Under the pieces are notes generated by a model. The model was not told the origin of the DNA, made no database searches, and saw nothing but the letters and a program-made list of their open reading frames with translations. This document shows positions 1-64,000 of a DNA stretch of 64,000 bases, in pieces; positions within the stretch are counted from its first letter, which is position 1, and each line of letters starts with the position of its first letter. Source of the stretch: Squalus acanthias (lineage: Eukaryota); NCBI GenBank assembly GCA_030390025.1, contig CM059431.1, positions 131,628,001-131,692,000 on the forward strand, written 5' to 3'. The position numbers and the translations under genes were made by a program.

Positions 1-84
1 TAAGCTGTCCATGCCCCCTCTCCATGATCAAGCTTCCTCTCCGTGCCTCCCTGGATGCCTCCGCTGCCCTTGTGATGGCACCTA

Positions 85-737
85 GGGGGAAAAATTCGGT
101 TGATTTGCGCCTCCCGGGGCGCAAAGCAACTAGTGCCCGGGCGCGGCACCGCTAACGCCTGAAATTCAGCGGGAGGTTAGCAGCGGCGATAACTGTTCAT
201 GCCATCGCCGTGCGCAGCGCCCCCTGACTTACCGCCGGACGCTATGTCCGATAGGGTCATGGGGGCCTACCTGTGGCTGAGGCGGCGCAAATTAAAGGGG
301 AGGTGCTGGGTGGCTATTTTTGTTGCTGGCTGCCTGCCAGCACCTGCCCCCGTTGCTGTCCCCGGCCTCATGTGAAGCCCCTCCCCCCCACGGGGTGCCG
401 GCTGCGCTCTGTGAGCCCAGCACTTCTCTTGAATGCTGGGCTCTTTTGCTGGCACTCCGATCCCTGCTGGCCCAGCTGGGCCCCGGGTTGCGTTGCACTA
501 GGCCCCTCCCCTTTAATAAGAGGCGGAAGTCCTGCAGTAGCGTGGTGTGACATGCGCTGCGGCACATAGCGCCACGATATTCACTCGCAGCGCCCAAAGA
601 TGGAGGCGGGGCGCTTCCAGTAGTGCCCCGCTTCCCTCTTTCGGCGCTACCAGTGAATTTCGGGTGTGGGGGCGCTAATTTTTTTGTGTCCCGGTGAAGT
701 TAGCGCCCCAAAGGGGGCGCGACCCAATTTTGCCCCC
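85..737. mobile_element. Harbinger/PIF-type MITE (GC-rich family A)
   Basis: Imperfect TIRs GGGGGAAAAATTCGGTTG ... CGACCCAATTTTGCCCCC, flanked by CTA on both sides (82-84, 738-740). Homologous copies in opposite orientation at 18414-19136 and 45307-45953. Confidence 0.8.
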
Positions 738-1009
738 CTACTGTTTTCACCAGTATCCCTACTCCTGCTCATGTGCCTGTCCCACCCTGTCTTTGATCCT
801 CTTGCTGGGCTAAGGCTGCAAACACAGCTTTGTCGTGTCTGGCAGTTTGTTTTGAAGCATCTCTTTTTTAAAAAAATATTAGTCCCTTTCCAAGGCCCCA
901 AAGCCACCAAGATGAGTCTGCAACTTATCCTTCTCCATTAACCTTGAAGGAACTCTTGATTATATAGAAGCCAGTTTTTTTTTTAGAACAAACAAAATTG
1001 CATTCCAGT

Positions 1010-1425
1010 CCCCTCTTCCCTTTCTGTCCCATCTGATTTTCCTCCCCCTCACTTTTTCCCCACCTCCCTCTGCCTCCTCTCTCCTTTGTTCCTCTCCCTT
1101 GTCCCTTTCCACCTATTCGTTCTCCTCCTTTTCCTATCCCCACTTTCCCTCCTGCCTCTCTTGCCTCTTCCCACTTCTTCCCTTTCCTCATCCCCACTCC
1201 CCTGTCCCCTTTTCCTCTTCCTCTCCACTTTTCCTCCTCTTCTTCCCCTCTTCCATCCCTATTCCCCTCCTCCATCCCTATTCCCCTCTTCCATCCCTAT
1301 TCCCCTCTTCCTCCTCCTCCCTTCCCCCTCTCTCCCCCTTCTTGCCTCCCCTCCTTTCCACTTCACTTCCACCTCCCTTTCCCCCCTCATCTCCCCAACC
1401 CCTTTTCCATCTCCCTTTTCCCAAG
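1010..1425. repeat. Polypyrimidine/polypurine low-complexity tract
   Basis: About 400 bp almost exclusively C/T on +, with CCATCCCTATTCCCCTC-like subrepeats. Confidence 0.9.
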
Positions 1426-2892
1426 CCAACCAGTAACTATATTTAGACTGTTTTTGTTGACAATCACATTAGTGTACCCCATATATTACAATATTATGGC
1501 TTTGCATTGCAAAACTGCTGTATCAGAAGGTCTTTATGCACTTAAGATTTCTTCTGTGTACTATGTCTTACAAAATTCTAAACCAATTGTGTGTAACTAG
1601 TTTATTCTTCATACTGATTAAAACCAACTACAGTCATGTAGTGTATATATGTACATAACCAAAAGTGCTAAATCTGCCTCCCCCACCCAGAGGACTCGTT
1701 TTCTTAAAACGACAGGTCATCCAATCAACTGAATAATGCCCTTCTTCAGATTTTCCCTGAATTGGTCCCTTTCCACATTTGATTTGGAGCTCACTTCTAA
1801 TAATCACTGACTCAAGATAAATAATACCACATGGAACTTTGATTAAAAGGAGCCACTATTGACATTCTAAGAACAAACTTCAGATCTGTTCTGCTTAGAC
1901 CCAGTTTGGTCAACTCACACCTATTACAGATACCGACACAAGTAATGTTAAACATTTAGCCAACAATTATTCAACAATTACTTTGCTACGAAGTGAAAAC
2001 CATTGCAGGTTTTTTCCTGCTCTGTGGGGAAATTAGTGGCTGTGTTGTGCAACCACAGTACAATCAAAATCTTGCATATTTCCCAGCATCAGATTACTTT
2101 CATTTCCAAGATACATCTAGAGTGCTCCAGTTGCTAACTGGGGACTAACAACAGCTTTAAACTTAATTGAAAGCATCTTTCAAACAGAATGGGACCACAG
2201 TTACTTCACATTTTTTCTTTTGAGAATCTTCTCCTGGGATGGTTCACAGATGGCCAAGAGGAGACATCTTACTATGGGAATGGAATGTACTGTATGTTAC
2301 AGAGACCCCAGAAGGAAATGAGTTGATATGTTTCAAGTTATGGTTACATTTTATATTCTATTCTGTGTTAAGAATCTTGCTGTCTTGAGTTTATGCCTAA
2401 CCGAGCCAACATTAATTGTTCTAAGTGATTGCAAATGTTGAACTTGAGTTTGGATACATGCTAATTAAAGAGGAGTTAGATGCTATTGTTTTGGAGAAAG
2501 GATTCAGTTAATGTTCAGTATCAGCTGACAGAAGTCAGGAATAAGCTATTGTGGAAGTTCAGCAGTTTTAACATTGTACTCATTGCTGCCTCACAATGAA
2601 ACATGTTCACCCAACCTGTCATGTAATTCTGGAGATACTGTTGCATTTTTTTAAACCAATTACACATTATTTCCAACTTTTCACCTTCATAAAGTACACT
2701 TTCATACCAGTTAGTGTCAATGAAACATAGGAGTGTTGAGCAGCCTTATGCCAGCAGTGATGTGGGGCTATATTAGACATACAAATAAGTTGTGGAGACA
2801 ATAGAAAAGCTATAGGGTAGAGATACCAGATGGAAAATATGGAACTCTATTTGCATGTTCAAATGGAATCACTTTACACTACACTGACTTCA

Positions 2893-4028
2893 TTGAAACC
2901 CGCTTCGGGAACCCGCTGTCAACCCGGTGCCACGCGCCTTTCCCAGATGTCGGGTCTGTCAGGGCTGAACAGACCTGACACGCAGCAGCGGGGGAGGCAA
3001 TTCAGGTCATTATGACCTTGTTAACAGCCCATTAAAAAGTATTTTGAGCTCACCTTACCAATTTACGAGGTCGCCCACGGGGTCCACGCTGCTTGGGGAT
3101 CACGTCAGGTAAGCAGGTTGGGACTTGTATGACCATGGAATCATCTCATTACTTGACAGCTACAAATGTGGTATAAAAGCTCCCATCTCAGAGCTGTTTA
3201 CTTTCCAAGCTCAGAAGCTGTTGTTTACTGCATTTGGAAGACAGATTGAGCTTTATGCAGCTTGCAAGTGTTTGGAGCAAACTCTCTATCCAGTGTCACC
3301 TCATTGGAACAACCTTTCTCACCATTGACAGATCGCTTCTGTCATCTCAACCTCACCTGCCATATATTCCATCAGCATCGTTGCCCTTGAAACTATCTCA
3401 CCTTGGTCCTCAGAATCCCACCATGATCAGCCCCAACACCAGCATCACCGGGCACACCAGCATCACCAACAATACCAACCTTCTCTGCAATCAACTGATG
3501 CTGCACAGAACAGAGGGCATCAGCACCCGACCACATTGCTGTTCAGGAGGCCAGGGATGGCCGCACCCTGGCCAGATTTACTTCACTCGACACTGTACAC
3601 CCTGGCTGCCACATGATGCGCCAGGTTGGCACCACCCCACAGCTGTGAGGCTGAGGCGGGAGGTCAGTGGCCATTGAATCAGCTGATGAGTTGACAGCTT
3701 CAGATGTCAATCAAAGCTCCCAGCTGATTGAGAAAGGTTCCCTTAACCACTAGCTTCTCTAAACTGCATTTCCACTACAGATTTGGAATACTGAAAGCAT
3801 ATGGAGGGAGTCATGGGAGAGCCTGGGTGCAGCCGTGCACCTCTGTGTAGTGCTTGTCAGTGTTTGCAGCACCTCAGTGATGTAGAACACTGACAGCACA
3901 ACTGTCAAAATCAATTTGCACATGGTCCCTTTAAGGAAACCGGCTGATGACGCTTCATCAAATGTCTCCTTGGCAGGATTCCAGGTGAGCAGGCAGTGTA
4001 TACAATATACTTGCCGCCTGGAACCCAT
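2893..4028 (+). mobile_element. Internally deleted non-autonomous Harbinger element (family B), termini lost
   Basis: Blocks nearly identical to 29120-29747 (CCTCAGAATCCCACCATGATCAGCCCC...) and to 8980-9140 and 10130-10300. Confidence 0.7.
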
Positions 4029-5075
4029 GCTGAGACTAGTAGCTACAGTATAAATGTAACCAAAGTTTCCCTGGCTAAAGCCTTTTATTGGTATCTTCAG
4101 TTGTTTGCTTAAAAAAAAATCATTTGTTTAAAAACAGTTTTTTGTTACTCTTTCTTCCACCTCTGTAAGTTACCTGAACTACCAATCATTCCCAAGCTGA
4201 GGAGTGGCAGCTGACCCAGGGTCCCAGGCATCTGTGAGTGTTGCTCCACTGGGAGGTGCATAAGAAGTGCCTGGTTTCACTCACACTCCAACGTTTGTTT
4301 CCTGCGCACAAAGCATTGTGCTGTTGCCTTGGCTTACAGCACTTAAACTGATCATATTGTACGAACTAACTTCCTCAAGCTTTTTAATGAGGAATGTATA
4401 AAAACGAGTTCAGCTGATCTTTGAAATAATACAACCATGACAATAGCAGCTATGCTATGTTTCCCAAATCTTAATGGTCATTTGTGATTGTAATTGGACG
4501 TGACTGCAATTTTCAGGTTTGCTCTGTGTAATAGTTTCTGTTCCATTTAGATTTTATGAAATTACAGATGTTTGAGGAATTGAGTCACCATTGACTGACT
4601 ATAACAGTTATAGGACCATATTTTTGGATTTTCAATGGTGTTGAAATAAGGTAGTGATTTGAATGTATGATTTTTGTCATTCATTCCCATCCTCACCCCA
4701 CCAACATACACCGATCTCGAAATGTTCCGACAATTGGGAGGTGCAACAGTTCCAAGCCACAGGCATGCACAGAATGCAACATTCCAACAATGTTGTTTTC
4801 ATTGGATAGCAGGCAAATTGGTTGAATTTTTTTCAAATCGGCAAACAGCTGAAAAAGTGTACCCACTACTAAGATAGCTTTTTATTTTGCATCAGTTCCG
4901 TAGACGTGTGATTATCTTTGCTATATATTTATAAAATATAAACATTAACATGTTTGCTTTCAGAATCTTACTGCCTAGTGGTTTAACCTGCCTGTACAGT
5001 TAATCCAATCCAGAGAAATGTTGATATTGTATTTGCTGTTAAGCTTCACCATGTGAGAAACTAGCGTTTAAAGTC

Positions 5076-6010
5076 CAATGACTTGGACTTGGGTGTACAG
5101 GGCACAATTTCAAAATGTGCAGATGACACAAAACTGCGAAGTATAGTGAACAGTGAGGAGGATAGTGATAGACAGGCTGGTGGAATGGGCGGACACGTGG
5201 CAAATGAAATTTAACGCAGAAAAATGTGAAGTGATACATTTTGGTAGGAAGAACAAGGAGAGGAAATATAACCTAAAGGGTATAATCCTAAAGGAGGTGC
5301 ATGAACAGAGAGACCTGTGGGTATATGTGCACAAATCGTTTAAGGTGGCAGGGCAGGTTGAGAAAGCGGTTAAAAAAAGCATATGGGATCCTGGGCTTCA
5401 TAAATAGAGGCATAGAGTACAAAAGCAAGGAAGTTATGATGAATCTGTATAAAACACTGGCTCAGCCTCAACTGGAGTATTGAGTCCAATTCTGGGCGCC
5501 GCACTGTAGGAAGGATGTGAAGGCCTTAGAGAGGGTGCAGAAAAGATTTACAAGAATGGCTCCAGGGATGAGGGACTTCAGTTACGTGGATAGACTAGAG
5601 AAGCTGGGGTTGTTCTCCTTAGAGCAGAGAAGGTTGAGTGGAGATTTGATGGAGGTGTTCAAAATCATGAGGGGTCTAGACAGAGTAGATAGAGAGAAAC
5701 TGGTCCCATTGGCGGAAGGGTCGAGACCCAGAGGACACAGATTTAAGGAGATTGGCAGAAGAACCAAAGGCGATATGAGGAAAAATGTTTTTACGCAGCG
5801 AGATGTTATGATTTGGAATTCACTGCCTGAAAGGGTGGTGGAGGCAGATTCAATCACTTTCAAAAGGGAATTGGATAAGTACTTGAAGGTAGAAAATTTG
5901 CAGGGCTATGGAGAAAGAGCAGGGGAGTGGGACTGGCTGAAGTGCTCTTGCAGAGAGCCGGGATGGGCCGAATGGCCTCCTTCTGTGCTTTAACTAGTCT
6001 ATGATTCTAA
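5076..6010 (+). mobile_element. 5'-truncated CR1 LINE (RT C-terminus and 3' UTR)
   Basis: ADDTK motif, ORF pieces EWADTWQMKFNAEKCEVIHFG and LEQRRLSGDLMEVFKIM, 3' end ...TCTATGATTCTA. Confidence 0.92.
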
Positions 6011-6447
6011 GAAATTAGGGCTGCTGCTTTTCTCTCCCGTGTCTCCATAATATATTTCTGTGAGGATTTTTACATAACAGATGGTGTGGTGGAGCACAAA
6101 TGTGCTGTGTCAGAGTGGTTAGATCTCTTTGCTGACTTGAGTTTCTATTCACAGCTCTGGTGCTGGCGGGAGGGAGATGCAGAAAAGAGGCCAATTCTGC
6201 CCTTCTCCCACTGTGGAGGGCGAGTCATTCCCAAGTTGCACTTGGCTAAGAGGACAGTGAGCATCTTATTCAACTACCCTTTCAGTTATCGGACCTGGAA
6301 AGATTTTAGGCATTGGGCAAAAAAAAGATTTTATATTTACAAGTAAATAAATCAATCAAGCACAAAATATGAACATACAACAACTGCTATAGTATTATGT
6401 GAGAAGTCGCACAACACCAGGTTATAATCCAACAGCTTTATTTGAAA

Positions 6448-6484
6448 TCACAAGCTTTCGGAGCGCTACTCCTTCATCAGGTGA
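6448..6484 (-). ncRNA. Minimal hammerhead ribozyme, inverted pLTR copy
   Basis: Reverse complement reads TCACCTGATGAAGGAGTAGCGCTCCGAAAGCTTGTGA (one G-U pair in stem II). Confidence 0.85.
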
Positions 6485-6509
6485 AGTGAAGGGATGCATA
6501 TAGGCACAG

Positions 6510-7593
6510 GATCTCCAACCAACGCTATACACCAGATACATTGACGACATTTTCTTCCTATGGACCCACGGCGAAGAATCACTGAAAAGACTACACACCA
6601 TCAAACTCACCATGGACTACTCCTCAGAATCGGTTTCATTCTTGGACACACGAATCTCCATCAAAGACGGACACCTCAGCACTTCACTCTACCGCAAGCA
6701 CACGGACAACCTCACGATGCTCCACTTCTCGAGCTTCCACCCTAACCACATTAAAGAAGCCATCCCCTATGGACAGGCCCTGCGAATACACAGGATCTGC
6801 TCAGACGAGGAGGAACGCGATGGACACCTACAGATGCTGAAAGACGCCCTCGTAAGAACGGGATATGACACTCGACTCGTGGATCGACAGTTCCGACGGG
6901 CCACAGCGAAACATCGCATAGACCTCCTCAGAAGACAAACACGGGACACTACCAACAGAGTACCCTACGTCGTCCAGTACTTCCCCGGAGCGGAGAAACT
7001 ACGCCATGTTCTTCGCAGCCTTCAACATGTCATCGATGACGACGAACACCTCGCTAAGGCCATCCCCACGCCTCCACTACTCGCCTTCAAACAGCCGCCT
7101 ACCCTCAAACAGACCATCGTTCGCAGCAAATTACCCAGCTTTCAGGAGAACAGCGACCATGACACCACACAACCCTGCCACGGCAACCTCTGCAAGACAT
7201 GCCAGATCATCAACAGAGATACCATCATCACACGTGAGGACACCACCCACCAGGTACATGGTACATACTCATGTGACTCTGCCAACGTTGTCTACCTCAT
7301 ACGTTGCAGGAAAGGATGCCCGGAGCATGGTACATCGGCGAGACCATGCATACACTGCGACAACGTATGAACGGACACCGCGCAAGAATCGCCAGGCAGG
7401 AATTTTCCTCCCAGTCGGGGAACACTTCAGCAGTAAAGGACATTCAGCCTCCGATCTTCGGGTAAGCGTTCTCCAAGGCGGCCTTCAAGACACACGACAA
7501 CGCAAAATCGTCAAGCAGAAACTGATAGCCAAGTTCTGCACCCATGAGGACGGCCTCAACCAGGATCTTGGGTTCATGTCACGCTACATGTAA
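6510..7593 (+). pseudogene. PLE RT-thumb/GIY-YIG endonuclease ORF remnant (frameshifted)
   Basis: RYIDDIFFLW upstream of ORF 6612..7370 (SVSFLDTRISIK, LYRKHTD, AIPYGQALRIHRICS); the C-terminus PVGEHFS...DGLNQDLGFMSRYM is in a second frame. Confidence 0.9.
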
Positions 7594-7893
7594 CCCCACC
7601 TGACGTAGAGTCATCCAGACTCGAGTCGTCATTGGCTTGCTGTGATTTCCAGAAAAAAAAAATTGTTTTCCATACAGACCCCAGCATCTGCCACATTTGA
7701 CCCCTTGTGACCCCACCTCATTGTCTTTGATGTAATGTTTTCCTGACTGACCTGTTTGGACACCATCCACACCTTTGATTGCCGTGATTATCTCTCTGCC
7801 GAGGTGTGATAAAGGGCAGTTAGAAAGATTAACTGTAATCATCTGGCAGTGTTCTCTGACTATATATGCTGTGCCTATATGCATCTCTTCACT

Positions 7894-7930
7894 TCACCTG
7901 ATGAAGGAGCAGCGCTCCGAAAGCTTGTGA
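7894..7930 (+). ncRNA. Minimal type I hammerhead ribozyme in PLE pLTR
   Basis: TCAC-CTGATGA-A-GGAGC(AGC)GCTCC-GAAA-GCTT-GTGA: stem I TCAC/GTGA, core CUGAUGA/GAAA, stem II GGAGC/GCTCC, palindromic AAGCTT stem III. Predicted cleavage after CUU (7926/7927). Confidence 0.9.
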
Positions 7931-8726
7931 TTTCAAATAAAGCTGTTGGACTATAACCTGGTGTTGTGCGACTTCTCACATTTGTCCACCCCAGTCCAAC
8001 ACCAGCATCTCCACATCATGGCTATAGTATTACATAGCAATGATGTTTTTGATATTTTCATTTTTTCCATTAAAAAAAAAATCACAATTTATCCCATATG
8101 CCTCTGGTTACAAGGCAGGATGGCACGAGTTCAGGGCTCTGCAATAGGGAGGAGGGCAGATTATAATATCAGTCCACTCAAATTAATATATTAGGGGAGA
8201 AATCCCCATTTTGGATGGAAAAAATTCAGCACCTTTAATGATCAAAAGCATTTCAAAATCCAATTTTAGTAGGGAAGTGTTTTTACTGTGAATATTTCAA
8301 ATGGGATAATTGTATTGATTAAGCTGACCAGTTTTAAAATATCTGGTTTTAGTAATCTTTAAAATGTGTATGTAAAGGATTTGCCTTAAGTTGACAAGAT
8401 CATGCATTACTAGGATAGTGGAAAAAACTTTTCCACAAAATTCAATAATGATAATGTTTAAGTTACAGATATCATATAACCAATGTTATTCTCACGTTGT
8501 AACATTTCACTTTTGGTAAAAATTAAAATAGGAGAGCCAAACATTTGAGCAACAGATGTGTTGTGGTTTGGTCTACAGTGGTGTTAAAATGGATGGAAAA
8601 TGGCAGATATCCTAGAATTGCAGTGTTAGATCTTATATGAAAACATTATGTTTTGAGAGGGTCTGCTTACTGTGCCAATAGAGGGTGTGACATTCAGAGG
8701 CTCCAGAAAATGCAGTGCAAGTCTAT

Positions 8727-10456
8727 GCTGGAATTTTCAGTGGATGGGATGGGTGGCGGGTCAGCTGTTAAATTGAAAATGATTGACAGTGGGTTGGGAA
8801 CCCACTGTCAAAACGCGCACACTGGACTTTCCCGATGTCGGGTCTGCCAGCGCTGAGCAGACCCGACAGGCATTGGCGGGGGAGACAATTAAAATAATTA
8901 CTGGCTTGTTTAGAGCCATTATGCTTTTTTCCCAGCTTTTTGAATTTGACAGGTCTCCCACCGGTTTCCCGCTGTGCCTAGACCTCGTCTGTGAAGCTGA
9001 GGCAGGAGGTCACTTGCCATTGTTTCAGCTGATGAGTTGACAGCTTCAAATGTCAAGTCAAAGCTCCCAGCTGATTGAGAAATGTTCCCTTAGCCACTAG
9101 CTTCTCTAAACTGCATTTCTACTACAGATTCAGAATACTGCAAGTCTTTACACAAGTTTCCATACAGTCTGACCTCATTACCTCTCCCACCATTGACAGA
9201 TCGCTATTGTCATCTCTACTTCACCTGCCATTTATTCCATCAGCACTCATTACTCTCTCACCTTGGTCCTCAGAATCCCACCATGATTAGCCCAAACATC
9301 AGCATCACCAGGAACTCCAGCAGCACCAGGCACACCAGCAGCACCAACAACAACACCAACCTTCTCTGCAATCACCTGATGCTGCACAGGACAGAGGGCC
9401 TTAGCACCTGACCACATTGCTGCCCGGGAGGCCAGGGATGGTCTCACCATAGCCAGATTTACTTCACTTGATGCTGTACACCCTGGCTGCACATGCGCCA
9501 GGTTGGCACCACCCCACACCAACACCATAAAGAATCCCTACAATGCCCAAGCCATTCCTTACACACTCATCATCATTATGTCTCACTATTCACTGCAACT
9601 CAGTAAGCCACTTCCAAAGGTGCACACAAATCTGTCCAAGAACGCAAAGTGTTGAAAATAAAGATTTCAATTTTTGACACCACATTAACAGAAACTTCAC
9701 ATGAACATTGGCTAAAACACACAAGTGCCTACCCTTGTGTGTTGTTAGTGGTATGCTTGCAGTAGGATGAGGGTGAGTGTGATGGGTGGCTCGTGAGATG
9801 GGGAAGTGGTAACGTAGTTCGAGAGGGATGGGTGGAGGTGCAAGGTAAGTTGGTGTGAGTAAGGATGTGCAGGAGTAGGGTAGGGAAGGCAGAGTGATGG
9901 GGATGTGATGAGTGGCACAGCAGGTTGAGGTTGAGTGTGGCTTTGTAGTAACGTTTCGTGATCTACTAAGATCATTGAAAGGTCTGCGCCACTGCAGCCT
10001 GGTCCTCCAGATGACATCCCTGCTTGTGTCCTCCTGTGCAATGTGCAACCAGGCTGCGTTGGTGTCCTGGGGAGGTCTCTTTCGGCCATTGGAAGGGAAG
10101 AGAACCTCCCTGAGTGCTGTGAGTCTCTCCATAAGCATATGGAGGGAGTCATAGGAGAGCCTTGGTGCAGCCGTGTACCTTTCTGCAGTGCTTGTCGGTG
10201 TTTGCAGCACCTCAATGCTGTAGAACACTGACAGCACAAATGTCAAAATAAATTTGCGCATGGTCCCTTTAAGGAAACCAGCTGATGACACGCCATCAAA
10301 TGACGTCATCAGACCCGCTCCCTTCAATTGTCTGGGGAACTCGCTGGGCGGACTTAACAAGCCCTATCAGGGGAAAGTCATTTCAGAGGCCGGGATGGAG
10401 ACGGGAGCGGGGCCGAGACCCGCCACCGACCTGCTGAGGTAGGGAAAATCACAGCC
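8727..10456 (+). mobile_element. Non-autonomous Harbinger element (family B) with convergent transposase-end and Myb-like remnants
   Basis: TIR-like GCTGGAATTTTC ... GAAAATCACAGCC flanked by TAT/TAT. Minus-strand Myb/SANT-like remnant (REVLFPSNGRKRPP...AAWLHIAQ...QWRRPFNDL) at ~9950-10190. Plus-strand AREARDGLTIARF resembles Harbinger transposase C-termini (weaker). Confidence 0.8.
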
Positions 10457-11729
10457 TATATCTTAGCTTCCGAGTTCTGAACATTGCAGCACATTCCATT
10501 CATGTATCTGACAACTCAGATAAATTTAGTTTTGAAGAGATCCTGTACTGTAATCTCAGAAGACTTCATTCTCCATTCATTCAGTTATAACTGTCTCTTG
10601 AATTTAAGGTAACCATTCTTTTTGCCCAGCGTCACCTTGGGAAAACATAAAGTTAATCAGATCCTGCTTGAATGTATGTCTGCAGATAACCACATCGTGT
10701 GCTGTACCTCTCCTTGTTATGTTGCAATATTGTGATATGGTACTGAATAATAGAATCACTTACATCCGTCTTTAAGGTAAACATGACTAGAATTCTATTG
10801 CCGTAGAGTGACTGGAGTGTGAACAGCAGATATCCTCTTAAAACAAGTTCTATGCTTTCTTCACCCACCTATCAGAAGCTGCTTTTTTTGACAACACAGA
10901 TCACCTGATAGTTTAGTTTTATTTTACCATCCATTGGCTTCTGTAAAGATTGCTATCTCTTCACTGTGCTGCAAAGGCTCTTACAATATCCAGTCGGTGT
11001 GGACCACGTTCTCAGCCTAAAATGAGGTTCTGACATACCAGATCCAGCCTACAGAATGCTATTTACAATATTATTCAGATTGGATTTACAGGGTTGAGTG
11101 CTGTAAGTAAATAGATGAACAGTTGGGCTAGAGTCTGTAACACAATCAAAGGGTTCAGATAATGTCATGAGCTGCATAGTCAATCTATTCACGCAGTCAT
11201 CCGAATCTAGAAATAGTGCTACAACATTTAACTTACTGCATCCCCACAGAATCTTTAATTTGCTCACTTGCAATTGGTTGTTGCTGCCGTTTTGAAGTCT
11301 GCTATTAACCATCAGAACTGAAGAGTCCATTGTGATAGATCTTTTTGGGTGATTAACAGGTCAGTCAGTTTTATAACCATGGCAGGAAGAAGGGTCAAAT
11401 GTTCTCAGCTGCATCAAATCATGTGGCAAGAAAACCCCCAGTGACATGGGAGAATAGTTTAGAATGTGATATTGAAAGATGATATGTCCTGCATTTATAA
11501 TTAACTGATGGTACTAATGAATGTTATTCTTTGAAAGAGTAATCTGTCTTGTACATCATAGATATAACTCAACCCCACCCAAATACTGGAACTGATAATA
11601 TTCTTATTGAATCCTGCACCATTGTTTTATTTATCCACCTTACCCCATGTTTCAGGAGTTTTAAACACAAAGATGAAAGGTGGTTAAGCTGCTAATGGAC
11701 TAGGCATTGAATTTGTTTCCCCAAAGACT

Positions 11730-12272
11730 CTTACAGTTATATAAAGATCTGATTAGACCCCATTTAGAGTACTGCATTCAGTTCTGGGCAACGCATCTCA
11801 GGAAGGATATACTGGCCTTGGAGGGGGTGCAATGCAGATTCATTAGAAAGACACCAGGGCTAAAAGGGTTGAATTATGAGAACAGGTTGCATAGACTAGG
11901 CTTGTATTCCCTTGAGTATAGAAGATTAAGGGGTGATACAATTGAGGTGTTTAAGATGAGTAAAGGAGTTGTTAGGGTAAATAGAGAGAAACTGTTTCCT
12001 CTGGTAGCAGAGTCCAGGACAGCGGGGTGCATAACCTTAAAATTAGAGTAGGTAGGCTGTTCAGGGGTGATGTCAGAAAGCACTTCTTCACACAAAAGGT
12101 AGTGTAAATCTGGAACTCTCCCCCCAAAAAGCTGTTAAGGCTAGGTCAATTGAAAATTTTAAAACTGAGATTGGTAGGTTTTTGTTAGGCAAGGGTATTA
12201 CGGATCTAATTGAATGGCAGAACAGACTGGAGGGGCTGAATGGCCTACCTCTGTACCTAACGTTCCTATGTA
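11730..12272 (+). mobile_element. CR1 LINE 3' fragment
   Basis: LYKDLIRPHLEYCIQFW...LYSLEYRRLRGD and a CR1-type 3' UTR GGGGCTGAATGGCCTACCTCTGTACCT. Confidence 0.9.
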
Positions 12273-12521
12273 AACAATAAGCAATTTGTTGGCCTGCGTC
12301 AGTAATCAATAAAGACCTCACACCCATTGTGTTGGGAGATGCCTGAACTCAGATGCTCAGCATAGGTTGTTTGGAAGTGGCCTTCCCCTCTGATTGTGAA
12401 TGGATGGAGATAAAATTAGAGACAGCAAGACTTGTAGTAAGGTTTTTAAACAGAGAGCTGTGAGGGCAAGCCTTTACTAGACTCAGAAGGTTAGAATGCA
12501 GGAGAGAAGTTAGAAGTTAAT

Positions 12522-13205
12522 GGCCTAGAAATTCAGCCACGCAGTACCTGATTTTCAAGCACTAAATGGCTTCCTAAGCCTTTAATATGGTGGGCAGGAA
12601 GTGGATGCTCATTACGAGCCGTAAGTGTCCGCCTTATTGATAAAGGCCAAAAAATTGGAGTGCAGTGCCCAAGCGTGAAACAGGTATTAGGCCCTTTGCA
12701 TACACAACTAAGGAGCCTAATGCCTGTTTGATGCCGCATTGCAAGATTGGTTTGCCTTGAGCCAGCATCAGCTGCACTGAAGAAAACCAGGTCTACATGT
12801 GGCTCAGCATGCAGTCCTTAAAGGTCGCAATCAACAAGGTAAGATCTTAAAATATACTTACCTGAATGTGGAGCCACATTCAAAGAAGGCGGGCCACCGC
12901 TCCCAACCCCTGATCAACGCAGCTACCTGCCTGATCTCCGCCAACTCCCCCACCCTCCCCACCCCGGCCACTGCTACCTCCCGACCCAGTCGCTCCCCTT
13001 CCCAATTGCCTTCCTTCATCCCTTACTTGAGGGTCATTGCTAGAGTTCCAGTGGCCCGATCTTCAATCCCGCTTCGCTGGCGAACTGTCTGTTATTGTCC
13101 GCAGCTCACCAGCTCCATGGTAATGAGGCCTGAGATCCAATATTGGGCACGACTCGGGCCTCACCATTCAGATGCAGGGATTGTGCGCTCCCAAATTTGT
13201 AGGAC
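12522..13205. mobile_element. Probable Harbinger-type MITE
   Basis: GC-rich island bounded by GGCCTAGAAATTC ... CAAATTTGTAGGAC (degenerate TIR pair); TSD not clean. Confidence 0.55.
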
Positions 13206-15679
13206 ATTTTGTTTAAATCTAGTAAGATAACTCATTATTGTGTGGAAACATAGCATGTTTATTTTTTTGCATTATTATGTGAAGACATATTATTGTGATT
13301 GAACTAAGTGAGTGCAGGATTTGTTTGGCCTATGCATTACTTTCACAACTGAATTCATCCCAAATGTTTGTAAAAAAAAACCTTAGCAAATTAACATTAA
13401 CTCAAAAAACAAGCAGCTCTGAAAAATGTATTGATTTCAAAAGTGTGTGATACGCATTCAGAGGTGACGTCTCTTGGTTATACTCAGCCACAAAAAATAA
13501 AGAGGGTGGACAAGGATGCACGAAGGGTGCTATAATGGAAGTGACACTGAAATGTTACCTGTAATGGAGTCAAATAGTTTTTGGGACAGCTTTTCTTTTA
13601 CAAAGCTATGTTTCAGGAAATGGTTTTTAGATACTTTCCTTTAATCTAGTTCCTTCTGTAGTCATTCACATTCTTGGTTTGTCAGCTGTCTGGATGGGAC
13701 AAAGGGACACTTCTCTAGTTTCCAGATAATCTTCATTAATTGGCAGCTAAGAGTAGAGCCACCTCTGGGTAAAAACTATGGGCTTTCTTTTTAATATAGC
13801 TCAGTATCTAAATGTATTTTCAGGTTTCTTGTTCAGATTAACATTATTTTGTCAAGTACCTCACCAAAAATGAAAGTTCGGTATAACAGCTTTAAGGTTG
13901 ATCCTACTACCTGTACTGGGGAGATAATGTGACATTGTTAACACAGACTGGTCCGAGAAATACAGACTGATCACTGTTTACTCTTTTAAGTGGTTGGGAG
14001 TGATGCTAACCTGAATAAAATTGATTCTTCTCATCCATCTTCATGGTGTGTGCAGCACATGGTGTTGTAACTTACCAGGATGATGATCATCAACTTATTT
14101 AGTTGGTGAATTACGTTGCTTTGTTTGTTTTTAGTCTATTTCAGTGAAGTTGTCTATTTCAGTGGGATGTATTTACGAGTGAGGAGGGCTTTTGATTAAA
14201 TTGATCTCTTTATATTTCAATTGATTAATTATGTTTCAAAGGTTATCACTCCATGACACCTATAGAAACATTCTTTCACTTGAAAGACATAGTAGGTTTA
14301 TTTTTGTGCAATTCCTGTTTGAGTAAATCAATACCTCTTCACATGTATCTTTGAGACTGCTTGTACAGTTTTTCCCAACACTTCCAATTGTGCAGGAGTA
14401 GAATCCAGCTACAGCTGAACTCAGTATTCTACTGGGGCAGAGCCAAAATCCAAACTGATTGAAATAAAATCAATACTTAAGAAATATGTAAAGGACATTG
14501 TCAACTTTATGAAAACAGCACATAAAATTTGTAAATCAGAATTAATGAGCAAGAACAAAGTAAAGGGGTGGGCAATCAAGGTTCGAATGTTACCATTTCA
14601 TCTTTGGGACTTTGGTTTGGGTCCAGTCCAGACAGCTGCAAGTAATTTAGCTGATGGCTGTGAAGGGTTTTAGGTGAAATGTGTTTGACCAGTAACAACC
14701 TACTCCCATTGGACACGGGTACACAGCACAAAACTGAACATAATTCAAAAACATTTGGCACTGGTTGGGAAATCGCCATCAGGGAGCCTATCATGATGAC
14801 TGGTGGGGAAATGTAAATGCCACTATGGTGCAGTAGGGGTGTTCTGCTGAGCTTGGAGTTGAAGCTTGTTCTTGGAACAATTTGAAAAGAGCTCTGAACT
14901 GTATTTGCCCTATTCTGAGTTTCTGACCTGACAGTGCTAATTGTTGGCAGTAAACTCAAAGAGAAAATAACGTTCCACTCCCCAGAGCTATCATTTCCAC
15001 ATTTACCTTGTTTATCCGGAGACATGTTGCTGACTGTTGTTCAGCATTTGGATTGCACAATCACATATATATATCTAGAAGCTTGATGATATGGATGGAA
15101 GAGATGCATAGAGTGCATGAGTATCAGCTGGAATAGCAGTAGGAGTTGGGTGAAGTTCCGCCATCTGTTTATACTGGGATAAGTTTCTTAAGGAAACTCT
15201 TGCATTGGAAACTGCCCCTGTCGTGGGTCTCATTGACTCTGGCATTAACTCAGAATCATAGTGTGCAGAGTGACAGATGTTAGATTTTCAGGGTAAACCT
15301 GACCTTTTGTCACTGTAAACAAGACTTTGTCCTAACTTGTATGGGAAAAAGAAATTATGGAAATGAAGTAATTCAAAATAGATTGACTGACCAGTCTCAG
15401 TTTTATATTGAAACGTGTTGAAACCCATTTTTGCATGCCAGAAGCTAAAATTCCCATGTCTGTACTCCTCACGTTGATTTTGAAGTTGCCTTCCCCTATA
15501 AACAGGCTCATGCTGCTGAACCAGGCAGGGGTGCCAGCAGTACCCCAAGCAAAAATCTGGGCATCCCTGTTGTCTGCTTTGCAGGGAGTTCGTAAAAAGA
15601 CAGCACTATTGTGCCATGCAGCCCTCGTCCAATCCAAGCCCTGAACCCTACTTAGCTCCCTGTAGTTTCTCTCGTCATT

Positions 15680-17122
15680 GCTCTTTCCAATCTCATTTTG
15701 TCCATGAAACTTGCTTCTTGCTCCCTTGACCCTATTCCACTGAATGTCTGATCACCCAATTTCTTTTCCTAGTTTGCGTGCTATCTGGTATTGTAAATGG
15801 TTGCTTCTCATCTGGCACTATTTTCCTTCTTTTTAAATCACTGTCATCACACCCTGCCTCAAAACAAATCCTTGATCCCTCTGTCCTCGCTAACTATCAC
15901 CCCATCTCCAAGCTTCCTTTCTTCTCCAATATTTTGAACATCGCTTCCCAGTTTCATGTGCATCTCTCCCGCTACTTCCTGTTTGAATCTCTCCAATCAG
16001 GTTTCGGTCCCTTCTAGAACACTGAAACAACCCTAACCAAAGCCACAAATGACATTCTGTGTGACTTTGGTGCATTATCCCTCTTTTTCCTCCTTGACCT
16101 CTCTGCAGCTTTTGAAATGGGCAAGCACACCATCCTCCTCTAACATCTCTCCTCTGTTGTTTATCTCAGCTCTGTAGGACTACCCTTGTGTGGTTTCGTG
16201 CGACCTATCTGACCACAGCCAAAGCATCTCTAGTGATGGCTTCTCTTTCGATGCCTACACTGTCACCTCCAGAGACACTCAAAGATCCATCCTTGTGTCC
16301 CTCTTCTTCCTCATCCACATGCAGGCCCCTGGCAACACCAAGTCAGCTTCCATATGTACAGCCAGCTCTACCTCTGCACCATCACACTCGATCCTTCTAC
16401 TACCTCTGGTCTGTTTGTCTGACACCCAGTTTTGGATGAACCTTAACTTCTTCCAACTAAACATTTGGAAAGACTGAAAGCATTTTCTTCGGTCCCTGGC
16501 ACAGACTTTGCTCCTTCGCCACTGACTCCATCCCTTTCCCTGATCATTCTCTCAGACTAAATCGCACTGTTCCCAGTCTCAAAATCCTGTTTGACCCTGA
16601 GCTAAGTTTTCATCCTTATATCCTCTCCATCCCTAAGGCTTCTATTTCCATACCATGCCTCCTCCACTCCTACCTCAGCCTTCCTGTCAGTAAAACACAC
16701 ATTTATACCGTTGTCATCTCCAGACATACATATTTCAATGTGCTTCTTGCTAGCCTCCTAGCCTCCTCTGTCCACAAACTACACATCATCCAAAACACTG
16801 CTGCTCCTGTCCTATCCCGCACCAAGTACCGTTCACCCATCACTCCCATCCTTGCTGATCTACATTGGTTCCCCCTTCACCATCATCTCAAATTTAAGAT
16901 TTTCGTCCTTGTCTCTAAATTCCTCAGTGGCCTTACTCTCTGGAACTCCCTCTCCAAACCTCACCACTTCTCCCCATCCTTCAAGTCTCTCCTCAAGGCC
17001 AAACCATTGATCACCCCTCTGAACCTTTCCTTCAGCCTGGTGTCCATTTACCCCCACGCCTCTGTGTAGCACCATGGAACATTTTTCTACATTAAATATT
17101 ACTGTATAAATGAAAATTGTTG
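15680..17122 (+). mobile_element. Degenerate L2-clade LINE
   Basis: ANYHPISKLPFFS, LQSGF, LLDLSAAF, IQNTAAPVLSRTK...ITPILADLHW; L2-type 3' tail CTGTGTAGCACC...TATAAATG. Confidence 0.8.
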
Positions 17123-18349
17123 CTGCACCCTCTGTCCTAGAAATATTTTTATGATTGACAGTTACAGGTTGTGTACAAAACTGGCTGATGAATGTAGCCT
17201 CAAGTTTTGAAGCTCTGCAGTCTTTTCCCAGTTTTTTATTAACTGAAATTAGTAACAGATGCCACAGAGATGCAGCCAAAGCTTCAGCTTCAGAAATACA
17301 AAAAGGAAGAGGCCCAAATGCGATGAGACACAAATAGTTAGAGATAGAAGCAGAAAGAAATTGAGGGATAGGGAATGTCTCTAATGAGAGAACCAGAGTT
17401 TGACATGCAGGGACAGACTGAAAGATCTAAAGACGGACATTCCCTGATTCTAACATGGTAAATTCACTTAAACGTTTTTGCGCTACTCACGTGGGGAAAA
17501 CCACACATACACAGAGCATTTCTATTTAAGAAATCGACAAATAATTTTATAACTTGACCTTGTATTGAACATGGGGGCATATAATTGCCAAGCTTACCTT
17601 CACAAAGTCTATCTTGATTTAAAGTCAATCACCACGCCTCCCCCAAACTCTGCCCTGTGTCCAATTTCACTGAGCAAAGGTGGCCACCCTAGCATTACAT
17701 GCTATATTTCTGCAATTGAATTTAGGTTGAATTCAAAGCCATTAGAGTTCTAAAAATGTATAATACCTGGGTATTTGTTACAGCAAGCAGTATTGTTGCC
17801 TGGCAACAAATGCTATCTGTCCATCATCAGATCTTTGCTAACAGTCAGTGCAACCCCACAGTGTCTGCGATGTAAACAGAATATTGTTTGTTCATTGTTC
17901 TGGCAGTACTCAGAATCAATGTTGTTGTGTGTGAGGTACTGCTTTAGATTTAGTTTGGTGGGGATTTTGTGTGTGTGTTCTGCTTGATCTTGCATTACTC
18001 CATTCACAGTACCTGTCTGTGTCATTTCTAAATTTGGGACAAGTACCACTATATTGAAATCTGAATTGTAGCATTGTAGTGGTATATTCTGATACGTGTC
18101 ATTGTAACTGTTATACTTTCACTCAGCGCAGTATGATTTACATGAAGAGATAACAGCTTTATCTGATCTGCTGTCAGAAGGTGATGAATAGGATTACTGC
18201 TGATATTATCCCTTTTCTATCCCATGGGTGCCATTTCCTCTAAGCTCCCATGGAGAATGACTTTGTTGCTGTAGCTACCAAGCAGATAGCTTAAGCAGAA
18301 ACAAATTTGTCTGGTGACATGAATTACTATAGGGCCTCCTCTAATGTGC

Positions 18350-19400
18350 CAATGAGTTTAGCCAGTGAGTAGCAGAACTATACAGGCCCGTGAAAACCCA
18401 GGTTAAATTCCATGGGGTGAAAATTGGCTCGTGTCCCCTTTGGGGCGATAACTTCTCCGGGGCGCGACTTTTAGCGTCCCGAAAAAGTTAGTGCCCCTGC
18501 GCCCGAAATTCAATGGTAGCGCCCCAAGCAGGAGGCGGGGTGCTACTGGAAGCGCTCCCCCTCCATCTTGGGGCGCTCCCATTGAATATCGCGGCGCTAC
18601 GTGCAGCAGCGCCACGGGTGCCACATAGCGCTGTGATACTACAGGCCTCCCTCCCCTGATTAAAGGGGAGGGTCCTAGCGCAGTGCACACCGGGACCCTG
18701 CTGGACCACCGGGGAGCGGGGTGCCAGCAAAAGGGCCCGGCACTCAAGAGGAGTGCCGAGCTGACGGATTGCGGCTGGCACCCCACAGGAGGAGGTCAGA
18801 GGGAGCAGGTGCTGGTAGGCGGCCCAAAAAGAAATGGTCGCCCGGCACCTGCCCTTTAATTATTGCCGCCCCAGCCACAAAAACGCCCTCTTGACCCTGT
18901 CGGACATAGTGTCCAGCGGTAGGTCAGGGGGCGCGAGTCAAGTTTGCACCCGGGGTGCTGCGCACGGCGATGACATCATCGCTGGAGGCGCAGCGCCGCG
19001 GGGGCGCTACCGGCTACCGCCATCGCTAACCTCCCGCTGAATTTCGTGGGAGGCGTTAGCGGCGCTGCACCTGGGAGCTAGTTGCTTTGTGCCCGTTAGG
19101 GCGCTAATGAGGCGCAAAGCAACTGAATATTCCCCCTAATCTTTGCTGAGTTAACTGAACTAAGCAGTATGGGCAGTATAATTGGTCTCAGTGTTCCAGG
19201 ATTAGGGATGGACCAAGTTCCTTCCCCTATGCTATGCTGTGACTCCTTCTGTAAAGTATGTTAGTGCAGAGAGTTTGTGAGGGTATGATTGAGTTTGGGT
19301 GTGTTACACCCAATGATGGAATAGCCTGCTGTCCAAGCTTTCTCACAAATAATGTTCACTTTGGGCCATCATCCATAGAGCCATACCACAGCCAAAAATC
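18350..19400 (+). mobile_element. Old tRNA-derived SINE-like repeat split by the 18414-19136 MITE
   Basis: B-box-like CCAGGTTAAATTCC ends at the MITE; the sequence resumes TCTTTGCTGAGTTAACTGA...ATTGGTCTCAGTG. Recalled as a shark SINE-like repeat, not verified. Confidence 0.35.
18414..19136. mobile_element. Harbinger-type MITE (family A)
   Basis: GGGGTGAAAATTG ... GAATATTCCCCC termini; reverse-complement homologue of 85-737. Confidence 0.8.
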
Positions 19401-20529
19401 AATTTTCAAGAGGGGAGGGGAGAACATTTGTGAGAGAATTAAAACAATGTTCTCTTTGTGACAAAATATTTCTTAATGTAGCTTATCAAGTAAGCTGATT
19501 TGAAAAGCACTCACTGGAGAATATTTGAGACCCGTGCTATTTTAACTTCTGGGCCTCAGTCACATGCCGCAAGTCAACTTCACGCCTGTTCCGGTTGGTA
19601 AGCAGCTGCTGGCTCCAGAAAATGATTTTCAAGTTTGTGGTAGTATAGGGGACTCTGGCACACTGTTTATGGAGGGGGATTGTGGCTTAACAATACTGTG
19701 ATGGGGACATGGAGCCTGGCAGCACTGAGGATATGGCTGGACCCTGGCAGTAAATGAGAGAGGATTTGGGGTCTATCATCGCTGGGTGGGGGAGCTAGGA
19801 GGCTGTGTTCACTTCCCCCCCTTCTGTGTTGTGCTGGCTGAGTAGAAACAAAGCAAAAAACTAAGGTCATGCCCACCTGACTTGTATTTATTTATTTACT
19901 TATTTTGGTAGCAGAGATTTTAGCAAACGTTGAACTGTCATTTACTGACCATCTTCCTTCCTTTCTTGGCGGATAGTCAGATTTTTCCAGAGCTAAAATG
20001 GGAACCTTCTAATTGTCACAAGCTGGAAACTAAGGTTGATCACTCTTAGAGTTTGGAAAATATTGGCCGGACACCCCAAGTGCACAATACAAACTCTGAA
20101 AATGGATTACAATCTGAGCCTTAGGTTTTTGAGGAAGGGGCACCCTGAGCAGAGGAAAGTGATTGCAGATTCTTTGAAGATAATAGTTGAGTGTATTAGA
20201 AAATGTAGAGATTTTATGAAAATTATATAATGTTTTATGTGTTTAAAATTTAATATTATGGTGTTTATAGTTAAAAAGTAATATGGAAAAGAAATTGGCA
20301 AAATATTTTGAGCAATTTAATTGGATGGTTTTGTGGAAGTTGCCTGTTCCAGGTTGGTAGCTTTCAGGGGGAAAAAAGTGATTTGTTTTATTTTTGTGCA
20401 CGTTGGTGGTTCCTTATTTGTAATGGTGCCTTTTCCTTCCTGTCTAGTGCCAATTAGATATTTGAACAAATCCAAATGATTAACTGAATAGACAGTGGTT
20501 ATTTCCACCAATCATTATGGGTTATTTAT

Positions 20530-20860
20530 CAAGAAAGAAAGACAACAAAAGGGACATCTCAAAATGATTGACATGCAATTATTTTTGAGTGCAATGTCTA
20601 TTGTTATATAGGCAAGTGCAGCAGCCATTTTGCACTTATAAGATCCCACAAAGATCAATGAGATGAATAACCAGTTACTTTATTTTGGTATTGATTGAGG
20701 GAGGAATGATGGACAGGATACCAGGAAAATTGCTGCTTCTTCTTCAAATATTGCCAGGGGATCTTCCAAATCAGTTTGGACCGAACCTCAGTATTAAGTA
20801 TCATCTAAAGGACATCTCCTTTCAACAGTGTTCCAGTTTACAATATGTGCTCAAGTCCTG
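20530..20860 (-). mobile_element. Highly diverged DeuSINE (SacSINE1-like) copy
   Basis: GCAGCCATTTTGCAC...GATCCCACAAA and CTGCTTCTTCTTCAAATA...GGGATCTT align with 63497-63906. Confidence 0.6.
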
Positions 20861-21623
20861 TGGTGAGACACCCTGGTTATGATGTATGCAATTAGGGTGT
20901 GAAGGACAAAGGCTGCGATTTCCCCTATCTCGGAGGGTCCGTGGCGGGCGACGTCGGTGACGGGTCCTGACCCCACTGCTGGCTCCAGCCCGCTGTCCAA
21001 AATGATTTTACCCGAATTGTGCTTGTTAATCCCGCCCAGTGCATTTGCCAGCCAATTAAAGGAAGCGGGTCCAATGACGTCATTTGATAAAAGTTCCAAC
21101 AAAAGGCTATTAATTAAACTCAAAGCTGCTGACTTTCAGTGGGGGACACTGCAAATGGCCTTGCTGGTCGACTTGAGGAGCTGGTGGCTGGGAGTGTCAA
21201 ATCGAGTGACAGTGTTTCTTCTTCTTCTTCACACTCCTTTCCCTCTTCTTGGTCACCCACTGGCTGAGCAGGCTGCATTTCTTGGGTGTGTGAAATGAGG
21301 CAGGCACAAGAGTGGAGTTGTGGTGAGGGGAGGGCGGGAATGCATGAGGTGCATGCCAGAAGGAGGATAACGTATGAGGATACCAGCATCTTATATCCTT
21401 TCAGCCCTGACACTGGCCAAGGGCTCAGCCATGCCCCTGCCAAGAATGGCCTGCATCGTCTCCTCCAAGGGGGCGAGGTGAGGCTAGGAATGGGAGATGC
21501 GCCTCATGATTGGTGCAGATTGTTGGTAGGTGAGTGATTGCGGTGGGGGGCCGTGCATTGAGTAGTGTGTGAGGCTAGTGGTGCAGTTGGTAGGAGGCGG
21601 GTTTTGACGATGCATTCACTGAC

Positions 21624-21845
21624 CTTGACCAGTGGTCTGAGGTCATGAAGCTTCTTTGGGCACTGGAACCAGGTGGTGGGGCGACACTGCTGGCAGTGAC
21701 GGTCTCTGGTCCCACATCGTTCTTTCTGGAGGGCCTCCTTGCACCCTGTGGGTAGAGGACCTCTCTTGCAGTGTTGACCCCCTGCTCAAAGCTGGAGTGC
21801 TGCGTGCGAGACCCTGGGTGCCCCTTCCCTGGCTTGCTGAGCCAT
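21624..21845 (-). pseudogene. Harbinger Myb/SANT-like exon 1 remnant
   Basis: MAQQAREGAPRVSHAAL...EVLYPQG...QCPKKLHDL...VK followed by a GTCAGT donor; parallels 26878-27120. Exon 3-like EEEETLSLDLTLPATSS at ~21170-21230. Confidence 0.75.
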
Positions 21846-22289
21846 TTGTGTTAGTGCTGAAGCACTTTTTCCATTTTTTTAGGTGCGGAAGGCAATTCAG
21901 CTTTAAGAGCTGAAGACTCCCATTTGGGAATTCTTTCTTTTTTCAGAAGGCAGTTGCGCTGTAAGGGTTAAAAACTGCATATTTTTACATCATTTTTATT
22001 TTATCATTTCAGACGTTTCAGAAAGTTCCCCTTTAAGAGACCGAACTGCTTTCTGAAATGACAGCCTCGCTTTAACAGAAGGGTGTTCTTGTGGCAATGA
22101 TGCTATGGCCATGCTTCATTTTGGGCCTCCTGCCGGGACAGCCGCCACCAGAATGGCGTTGCACGGTAATTTTAGCGCTCGCTAATGTTAATTATCCACC
22201 AGTGCCAATTTACCGGTCCTGCCAGCGCCACCATTTTCGGCGGCCGTTAACACCGGCCCACAGTGTCACCGGCAGGTCTTTATTATAAA

Positions 22290-23645
22290 GGCTAGAATCT
22301 ATTATAAAGGATGCAAAAACTGGGCACTTAGAAACTAATAGTAAGATTGGGCAGAGTCAGCATGGATTTATGAAATGGAAATCCTGTTTGACAAACCTAT
22401 TGGAGTTCTTTGAGGCTGTAACTAGTGGAGTAGACAAAGGGGAACCGGTAGATGTGGTGTATCTGGATTTTCAGAAGGCCTTCGATAAGGTCCCACACAA
22501 GAGGTTGGTGAACAAAATTAGGGCACATGGAATTGGGGGTAATATACTAGCATGGATTGAGAATTGGTTAACAGACAGAAAACAAAGAGTCGGGATAAAC
22601 GGGTCTTTTTCAGGATAGCAGGCTGTGACTAGTGGGGTGCCGCAAGGATCGGTGCTTGGGCCCCAGCTATTCACAATCTGTATCAATGATTTGGATGAGG
22701 GGACTAAATGTAACATTTCCAAATTTGCTGATGATACAAAGCTAGGTTGCAGTGTCAGTTGTGAAGAGGATGTGAAGAGGCTTCAAGGGGATCTCGACAG
22801 ACTCAGTGAGTGGGCGAGAACATGGCAGATGGAATATAATGTGGATAAATGTGAAGTTATCCACTTTGGTAGAAAAAACAGAAAGGCAGAGTATTTCCTA
22901 AATGGTGAAAGATTGGGGAATGCAGATGCTCAAAGGGACCTGGGTGTCCTTGTACATGATTCACTGAAAGTGAATGTGCAGGTGCAGCAAGCCATTAGGA
23001 AGGCAAATGGTATGCTGGCCTTCATTACAAGAGGATTTGAGTACAGGAGTAAAGAAGTCTTACTCCAATTATATAGGGTCTTGGTGAGACCACACCTGGA
23101 GTACTGTGTATAATTTTGGTCTCCTTACCTAAGGAAGGATATACTTGCCATAGAGGGAGTGCAACGAAGGTTCACGAGATTGATTCCTGGGATGACGGGA
23201 CTGTCGTATGAGAAGAGATTGAGTAAACTAGGCCTGTATTCTCTTGAATTCAGAAGAATGAGAGGCGATCTCATTGAAGCATACAAAATTATTACAGGGC
23301 TTGATAGGATGGATGCTGGGAGAATGTTTCCCTTGGCTGGGGAGTCTAGAACAAGAACCTCAAGATAAAGGGTAGGCCATTCAGGACTGAGATGAGAAGA
23401 AATTTCTTCACACAGAGGGTGGTGAATCTTTGGAATTCTCTACCCCAGAGGGCTGTGGAGGCTCAGTCATTGGGTATATTCAAAACAGAAGTCGATAGAT
23501 TTCTGACTAGTAAGGGCTTCAAGGGATATGGCGATAGGGCCGGTGAATGGAGTTGAGGCAGAAGATCAGCCATGATCTTATTGAATGGCAGAGCAGGCTC
23601 GAAGGGCTGAATGGCCTACTCCTGCTCCTATTTCTTATGTTCTTA
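22290..23645 (+). mobile_element. 5'-truncated CR1 LINE
   Basis: RT motifs KSCLTNLLEFFE, YLDFQKAFDKVPH, GVPQGSVLGP, FADDTK; internal stops; tail TTCTTATGTTCTTA. Confidence 0.95.
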
Positions 23646-24696
23646 CGTTTAGCGATATCGAATTTTCAGCCCTATATTCCTGAGTAAAGCTGAACACACT
23701 GCTGGTCTATTTTAATTGGAACTAAGTCCAATTGAGGGGAATATCTACTGAGTCCAGTTGCATATTCTTCTTGTAACATTTTAATCTTCACAAAAATTCG
23801 CTTATGCACAATTACTTTTATACAGTGTTCATGTCATACAACTCAGAAATTAGGAAGTTTAGCAGAATAAAGTGGAATAATTTACCAGGCAGGTACAGTA
23901 ACATTTGAAAGTAGAGTGAAAACTGAAAATTAGGGACACCTAAGAGACTTTCATCCGGTGTCCTTATTTTCAAAACGGTCATTTTATGTACAGTATACCA
24001 GTTGAGCCAAATCCTGGGATTGGCTGTATCTTCTGCAGCGTTACTTCCCTTTTCTCGCCCTCACCTGGGATCGTGCCTAATTCTGGAGCCCTGCAGCAGG
24101 ATGTGATTTCAGTTCATTTTCTGTTCATTGGGTTTCCTAGTTCATTGTCATCCAAGGGTCCTTTTCCATTGAGGGAGGGATTTTCTGATCCTGGGATCTG
24201 TTACGTTGGCAGCCTGCACAGGGCGAGGTGGCTGCTGTATGACCGGAGTGCCTGGCAGATCCCAGCCAAATGGGGGGGGGGTTGGGGTACTATTATCCTG
24301 CAGACCCCTGTCCGGGACCCCCTCCCTCAGTGTGCTGCAGCTGCTCATGTTTGAAGTGCTGGAGAGTGTGTAGGGGGCTGTTAGCAGCTCATCAATACCT
24401 GACGTACTGCTGGAGTGCGATGTCTAGGGTTGCCAACTCTGATTGGAGGCATTCCTGGAGGTTTAATCATGTGATGTTCTGACCACACGACATCTGACCA
24501 TGTGATGCATGATCCCCAGTGTCCCGAACAGCCGGTCCCGGCTCTCTGCAGCGATGGGGGTGACGTCACTGGGCCGGAGGTGGGAAATTACACAGTGGAG
24601 CCCAGAGCAGCGGGCATGTGAATGTAAACTGAAGGTGATGTAAAATGGGGAGTTCTTTACCCGGCATCCATAGCGGCAGAGAAACTGCTCTATACA

Positions 24697-25162
24697 GTGT
24701 CAGCCTCAGTTAGTAGCACCCTCCTCACTGAGCCAGAAGGTTGTGGGTTCAAGTCCCTCTCCAGAGACATGAGCACAAAATCTAGGCTGACACTCCAAAG
24801 CAGAACTGAGGGAGTGCTGCACTGTTGGAGATGCCGTCTTTTGGATGAGACGTTAAACCGAAGCCCCATCTGCCCTCTCGGGTAAAAGATCCTGTGGCAC
24901 TATTTCAAAGAAGAGCAGGGAGTTATCCCCAGTGTCCTAGTCAATATTTATCCTCAATCAACATCACTTATAAAAAACAGGTTATCTGGTCATTATCACA
25001 TTGCTGTTTGTGGGAGCTTGCTGTGCGCAAATTGGCTACAACGTTTCCTACATTACAACAGTGACTACACTTCAAAAAGTACTTCATTGGCTGTAAAACA
25101 CTTTGGGATGTCGGTGGACATGAAACGCACTATATAAATGCAAGTTCTTTCTTTCTTTCTTT
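24697..25162 (+). mobile_element. DeuSINE (SacSINE1-like) tRNA-derived SINE
   Basis: tRNA-like head with B box GGTTCAAGTCC, Deu-domain-like GCCGTCTTTTGGATGAGACGTTAAACCG, L2-type tail CTATATAAATGCAAG(TTCT)n. Confidence 0.8.
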
Positions 25163-25918
25163 CCCTGGGATAGTCCCGTGCAAGCATTCAATCCCAGAGA
25201 TAGCGGTATCACTGCCGGTACGGATGCTGGGAAAAGAATTTCACAAAAGTTTTTTCTTTCACCCGCTGCCTCCTCGCACTTGCCTGCATGTCCCATGTTT
25301 TAAGCTGTAAACAGGCTTGGTGCATGGAAGTCTGTTCATAGTTTGTAATTTGCGAGTGTTCATGGTTTCAAGGTGCAGCTTGTATCTATTACAATGCAAT
25401 TTTTTTGGAAGGTGTCCATTTTTGGGGTGTCCTTTTGTACAGGTTTCAGTGTATAAATAGGTTTAAGAGGAATTTGAGGGCTGTTTTTCCGAAAGTGCTC
25501 TCCCAATCCTCGGGAAGCATGCATTCAGAAAATCAATCCTTGGATGTATTTCTGCAGCAAGAAGAGATTGAGAGATATGGTGAGAAGGTGGGTAATGAGG
25601 GTTCATGTATCAAAAATGGATGGTTTGTTGGCATCAATGTCTTTTCCTGTTTCCAATCTTCTTATGAAACAAAAGCATGTAAATCATGTGGTAATATAGT
25701 TTTGCAGCACTTTGCCAGTGTAGGCACCATGTTATTCTTCAGGCTGGGAAGGAATGTCCACAGTAATAATTCTTATATGAAGGGGCTATAGGTACCAAGG
25801 AGTAAAAGTTGGATATGGCCCAAAAACGGGCGGTGTCATGGCCCAGCGCTATTAAGCTGTGCCGGGTCAAACTGGTCTAGGCAGCACGCAAATTTCGTGC
25901 TCAGTCCTCATTAACATT

Positions 25919-26672
25919 GGCCCTGAAATTCCTTTCCCTACGGGTGAGTACGCGCTGTGTACTCACCCGTAGGGCCAATGGAAGTGCCGGTTTCGCGCAT
26001 GCACTGGAAACCGGAACTTCCGTTCTCTTGAAGGAAGGGGTTCACAGGTCAACTGCGTGCGCCGGAGAGGCAGCGCGTAGACCTGGAACTTCCGCTTTTT
26101 TTACAGGTTTCACCGTGCGGGTAAGTCCCTGGCAGCTGCGCGTGGACAAAGCAGGCGCAAGGCCTGCTTTTAACAAGGTAAGAGGTGAATTAAGTAAAAT
26201 TGAAACATTTTTTCCACAGGTTTATCATTTTTAAATACTTTAAAGAAAGGTAAGTTTATTTTTAACCCCGTTAAAAACTTTAATTAATTTTTTCAAACAT
26301 TTTAATTTTTGTTTAAAATAGTTAATTTATGTAATTTATAGTTATTTTAAAAATGTGATGTTTTTTTAAAATTTATTTGAAGTTTTACTTCGGTTTTAGG
26401 GCTGATCTCTATTCATAGATTTGACAGGTCTTCCTGTCAAATCTATGAATGGAGATTCCCTTGCTCCGATTGGCTCCCCATGGCCCACGTGATCCCAGGG
26501 GACGCTGCGAACTAGTTGCGCCCCTGGGATACGCGAGCACTGCACACCAGCAGCTGGAGGAGGCCCAGGATCGGAATCCCATGTGGGCCCACAGCACAAC
26601 GGCAGGCGCGCTATGTAAGTGCAGGTCGGGGGCTTGCGCCTGCGGGAAGCTTGCGACCCGAATTTCTGGGCC
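25919..26672. mobile_element. Harbinger-type MITE nested in the Harbinger element
   Basis: TIRs GGCCCTGAAATTC ... GAATTTCTGGGCC with 3-bp TSD ATT (25916-25918, 26673-26675); internal hairpins. Confidence 0.88.
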
Positions 26673-26877
26673 ATTGTTATCATGCTGATCTCAGCGCTAA
26701 AACTGCTGCTCATTTCTTACCGCTCAACAGGTGGGCCAATATCAGGTGCAGACTAATTCCCAGGCATGTTTGGCCTAGGCTTTATTCAGTACCTAAAGGG
26801 GAGGTGCATTGATGCAACAGCACCCCATTGTCATTCCACGTGGTATGCCACTTTGAAGCAGACGCTACTACAAAGAG

Positions 26878-28597
26878 ATGGCTGAGCCTCAGCACAGGGA
26901 GAGAGCAAGAAGATTCTCAGACGCGGCTCTGGAGGCACTGGTGGTGGCCGTGGAGAGGAAGCGAGCTGTCCTCTTTCCGCAGGGCGGCAGGAAGCCATCA
27001 GCCGATACGTCCAGAAGGCGCTGGCGGGAGATATCCGATTATGTGACGGCCACCAGTGTGGTCCCCAGGTCCTCCATACAATGCCGCAAGAAGTTTAATA
27101 ACCTCACACGGCAGGTCAAGGTGAGTGAAGGCTTCAGCAAATACCATATCCAACCATGTGCACCACAAGCCTCACACACTGCTCAATGCACCACACCCCC
27201 AGCACTCACCTACCAACAATCTCCACCTATCACCACTCAGACCTCACAATCATAGCTTCACCTCACTCTCACAACCTTACCACTGCTGCAACACTCTCAC
27301 CCACATCTCACACCTTGCACATACTGACAGCTATTCAACAATGGCAGGCACATCACCCAAACACATTGCACCACACTCACACACACACTTCACTTTCTCT
27401 TGCAGGCCAAGGACACGCATAATCGCTGGGAGCTGCGGCAGACAGGTGGGGGGCAAGCTGACATACAGGCCCTGAGACAACTGGAGGAGCGAGTGCTCGA
27501 CATCATTGGACGGGAAGTCAGGGAGGCCTTGGCAACGGGTGAGATTGAAGCCCTTGGGGACAACAGCGGTAGGCTCATTCCTAATCCTTCTTTTTACATC
27601 CCACTTCCCCCTCATCCCACAATCTCTTCTCACTTACAAGCTGCTAATGCTGTATGCATGCATATCTTGTTTTCCCCCGCCCCTCACCATAACCCGACTC
27701 TTGTGCCTTTCTGCTTTCAGATAATCCAGAACAAACGAGGTGATGGAGGAGAGGGAAGGAGGGAAGAAGAAGAACACACAGCGTCACTGCATCTGTCACT
27801 TGCAGATACCAGCTCAGAAATTGGCATTGCACGTAATTTAGAGGGTAGTGTAGAAGTGGGATCTGCACAGGGTGAGGCACCGGGCACGAGTGGGCTGCAG
27901 CAAAGCCAGGGAGAAAGGGTAGCTCGGGGGCCAGCTCCCCAGAGGGCGAGTTCGCGCGCGAGTTCTGCTGCACAAGACTCAGATGAGCACCTCGATGGGG
28001 CGGCCTTCAGAAGAAGGGTGATGAACATGCACACCGAATTGCTAGGTGCAATGGCAAGCCTGCCAGAGAGCCTCTTGGCAATGTCAAGGAGCGTGGAGAA
28101 GTCCACCTCCAACATTGGCCAGGGCTTTGCGCAGAGCTTGGAGCGCATGATTTCCAGGCTGGAAATGGTGGAAAACTCCCAGAGAGACCGTGTCGACCCA
28201 GAAATGATGTTGCGTGTGATGGGCAATGTCGCGGCTGCCATTGCAGCACAGGCAGAAGCGACCCAACATCTTAGTGCTGCAGCAGAAGCGCAGACTGCTC
28301 TCATGCAGTCTCGGCTTGCTGCCACCCAAACTCTGACTGCTGCTATCGTGGCTGGGTTTACCACTGTCGACTGGGGATTGCAGAGTTTCACAGCAGGCCA
28401 GCAATCTGTCCTCCACCAGATTGCTCGGAATGCTGAAGAGCCGCCCCGGGGGAGTGGCAGAGGGTCAGTGGATCAGGACCCTGCTGTCCTCTCTCAGGAT
28501 GACAGCATTCCTACTCCCACTCCGCCATTGCCTTTGCCGCTGCCTGTCAGCCAGCCAGCCCAGACTGCTGCCGCCCATGCCAAGGTGGTGCAGCCAG
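26878..28597 (+). pseudogene. Harbinger Myb/SANT-like DNA-binding protein gene; exons 26878-27120, 27406-27568, 27721-~28597
   Basis: Trihelix motif RFSDAALEALV...WREI...QCRKKFNNL; donor AAG|GTGAGT, acceptor TTGCAG|GCC, exon 2 (TGGG motif), donor G|GTAGGC, acceptor TTTCAG|ATA. Phase mismatch into exon 3 implies a frameshift; 3' truncated. Confidence 0.8.
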
Positions 28598-29038
28598 GGG
28601 AAACAACCTCTCAGCATCTACCCTGTCAATCCCCCTCAGAATTTATATATTTCAATGCGATCACCTCTCATTCTTCTTAATGCCAGAGAATATAGGCCCA
28701 ATCTACTTAATCTCTCCTCATAGGACAACCCTCTCATCCGAGGAATCAATTTAGTGAACCTTTGTTGCACTGCCTCCAAGGCAAGTATATCCTTCCTCAG
28801 ATAAGGAGACCAAAACTATGCACAGTACTCCAGGTGTGGTCTCACTAAAGCCCTGTACAATTTTAGTAAGACTTCCTTACTCTTCTATTCCAACCCCCTT
28901 GCAATAAAGGCCAACATGCCATTTGCCTTCCTAATTGCTTGCTGTACCTGCATGCTAACTTTCTGTGTTTCCTGTACGAGGACACCTAAATCTCACTGAA
29001 CACCAACATTTAATAGTTTCTCACCATTTAAAAAATAG
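28598..29038 (-). mobile_element. CR1 LINE fragment A (continues at 32185-32336)
   Basis: Minus strand encodes RT C-terminal CR1 sequence; ends TCACCATTTAAAAAATAG and resumes AAAAATAGTCTGTTTTCCTATTCTTCCTACCAAAGTG. Confidence 0.88.
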
Positions 29039-29044
29039 AATCAT

Positions 29045-29747
29045 GGCGGGGAATGTTCCGGGGGGTCAGCGGGCGCAATCGGTAGCGGGTCGGGTGGGAA
29101 AATGTTTTTTTTGACAGTGGGTCGGGACCCCGCTGTGAACCCGCCACCACGCGCTTTTCCTAAATGTCGGGTCTGTCAGCGCTGAGCAGACCTGACACGC
29201 AGTGGCAGGGGAAGCAATTAAGGTCATTATGACCTTGTTAACAGAGCATTAAGAACTATTTTCAGCTCACCTTCAGAGTTTACCAGGCCACCCACGGGGT
29301 CCATGATGCTCGGGGATCACACCAGGTAAGCAGGGTGGGAGTTGAATGGCCATGGAATCAGCTCATTACTTGACAGCTGCAAATGTGCTATGAAAGCTCC
29401 CATCTCACAGCTGTTTACTTTCCAAGCTCAGAAGCTGTTGCTCACTGCATTTGGAAGACAAATTGAGCTTTATGCAGGTTGCAAGTGTTTGGAGCAAACT
29501 CTCTATCCACTGTCACCTCATTGGAACAACCTTTCTCAACATTGACAGATTGCTTCTGTCATCTCAACCTCACCTGCCATCTATTACATCAGTATCTGTG
29601 CCCTTGAAACTATCTCACCTTGGTCCTCAGAATCCCACCATGATCAGCCCCAGCACCAGCAGCACCAGGCACACCAGCAGCACCAACAACAACACCAACC
29701 TTCTCCGCAACCAACCAATGCTGCACAGGACAGAGGGCATCAGCACC
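29045..29747 (+). mobile_element. Harbinger family B left-end fragment
   Basis: Starts GGCGGGGAATGTTCC (TIR-like); near-identical to 2893-3528. Confidence 0.8.
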
Positions 29748-32184
29748 GGTTCTGTGCCAGTTGATAAAGAGCTATCCTGCCTAATCCCAGTTCCCAGCTC
29801 CTGGTCCGTAGCCTTGTAGGTTACGGCACTTCAAGTGCATATCCAAGTACTTTTTAAATGCGATGAGGGTTTCTGCATCTACCAGCCTCTGAGTGAAAAA
29901 AGTTCTCCTCAACTCCCCTCTAATCCTTCTACCAATTACTTTAAATCTATGTCCCCTGGTTATTGACCTCTCTGCTAAGGGAAATAGGTCCTTCCTATCC
30001 ACTCTATCTAGGCCCCTCATAATTTTATACACCTTAATCAAGTCTCCCCTCAGCCTCCTCTGTTCCAAAGAATACAACCCCAGCCTAGCCAATCTTTCCT
30101 CATAGCTAAAATTCTCCAGTCCTGGCAGCATCCTCATAAATCTCTAGTGCAGTCACATCTTTCCTGTAATGTGGTGACCAGAATTGTACGCAGTACTCTA
30201 GCTGTGGCCTAACTAGTGTTTTATACAGTTCAAGCGTAACCTCCCTGCTCTTATATTCTATGCCTCGGCTAATAAAGGAAAGTATCCCGTATGCCTTCTT
30301 TGCACCTTATCTGCCTGTCCTGCTACCTTCAGGGATTTGTGGACATGCGCTCCAAGGTCCCTCTGTTCCTCTACACTTCTCAGTATCCTACCATTTATTG
30401 TGTATTCCCTTGCCTTATTAGCCCTCCCCAAATGCATTACCTCACACTTCTCCAGATTGAATTCCATTTGCCACTTCTCTGCCCACCTGACCAGTCCATT
30501 GATATCTTCCTGCAGTCTACAGCTTTCTTCCTCACTATCGACCACACGGTCAATTTTTGTATCATCTGCAAACTTCTTAATCATGCCCCCTACATTGAAG
30601 TCTAAATCATTGATATATACCACAAAAAGCAAGGGACTTAGTACTGAGCCCTGTGGAACCCCACTGGAAACGACTTTCCAGTCACAAAAACACCCGTCGC
30701 CCATTACCCTTTGCTTCCTGCCTCTGAGCCAATTTTGGATCCAACTTGCCACTTTCCCTTGTATCCCATGGGCTTTTACTTTTCTGACCAGTCTGCCATG
30801 TGGGACCTTGTCAAAAGCCTTGCTAAAATCCATGTAGACTACATCAAACACACTACCCTCATCGACTCTCCTTGTTAACTCCTCAAAAAATACAATCAAG
30901 TTAGTCAGACACGACCTTACCTTAACAAATCCATGCTGACTGTCCTCGATTAATCCGTGCCTTTCTAAATGACGATTAATACTGTCCCTCAGAATTTTTT
31001 CCAGTAATTAGCCCACCACCAGGTTAGGCTGACTGGCCTATAATTACTTGTCTATCCCTTTCTCCCTTTTTAAACAACTGTACAAGGTTAGCAGTCCCCC
31101 AGTCCTACGGAACCACACCTGTAGCCAGAGACTCCTCCTCTTAACTACAATGTCTGCATCGTCCCTCTCTTTTGTGAAGACAGATGCAAAGTATTCATTC
31201 AGAACCATACCCACGTCTTCCACCTCAACGCACTGGTTACCTTTTTGGTCTCTAATAGGCTCTACTCTTTCTTTGGTTATCCTCTTGCTCTTTATGTGTT
31301 TATAAAACATCTTTGGGTTTTCCTTGATTTTACTTGCCAATATTTTTTCATGCCCTCTCTTTGCTTTCCTAGTTTCCGTTTTAATTTCACCCCTGCACTT
31401 TCTATACTCCTCTAGGCCTTCTGCAATATTGAGCTCTCGGTATCTGACTTATGCTTCCCTTTTTTCCTTATCTTACCCTCTATGCATCTTAAAATCCAGG
31501 GGGCTCTAGATTTGGGAGTCCCACCCTATTTCTTTGTGGGAACATATTTGCTCTGAACCCTCACTATCTCCTCCTTGAATGCCTCCCACTGTCCTGTCAC
31601 TGATTTACCTTCAAGTAGCTGTTTCCAGTCCACTTTTGCTAAATCACATCTCAGCTTAGTAAAATTGGTCTTTCCCCAATTGAGAACTTTTACTCCTGGT
31701 CTATCTTTGTCCTTTTCCATAACTACACTAAATCTAACTGAATTATGATCACTACCACCAAAATGCTCTCCCACTGATACCCCTTCCAGCTGCCCAGCTC
31801 ATTCCCTAAAACCAAGTCCAGAACCGCCTCCTCTCTTGTTGGGCTTGCTGCATACTGGCTAAAAAAGTTCTCCTGAAAGCATTTTAAGAATTCTGCACCT
31901 TCCATACCTTTTACACTAATTCTATCCCAGTTAATATTAGGATAGTTGAAATCCCCAACTATTACTGCCCAACTGCTTTTGCACTTCTCAGAAATTTGCC
32001 TACATATTTGCTCTTCTGTCTCCCTCTGACTATTTGAAGGTCTATAGTACACTCTCAGCAGTGTGATTACCCCTTTTTTTGTTCTTCAGTTCAACCCATA
32101 TGGCCTCATTTGATGATCCTTCTCACATATCATCCCTCCTCACAGCTGCAATTGTTTCTTTAACCAATATTGCTATCCCCCCAG
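29748..32184 (-). mobile_element. CR1 LINE B (endonuclease to 3' UTR, degenerate)
   Basis: ORF pieces YYRPSNS...GDFNYPNINW, SDHNSV, YMDFSKAFDKVPH...FADDTK, LEQRRLRGD. Confidence 0.93.
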
Positions 32185-32336
32185 AAAAATAGTCTGTTTT
32201 CCTATTCTTCCTACCAAAGTGAATAACCCCACATTATACTCCATCTGGCACCTTATTGCCCACTCACTTAATCTGTCTATATCCCTTTGCAGGCTCTTTT
32301 TTCCTCTTCACAGCTTACTTTCCCACTGAGCTTTGT
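32185..32336 (-). mobile_element. CR1 LINE fragment A, 5' part
   Basis: Collinear continuation of 28598-29038 (LQRDIDRLSEW region). Confidence 0.8.
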
Positions 32337-32494
32337 CCTTCAGGATTCAGCCAGTGCGGTCAGTAGTGATACTACTGTGCCACTCTTGGTGATGTTAACA
32401 AGGAGGACTTTTCAGGGTCAACTGGGAAGGGTGTGCCTTCGTCGTGTTCAAGTTCAATGCCTAGGTTGCAGCCGAGTGAACCATATGGTTTTAG

Positions 32495-32955
32495 TCTTCT
32501 TAATCCTTTTTATAGTGGTTTGATACAACTGAGTGACTTGCTAGGCCATTTCAGACGGCAGTTAAGAGTCAATCACGTTGGTGTGGGAGTGGAGTTATAT
32601 ATATGCTAGGATGGCAGGTTTCCTTCCCTAAAGGACATTAGTGAACCAGTTGGGTTTTTACGACAATCTGACAGCTTCATGGTCACTTTTACTGATACCA
32701 TCTTTTCTTTCCAGATTTATTTAGATTTTTTTTTAACTGAATTTACTGAGCTGAATTAGACCGTCGTGAGACAGGTTAGATTTACGTAGATGTGTTGTTG
32801 CTATAGTAATCCTGTTCAGTACGAGAGGAACCGCAGCTTCAGAGATTTCTCAAATTCTTAAACTGCCACGATGGAATTGTGAACTCACATTCTTTGGCTT
32901 ATTAGTCCAGGCTTCTGGATTACTAGCCCAGTAACATAACCACTACACTACTGTA
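32495..32955 (-). mobile_element. tRNA-derived SINE interrupted by a 28S rRNA fragment
   Basis: Minus-strand head GTAGTGTAGTGGTT (A box) and GAGTTCACAATTCC (B-box-like); core TTCCTTCCCTAAAGGACATTAGTGAAC shared with 33650-33928. Confidence 0.7.
32747..32848 (+). pseudogene. 28S rRNA fragment including the sarcin-ricin loop
   Basis: TTAGACCGTCGTGAGACAGGTTAG...GATGTGTTGTTG...GTAATCCTGTTCAGTACGAGAGGAACCGCAG; AGTACGAGAGGAAC (32818-32831) is the universally conserved SRL; several substitutions/indels. Confidence 0.93.
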
Positions 32956-33649
32956 TCACGTAATCAGCAGCAGAGCGTTTTGATGGAGGTTTTGCAGAAT
33001 TCGTGTAAAAGATTGAGTAAATTTGGACATAGCTTAAAACTGGTCTAAGTCGCTTACACCTGTATATCTTTAATTTTTTATGCCAAAAATCGGCATTATG
33101 CCATACTTATGCCGTTGTTTCGGTGCAAATTTTCAGGAAATTCTGGGCCACGATGTCTAATGTACAACAAAGATCTTAACCTAAAAACACTCAGAACTGC
33201 TTTGTACAACATTTCAACACTTCTCCACGAGATTATTAAACAATTTTTGAGTGGACTTTTGGCCATTTAATATTAAAAAAAATTGGTGTTGGCTCCTTTT
33301 AGTCCCATTTATACTGTCTGGTGGATTTTGCAGTTTTGCCAGTCTAGCCAGGATCTCCACTGATGTTGGAAGAAGGTCTATATAGATGAACATTGGAGAG
33401 ATCACATTGCCAACCTCTCGGATCTCAATCAGTTGGGGTCAGTGAGATGGACGCTGGTAAATTTCATGCTGAATTTTCCTTTGTCGCTCAGGACAAAACA
33501 CCTCATCAAATCATTATGCTTGCGGTAACAAGCTTACCACATGTGGAGTTACGGGTTCAGAACCTATTTCCCAACATTATGGACTAGAACACCAGAAGAA
33601 TATTTAGGAGGAGGAAAGAAACCAAGCTGTTTTGTATAGATCATTCAGA

Positions 33650-33928
33650 TTTTGGCATGTGGGCAAGGCAAGCATTTATTGCCCAACTGAGTACAACTGA
33701 GCCACGTTGATGTGGGACTGACTGAATCACATATAGGCCAGACTGGGTAAGGATGGCAGGTTTCCTTCCCTAAAGGACATTAGTGAACTAGCTTCATGGG
33801 AATACCAGCTTTTTATTTCTAGATTTAAACTAAATACAATTGGTGGGAGATGAACATGCGTTCTCTGGATTATTCGTTCAGGCCTCTGGATTACTAGTCC
33901 CATAACATATCCACTACACTACCATACC
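33650..33928 (-). mobile_element. tRNA-derived SINE, same family as 32495-32955
   Basis: Shared core and head; 3' end GGCAAGGCAAGCATTTATTGCCC matches the 3' tail of the LINE at 35441-37200. Confidence 0.7.
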
Positions 33929-34185
33929 TAACCACCTGCTCACCATATGCCTTGAACTTATTTACACTGTTCAGATTCAATGGCCCCAATATCAACAGGG
34001 AACTGGGTAGGGCATGGGGGATGCCGAAATCGGCGAAGAACCTGGCAAGGCTGGGGAGGTAGAGGTCCTGCCAATCTTAACGGCAGGGCCTCTACAGCAA
34101 ATTGTAAGGCCACCACCCGTCCAGATGGTCCCTCGTGGGACGATCCCTGGCACTGAGAAGGTAGCATCAGCTCCGGATGGCGATC

Positions 34186-34570
34186 AGGAGGGCTGGAGAG
34201 AGGTTGCCGATTGGGAGGGTTGGGGAGAGGTTGGCAATTGGGAGGGCTGGGGAGAGGTTGTAGATTGGGAGGGCTTGGAGGGAGGTTGGAGATTGGGAGG
34301 GCTTGGAGGGAGGTTGGAGATTGGGAGGGCTTGGAAGGAGGTTGGAGATTGGGAGGGCTTGGAGGGAGGTTGGAGATTGGGAGGGCTTGGGGGGAGGTTG
34401 CAGATTGGGAGGGCTTGGGGGGAGGTTGGAGATTGGGAGGGCTTGGAGGGAGGTTGGAGATTGGGAGGGCTTGGGGGGAGGTTGGAGATTGGGAGGGCTT
34501 GGCGGGAGGTTGAAGATTGGGAGGGCTTGGCGGGAGGTTGGAGATTGGGAGGGCTTGGGGGGAGGCTGGC
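34186..34570. repeat. G-rich minisatellite, ~28-bp unit GGGAGGTTGGAGATTGGGAGGGCTTGG(A/G)
   Basis: Directly visible tandem array of roughly 13 units. Confidence 0.95.
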
Positions 34571-35440
34571 GACCAGAAGGACTGAACATGCTTTATAAGT
34601 GATGTTTCTCATGAGATCATCGATTGGTCATGTGGGTTATTCAAATAAAAGCAAACATTGGCTCATTATAATCTGGCCTCAGATTTTTAACAGTTGTATC
34701 ACGGATGTTATTGTTTATTTGTTATTAGCAAAATGGGAATTATAATTTGACTAATGGGAAATAAATATTATACAGTTGTATGTAACCACTATTACACTAT
34801 AATGTTTAGATGTTCTGAGTTGTATTAGCTAACCTATTTGGTTAGAAAGTTCAGTTTATATTTGATATGTTGTACTCCTGATGCTTAGTGTTGTTATTGG
34901 GTTCAGAGGGAGGAAATATATTCAAATTCCTATTTTCTTTTAGAGATCTTTCTTCAGATTGGGTCAGTGATGCCAAGTCTTACTCATTTTGAACGACTTT
35001 CATGGTTTTAAGAATTTCTCACCATTTTGCTGAAAGTATTCAAAATCTCTCAGATACTTTTAAATGTAAATGGTTTATAATGTGTTTAAAATGCAGATTT
35101 GTATTATAAATATCTATATCAATTTAGTGTATCGTTCTCCAATTTTACTCGTAGAAACTTTAGAACTGAATACATCTATTTTTTGTTGATGTGGCCAAGA
35201 GAGGGAGAGGCTTCTAGGTTGAGGATTTGCTAGAACTTGTGATACAGTCGGTCACATTTGTGGGATTTATTACAATTTGGTTTATTTCTGAGATCTTGTT
35301 GATATAAGACATTTCAGTCTCATGAATTAATGTTCGAGTGGACTTTAATGTTGCTCTTTATTTATTTTTTCACCGTGAATCTAGCAATACCAGTATGGCT
35401 TTTCGAATGCCTGTAAAGTTTTGACCTGAAGATTTGGAGT

Positions 35441-37200
35441 TTTTTTTTATTCGTTTCTGGGTGTGAGCGTCGCTGGCAAGGCCAGCATTTATTGCCCATT
35501 CCTAATTGCTCTTGAGAAGGTGGTGGTGAACTGCCTTCTTGAACCGCTGCAGTCCGTGTGGTGAAGGTACTCCCTCAGTGCTGTTAGGTAGGGAGTTCCA
35601 GGATTTTGACCCAGCGACGATGAAGGAGCGACGATATACTTCTAAGTCAGGATGGTGTGTGATTTGGAGGGGAACTTGGAGGTGGTGGTGCTCCCATGCA
35701 CCTGCTGCCCTTGTCCTTCTAGGTGGATGAGGTCATGGGTTTGGGAGGTACTGCCGAAGAAGCCTTGGCGAGTTGCTGCAGTGCATCTTATAGATGGTAC
35801 AAACTGCAGCCATGGTACACCGGTGGTGGAGGGAGTGAATGTTTAAGGTGGTGGATGGAGTGCCAATCAAGCGGGCTGCTTTGTCCTGGATGGTGTTGAG
35901 CTTCTTGAGTGTTGTTGGAGCTGCACTCATCCAGGCAAGTGGAGAGTATTCCATCACACTCCTGACTTGTGCCTTGTAGATGGTGAAAAGGCTTTGTGGA
36001 GTCAGGAGGTGAGACACTTGCCGCAGAATATCTAGCCTCTGACCTGCTCTTGTTGCCACAGTATTTATGTGGCTGGTCCATTTAAGTTTCTGGTCAATGG
36101 TGACCTCCAGGATGTTGATCATGGGGGATTCGGCGATGGTAATGCCGTTGAATGTCAAGGGGCGGTGGTTAGACTCTCACTTGTTGGAGATAATCATTGC
36201 CTGGCACTTGTGTGGCGCGAATGTTACCTGCCATTTATCAGCCCAAGCCTGAATGTCGTCCAGGTCTTGCTGCATGCGGGCATGGACTGCTTCATTATCT
36301 GAGGAGTTGTGAATGGCACTGAACACTGTGCAGTCATCAACGAACATCCCCATTTCTGACCTTATGTTGGAGGGAAGTTCATTGATGAAGCAGCTGAAGA
36401 TGGTTGGGCCTAGGACACTGCCCTGAGGAACTCCTGCAGCGATGTCCTGGGGCTGTGATGATTGACTTTCAACCACCACAACCATCTTCCTTTGTGCTAG
36501 GTATGACTCCAGCCAGTGGAGAGTTTTCCCCCCGATTCCCATTGACTTCAGTTTTACTAGGGCTCCTTGATGCCACACTCGGTCAAATGCTGCCTTGATG
36601 TCAAGGGCAGTCACTCTCTCCTCATCTCTGTAATTCAGCTCCTTTGTCCCTGTTTGGACGAAGGCTGTAATGAGGTCGGGAGCTGAGTGATCTTGGCGGA
36701 ACCCAAATTGGGCATCAATGAGCAGGTTATTGGTGAGTAGGTGCCGCTTGATAGCACTGTCGATGACACCTTCCATCACTTTGCTGATGATTGAGAATAG
36801 ACTGATGGGGCGGTAATTGGCCGGATGTAATGAGGGTGCTTTTTGTGGACAGGACATACCTGGGCAGTTTTCCACATTGTCGGGTAGATGCCAGTGTTGT
36901 AGCTGTACTGGAACAGCTTGGCTGGAGGCGTGGCTAGTTCTGGAGCACAAGTCTTCAGCACGACAGCCGGGATGTTGTTGGGGCCCATAGCCTTTGCTGT
37001 ATCCAGTGTGCTCAGCCGTTTCTGGATATCATGTGGAGTGAAACGAATTGGCTGAAGACTGGCTTCTGTGATGGTGGGGACCTCAAGAGTAGGCCGATAT
37101 GGATTATCCACTCGGCACTTCTGGCTGAAGATGGTTGCAAACGCTTCAGTCTTGTCTTTTGCACTCACGTGCTGTTCTCCACCATCATTGAGGATGGAAG
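35441..37200 (-). mobile_element. CR1/L2-group LINE, 5'-truncated (distinct from the other CR1s here)
   Basis: ANYRPISL, QFGFRQDHS, ALDIKAAFDRVWH, GVPQGSVLGP, FVDD, YKAQVRSVMEYS; 3' tail ...GGGCAATAAATGCTGGCCTTGCCAGCGACGC...AATAAAAAAAA. Confidence 0.92.
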
Positions 37201-39017
37201 AGTCCCTGAACTGTATCAGCAAATGTAAACATAGTTACTTGTACATTGAAGAGATTGTACTTTCTATCAAGGATATTCTTTGATTTAAGGGAATAAATTA
37301 TTAATTGAAGAGCTTGTTACAGGGGAAGTTATGTGCACTTCCATGTAGTCTTTCAATTTATATTATTTGAGGTGTGATCTGAGGAGGTTACCACATGACC
37401 CTTATTGCAAACTCCTAATTGAAAACAGTTGAAATAATTTCTCCATGGAGGTCACCACAAGGTCTTCCTTGTGGAGTTTCAATTGAAAATAAATTAAAAT
37501 GGTCTGTGTTGGAAAGTAATCACGTGCAACTTGTTTTTGAGTCTCAGCTGAAAACCAATTAAGTTGTAGGGTAAGTAGAAGTCAAGTTGCTCATAAGTCC
37601 AGCATAATGTGCTCGAGTAGTTTCTGTAGTGATTTTATTTGATATTAAAAGTTGAAAACTATTAAATAGATAATGTCTGCAAAGTAAATGTTATTAAAAC
37701 AGTAGTTCAGCTAAGAAACTAACCTTGTCAAATATTTGAATAATAGGGCTAATAAAATATATTTTATTTTGAATCAAAAGGCTTGATCTTAATGGGGAAC
37801 TACCTTATTGTTTGAAAAAAAATGTTTTGGAGCAGCTATCCCTCAAAAATCTGTTTAAATTACTTCCCTGTACAATACCATAGAAGTATCTTTATCATCA
37901 ACTTTTGATTTAAAGGAATCGCATTAACATTTTTGCTTAGCCTAAGTTTTCTTTTAAGATAACTATATGCTTGTTTTCCTTTGTTTTTTCTTTTTTTCTT
38001 ATATGTTCCATTATTTTGAGTAAAATATCGATTCTTTATACCAACTACACACTGGGTCAGTGGCGGAGATAGGGTTGAAAGAATTGGGTGGGTCGAACTT
38101 CTGATTTGGCCGACTTAGCCTATAAGAAGTCCAGATTTTGCTGAATTAGCCCTCTGCTCTGACTCCTCCTCCTCGTCCTCTCAACACAGCTCTGCCTCTG
38201 TATCTAAGTGGGTAGAAACCAGAGTGCTCAGGGCCAGAGACAAAGCAGGTAGCGCTTGGAGACAAAGGGTCCAGCAGGAAGCACTGCAGGAAGAGGGCCG
38301 AGTGGGAACTGGGGATTGATGACCTGTCTAGTGCGAAGGCCGAGCTGGGAACTGTACAGATTTACAGGCCAAACCTGGAGGCCAAAGAGAAATGGAGGTG
38401 GTCCTCCAATGCTATGTTGACGAACCTCAAAATGACCACTGGCTCTGCTACTGCACTGGGTAGAGCTGCAGCTAGAAGCTGACTCTTGAATGTTGAGTTT
38501 TAAACTTTTGTACTGTATGAAGAGATTCCAAGAGACATTCCTAAAATGTTATTTAGCATGACCCCTCACTCTTGTTTCCAGATGGCTATGTTTCCCAAAC
38601 CCTTAACAGACTTGTAATGCTTTTCTAGACAGCTGTTGATGGATAAATCTTTAGCATAATAGTTGAAGGTAAATGCATTTTGAAAACGTTATTGCCATTC
38701 AAACTGTTTCAGCATATCAACACAGCTATTTTTAATATCATATCTATAATTTGATATTCTTTGTTCACCTGTGAGTTTCCCTTTAACCGAATGCTGCACA
38801 AAATTATATTTTCCCTCTCTGCACAAAAAATAAAGTGGTAACTTCTAGTCTTAAAAAAATTTGGCATGAGGGGATCAAGTAACATATCCCTGCCATGCCA
38901 CTAGTACTGAGCACTCGCTCAGTATGGCCACTGTTTTACAGAAAAGCAAGCCTAATGGTATCGGTTAGATCAGTGAAGGCTTGAGAAATGGTTGTCTGTA
39001 ACTGATCACCAAGCTGG

Positions 39018-39410
39018 TCAAAGCCAGAGGAGATAGCCCTGTCTACTTTGGTGCCCAAGACCTCTATGGTAGCAGTCTAAGCAGAAGTTAAGGCTCTCCG
39101 CAGAACCTTTGTCATGGAGGCCGCTGCTGCAAATTGGCCTGGATGCTCCAGGGTGGACTGAAATGCTACAAAGCCATCCATCATTGTGTTGCAGATGCAA
39201 TTAGTGAACTCCTCCAATTGACCTGCCACCAGCTGCATATTGTCAGTTACTGTCCCTGGTGCCTGAATATATATTTTTGTGCTCTTCAAGCACCTTTTAA
39301 AATCAGAACCCATGAGATCTGGGTGATGAGCCTCTTTGGCCAAGGGCAATGTCTCCTCTGGTCTTATCTTTCTTCTGCAACCTTGTCATACTTGTGCTTT
39401 ATGGGTCACT
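39018..39410 (-). pseudogene. Old Harbinger Myb-gene C-terminal exon relic
   Basis: DLMGSDFKRCL...QLEEFTNCICNTMMDGFVAFQSTLE resembles HLDGAAFRRRV...SVEKSTSNIGQGFAQSLERMISRLE of 27400..28680. Confidence 0.5.
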
Positions 39411-39665
39411 CATAAGAACATAAGAAATAGGAGCAGGAGTAGACCAATCGGCCCCTCGAGCCTGCTCCGCCATTCAATGAGATCATGGCTGATCTGATCC
39501 AACCTCAACTCTAAAGAACACAAGAAGTAGGAGCAGGACCAGGCCACTCGGCCCATGGGCCCGCTCCGCCACCCACAGGGCCTTGACCGATCCGAACTCA
39601 AACTCATGTCCAATTTTCAGCCCGCTCCCCGTAACCCCTGATTCCCTTTACTTCTAGGAAACGGT

Positions 39666-42541
39666 CTATTTCTGTTTAAATTTATTTAATGAAGTAGCTT
39701 CCACAGCTTCTTGGGGTAGCAAACTCCACAGACCCACTACCCTCTGAGTGAAAAAGTTTCTCCTCATCTCAGTTTTGAAAGAGCAGCCCCTTATTCTAAG
39801 ATTATGTCCCCTAGTTCTAGTTTCACCCATCATTGGGAACATCCTCACCGCGTCCACCCGATCAAGCCCCTTCACAATCTTATATGTTTCAATAAGATCG
39901 CCTCTCATTCTTCTGAACTCCAATGAGTAGAGTCCCAATCTACTCAACCTCTCCTCGTATGTCCACCCCCTCATCCCCGGAATTAACCGAGTGAACCTTC
40001 TTTGTACTGCCTCGAGAGCAAGTATGTCTTTTCTTAAGTATGGACACCAAAACTGTATGCAGTACTCCAGGTGCGGTCTCACCAATACCCTATACAACTG
40101 CAGCAATACCTCCCTGTTTTTATATTCTATCCCCCTAGCAATAAAAGCCAACATTCCATTGGCTTTCTTGATCACCTGCTGCACCTGCATACTAACTTTT
40201 TGATTTTCTTGCACCAAGACCCCCAGATCCCTTTGTACTGCAGTACTTTCCAGTTTATCGCCATTAAGATAATAACTTGCTCTCTGATTTTTCCTGCCAA
40301 AGTGCATCACCTCACATTTTCCAATATTGTATTGCATCTGCCAAATCTCTGCCCACTCACCCAGCCTGTCTATATCCCCTTGTAGGCTTTTTATGTCCTC
40401 CTCACTCTCTACTTTCCCTCCCATCTTTGTATCATCTGCAAACTCTGATATGTTACACTCGGTCCCCTCCTCCAAATCGTTAATATAGATTGTAAAGAGT
40501 TGGGGACCCAGCACCGACCCCTGCGGAACACCACTGGCTACTGGTTGCCAGTCCGAGAATGAACCATTTATCCCAACTCTCTGCTTCCTGTTAGATAACC
40601 AATCCTCCACCCATGCCAGAATATTACCCCCAATCCAGTGATTTTTTATCTTGAGTAATAATCTTTTATGTGGCACCTTGTCGAATGCCTTCTGGAAGTC
40701 TAAATACACTACATCCACTGGTTCCCCTTTATCCACCCTGTACGTTATGTCCTCAAAGAACTCGAGCAAATTTGTCAGACATGACTTCCCCTTCATAAAG
40801 CCATGCTGACTTTGTCCTATTAAATTATGTTTATCTAAATGTTCCGTTACTGTCTCCTTAATAATAGACTCCAAAATTTTACCCACCACAGATGTTAGGC
40901 TAACTAGTCTATAATTTCCAGCCTTCTGCCTACAACCCTTTTTAAATAAGGGTGTTACATTAGCAGTTTTCCAATCTGCCGGGACCTTTGCTGAGTTCAG
41001 GGAGTTTTGGAAAATTATTACCAAAGCATCCACAATTCCTACTGCCAGTTCCCTCAAGACCCTAGGATGTAAGCCATCAGGTCCAGGGGATTTATCCGCC
41101 TTGAGTCCCATTATTTTACTGAGTACCAATTCCTTAGTGATTTTAATCGTATTTAGCTCCTCCCCCACTAGAGCCCCCTGTTTGTCCAGTGTTGGGATAT
41201 TCTTAGTGTCCTCTACCGTAAAGACTGAAACAAAATATTTGTTCAGCATTTTTGCCATCTCCATGTTTCCCACCATTAATTTCCCGGTCTCATCCTCTAA
41301 GGGACCTACGTTTGCCTTAACCACCCTTTTTCTTTTTATATAACTATAGAAACTCTTGCTATCTGTTTTTATATTTTTTGCTAATTTATTTTCATAGTCT
41401 ATTTTCCCTTTCTTAATCAATCCTTTAGTTACTTTTTGTTGTCTTTTGAAGACTTCCCAATCTTCTATCCTCCCACTAACTTTGGCTACCTTATATGTCC
41501 TTGTTTTTAGTTGGATACTTTCTTTAATTTCTTTACTTAGCCATGGATGGCTGTCATTTCTTTTACACCCTTTTTTCCTCAGTGGAATATATTTATTTTG
41601 AAAGTTGTAAAATAACTTCTTGAATGAACACCACTGCTCATGTACCGTCTTACCCTTTAATCTATTTTCCCAGTCCACTTTAATCAATTCTGCTCTCATG
41701 CCGTCATAGTCTCCTTTATTCAAGCTCAGTATGCTTGTTTGAGAACCAACCTTCTCACCCTCTAATTGGATATGGAATTCAACCATGTTGTGGTCACTCA
41801 TTCCAAGGGATCCTTAACTAGGACATTATTAATTAATCCAGACTCATTACACAGTACCAGGTCCAAGGTTGCTTGCCCCCTTGTAGGATCAGTTACATAC
41901 TGCTCAAGAAATCCATCCCTAAGACACTCAATAAACTCTTCCTCAAGGCTGCCCTGCCCAATTTGATTTGTCCAGTTAATATGATAGTTAAAATCCCCCA
42001 TAATTATAGCTGTTCCCTTATTACATGCCCCAACTATTTCCTGATTAATACTTCTTCCAACAGAGTTGCAACTATTAGGAGGCCTATATACTACGCCCAC
42101 CAGTGTTTTTTTCCCCTTATTATTCCTTATCTCTACCCAAACTGTTTCATTATCCTGATCTTTTGACCCAATATCATTTCTCTGTATTACAGTGATTCCT
42201 TCCTTTATTAACATAGCCACCCCCCCTCCCCTTCCTTCCTGCCTGTCCTTCCTGATTGTTAAATACCCTGGCATATTTAATTCCCAGACGTTGTCACCCT
42301 GCAGCCATGTTTCTGTAATGGCCACAAGATCATACCCATACATAGTTATTTGTGCCGTTAACTCGTCAATTTTGTTACGAATGCTACGTGCATTCAGATA
42401 AAGAACTTTCAAATGTGTTTTGCGACACTTACTTCCTGCTTTTTCCTTATTTAACACTTTACCTTTTACTCCATACCTTCTGTCCCTTCCTGACATGCTT
42501 TCCTCTGTCTCCCTGCTCAGGTTCCCAACCCCCTGCCACAT
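39666..42541 (-). pseudogene. CR1 ORF2 (APE endonuclease and RT) with 1-bp frameshifts
   Basis: YLNARS, ITETWL, GDFN, SDHN, FADD motifs. One C is missing at ~41807 (GATCCCTTGG vs GATCCCCTTGG at 58604) and a second indel lies near 39680. Confidence 0.95.
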
Positions 42542-43488
42542 TAGTTTAAATCCTCCCCAACAGCACTAGCAAACACTCCCCCTAGGACAGCGGTCCCGGC
42601 CCTGCCCAGGTGCAGACCGTCCGGTTTGTACTGGTCCCACCTCCCCCAGAACCGGTTCCAATGTCCCAGGAATTTGAATCCCTCCCCCTTGCACCATTCC
42701 TCTAGCCACGTATTCATTTGAAATATCCTCCTATTTCTACTCTGACTAGCACGTGGCACTGGTAGCAATCCTGAGACTACTACCTTTGAGGTCCTATTTT
42801 TTAATGTACCTCCTAACTCCCTATATTCTGCTTTTAGGACCTCATCCCCTTTTTTACCTATATCGTTGGTGCCTATGTGCACCACGACAGCTGGCTGTTC
42901 GCCCTCCCCCTCCAAAATGTTCTGTAGCCACTCCGAGACGTCCTTGACCCTTGCACCAGGGAGGCAACACACCATCCTGGAGTCTCGGTTGCGGCCGCAG
43001 AAACGCCTATCTATTCCCCTTACAATTGAGTCCCCTATCACTATAGCTCTTCCACTCTTTTTCCTCCCAGCCTGTGCAGCAGAGCCGCCCATGGTGCCAG
43101 GAAGTTGGCTGCTGCTGCCTTCCCCAAAGTCATCCCCCCCAACAGTATCCAAAGCGGTATATCTGATTGAGAGGGGGATGGCCACAGGGGACCCCTGCAC
43201 TACCTGCCTGCACCTCCTACTCTGCCTGGTGGTCACCCATTCCCTTCCTGCCTGTACACCCTTCACCTGCGGTGTGACCAACTCACTAAACGTGCTATCC
43301 ACGAGGTTCTCAGCATCACGAATGCTCCAATATGCATCCAGCCGCAGCTCCAGCACCGCAATGCGGGCTGTCAGTAGCTGCAGCTGGATACACTTCCCGC
43401 ACACATGGTCGTCAGGGACACCGGAAGGGTCCCTGATTTCCCACATAGAGCAGGAGGAGCACAACACGGGGCTGGGCTGTCCTGCCAT
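42541..43488 (-). CDS. CR1 ORF1p: N-terminal Cys motif/leucine zipper plus SGNH esterase domain (315 aa)
   Basis: CSSC...CGKC, then GDS (IGDSIVR), PGA, GTND, DGLHL blocks typical of CR1 esterase ORF1. Confidence 0.92.
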   Translation of the reverse strand: MAGQPSPVLCSSCSMWEIRDPSGVPDDHVCGKCIQLQLLTARIAVLELRLDAYWSIRDAENLVDSTFSELVTPQVKGVQAGREWVTTRQSRRCRQVVQGSPVAIPLSIRYTALDTVGGDDFGEGSSSQLPGTMGGSAAQAGRKKSGRAIVIGDSIVRGIDRRFCGRNRDSRMVCCLPGARVKDVSEWLQNILEGEGEQPAVVVHIGTNDIGKKGDEVLKAEYRELGGTLKNRTSKVVVSGLLPVPRASQSRNRRIFQMNTWLEEWCKGEGFKFLGHWNRFWGRWDQYKPDGLHLGRAGTAVLGGVFASAVGEDLN

Positions 43489-43774
43489 GACTTACCCGTT
43501 AATTAATTGAACTTTAATTAAATCAAATCAATACCACCAATTTCACTCAATTAAATGAATTACTCAAGGGCCCTTGGTTACTAGCACTAGAAATTATAAT
43601 CACAAAATTAAGATCTTCGAAACTTTATAAACTATGAACCTTAACTATCAAACTATAAAGTAGTATAAATACTAACCTGCCGTACTCACCCAATCAGCCG
43701 CTCCCTCCTGCCCACGTCACGTTTTGAATCGTAACGTGGCTCTGGAACGCCGCCGCCGGTCTGAGATTGGTAAA

Positions 43775-44119
43775 CCTCTGCAAACAAAAGCCCGCGAAAG
43801 TGAGTTTAGATACTCACCGGGCCTCGGCTCTCTCCGCTCCCGACACCAGCCTCTGTAAACAAAAGCCCGCGAAAGTGAGTTTAGATACTCACTGGGCCTC
43901 GGCTCTCTCCGCTCCCGACACCAGCCTCTGTAAACAAAAGCCCGCGAAAGTGAGTTTAGATACTCACCGGGCCTCGGCTCTCTCTGCTCCCGACCAGCCT
44001 CTGCAAACAAAAGCCCGCGAAAGTGAGTTTAGATACTCACCGGGCCTCGGCTCTCTCCGCTCCCGACCAGCCTCTGCAAACAAAAGCCCGCAAAAGTGAG
44101 TTTAGATACTCACCGGGCC
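43775..44119. repeat. 73-75-bp tandem repeat (~4.5 copies) in the CR1 5' UTR
   Basis: ACTCAC anchor recurs at 43812, 43887, 43962, 44035 and 44108. Confidence 0.95.
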
Positions 44120-44527
44120 CCCTGATATACACTCACCCCCTTTAGGTTAGAGGAGGTGGAAGGGTGGGGGACACTACAAGTGTAGTGTCTCGGGTTTAGA
44201 AACCGGCAACTTATATACAGGTAAAAAAAAAACTTACCCAGCAACCACTGCAACCCGCACTATTAAAGCAATCACCCTGTATAGCTTTTTAGCCTCGCTG
44301 CTCCACTCACTTCTCGCCCAGGTCTGCCGCTGTAAAAGAGGGGCCTACCTGGATACCGCAGGCTTTTATAGCCTCGCTGCTCCACTCACTTCTCGCCCAG
44401 GTCCGCCGCTGTGCACTTCCCTCTGCATTATCTTTTAATGCCCCTCCTGCAACAATTCACAAAGTCAGCATAAGAAGGAAGACAGCTTGCTCTATGAAGA
44501 GTTAAAAATGACAGTCATAGAGTCATA

Positions 44528-45296
44528 GGGGGGAATTTTCCCAGCCCTGGGGAGGTGGGTATGGAGGCGGGACTGCCGGGAAAATGGCAGAAACTGGGAG
44601 CGGGTACAGAACCCGCTCCCAGCCCGCCTCCGTGCCATCTTCCCGGGAGGTGGGTCCCCGACTCGTGCAGGGTCCCGTCTCCTCGAGGCGGGAAGGGGAT
44701 TAGAGCCAATTAACTGCCTGTTAACAGGTAGTTAACAGGCAGTTTTGAGGCTTATCCCCATTTTACCCCTGCAAGTGCGGGCTTCCCGACAGCTGCGAAC
44801 CTCGCCAGGCGAGCAATGGGTCTGCGGGGGTGAGAGGGATCGAAAAGTCTGCTGTGGAGGTGAGTGATGGGTGCAAGTGTGGAGAGGGAAGTAAGAGAGG
44901 TGAGTGTAAAGTGTTGGAAAAAGTTTACTTACCTTTGCTTCTTCCTGCAGCCTTCAACCCTTGGGGATTCGTAGGTGCATCATCTCAACGGCAGAGATGA
45001 CAGAATGGCTGCTGCATTCTCAGATGCAGCAGCCATCTGCTTTCTGCTGAGGAGAGAGGTTTTGGTGAGCCTTCAGTACAAGGGCTCACCGTAGAACAGA
45101 GATTGATAGAGCACGTCAGCTGTGAAACACTGTCACCAGCTTTCCCTTAATTGGCCTGCTAAGCCCGCAGGGCAGGCTTAACAAGGTCAATCAAGGGAAA
45201 ATAGCGTGGGTTGGCCGGATGTCATTGGGGGCGGGACTGAAACCTGACAACCAGCAGTCCCACCTCCAACGCGCCTCCATTGACAAAATCCAGCCC
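44528..45296. mobile_element. Harbinger-type MITE inserted in a CR1 tail
   Basis: GGGGGGAATTTTCC ... GACAAAATCCAGCCC with TSD ATA (44525-44527, 45297-45299); several internal palindromes. Confidence 0.85.
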
Positions 45297-45306
45297 ATAG
45301 AGTCAT

Positions 45307-45953
45307 GGGGCTAAAAATTGAGTAGCGCCCCATTTGGGATGCACCGGAACTTGAGTGGTTGCGCCTCAAGAGGGAAGCGGGGCGCTACTGGAAGTGTCCC
45401 ACATCCCTCTTGGGGCACTGCGAGTCAATATCACGGCGCTACGTACCGCGGTATTGCAGGCCTTCCTCCCTTTCTTAAAGGGGAGGGGCCTTGCGCAGCT
45501 GGGCCCCGGGGATCGGGAGTGCCGGCAAAAGAGCCCAGGCACTTGAGAAGTGCCGGCTCTTGGAGCGCAGCCGGCACTCAGCGGGGGCAGGCCATTCAGG
45601 AGGGCGGGGACGGCAGCGCAGGCAGGCGACCAGCAACAAAAATGGCCGCCCTGCACCTCTCCTTTAAATAGCGCCTGCCCGGCCGCAGGTAGGCCCCCCT
45701 GACCCCGTCGGACATACCGTCCGGCAATAATTCAGGGGGCGCTCCCGAAGATCGCGGCTGGGGCGCGAGCGGGGCGCTGCACACGGTGATGACATCATCG
45801 CCGGCAGCACAGCGCCGCGGGGCGCTACGGCTTAGCACCGCTGCTAACTTCCCACTGAATTTCGTGGGTGGCACCGCGCCCGGGCGCTAGTTGCTTTGCG
45901 CCTCATTAGTTTAGGGCGCTAACGGGAGGCGCAAAGCAACCCAATTTTCTCCC
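45307..45953. mobile_element. Harbinger-type MITE (family A) inserted in the same CR1 tail
   Basis: GGGGCTAAAAATTG ... CAATTTTCTCCC; flanks AGTCAT / ATAGAATCATA; homologous to 18414-19136. Confidence 0.85.
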
Positions 45954-46567
45954 ATAGAATCATAACGGCACAGAAGGAGGCCATTTGGCCCATCGAGTCC
46001 ATGCCGGCTCTCTGTAAAGCAATCCAGTCAGTCCCATTCCCCTGCTCTATCCCTGTAGCCCTGCAAGTTTATTTCCCTCAAATGCCTATCCAGTCTCCCC
46101 TTGAAAACATTGAGTGTGTCCGTTTCCACTACTTCCGTCGGCAGCGAGTTCCAGGTCCTCACTGCTCGATACGTCAAAAAGTTTTTCCTCACGTCCCCCC
46201 TGTATCTCTTGCCCAAAACCTTAAATCTGTGTCCTCTAGTCATTATACCATCAACTAGTGGGAACAGTCTTTCCCCGTCTAGCCTATCCAAACCCGTCAT
46301 AATCTTGTACATCTCTATCAAATCACCCCACAACCTCCTTTGCTCTAATGAAAACAAATCCAGCTTCTCCAACCTGTCCTTGTAGCTAAGATCCCCCATC
46401 CCCGGAACCATTCTGGTAAATCTCCTCTGCACCCTCTCAAGTGCCTTCACATCCTTCCTAAAGTGTGGTGACCAGAACTGGACGCAATACTCCACTTGTG
46501 GCCTAACCAGCGCTTTATAAAGGTTCAGCATAAATTCTCTACTTTTGTACTCAATACCTCTATGAAG

Positions 46568-46800
46568 GCCATGATGCGGAGATGCCGGTGTTGGACTGGG
46601 GTGGACAAAAGTGAGAAGTCGCACAACACCAGGTTATAGTCCAACGGTTTTATTTGAAATCACGCTCGGGGGTCGCGTAACTATTTAGAATTCCGATAAC
46701 GAACGAGACTCCTCCATGCTAAATAGTTACGCGACCCCCGAGCGTGATTTCAAATAAAACTGTTGGACTATAACCTGGTGTTGTGCGACTTCTCACTTTT
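46568..46800 (-). mobile_element. Chimeric 18S rRNA/PLE mini-insertion with inverted-repeat structure
   Basis: 46568-46663 is the reverse complement of PLE 7927-8022; 46744-46800 is the inverted arm; TSD ACCTCTATGAAG at 46556-46567 and 46801-46812. Confidence 0.93.
46689..46744 (+). pseudogene. 18S rRNA fragment (partial inverted copy at 46664-46688)
   Basis: AATTCCGATAACGAACGAGACTCCTCCATGCTAAATAGTTACGCGACCCCCGAGCG matches the recalled vertebrate 18S 3'-major-domain sequence TTAATTCCGATAACGAACGAGACT...GTTACGCGACCCCCGAGCGG. Confidence 0.93.
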
Positions 46801-47079
46801 ACCTCTATGAAGCCCAAGATCCCATATGCTTTGCTAACCACTCTCTCAATATGTCCTGCCACCTTCAGGGACCTATGCACATTAACTCCCAGGTCCCTCT
46901 GCCCCTGCACACTCTTTAAAACTGTGCCATTAAGTGTTTATTGCCTCTCCCTGTTCCTTCTGCCAAAATGCATCACCTCACACTTCTCTGTATTAAATTC
47001 CATCTGCCACTTTTCTGCCCATTCTGCTAGCCTTTCTATGTCCTGTTGCAGTCGATTGGTATCATCAACAGGTGTAAAA

Positions 47080-47950
47080 CAGGAAGATTATTTTAGTAGG
47101 TGACTTCAATAAACCAAATATAAATTGGGAATGCCCAGATGGTTCAGAATATGAGTTGGTAAGCATAATGCAGGACTACTTCATGCACTCATATCAGAAG
47201 TCATGAGAGGCTGTGCTCATGGTAAGAATACATGACCCAAATAATATAGCAAAGATTGAAGTGTTGTTCCCTTTAGTGGACAGCGATGATAGAATAATCA
47301 ATTTCAACATGACCCGGGAAATACTTGAAATGCCGAGGATTGGGTGCCAGGCATATAATTTTGAAAAGGAAATAAGTGAACAGTTTAAGTAAATTGACTG
47401 GGGGAGGGGAGCAAGTTGTTAAACAAAACATCAGTAGAGGACAATTAGAGCACACATTTAGAGACACAATGCTGAGCGGCAGGATAAGTACGTACAGGGA
47501 TTAGCAAGTGGAAGCTAAACAAACATTACTCTAAATGGATTAATGAATTAATCAGAAGCAAAATAAAGAGGAAACACCACCTCTATGAATTCTGCACGAA
47601 GAAAGGTGATGGGATTCACTGGGATAAATATAGGAACATGCAGATACATTTAAAAGGGCAAAGAGGGACCTGAAAAACAGCAGAGGTGCAGGTGCAAAGC
47701 ATAATAGTAAGAAATTCCTTTAATATATAACCGTGAGAACGCAAAGATGATAATGGAGCCAAAATTGAGGTTGAGCATAAAACAGGTAATATATTAAATG
47801 ATTGCTTCCTCTAAGCATTCATGAAGGAAGAAATGAGCAACATGCTCTCATGAATTCGTGACAATCCAAATAGAATAAATGAGATGAAAGTCACACACAG
47901 GCTAAAAGGAAATACAAATAAATTCCCCAGGATGTTTAGTGTTTTTCACA
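47080..47950 (+). mobile_element. Very old CR1 endonuclease-region relic
   Basis: ILVGDFNKPNINW at ~47090, SDD/DRII and NSKKF-like remnants. Confidence 0.55.
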
Positions 47951-49349
47951 AAGTATGAAACCATTACTGAAGGGTTTAATTTCTTCTGTGTGCTATTTTT
48001 AACACAGTTGTGTTTGTATTAAATTGTTGTCTGTATTAGAGAATAATTTAACTCTTAAAGTAGCATACCCACGGATCATGAGGGAGAGATGTGCTCCAAT
48101 GAACATCTTGTAAGCTGCACTCATGAGAATTCCATGTGGCTACTTGTGCCGCCATCCCTTTAGGATAAAGCAAAAGGTTGGGGCTATACATGTCTGAACA
48201 GCAAGGATAAAGAGTCCAAGTATTTTCTTAATGGGAAATGTAATAAAGTCCAAGTTGGAGACATCTTTGATGTCAAAAGTGTATAATGCCAAGCCAGTAA
48301 ACCTGACAGTGGAGGCTCCAGGAAAGACTTGCAGAGATTGGAAAGCTCGCCAAGATGGTCAGGCATGCTGCCAACGTTGAGCAGCAGTATTACACACAAA
48401 TCATGCTGTGCCCGTCCAGGTCCAGCAGCATCCAAATTTCATATTCAGGGCCATTAACATGATCCATGGTTAGGCCTAGTGATGGAAAGCAGGACAGGGC
48501 CTGAGGGCCTGATGCTGAATTTCTGGCTGTTGCTTAGGCCATTTGGCTGCTTCCTTCGGACTGGTCTGAGGGATGGAGGAGTGATTCCAGTGCAAGCCCA
48601 ATGCCAGTTTTTTGGGGTCCTTCTGTGTCTGTGTCTCATTTAAGTCACATTGAAATTCCGGGACACCCTAAAGAGGGCAGAGACCCACATAACTGGAATC
48701 TGCCCCCTTTTGCGTGACATTTGCACCTGGGGAGTAGGTGTTCCCTGGGAGCAAATTTCAGAACAGTTGGCCCCAGAATACCTAAACACCAAACCCCCTC
48801 CCCTACCCCCCAAGAAAAAGTAATTTATTGTTAAATTAAGTAGTTATTTTATTAAAATGATTCCAACTAGCCAGGAGAGGTCATGCTTTTAGTGTCAATG
48901 TTATCTTCCTCAAAAATAATTCTGCCCATCATGGGCTCTTCACAGTAGAAATGCCTCAAGAAAGATACAAAAACTAAAATGATGAACTTGCTCAGCATAA
49001 TTGCATAAAAGTTTGCCACAGATCCTTAAGAGGCATATTTTCACAAGCCATCAGAGAAAACCACATGAAGTACTTGTGATTACAGCCAGGGTTCAGCATG
49101 GCAGATCTTCCACGACTCCTCACAGCTAAATCTTTTCTGCAGTTGTCATATGAGCAATTCTCTGCTACGGCTGGTGACAGCAGACATACTATTAACTCAG
49201 TGGAATCACTGACCCAGCACTTTTAACAGTCCTCTTGTGGATGAACAGCATCATAATGATGAAGTTTATAATCAAATAAGCCCATCACTTTTAGCAAAGA
49301 TATATTAGAAGTGAGTGCTGATATAGGGGACAGACTGGCCCCAATTTTA

Positions 49350-50965
49350 GGGCTGGATTTTTCCAACCTCGGCAGGTCCGGGGTGGGCGACATCCGTGGC
49401 GTGTGGGGATCTCGCATCTGTCTCGATCCCGGCCTCAACAAGATTTTACGTTAATAGGATTTTTTAAGCCCGCCTTGCGAGGTTCCCGGCCAATTAATAG
49501 GACGCGGGTCTGATGACGTCATTTGATGACACGTCATCAGCCGGTTTCCTTAAAGAGACCATGTCCAAATTGATTTTGACAGTTCTGCTGTCAGTGTTCT
49601 GCAGCATTGGGGTGCTGCAAACACTGATAAGCACTGCACAAAGGTGCACGGCTGCACCCAGGCTCTCCCATGACTCCCTCCATCAGCACACAGAGAGTGG
49701 GCAGAAGAGATCTCCCCAGCAGGGATGTCGTCAGGAGGCTGCAGTGGTGCAAACCTTTCAATGATCTCAGTAGATCACGAAACGTTACTGCAAAGCCACA
49801 CTCAACCTCATCCTGCTCTGCCAATCATCACGTTCCCATCACTCTGCCTTCCCTACCCTACTCCTGCACATCCTTACTCACACCAACTTACCTTGCACCT
49901 CCACCCATCCCTCTCTATCTACATTATCACTTCCCCATCTCACTAGCCACCCCTCACACTCACCCTCATCCTACTGCAAGCATACCAACAAACAGCACAC
50001 AAGGGTAGGCATTTGGGTGTTTTAGCCAATGTTCATGTGAGGTTTCTGGTAATGTGCTGTCAAACATTGAAATCTTTATTTTGAACACTTTGCCTTCTTG
50101 GACAGATTTGTGTGCACCTTTGAAAGTATCTTAGTGAGTTCCAGTGAATGGTGAGACATAACCCCCCCCCCCCCCCCCCCAATGATGATGAGTGTGTAAG
50201 GAATGGCTTGGACATTGTAGGAATGCTTCATGGTGTTGGTGTGGGGTGGCGCCAACCTGGTCCATTATGTGGCAGCCAGGGTGTACAGTGTTAAGTGAAG
50301 CAAATCTGGACATGGTGAGGCCATCGCTGGCGTCCGGGGCAGCAATGTTCACGGGTGATGATGCCCTGTATCCAGTGCAGCATCAGTTGATTGCGGAGAA
50401 GGTTGGTGTGGATGTTGGTGCTGCTGCTGTGCCCGGTGATGCTGGTGTTGGGGCTGATCGTGTTGGGATTCTGAGGACCAAAGTGAGATTTTTTCAAGGG
50501 CTGATGAAGTAGATGGCAGGTGAGGTTGAGATGACAGAAGTAATCTGTTAGTGTTGAGAGGTTGTTCCAAGGAGGTGACAGTGGATAGAGCTCAAAAGTG
50601 GGTTCCAAATCATTAATGCTCCAGCTTCTGACATTGGAAAGTGACCAGCTGTAAAATGGTAGATTTTAGACCACTTTTGCAGCTGTCACCTATTTGAAGA
50701 AATGGAGAGTTGTTCAGAACGCGACATACTTACCACTTTTGCAGCTTTCACCTATTCACAGCAATCCACAGTCATTGAAAACCCGACATACTTACCTGAC
50801 ATGATAGCCGTTCTCCGGGAACCTCATTGAAAACCTTATAAAATATTAAGTACATGGGAAAATGGTTCTTATCTACCTTTTAATAAGCTTTTAACTATCT
50901 AAATTGGCTGATCTGCCGCTTGGTGTCGTGTCTGTTCAGGGATGACAGACCTGACACTTGGGAAA
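49350..50965 (-). mobile_element. Non-autonomous Harbinger family B copy, one end truncated
   Basis: Starts GGGCTGGATTTTTCC; reverse-complement homologue of 8727-10456 including the QWCKPFNDLSRSRN Myb remnant. Confidence 0.82.
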
Positions 50966-51092
50966 CTGACAAGGAGAACATTTATTGTTCCAGGGACACG
51001 GAGATTTTGTTGTCCCACACCATAACTGCAACAAGCAGCTTTGTTATTGAGCATGCGCTATTAAGTACTGGAATAATTTGCCGGAAATAATT

Positions 51093-51522
51093 ACATAGTA
51101 TTTACAGCACAGAAACAGGCCATTCGGCCCAACAGGTCCATGCCGGTGTTTATGCTCCACAGGAGTCTCTTCCCACCTTTCTTCATCTAACTCTATAAAT
51201 ATATCCTTCTATTCCTATCTCCCTCATGTGTTTATCTAGCTCCCCTTAAATGCATCTATGCTAGTCACCTCAACTACTCTTTGTGGTAGTGAGTTCCATA
51301 TTCTAACCGCTCACTGGGTAAAGAAGTTTCTCCTGAATTCCCTATTAGATTTATTAGTGACTATCTTATATTTATGGTCCCTAGTTCTGGTCTTTCCCGC
51401 AAGTAGAAACATCTTCTCTACGTCTACCCTATTGAACCTTTTTATAACCTTAAAGACCTCCATCAGATCATCTCTCAGTCTTCTCTTTTCTAGAGAAATG
51501 AGGCCCAGCCTGTTCATTCTTT
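51093..51522 (-). mobile_element. CR1 3' fragment
   Basis: RMNRLGLISLEKRRLRDDLMEVFK...FRRNFFTQ plus 3' UTR. Confidence 0.9.
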
Positions 51523-52124
51523 GCTTTACATTCAAAATCAGTTGATGAATTTGGTAAACTAGACCAATGGAAAGGACAATACCCTTGTTCCTATTTGTCA
51601 ACTGACTAGGTCTTCCAAAAAAACTTCTTTGTAAGCTTTTGTAGCATCATTTGATATTAAGTGCATGACCTGAATTAAAACCATTCAGATGGCTTTGGTC
51701 TCAACTAGAATTATGTGGACTACATGGCTTGTTTATTGATTTCCTTACCAGTCATGGCTTTAAACCAGAGCAATACTTTACGCTTCATTCTAAATTCCTA
51801 TTAAAAGTAATCTCCATGTTTCATTTAACCCAAGAGATTACCATTCCATCATTCCACTTTATTCCACAATTATTTGTGCACTGTAGGCACAAAACATTGA
51901 TAAAACTACCCCAAATAAAAATAAATAATGGTTTGTCCACTCCTGCTATTAGTGAGCCAAGGGGTAACCCCTTGATAAGGTTAAAGCGTATACAGTGAAA
52001 ACTGTAGCCTCCTTTCTGGTATAGTTTTAAATTGGTTGGCTTAGAAAATCTCTGCATGCAGACACGCAAGGGTAATTTTCCAAAACTACACTCCTGAAGG
52101 TAAGCCTCGCTTGTGGGCAGCACA

Positions 52125-52270
52125 TAAAACCATAGAAGTTCACAGCACAAAAGGAGGCCATTCAACCTGCTGTCTCTGTGTCAGCTCTTTGCTACAGCAA
52201 TCCCAAACTAATCCCATTGCCTTGTTTTCTCCCCGTAGTCCTGTATTTTTATCTGCTTCAAATATTTGTT
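52125..52270 (-). mobile_element. CR1 3' UTR remnant
   Basis: CATAGAAG...CAGCACAAAAGGAGGCCATTC tail motif. Confidence 0.55.
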
Positions 52271-54507
52271 CAATTTTCCCATATTGGGAATTCAGGCACA
52301 TGTTTCCCGTGATTTTCCATCCATTAATTTTAATTTTGGTGACGCTCGCAACTGGGAGTGCAGTTTCGTAAAATTGACCCAATGGAGTAACCCTTAAAGA
52401 TTTGATCAAATACCAGTGACTGGGATAATACAATTTGAAGGCGCCAAACTGACTTCTTGTGTTTCATAACTGGATAAATCTTTTGTTCTACAGTGTACTG
52501 CTTCAGATTATCCACTGAGGAGAACAAACCAAGAATGATAGATTAGTTGCCAAAGGTGTGGCATTCCTCATATGAAATTATGTTTCAAATGAAAACTTTC
52601 CCACCCTTGTCCCCTGCCCTAAATATATATAAATAAAATCTAATATTTGAGTAGGAAGAACGTTCCCTACTTTATTTGGATTGGCAAATGTGTTGACACA
52701 TAACCGTGTTTATGTTGAAGTGCAAGAAACATTCCCTTCTCTGTTTTGTTTGGCAGATGCAACAATAAGTCAATGTATATTATATTATAGTGGAGCGAAG
52801 CATTAACTTCTTTATTTTTTTGGCAAATGTAGAGATTAAAAATATATTATGTTTCACTGCTGAGAGGTAAGTACTCCCCTTCCTTGGCTGAATTGAACCC
52901 ACTGGCCAAGCAGAACTGAAAGAGATAGTACTGGAGAGTTAGTTGTATGGGGTGTGAAAAAGGAGAAGCAGATGTGTTGCTAAGGTATGATGTGATCTTA
53001 AAGGGAGAGGCAACCTGAAGATTGCTATAGTCTACACTGGCTTTGGATAAATTTCCATGGAGAAGTGCTGAACAAAGGTTCGCTTAATAGGGACTCGGCC
53101 TTGGTGAATCATCCATAATTTGGGACCCTACACATCCTAAACATACATACCAATAGTTATTGTTCTGGAATGCTCTCTACTTTTACCATAGTTTTGGTTT
53201 GAGATGAGAGAAAAAAAAAATCACATTCAACATAAACAACATATGATAGAATTCAACTGCTGTAAAGTGACAGCAAAAACTCCACTATAATAAAGATAAA
53301 GCTCCCACAAGGTGGTGGTTTCCTCAGGAAATGTTCAAGAATAACATTGTTGCAATAAGAAAAATATACCGAACATGAATTTAATACTTTTATTTACAGT
53401 GCCGATCATTGCCAAAGTTTAAATATTTTGATTGCATTACCATTTGGAAGGACATATTGCTGCTTTGTAGAAAGCTCTCAGTACAGCAGTCATTCGCTGA
53501 CATGCCACAGCATCTGATATATGTAGATTTTATATTCAGGACATTGCACCTTTATTTTTCCAGTAAAAATACCTTTTCCTGTATGTTTTTATTTTGGGAA
53601 AACTCAGTAGCCACGGTGATGTGTTGCTTTGTTATGATAGCTGGGAATTTCCTGGAAGGTTTCAGTGTAACTGTGGTGTAAGAACAGTGTTGCACTAATT
53701 TTTTTTTTAACCCAAGGAAATTCACTCATACATTCAAACATTGCTATGCGTGAATTTCCTCAATTATTTACACCGCTCCTGAGTTACGTCTGCAAAAAAC
53801 CCACTTAGCTCATTAACATAGCTCCATGCCACATGCAAAAGACCCGAGACAGCAAGTTTCCTGCATTTACACCAGTTCTTAACAAATGTAAGTTTATGTC
53901 CAAATGTTTAGGCACAACAAGACCCAAAGTCACTATTTCTGGTGTTTTGTGGTGATTTTTTTTACTTCTCCTTACTGAGATCTGTACTGCATTTTCTATG
54001 TCTGTGGATGCCTTTTATGGCATCAGAATCTGTTACAATAAAAAAAACTTCCACAATTGCATGCTGTGCTTAATGTGCATAAAAGATGGTTTTGATGGCT
54101 GCAAACTTAAATTTTCATAACATTAATAAGATAAAGTTATAGATGGCATATGTTCTGTGCTGTCCTCAGACCCTGAGTATTTGTACTGATTTCTGGTTGT
54201 TTTACGCTGGTTTTTACATTCGGGTATATGCTGATGAGATTCCCAGGAAATTTTGGTGTAAATTATTGTCTGCAAGATTGGCATCGAAACCAGTGCAACT
54301 TTTGGTGTAATTTTGGCATAAATTGGATCAAAGAAGTTTGTTACTAAAGCTAAGTACAGGTACAACACAAAATTTTTCAAATCTGTCCTACAGCAATGTG
54401 ACAAGTTTACGAGGCCCATAGTAAATGTGGACATAGAAAATTATAATGGGAAAAATGAACATGAAAATTATGACAAAAATGGGACTACAAAAAGTCAAGT
54501 GGCACAA

Positions 54508-56980
54508 ACAGTAATAATCATGGGTGATTTTACTCTCCATATTGATTGGACAAATCAAATTGGCCATGGTAGCCTTGAGGAGGAGTTCATAGGGTGCATC
54601 CGGGATGGTTTCCTAGAACAGTATGTAATGGAACCGACCAGGGAGCAGGTTATCTTGGATCTGGTACTGTGTAATGAGACAGAAGTAATAAATGACCTCA
54701 TAGTAAAGGATCTTCTAGGAAAGAGTGATCATAGCGTGGTTGAATTTCAAATTCAGTTGGAGGGTGAGAAAGTTGTATCTCAAACCAGTGTCCTGATCTT
54801 AAACAAAGGCAATTACAATGGCATGAGGGCAGAACTAGCTAAAGTGGACTGGAAAAATAAATTAAAGGGTTGAAATGCAGTGGCGGACATTTAAGGAGAT
54901 ATTTCATAACTCTCAACAAAAATATATTCCAGTGAGAAAGAAAGATTTTAAGAGAAGGCTAACTAAGGAAGTAAAGGATGGTATCAAATTGAAAATGAAG
55001 GCATACAATGTTGCCAAGATTAGTGGGAGACCAGAGGATTGGGAAATTTTTAAAAACCAGCAAAGGATGACTAAAAAAAAATAAAGAGAGAGAAGATCAA
55101 TTATGAGAGTAAACTGGCAAGAAACATTAAAACAGATAGTAAGAGCTTCTACAGGTATATAAAAAGGAAGAGGGTAGCTAGAGTAAACGTTGGTCCCTTA
55201 GAGGATGAGACTGGGGAATTAATAATGGGGAACGGGGAAATGGCAGAGACTCTGAACAAATATTTTGTATCTATCTTCACGGTAGAAGACACTAACAACA
55301 TCCCAATAATGGATAATCAAGGGGCCACAGGGAGGGGGGAACTAAAGACAATCACGATCACTAAGGAAATAGTACTCGGTAAAATAATGGGACTAAAAGA
55401 TGACAGGTTCCCTGGACCAGATGGCCTGCATCCCAGGGTCTTAAAAGAAGTGGCTGCAGAGATAGTGGATGCATTGGTTGCAATATACCAAAATTCCCTG
55501 GACTCTGGAGAGGTCCCAGCGGATTGGAAAACCGCAAATGTAACACCCCTATTTAAGAAAGGAGGGAGACAGAAAGCAGGAAACTATAGACCAGTTTGCC
55601 TAACATCTGTCATTGGGAAAATGCTGGAGTCCTTCATTAAGGAAGCAGTAGCAGGGCATTTGGAAAATCATAATGCAGTCAAGCAGAGTCAGCATGGTTT
55701 TATGAAAGGGAAATCATTTGCTGGAGTTCTTTGAGGAGGTAACGAGCAGGGTGGACAAAGGTGAACCAGTGGATGTGGTGTATTTGGATTTCCAGAAAGC
55801 ATTCGATAAGGTGCCACATAAAAGGTTACTGCATAAGATAAGAGCTCATGGAATTGGGGGTAATATATTAGCATGGATAGAGAATTGGCTAACTAGCAGA
55901 AAGCAGAGAGTCAGGATAAATGGGTCATTTTCCGGTTGGCAAAAGGTAACTAGTGGGGTGCCACAGGGATCAGTGCTCGGGCCTCAACTATTTACAATCT
56001 ACATTAATGACTTGGATGAAGGGACCGAGTGTAATGTAGCCAAGTTTGCGGATGATACAAAGATGGGTGGGAAAGCAAGTTGTGCAGAGGACTCAAAGAA
56101 CCTGCAAAGGGATATAGACAGGCTAAGTGAGTGGGCAAACATTTGGCAGATGGAGTATAATGTGGGAAAGTGCGAGGTTATCCACTTTGGCAGGAAAAAT
56201 AAAAAAGCAAAATATTATTTAAATGGAGAGAGATTACAAAAGGCTACAGTTCAGAGGGACCTGGGGGTCCTTGTGCATGAAACACAAAAAGTTAGCATGC
56301 AGGTACAGCAAGTAATCTAAAAGGCAAATGGAATGTTGGCTTTTATTTCAAAGGGGTTGGAGTATAAAAGCAGGGAAGTCCTGCTACAACTGTACAGAGT
56401 ATTGGTGAGTCCACACCTTGAGTACTGCATACAGTTTTGGTCTCCTTATTTAAGGAAGGATATACTTGCATTGGAGGCAGTTCAGAGACGCTTCACTTGG
56501 TTGATTCCAGAGATGAGGGGGTTGACTTATGAGGAAAGGTTGAGCAGGCTGGGCCTATACTCATTGGAATTTAGAAGAATGAGAGGTGATCTTATTAAAA
56601 CATGTAAGATACTGAGGGGGCTCGACAAGGTAGATGCAGAGAGGATGTTTCCCCTCGTGGGGAAATCTAGAACGCGGGGGCACAGTTTTAGAATAAAGTG
56701 TCGCCCTTTTAGAACTGAGATGAGGAGGAATTTCTTCTCTCAGAGGGTCGTAAATCTGTGGAATTCTCTACCCCAGAGAGCTGTGGAGGCTGGGTCATTA
56801 AATACATTTAAGGTGGAGATAGACAGCTTTTTGCAAGATAAGGGAGTGACAGGTTATGGGGAGCGGGCAGGGAAGTGGCTTTGAGCCCAAGATCAGCCAT
56901 GATCTTATTGAATGGCGGAGCAGGCTCAAGGGGCCAAGTGGCCTATTCCTGCTCCTATTTCTTATGTTCTTATGTTCTTA
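54508..56980 (+). mobile_element. CR1 LINE (endonuclease C-terminus to 3' tail), multiple stops/frameshifts
   Basis: IIMGDF, SDHS, PGPDGLHP, FADDTK; tail CTTATGTTCTTATGTTCTTA. Confidence 0.95.
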
Positions 56981-57342
56981 AACAGGAAGGACATGCAGAC
57001 AAACAATCCAGAAAGATTTTACTTGTGCCCGTTGAATTAACTGGTTTCCTAGCAACATTGGATGCACAATTCACATAGGGCATCTTTTGGAAAGGTCGTT
57101 TTGCATGCCAAATGTTGGGAAATGGCAGGTAGGCTGCACCTGTCTCCAAATGAATATTAAAGTGCAGCTTCCATCTGTTTGAGGCAGGCGCCTGGTCCCT
57201 CTTCCCCAAAACATGGATGCAGCAAAAGTGGGTGGAGTTTCAGCATAACATAACTTCATTTTCTGCTCCTGGCAACCCAATTTACACCAGTAGAACAGGC
57301 ACCTGAGAGCAGAAAATTCAGGCTCTCATTTAAGGACAGTGA

Positions 57343-57671
57343 TTACATAGGATATACAGCTCAGAAACAGGCCATTCGGCCCAACCAGTCCATGCTGGCG
57401 TTTATGCTCCACTCGAGCCTCCTCCCATCCTTCCTCATCTAACTCTATCAGCATAACCCTCTATTCCCTTCTCCCTCATATGCTTATCTAGCTTCCCCTT
57501 AAATGCATCTATACTATTCACCTCAACCACTCCCTGTGGTAGCGAGTTCCACATTCTTACCACTCTCTGGGTAAAGCAGTTTCTTCTGAATTCCCTATTT
57601 GATTTCTTGGTGACTATCTTATATTGATGGCTTCTAGTTTTGCTCTTCCCCACAAGCGGAAACACTCTCTC
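57343..57671 (-). mobile_element. CR1 3' fragment (host element; other half at 61059-61527)
   Basis: TERVFPLVGKSKTRSHQYK...FKGKLDK plus 3' UTR. Confidence 0.9.
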
Positions 57672-60600
57672 TGTGGGAAAAATGGGTTTTGCTTCTTGGG
57701 ACACTGGCACCAGTACTGGGGCAGGAGAGAGCTGTTCCGTTGGGACGGACTTCACTTGGCCAGTGCTGGGACTAGTGTCCTGGCGAATCGAATAACTAGG
57801 GCTGTGGAGAGGACTTTAAACTAATTAGTGGGGGGGAGGTTTCAAGAGAGCAAAAAATAAAAATGACAACAGAGAGGGTCATAGACATAGGTAGCAGTAG
57901 GGGAATCACTAATCAGAGCGTGGCAGGAAGGGACAAAGTGTGTGGAGTAAAAGGTAAAGTGGTAAAAAGTGAAAAAGCTGGAACTAAGTGCCACAAAGCA
58001 TATTTGAAAGTTCTCTATCTGAATGCACGTAGCATTCGTAACAAAATAGACGAGTTAATGGCACAAATAACTACATATGGTTATGATATTGTGGCCATTA
58101 CAGAAACATGGCTGCAGGGTGACAATGCCTGGGAATTAAACATACCAGGTTATTTAACGATCAGGAAGGACAGGCAGGAAGGAAGGGGAGGTGGGGTGGC
58201 TATGTTAATAAAGGAAGGAATCACTGTAATACAGAGTAATGATATTGGGTCAAAAAATCATGATAATGAAACAGTTTGGGTGGAGATAAGGAATAATAAG
58301 GGGAAAAAAACACTAGTGGGCGTAGTCTATAGGCCTCCGAACAGTTGCAACTCTGTTGGACGGAGTATCAATCAGGAAATAGTTGAGGCATGTAATAAGG
58401 GAACATCTATAATTATGGGGGATTTTAACTATCATATTAATTGGACAAATCAAATGGGGCAGGGCTGCCTTGAGGATGAGTTCATTGAGTGTATTAGGGA
58501 TGGGTTTCTTGAGCAGTATGTAACTGAACCGACCAGGGGGCAAGCAACCTTAGATCTGGTCCTGTGTAACGAGACAGGATTAATTAAAAATGTCCTAGTA
58601 AAGGATCCCCTTGGAATGAGTGACCATAACATGGTTGAATTCCATATTCAATTAGAGGGTGAGAAGGTTGGATCTCAAACAAGCGTGCTAAGCTTGAATA
58701 AAGGAGACTATGAAGGTATGCGAGCGGAATTGAGTAGAGTGGATTGGGAAAATAGATTAAAGGGTAAGACGACACATGATCAGTGGTGTACATTCAAGGA
58801 GTTATTTTACAACTTCCAAAAAATATATATTCCACTGAAAAGAAAAGGGTGTAAAAGAAAGGACAGTCATCCGTGGCTAAGTAAAGAAATTAAGGATAGT
58901 ATTCGACTAAAAACAAGGGCATATAAGGTAGCGAAATCTAGTGGGAGGACAGAGGATTGGGAAAACTTTAAAAGGCAGCAAAAAATAACAAAAAGATTGA
59001 TTAAGAAAGGGAAGATAGATTATGAAAGTAAATTAGCAAAAAATATAAAAACAGATAGTAAGAGTTTTTATAGTTATATAAAAAGAAAAAGGGTGGCTAA
59101 AGTAAATGTTGGTCCCTTAGAGGATGAGACCGGGAAATTAATGTTGGGAAATATGGAGATGGCAAAAACACTGAATGAATATTTTGTATCAGTCTTTACA
59201 GTAGAGGACACTAAGAATATCCCAACACTGGACAAACAGGGGGCTATAGGGGGAGAGGAGCTAAACACGATCAAAATCACTAAGGAAGTGGTACTCGGTA
59301 AAATAATGGGACTCAAGGCGGATAAATCACCTGGACCTGATGGCTTACATCCTAGAGTCTTGAAGGAAGTGGCGGTAGGGATTGTAGATGCATTGGTAAT
59401 AATTTTTCAAAACTCCCTGGATTCCGCTGAGGTCCCGGCAGACTGGAAAACTGCTAATGTAACACCCTTATTTAAAAAGGGCAGTAGACAGAAGGCTGGT
59501 AACTATAGACCGGTTAGCCTAACATCTGTGGTAGGTAAAATTTTGGAGTCCATTATTAAGGAAACAGTAACAGGACATTTGGATAATCATAATTTAATAG
59601 GACAAAGTCAGCATGGTTTTACGAAGGGGAAGTCATGTTTGACAAATTTGCTGGAGTTCTTTGAGGAAGTAACATATAGAGTGGATAAAGGGGAACCAGT
59701 GGACGTAGTGTATTTAGACTTCCAAAAGGCATTTGACAAGGTGCCACACAAAAGATTATTGCTTAAGGTAAAAAATCACGGGATTGGGGGTAATATTCTG
59801 GCATGGATAGAGGATTGGCTATCCAACAGAAAGCAAAGAGTTGGGATAAATGGTTCATTCTCAGACTGGCAATCAGTAACTAGTGGTGTTCCACAGGGGT
59901 CAGTGCTGGGTCCCCAACTCTTTACAATCTATATTAACGATTTGGAGGAAGGGACCAAGTGTAACATATCAAAATTTGCAGATGATACAAAGATGGGAGG
60001 GAAAGTAGTGAGTGTGGAGGACATAAAAAACCTGCAAGGGGACATAGACAGGCTAAGTAAGTGGGCAGAGATTTGGCAGATGGAATACAACACTGGAAAG
60101 TGTGAGGTGATGCACTTTGGCAGGAAAAATCCTAGAGCAATTTATTATCTTAATGGCAAGAAACTGGAGAGTACTGAAGTGCAAAGGGATCTGGGGGTCC
60201 TGGTGCACGAAACTCAAAAGGTTAGTATGCAGGTGCAGCAAGTGATTAAGAAGGCAAATGGAATGTTGGCTTTCATTGCTAGGGGGATAGAATATAAAAA
60301 TAGGGAGGTATTGCTTCAGTTGTACAAGGTATTGGTGAGACCGCACCTGGAATACTGCATACAGTTTTGGTGTCCTTACTTAAGGAAAGACATCCTTGCT
60401 CTCGAGGCAGTGCAAAAAAGGTTCACTCGGTTAATCCCGGGGATGAGGGGGTGGTCATATGAGGAGAGGTTGGGTAGATTGGGACTCTACTCATTGGAGT
60501 TCAGAAGAATGAGAGGCGATCTTATTGAAACATATAAGATTGTGAAGGGGTTGGATCGGGTGGATGCGGGGAGGATGTTCCCGATGACAGGTGAGACTAG

Positions 60601-61057
60601 AACTAGGGGACATAGTCTTAGAATAAGGGGCTGCTCTTTCAAAACTGAGATGAGGAGGAACTACTTCACTCAGAGGGTGGTAGGTCCATGGAATATGCTG
60701 CCACAAAAAGCTGTAGAAGCTACAACATTAATTAAATTTAAAACAGAAATAGACAGTTTCCTAGAAGTAAAGGGCATTAAGGGTTACGGGGAGCGGGCAG
60801 GAATTTGGACATGAGTCTAGGTTCGGATCGGTCATGGCCCTGTGGGTAGTGGAGCGGGCCCAGGGACCGTGTAGCCTGATTCTGCTCCTATTTCGTGTGT
60901 GCAATTCTGTTAGATGCAGGAGATGGTTGTGATAGATAGTAGATTGGCGGTTAGGATCAGATCAGCCATGATCTTATTGAATGGCGGAGCAGGCTCGAGG
61001 GGCCGATTGGCCTACTCCTGCTCCTATTTCTTATGTTCTTATGTTCTTATGTTCTTA
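57672..61057 (+). mobile_element. Young CR1 LINE (ORF1 C-terminus, intact ORF2, double 3' UTR)
   Basis: ORF1 end FLGHWHQYWG...DGLHL, ORF2 983 aa, tail (CTTATGTT)3. Confidence 0.96.
57863..60814 (+). CDS. CR1 ORF2p, APE endonuclease and reverse transcriptase, uninterrupted
   Basis: All APE (YLNARS, ETWL, GDFN, SDHN) and RT (YLDFQKAFD, GVPQGS, FADD) motifs in one 983-aa frame. Confidence 0.95.
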   Translation: MTTERVIDIGSSRGITNQSVAGRDKVCGVKGKVVKSEKAGTKCHKAYLKVLYLNARSIRNKIDELMAQITTYGYDIVAITETWLQGDNAWELNIPGYLTIRKDRQEGRGGGVAMLIKEGITVIQSNDIGSKNHDNETVWVEIRNNKGKKTLVGVVYRPPNSCNSVGRSINQEIVEACNKGTSIIMGDFNYHINWTNQMGQGCLEDEFIECIRDGFLEQYVTEPTRGQATLDLVLCNETGLIKNVLVKDPLGMSDHNMVEFHIQLEGEKVGSQTSVLSLNKGDYEGMRAELSRVDWENRLKGKTTHDQWCTFKELFYNFQKIYIPLKRKGCKRKDSHPWLSKEIKDSIRLKTRAYKVAKSSGRTEDWENFKRQQKITKRLIKKGKIDYESKLAKNIKTDSKSFYSYIKRKRVAKVNVGPLEDETGKLMLGNMEMAKTLNEYFVSVFTVEDTKNIPTLDKQGAIGGEELNTIKITKEVVLGKIMGLKADKSPGPDGLHPRVLKEVAVGIVDALVIIFQNSLDSAEVPADWKTANVTPLFKKGSRQKAGNYRPVSLTSVVGKILESIIKETVTGHLDNHNLIGQSQHGFTKGKSCLTNLLEFFEEVTYRVDKGEPVDVVYLDFQKAFDKVPHKRLLLKVKNHGIGGNILAWIEDWLSNRKQRVGINGSFSDWQSVTSGVPQGSVLGPQLFTIYINDLEEGTKCNISKFADDTKMGGKVVSVEDIKNLQGDIDRLSKWAEIWQMEYNTGKCEVMHFGRKNPRAIYYLNGKKLESTEVQRDLGVLVHETQKVSMQVQQVIKKANGMLAFIARGIEYKNREVLLQLYKVLVRPHLEYCIQFWCPYLRKDILALEAVQKRFTRLIPGMRGWSYEERLGRLGLYSLEFRRMRGDLIETYKIVKGLDRVDAGRMFPMTGETRTRGHSLRIRGCSFKTEMRRNYFTQRVVGPWNMLPQKAVEATTLIKFKTEIDSFLEVKGIKGYGERAGIWT

Positions 61058-61058
61058 T

Positions 61059-61527
61059 TCTATCAAAACCTTTCATAATTTTAAAGACCTCTATTAGGTC
61101 ACCCCTCAGCCTTCTCTTTTCAAGAGAAAAGAAACCCAGCCTGTTCATTCTTTCCTGATAGGTATAACCTCGCAGTTCTGGTATCATCCTTGTAAATCTT
61201 TTTTGCACCCTCTCCCATGCCTCTGTATCCTTTTTATAAGATGGCGACCAAAATTGTACGCAGTACTCCAAGTGTGGTCTAACCAAGGTTCGATACAAGT
61301 TTAGCATAACTTCTCTACTTTTCAATTCTGTCCCTCTAGAAATAAACTCTAATGTTTGGTTTGCTTTTGATACGGCCTTATTGACATATGTTGTAACTTT
61401 TAGTGATTGGTGTATTTGTACTCTCAGATCCCTTTGCTCCTCTATCTCATTTAGGTTCTTATTTTCCAAGTAATATGTGACCTTCTTATTTTTCTTCCCA
61501 AAATGTAATACCTCACAGTTATCTATG
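61059..61527 (-). mobile_element. CR1 fragment, 5' half of the host of the 57672-61057 insertion
   Basis: CEVLHFG...IEVFKIMKGFDR joins to TERVFPLVG at 57671. Confidence 0.9.
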
Positions 61528-61699
61528 ATGTAACAATGAAGTGGCAAGTGGAGGCTGGCATTACTGCTGTGATTAATGATTATTTCATGCATTCATCACT
61601 ATCATCAAAGATCTCGTCAACATTGTCACCAGTAAAACGTAAGATGTAATTACACACAAGTTTTACCTTGATTGGCCATTAACAAGCACAAAATTTTGC

Positions 61700-62011
61700 T
61701 GCCCCAGGAAGCTGTGGAAGCTACATCATTAAATAAATTTAAAACAGAAATAGACAGTTTCCTAGAAGTAAAGGGAATTAGGGGTTACGGGGAGCGGGCA
61801 GGAAATTGGACATGAGGCTGAGTTCGGATCGGTCGAGGCCCTGTGAGTGGCATAGCGGGTCCAGGGGCTGAGTGGCCGGGTCCTGCTCCTACTTCTTGTG
61901 TTCTTTAGATTTGAGGTGAGGATCAGATCAGCCATGATCTTATTGAATGGCAGAGCAGGCTCGAAGGGCCGATTGGCCTACTCCTGCTCCTATTTCTTAT
62001 GTTCTTATGTT
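61700..62011 (+). mobile_element. Short CR1 3' fragment of the double-tail family
   Basis: Near-identical to 60700-61050 and to the reverse complement of 39411-39715. Confidence 0.92.
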
Positions 62012-62739
62012 AAAACAGTTTCTTAATTAGCTGTTTGTTAATCCTAGGAATTAGCAGCGAACTGCTAACAGGTAGCCCGTTACCACTTTCAACAGTTTTA
62101 AAAGCTATCTATATTGTTGCTACCAATAGTGACCAGAGGAATTTTGTCCCCTAAGGTTCCTGTTTATAGTGAACTTGGATACAATAAAATTCTATTTTCA
62201 ATGAAAACAGTGTTGTATCCAAAATGACTAAACAGGTCACGAATGGACTGGCATTTTTCTTATAATGAAAAGCTGATTGCTGCTCATAATCAGCCTGAGA
62301 AGAGACCATTTTATGTTTGTTGAAAGTTTATCTCTGAGGTCAATTTCAGGGTTTATCATTCTGTTTAGAAGTTTTGATTCTGTTCCTTCAGGACATTTTT
62401 TTTCTCTCAAATTGTTATTCGTTGATACTTCAGCTTCTTGGTCTAGCAGAAAGCGATTTTTACAGTAAAGCTCATAGAACGAGTTTATATATTTTCATAA
62501 AAAGCAGGGACTGTCACTAGAAATAAGTGAATTATTGAGGGTTTTTTTTTCCATACCAGGTTTTAAGAGAACTCAAATCAGTCAGCCTTTTGTAATGTGA
62601 ATGTGTAATTTTCCATCTAAAGTACTTATTTTTGGACTAGTTTGAGTAAATATTTGACTGAACTCTATAGCTGTTGATTTGACTCTGCCTACATCTGAAT
62701 TGATGTCAACCTCATACTTTCTACACCCACCTTAATCAC

Positions 62740-63400
62740 CCAGCTTCTGAACTAGTAAAACTCCCGATAAAATCGGAGCCAAAAATGTGTAACTTTGCAG
62801 GATCAACAGACCATTTCAAGAAGAAGCTGGCAGTGCAGCCCAAGATCTGTATTCCAGCAGTGTGAGCATTCGTGAGAGATGCTGGCATTAAGTTCTTTGC
62901 AGTAGAGGGTTGTTCTGCAGCTATCCCTGGAATTATCACTTACTCCAAGCTGGACTGCAGAGCATCTATTCCGTGCATCAGTAAACCACACATGTGAGTT
63001 TTGGACTCCTCCAACTAGCTGTCATGTAATGGAAACTCCTAGGCACTCTCCCCAGTGATTCCAACAATTTTTCATGTTCAGAAAGCGTCTTTCTTTTAAA
63101 ATCTGACCCCAGAGATCAGGGTCTTTGCCCTCATCAGCTGCTGATGCATACAATTTCACTTTCTGGCCATCTGCTTCCTGCTTCTCCATGCCAACTCCAG
63201 CTGCTCCTGCACAGCTGTGCACTGTGTTTCATCCAGTGCACTCCTCTCAACTTTACTTTCTAACTCTCCCAGAGTATCTGTACCTGTGCTGCTGCTTACC
63301 AGGGTACGATTGATTGACATGATATGCTGGAAGGTGCACAGTTGCTCCTGTTCACTGACCCCAGCAGCAGCTTCTCTGCCACAATAGAGGGAGAAAAAAT
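62740..63400 (-). pseudogene. Old Harbinger Myb-gene C-terminal relic
   Basis: AADEGKDPDL...DFKRK...HEKLLESL (across a frameshift) resembles AAQDSDEHLDGAAFRRRVMNMHTELLGAM. Confidence 0.45.
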
Positions 63401-63496
63401 GTTACCAACATGTCCTCATTTAAAACTTGGTGACATTTTGCCTATAGTACTGGTGTGGGCCTGCCGTTCATTGTGTGTTTCACTGCCAGTTAATGT

Positions 63497-63906
63497 AGAA
63501 AGAAAGAAACACTTGCATTTATATAGCGCCTTTCACGACCACCGGATGTCTCAAAGCGCTTTACAGCCAATGAAGTACTTTTGAAGTGGAGTCACTGTTG
63601 TAATGTAGGAAACGCAGCAGCCAATTTGCGCACAGTAAGGCTCCCACAAACAGCAATGTGATAATGACCAGATAATCTGTTTTTGTTATGTTGGTTGGGA
63701 TAAATATTGGCCAGGACCCCTGCTCTTCTTCGAAATAGTACCATGGGATCTTTTACATCCACTTGAGAGAGCAGGTTTAATGTCTCATCCGAAAGACGAC
63801 ACCTCCGACAGTGCAGCACTCCCTCAGCACTCCACTGGAGTGTCAGCCTAGCTTTATGTGCTCAAGTCCCGGGAGTGAGACTTGAACCCACAACCTTCTA
63901 ACTCAG
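63497..63906 (-). mobile_element. DeuSINE (SacSINE1-like)
   Basis: Reverse-complement homologue of 24697-25162. Confidence 0.82.
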
Positions 63907-63908
63907 TA

Positions 63909-64000
63909 CAGGAAACTTTCGTTTATCCGGCACCCAAATATCCGGAATTCTCGCTTAACCGGCAAAAATCAGGTAAGTTTTATTATACAGACAAGACCCC
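63909..64000. mobile_element. Possible pogo/Tigger-like element left end
   Basis: TA|CAGGAAACTTTCGTTTATCCGG with repeated TATCCGG/TAACCGG motifs; the other end is outside the window. Confidence 0.4.

Follow-up and report, generated by a model that had tools for sequence, protein, structure and literature searches.

How does a piece of 18S rRNA come to lie in a genome joined to the 3' part of a Penelope-like element (PLE, a retrotransposon), precisely at the base where a hammerhead ribozyme is predicted to cut? This question is raised by a 64,000-nucleotide stretch of Squalus acanthias DNA (contig CM059431.1, positions 131,628,001 to 131,692,000; hereafter, the window). Within a decayed LINE, we found an insert of 232 bp (window positions 46568-46799; 233 bp in the original prediction) between 12-bp target-site duplications (TSDs), and its parts are listed in Table 1. 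A repeat search of the insert region returned inverted arms of 85 nt that are 98% complementary, together with a direct repeat, and GTGATTTCAAATAAA has four occurrences in the window where 0.32 would be expected. The centre of the inverted repeat, made up of the first 30 nt of the sense 18S piece (from 46689), is unique, and the outer ends of the arms differ by 40 nt. As had been predicted, both arms carry 18S sequence with the same junction but with different lengths, 25 and 55 nt, and in both of them the PLE part begins at nt +1, the first base past the predicted cut. Paralogues of the host repeat with an empty site read ...CTCTAT-T-TATGAAG... (joint 46563->46806), and the two TSD copies carry one private difference from this form. 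That both copies share the difference fits a true duplication. The window feature is a genuine small retro-insertion, and the TSD-flanked insert of the original prediction is real. The host repeat appears to be a decayed LINE, a reading that is supported by sequence: its minus strand contains a weak RVT_1 match of 20.1 bits (E 5.8e-4), short of the cutoff of 29.6. In a Pfam search of the flank ORFs there was no match, and this sub-threshold signal was the sole one. A search in the ESM Atlas gave leads only.

Table 1. Features of the insert, its host repeat and the reference PLE copy, in window positions.
Feature	Position	Strand	Remarks
Left TSD, ACCTCTATGAAG	46556..46567	.	T at 46555 is also common to both sides
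Tail-bearing PLE arm, nt +1..+96 past the predicted hammerhead cut	46568..46663	-	GTGATTTC...CATCATGGC, reverse complement; the CATCATGGC end adjoins the TSD
18S rRNA, 25 nt, antisense, contiguous with the tail-bearing arm	46664..46688	-	Junction ...CCCCGAGC/GTGATTTC
18S rRNA, 55 nt, sense, contiguous with the tail-less arm	46689..46743	+	100% identical to rDNA copies
Tail-less PLE arm, nt +1..+56	46744..46799	+	Ends at the second RT-start region
Right TSD, ACCTCTATGAAG	46801..46812	.	T at 46800 matches 46555
Host LINE reverse transcriptase remnant, interrupted by the insert	46938..47087	-	RVT_1, E 5.8e-4
Minimal type-I hammerhead motif (predicted), reference PLE copy	7894..7930	+	Helix I TCAC/GTGA, CTGATGA core, helix II GGAGC/GCTCC, GAA, A-GC-T, U17
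Post-cleavage 3' module (predicted cut), 96 nt, reference PLE copy	7927..8022	+	Holds both inferred RT-start regions (~+56, ~+96)
Inverted tail-less arm of the reference PLE copy, on its 5' side	6398..6511	-	Outer end ~+55

The insert had been said to share its architecture with the PLE copy at 6398-8022, which serves here as the reference. Both have a tail-bearing arm and a tail-less inverted arm, and this arrangement is the norm of the family: next to 24 of 29 young tail-bearing PLE arms there is an inverted arm with its outer end at +50 to +61 (a sample from which L021 was left out by the anchor and in which L012 was cut at the locus end). The ORF of the reference copy is frameshifted, and a local Pfam search gave nothing significant. 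Most of 82 relatives (E<=1e-10) carry RVT_1 together with PF28514 and PF26215, and 11 also carry GIY-YIG (PF01541). YIDD and VVYLIRC...YIGET-like motifs were also seen, which would fit a PLE-type RT and a GIY-YIG endonuclease. The PLE has used the target site TCTAT(TT)ATGAAG three times. According to the available text of PMC8557442, PLE insertions have an inverted, 5'-truncated copy and a tail of 30 to 40 bp at one end. In vitro, a PLE used two adjacent internal RT start sites, with both strands cut and extended, and was predicted to be a dimer (PMC11167929). Two inverted arms of this kind are what a PLE ordinarily leaves behind when its RT starts at two sites.

We read the hammerhead motif of the reference copy by hand against the published min-HHR descriptor, in its available excerpt. 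By canonical numbering, C3-A9 (CTGATGA) lies at 7898-7904, G12-A14 at 7919-7921, A15.1 G15.2 C16.2 U16.1 U17 at 7922-7926 and G1.1 at 7927, and GTGA pairs with TCAC (7894-7897) in helix I. The motif agrees with the descriptor in CUGAUGA, the extra nucleotide between 9 and 10.1, G10.1-C11.1 and GAA, and also in the palindromic 15.2-16.2 (GC), U16.1 and U17. The cut is predicted at 7926/7927, which is the site given in the original prediction. At the gathering threshold Rfam had no match in the window, and it did not find a hammerhead in 6380-8040 in E-value mode, where 6380-8040 and 46540-46830 gave weak miRNA-like hairpin matches only; the 55-nt 18S piece on its own had no Rfam match either. 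Neither the minimal hammerhead nor 18S sequence as short as 55 nt comes within the reach of the Rfam models.

Is the end that such a cut would leave also seen elsewhere in the genome? A pile-up of junctions at the cleavage nucleotide had been proposed as a check, and we observed one. With a breakpoint proxy of two non-consensus bases plus a 15-mer, there were 473 breakpoints at offset 0 compared with 107, 172, 203 and 178 at offsets -4, -1, +4 and +8; the reversed patterns used as controls gave 3, 1, 6, 32 and 8 for the five offsets in the order given. The proxy denominators differ between offsets, and the -4 pattern covers GCTT-type subfamilies only. The peak is thus 2.3- to 4.4-fold over the flanking offsets, and helix-I microhomology accounts for part of it: among 30 cleavage-site junctions that were sampled (30 loci, all on contig C1), about 8 are GTGA/TCAC snap-backs. 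In all, about 0.7% of arm motifs (473/68,629) are broken at the cleavage base. Solo arms begin exactly at G1.1 next to target DNA at four loci (L038, L049, L060 and L095, with the TSD read for the first two), and at L044 AAA is inserted exactly at the cleavage site. Such three-base insertions between the cleavage products are not common, as GAAAGCTT-NNN-GTGATTTC had one match, L044 itself. Among the young tail-bearing arms, 0 of 29 start at +1, and cleaved templates are therefore a small minority. These genomic breakpoints at the predicted cut suggest that the cleavage end is used in vivo. In vitro, an anole PLE could do without cleavage by its ribozyme, and there were no RNA-seq reads ending at the site (PMC11167929).

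The sequence upstream of the PLE part had been claimed to be 18S, and this was borne out by 100% rDNA identity over 55 nt. The piece matches positions 39-93 of a 93-nt query, and the query is 100% identical to seven members of multi-copy arrays, which lie on C38 and C1087. With Rfam SSU_rRNA_eukarya (threshold 50 bits), two longer copies of the fragment scored 57.8 (L034) and 61.4 bits (L098), and an 18S pseudogene spanning the junction site scored 461.5 bits. All 4 of the fold windows examined predict a hairpin loop of 7 nt that ends with the junction base, and the 18S break comes after a pyrimidine in that predicted loop. We found the same 18S end, ...CCCCGAGC, fused to LINE 3' parts at L105 (54/63 identical) and L106 (76/96), and fused to other sequence at L104. 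We considered the L104 partner as a second ribozyme-bearing family and rejected it, because GTGAATAGGAC... is unique in the genome. In addition, the integrase ORF of an LTR element (L099) holds a near-identical 18S segment. The ...CCCCGAGC end is not PLE-specific.

A genome search found the identical junction CCCCGAGC/GTGATTTC at five loci with different TSDs, where the 18S lengths are 8, 19, 23, 25/55 and 18/93 nt; L098 is a sixth, degenerate copy. None of the 8 junction-bearing arms has extra bases. At 3 of these 5 loci the junction is found in both arms, whereas L031 and L037 each have a second arm that ends at +1/+2 and lacks 18S. Recurrence at five loci bears on whether the junction arose from 5' truncation by coincidence, or the hairpin insert from an assembly error. 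The 5' truncation points of this PLE family are very variable, and none of the short repeat contigs from sequencing runs X1, X3, X5 and X8 spans the insert or the 18S/PLE junction (the best runs contained <=0.49 of the sampled words, and the usable output was empty-site joints only). However, coincidence or artefact is scarcely credible given the exact junction at five loci with different TSDs, the canonical architecture and TSD, and the mere 0.7% or so of arm motifs that break at that base.

Did these loci descend from one fusion? The chimeric arms fall into four tail signature classes, all of which also occur in non-chimeric PLE copies and three of which are directly linked to a hammerhead. 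Since the PLE tails are in four signature classes, the 18S/PLE fusion was probably formed repeatedly, with independent origin resting on four tail signatures in five to six loci. Alternatively, a single ancient fusion could have given rise to a small, SINE-like non-autonomous family, in which the 18S lengths would be 5' truncations. This would account for the identical junction in five loci and for the two longest copies, L034 and L098, whose 18S parts both begin at one CATGG, give or take 1-2 nt, which is what a master of 93+96 nt would yield. However, the four tail classes are common to ordinary PLE subfamilies, the arms of each scored two-armed locus agree with each other as far out as the tail-less arm extends, and the 18S parts have no shared change relative to rDNA. 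There are about six copies only, with no evident promoter. The LINE fusions and the 18S segment in the L099 integrase ORF also point to a recurrent RNA end rather than inheritance. We consider a single founder unlikely, and with four tail classes and no shared 18S change we do not classify the copies as a SINE-like single-founder family. Recombination of a founder chimera with PLE RNAs is another way in which the several tail classes could have been obtained.

Chimeric RNA in abundance, with its 18S junction fixed, would also be expected if PLE and LINE copies had inserted in 18S genes at the junction and rDNA co-transcripts had been retro-copied elsewhere, and such a source could be missing from the poorly assembled rDNA arrays. 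Nevertheless, an insertion is present in 0 of 10 rDNA-type matches covering the site, two unrelated endonucleases would have had to hit the same base, and the PLE target TCTAT(TT)ATGAAG is unlike the 18S site. An rDNA source is therefore very improbable.

The original prediction also held that arbitrary RNAs can be captured. This was not borne out as worded: 18S is the sole recurrent foreign partner that we found, at 5-6 loci versus 68,629 arm motifs. At one more locus, L045, a fragment of the PLE's own ORF was captured. A search for more foreign partners at G1.1 with an N-padded pattern (C/G-C/G class) gave 98 matches versus 82 for the reversed control and was too noisy. The 18S/PLE fusion is a rare recurrent by-product (about 6 loci among 68,629 arm motifs) rather than the work of a dedicated capture system.

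How, then, was the insertion made? We propose, with a probability of about 0.7, that it was made by the PLE's own machinery from a chimeric template. PLE RNA would be cut at the predicted site by its minimal (dimeric-type) hammerhead, releasing a 96-nt 3' module that starts with GUGAUUUC, a step in which we have fair confidence. The module would hold both RT-start regions, at ~+56 and ~+96. With similar, fair confidence, sequence suggests that cells contain a discrete 18S fragment ending in ...CCCCGAGC-3', the last apical-loop base of a variable-region hairpin. The ribozyme-cut 5' end of the PLE RNA and the 3' end of the 18S fragment would then be joined head to tail. Judging from the anatomy and published biochemistry, the PLE enzyme would prime cDNA on both target strands, at ~+96 and ~+56, and each cDNA would cross the junction into 18S. 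The shorter cDNA (25 nt of 18S) would jump across to the longer cDNA (55 nt) at its 3' end, giving the inverted repeat between 12-bp TSDs.

The alternative offered in the original prediction was an RT template jump followed by fold-back copying. We reject a simple fold-back of one cDNA: +57..+96 of the tail-bearing arm is not obtainable by copying a cDNA begun at +56, and the tail-less arm runs straight on into the unique 30 nt. The tail-less arm also carries the longer 18S piece, which is impossible from a single fold-back. Two RT start sites, with priming on two strands, as shown for a PLE in vitro (PMC11167929), explain the arms better.

Under the chimeric-template reading, the joining step could occur in two ways, which the DNA alone would not distinguish. 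We narrowly prefer an end-to-end RT template jump at the cleaved 5' end, to which we give roughly even odds. However, all 8 junction-bearing arms lack extra bases, and the presence of the junction in both arms at 3 of 5 loci would be simpler if one pre-formed chimeric RNA had been copied twice. Nearly as likely, at somewhat less than even odds, is the mechanism of the original prediction, in which RtcB, a tRNA ligase of the host, joined the 5'-OH 96-nt module to an 18S loop fragment with a 2',3'-cyclic phosphate before reverse transcription, and the PLE enzyme copied the chimeric RNA. RtcB-type ligation is consistent with an exact junction without extra bases in 8 arms at 5 loci. The window geometry, like the 3 of 5 loci with two junctions, also favors it: since the window junction must be reverse-transcribed twice, one pre-formed RNA is simplest. 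The break after a pyrimidine in a predicted loop is like an RNase A/T2-type cut, and a fixed small-RNA 3' end with variable LINE partner positions (L105 and L106) is the U6/LINE-1 pattern, for which the available text of PMC6789731 reports RtcB ligation. In vitro, RtcB is also efficient at circularising retrozyme RNAs that hammerheads have cut (PMC7229834, available text). On the other hand, no short contig of the four sequencing runs bridges the junction, and PLE integration is visibly jump-prone, with most copies inverted or switched. Moreover, as the second arms of L031 and L037 end at +1/+2 and lack 18S, either a jump or cleaved RNA that had not been fused must have played a part too.

The fullest form of the RtcB account is more tentative still, and we regard it as somewhat doubtful. 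In this form, the hammerhead would release in vivo a 96-nt, 5'-OH tag that carries RT recognition, RtcB would join the tag to cyclic-phosphate-ended RNAs, mostly a loop-cut 18S fragment, and the enzymes of successive PLE subfamilies would repeatedly have written the ligated host RNA into the genome. The function of the PLE hammerhead is called "still unclear" in the available text of PMC8557442. If true, the tag-ligation account would give this long-unexplained ribozyme a concrete molecular consequence and would extend RtcB-made chimeras beyond LINE-1. The genome records, at base resolution, RNAs ending at the predicted cut that appear to have served as templates, and junctions at this position are rare genomic evidence for ribozyme cutting in vivo. 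Both in vivo cutting and the discrete loop-ended 18S fragment, including its end chemistry, are now directly testable in Squalus acanthias.

A limited literature search found no paper on PLE-rRNA chimeras. New here are the 18S/PLE junction at five loci and in a degenerate copy, across several PLE subfamilies, the 18S end shared with LINE fusions, and the breakpoint peak at the cleavage base; host-RNA/retroelement chimeras are thereby extended from LINE-1 to PLEs. As the available text of PMC6789731 describes them, U6 snRNA/LINE-1 chimeras likewise consist of a sense cellular RNA with a fixed 3' end fused to a retroelement 3' part in one TSD-flanked unit, and our insert has just this form, with the 18S 3' end fused in sense to the PLE 3' part within one TSD pair. 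The debate between ligation and template switching is also the same. However, the mobiliser here is a PLE (GIY-YIG, telomerase-like RT) rather than L1, the retroelement side is fixed as well, at the predicted ribozyme cleavage base, and the partner is an internal 18S fragment rather than a whole snRNA. Chimeras of 28S rRNA, 5S rRNA and tRNA halves with LINE-1 (preprint PMC11838501) also have recurrent loop ends fused to retroelement 3' parts, and their inverted forms are attributed to twin priming; they differ in belonging to mammalian L1, the available portion of the preprint does not mention 18S, and they involve no ribozyme-defined junction. Canonical PLE insertions (PMC8557442, available text; PMC11167929) share the tail-bearing and tail-less inverted arms, the outer ends ~40 nt apart and the TSD, whereas here the inner parts of the arms are replaced by foreign RNA exactly from the predicted hammerhead cut. 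Finally, metazoan retrozymes, as set out in the available text of PMC7229834, give hammerhead-cut RNAs with 5'-OH as well as 2',3'-cyclic-phosphate termini that are joined by RtcB and thought to be copied by the RTs of autonomous elements. Retrozymes form tandem units bounded by two hammerheads, with a cut at each end, and become circular. In contrast, our insert is a single inverted repeat without the ribozyme (no CUGAUGA...GAAA core), which led us to reject a retrozyme identity, and what it does contain is the 3' cleavage product alone, attached to a host RNA.

An insertion of 232 bp (46568-46799), read from the window sequence together with motif and repeat scans, carries 18S rRNA sequence between two arms of the 3' module of a Penelope-like element (PLE). 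We numbered the module so that +1 is the first base after the predicted hammerhead cut; an arm is tail-bearing if it runs to about +96 and tail-less if it runs to about +56. Both arms have the junction ...CCCCGAGC|GTGATTTC. The insert lies in a decayed minus-strand LINE with only a sub-threshold RVT_1 match, so the original CR1 label is tentative. The position TCTAT(TT)ATGAAG was used by three independent PLE mini-insertions (window 46556-46567 and sampled loci L011 and L017), which lie in different copies of one LINE family and in both orientations, and the insertion at locus L034 lies about 60 nt from it in the same family. This points to target preference by the PLE endonuclease.

Features of the insert and its host (window coordinates)
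Feature	Position	Detail
Target-site duplication (TSD), first copy	46556-46567	ACCTCTATGAAG
Reverse complement of PLE module nt +1..+96	46568-46663	GCCATGATG... end adjoins TSD
Antisense 18S	46664-46688	25 nt
Sense 18S	46689-46743	55 nt
PLE module nt +1..+56, sense	46744-46799	
Target-site duplication, second copy	46801-46812	ACCTCTATGAAG
3' end of host LINE	45976-45999	...GACTCGATGGGCCAAATGGCCTCC motif

The original prediction held that the sequence upstream of the PLE part is 18S rRNA, and a 100% rDNA match and sister loci above the Rfam threshold bear this out. The longer 18S piece matches positions 39-93 of the 93-nt piece at L034 with 100% identity, and that piece is itself 100% identical to seven multi-copy array members on contigs C38 and C1087. 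Against SSU_rRNA_eukarya (threshold 50 bits), L034 scored 57.8 bits, the older sister copy L098 61.4 bits, and L102, an 18S pseudogene spanning the junction site, 461.5 bits. In the Rfam alignment the junction falls in a long variable hairpin. When the rDNA sequence L107 was folded, the last 18S base, C, was the 3' end of a predicted 7-nt apical loop, CCCGAGC, in 4/4 fold windows.

On the PLE side, the reference copy (6398-8022) retains a YIDD reverse-transcriptase (RT) remnant. It is 5'-truncated, with a length of about 1.6 kb, has a frameshifted endonuclease region and has its own TSD, TATAGTATT. The family is young, because the reference tail is 100% identical in at least 20 other copies. 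Its best protein matches are shark proteins (81-91% identity), and most of the 82 relatives at E<=1e-10 have RVT_1, PF28514 and PF26215, with GIY-YIG also in 11. The predicted minimal hammerhead (CTGATGA, an extra A, helix II GGAGC/GCTCC, GAA, A-GC-T, U17 and helix I GTGA/TCAC) matches the min-HHR descriptor as set out in PMC4209133, and its fit agrees with the originally predicted cut, 7926|7927; no Rfam hammerhead match was found in the window. Helix III and the cleavage triplet vary among PLE subfamilies (L080-L097), with GAAAGCTT|G, GAAAGCGC|G and GAAAGATC|G. U at 16.1 is absent from the GCGC form, which may be inactive or differently paired.

The exact fusion is present at five loci that differ in TSD and 18S length: besides the window insert, L031 (23 nt; AATAATCTGGA), L034 (93 and 18 nt), L035 (8 and 5 nt; GATTGGGCAGAA) and L037 (19 nt of 18S, two of them mismatched). 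A sixth copy, L098, has a degenerate junction, and its 18S begins at the same CATGG as that of L034. A single founder fusion could have spread as one family. However, four tail signature classes can be told apart among the chimeric arms (A16/CTTCTCACTTTTG, G16/CTTCTCACTTTTG, A16/CTTCTCATTTTTG and A16/CCTCTCAATTTTG), all found in ordinary PLE copies as well, three of them directly following a hammerhead. In addition, the arms of scored two-armed loci agree with each other as far out as the tail-less arm reaches, and the 18S parts of chimeric loci have no change from rDNA in common. Thus, these sequence patterns make three or more independent fusions likelier than a founder family. Of two further matches (G000:C6:117351425 and G000:C5:154882961), one reads ...ATCATGGC|GTGATTTC and resembles head-to-tail 96-nt modules; the other has antisense-18S-like ...GGGGGTCGCG... 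just before G1.1, the base 3' of the predicted cut (7927), and may be a seventh, degenerate chimera.

The arm architecture of the insert is ordinary for PLEs. Among 30 loci selected solely by a perfect 96-nt module, 29 were scored (L021 was left out); 24/29 had an adjoining inverted arm with its outer end at +50..+61, four had none, and L012 was cut by the locus end. Craig et al. (PMC8557442) describe an inverted 5'-truncated copy with a 30-40-bp tail at one end as a PLE arrangement. An explanation comes from Frangieh et al. (PMC11167929): a PLE enzyme cuts and extends both DNA strands and begins reverse transcription from two neighbouring internal sites, and the stretch separating these becomes the tail. 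In the dogfish family the putative starts lie at about +56 and +96. Most young insertions (L001-L030) are only about 200 bp. The first base of their sense arms lies between -13 and -46, inside the hammerhead or immediately 5' of it, a pattern that would arise if cDNA synthesis often stopped at the folded ribozyme region.

We counted breakpoints genome-wide as 15-mers preceded by two non-consensus bases, with a reversed-pattern control. A break at G1.1 (offset 0) gave 473 matches (control 3), versus 107 at -4 (control 1), 172 at -1 (6), 203 at +4 (32) and 178 at +8 (8). The predicted excess at the cleavage base is therefore present, at 2.3-4.4-fold and about 0.7% of arm motifs, although denominators are unequal between offsets and helix-I microhomology accounts for part of it. 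We examined 30 offset-0 loci from contig C1 alone; here as elsewhere, class shares come from small and partly biased samples. Inverted PLE sequence was the partner in 19/30; about 8 of them have GTGA in common with the helix I complement and are thus microhomology, not evidence of cleavage. Solo arms began exactly at G1.1 beside target DNA in 3/30 (L038, L049 and L060; TSD read for the first two), and 3/30 were complex (L050 and L056/57). Single loci were an 18S chimera (L035), a point-mutated hammerhead, a non-PLE sequence, and L044, the sole case in the genome of AAA inserted exactly at the cut. At L045 (around G000:C1:54903214), also 1/30, two arms that both end exactly at G1.1 enclose 250 nt from the PLE's own ORF; this is a sense fragment of the N-terminal region flanked by an inverted tail-less and a tail-bearing arm, with TSD ATTATTTGGGTG. 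No young tail-bearing arm started at +1 (0/29 scored), which speaks against a large role for cleavage. Cleaved RNA probably serves as a template, but rarely.

The 18S end is not PLE-specific. Sequence stopping at ...CCCCGAGC had 18 matches: 10 rDNA continuations, 5 chimeric PLE arms and 3 new loci. At L105 it runs into the final ~80 nt of the host-repeat LINE family (54/63 identical), at L106 into the 3' region of that family about 150 nt from its end (76/96), and at L104 into unique sequence. At L099 (G000:C15:50629552-50630039), an integrase-like ORF belonging to an LTR retrotransposon (...IDYIGPLP...SGNKYCLVVVDNFSKW...) is broken by a near-identical 88-nt 18S segment, (GGTG)CATGG...GACCCC. 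No consistent microhomology was found at the 18S joins, which would be explained most simply by 18S RNA with its free 3' end within the loop. L100 and L101 are scrambled 18S pseudogene pieces; at L100 the 18S halts at CTAAAG and resumes in a further-upstream region.

Because the unique central 30 nt of the insert are collinear with the tail-less arm and the tail-bearing arm reaches +96, two separately primed cDNAs would each have crossed the PLE junction into 18S; a cDNA begun at +56 is excluded as template of an arm extending to +96. The shorter cDNA (25 nt into 18S) would then have been extended by copying the longer one (55 nt) from its 3' end. L034 is the mirror case. We give roughly even odds (about 0.5) to template jumping as the step joining 18S to the cleaved PLE end: PLE integration is jump-prone, and the second arms of L031 and L037 stop at +1/+2 without 18S. 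RNA ligation is a serious candidate, if short of even. The junction is exact, with no extra bases, in 8/8 junction-bearing arms and was copied twice in 3/5 loci, and the L105 and L106 pattern resembles U6/LINE-1 chimeras, for which RtcB ligation is among the findings of PMC6789731; hammerhead-cut retrozyme RNAs are likewise described as RtcB-joined in PMC7229834.

The dedicated RNA-capture system originally proposed does not hold, because about six events stand against 68,629 occurrences of the arm motif GTGATTTCAAATAAA in the 3.7-Gb assembly, and no foreign partner other than 18S was found repeatedly. PLE arm architecture was already known; a limited literature search found no published example of a PLE-host RNA fusion fixed at the ribozyme cut. 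A preprint (PMC11838501) describes host RNA fused to LINE-1, with rRNA, snRNAs and tRNA halves as partners whose ends recur at loops. In the dogfish chimeras the retroelement side is fixed at the predicted ribozyme cut.
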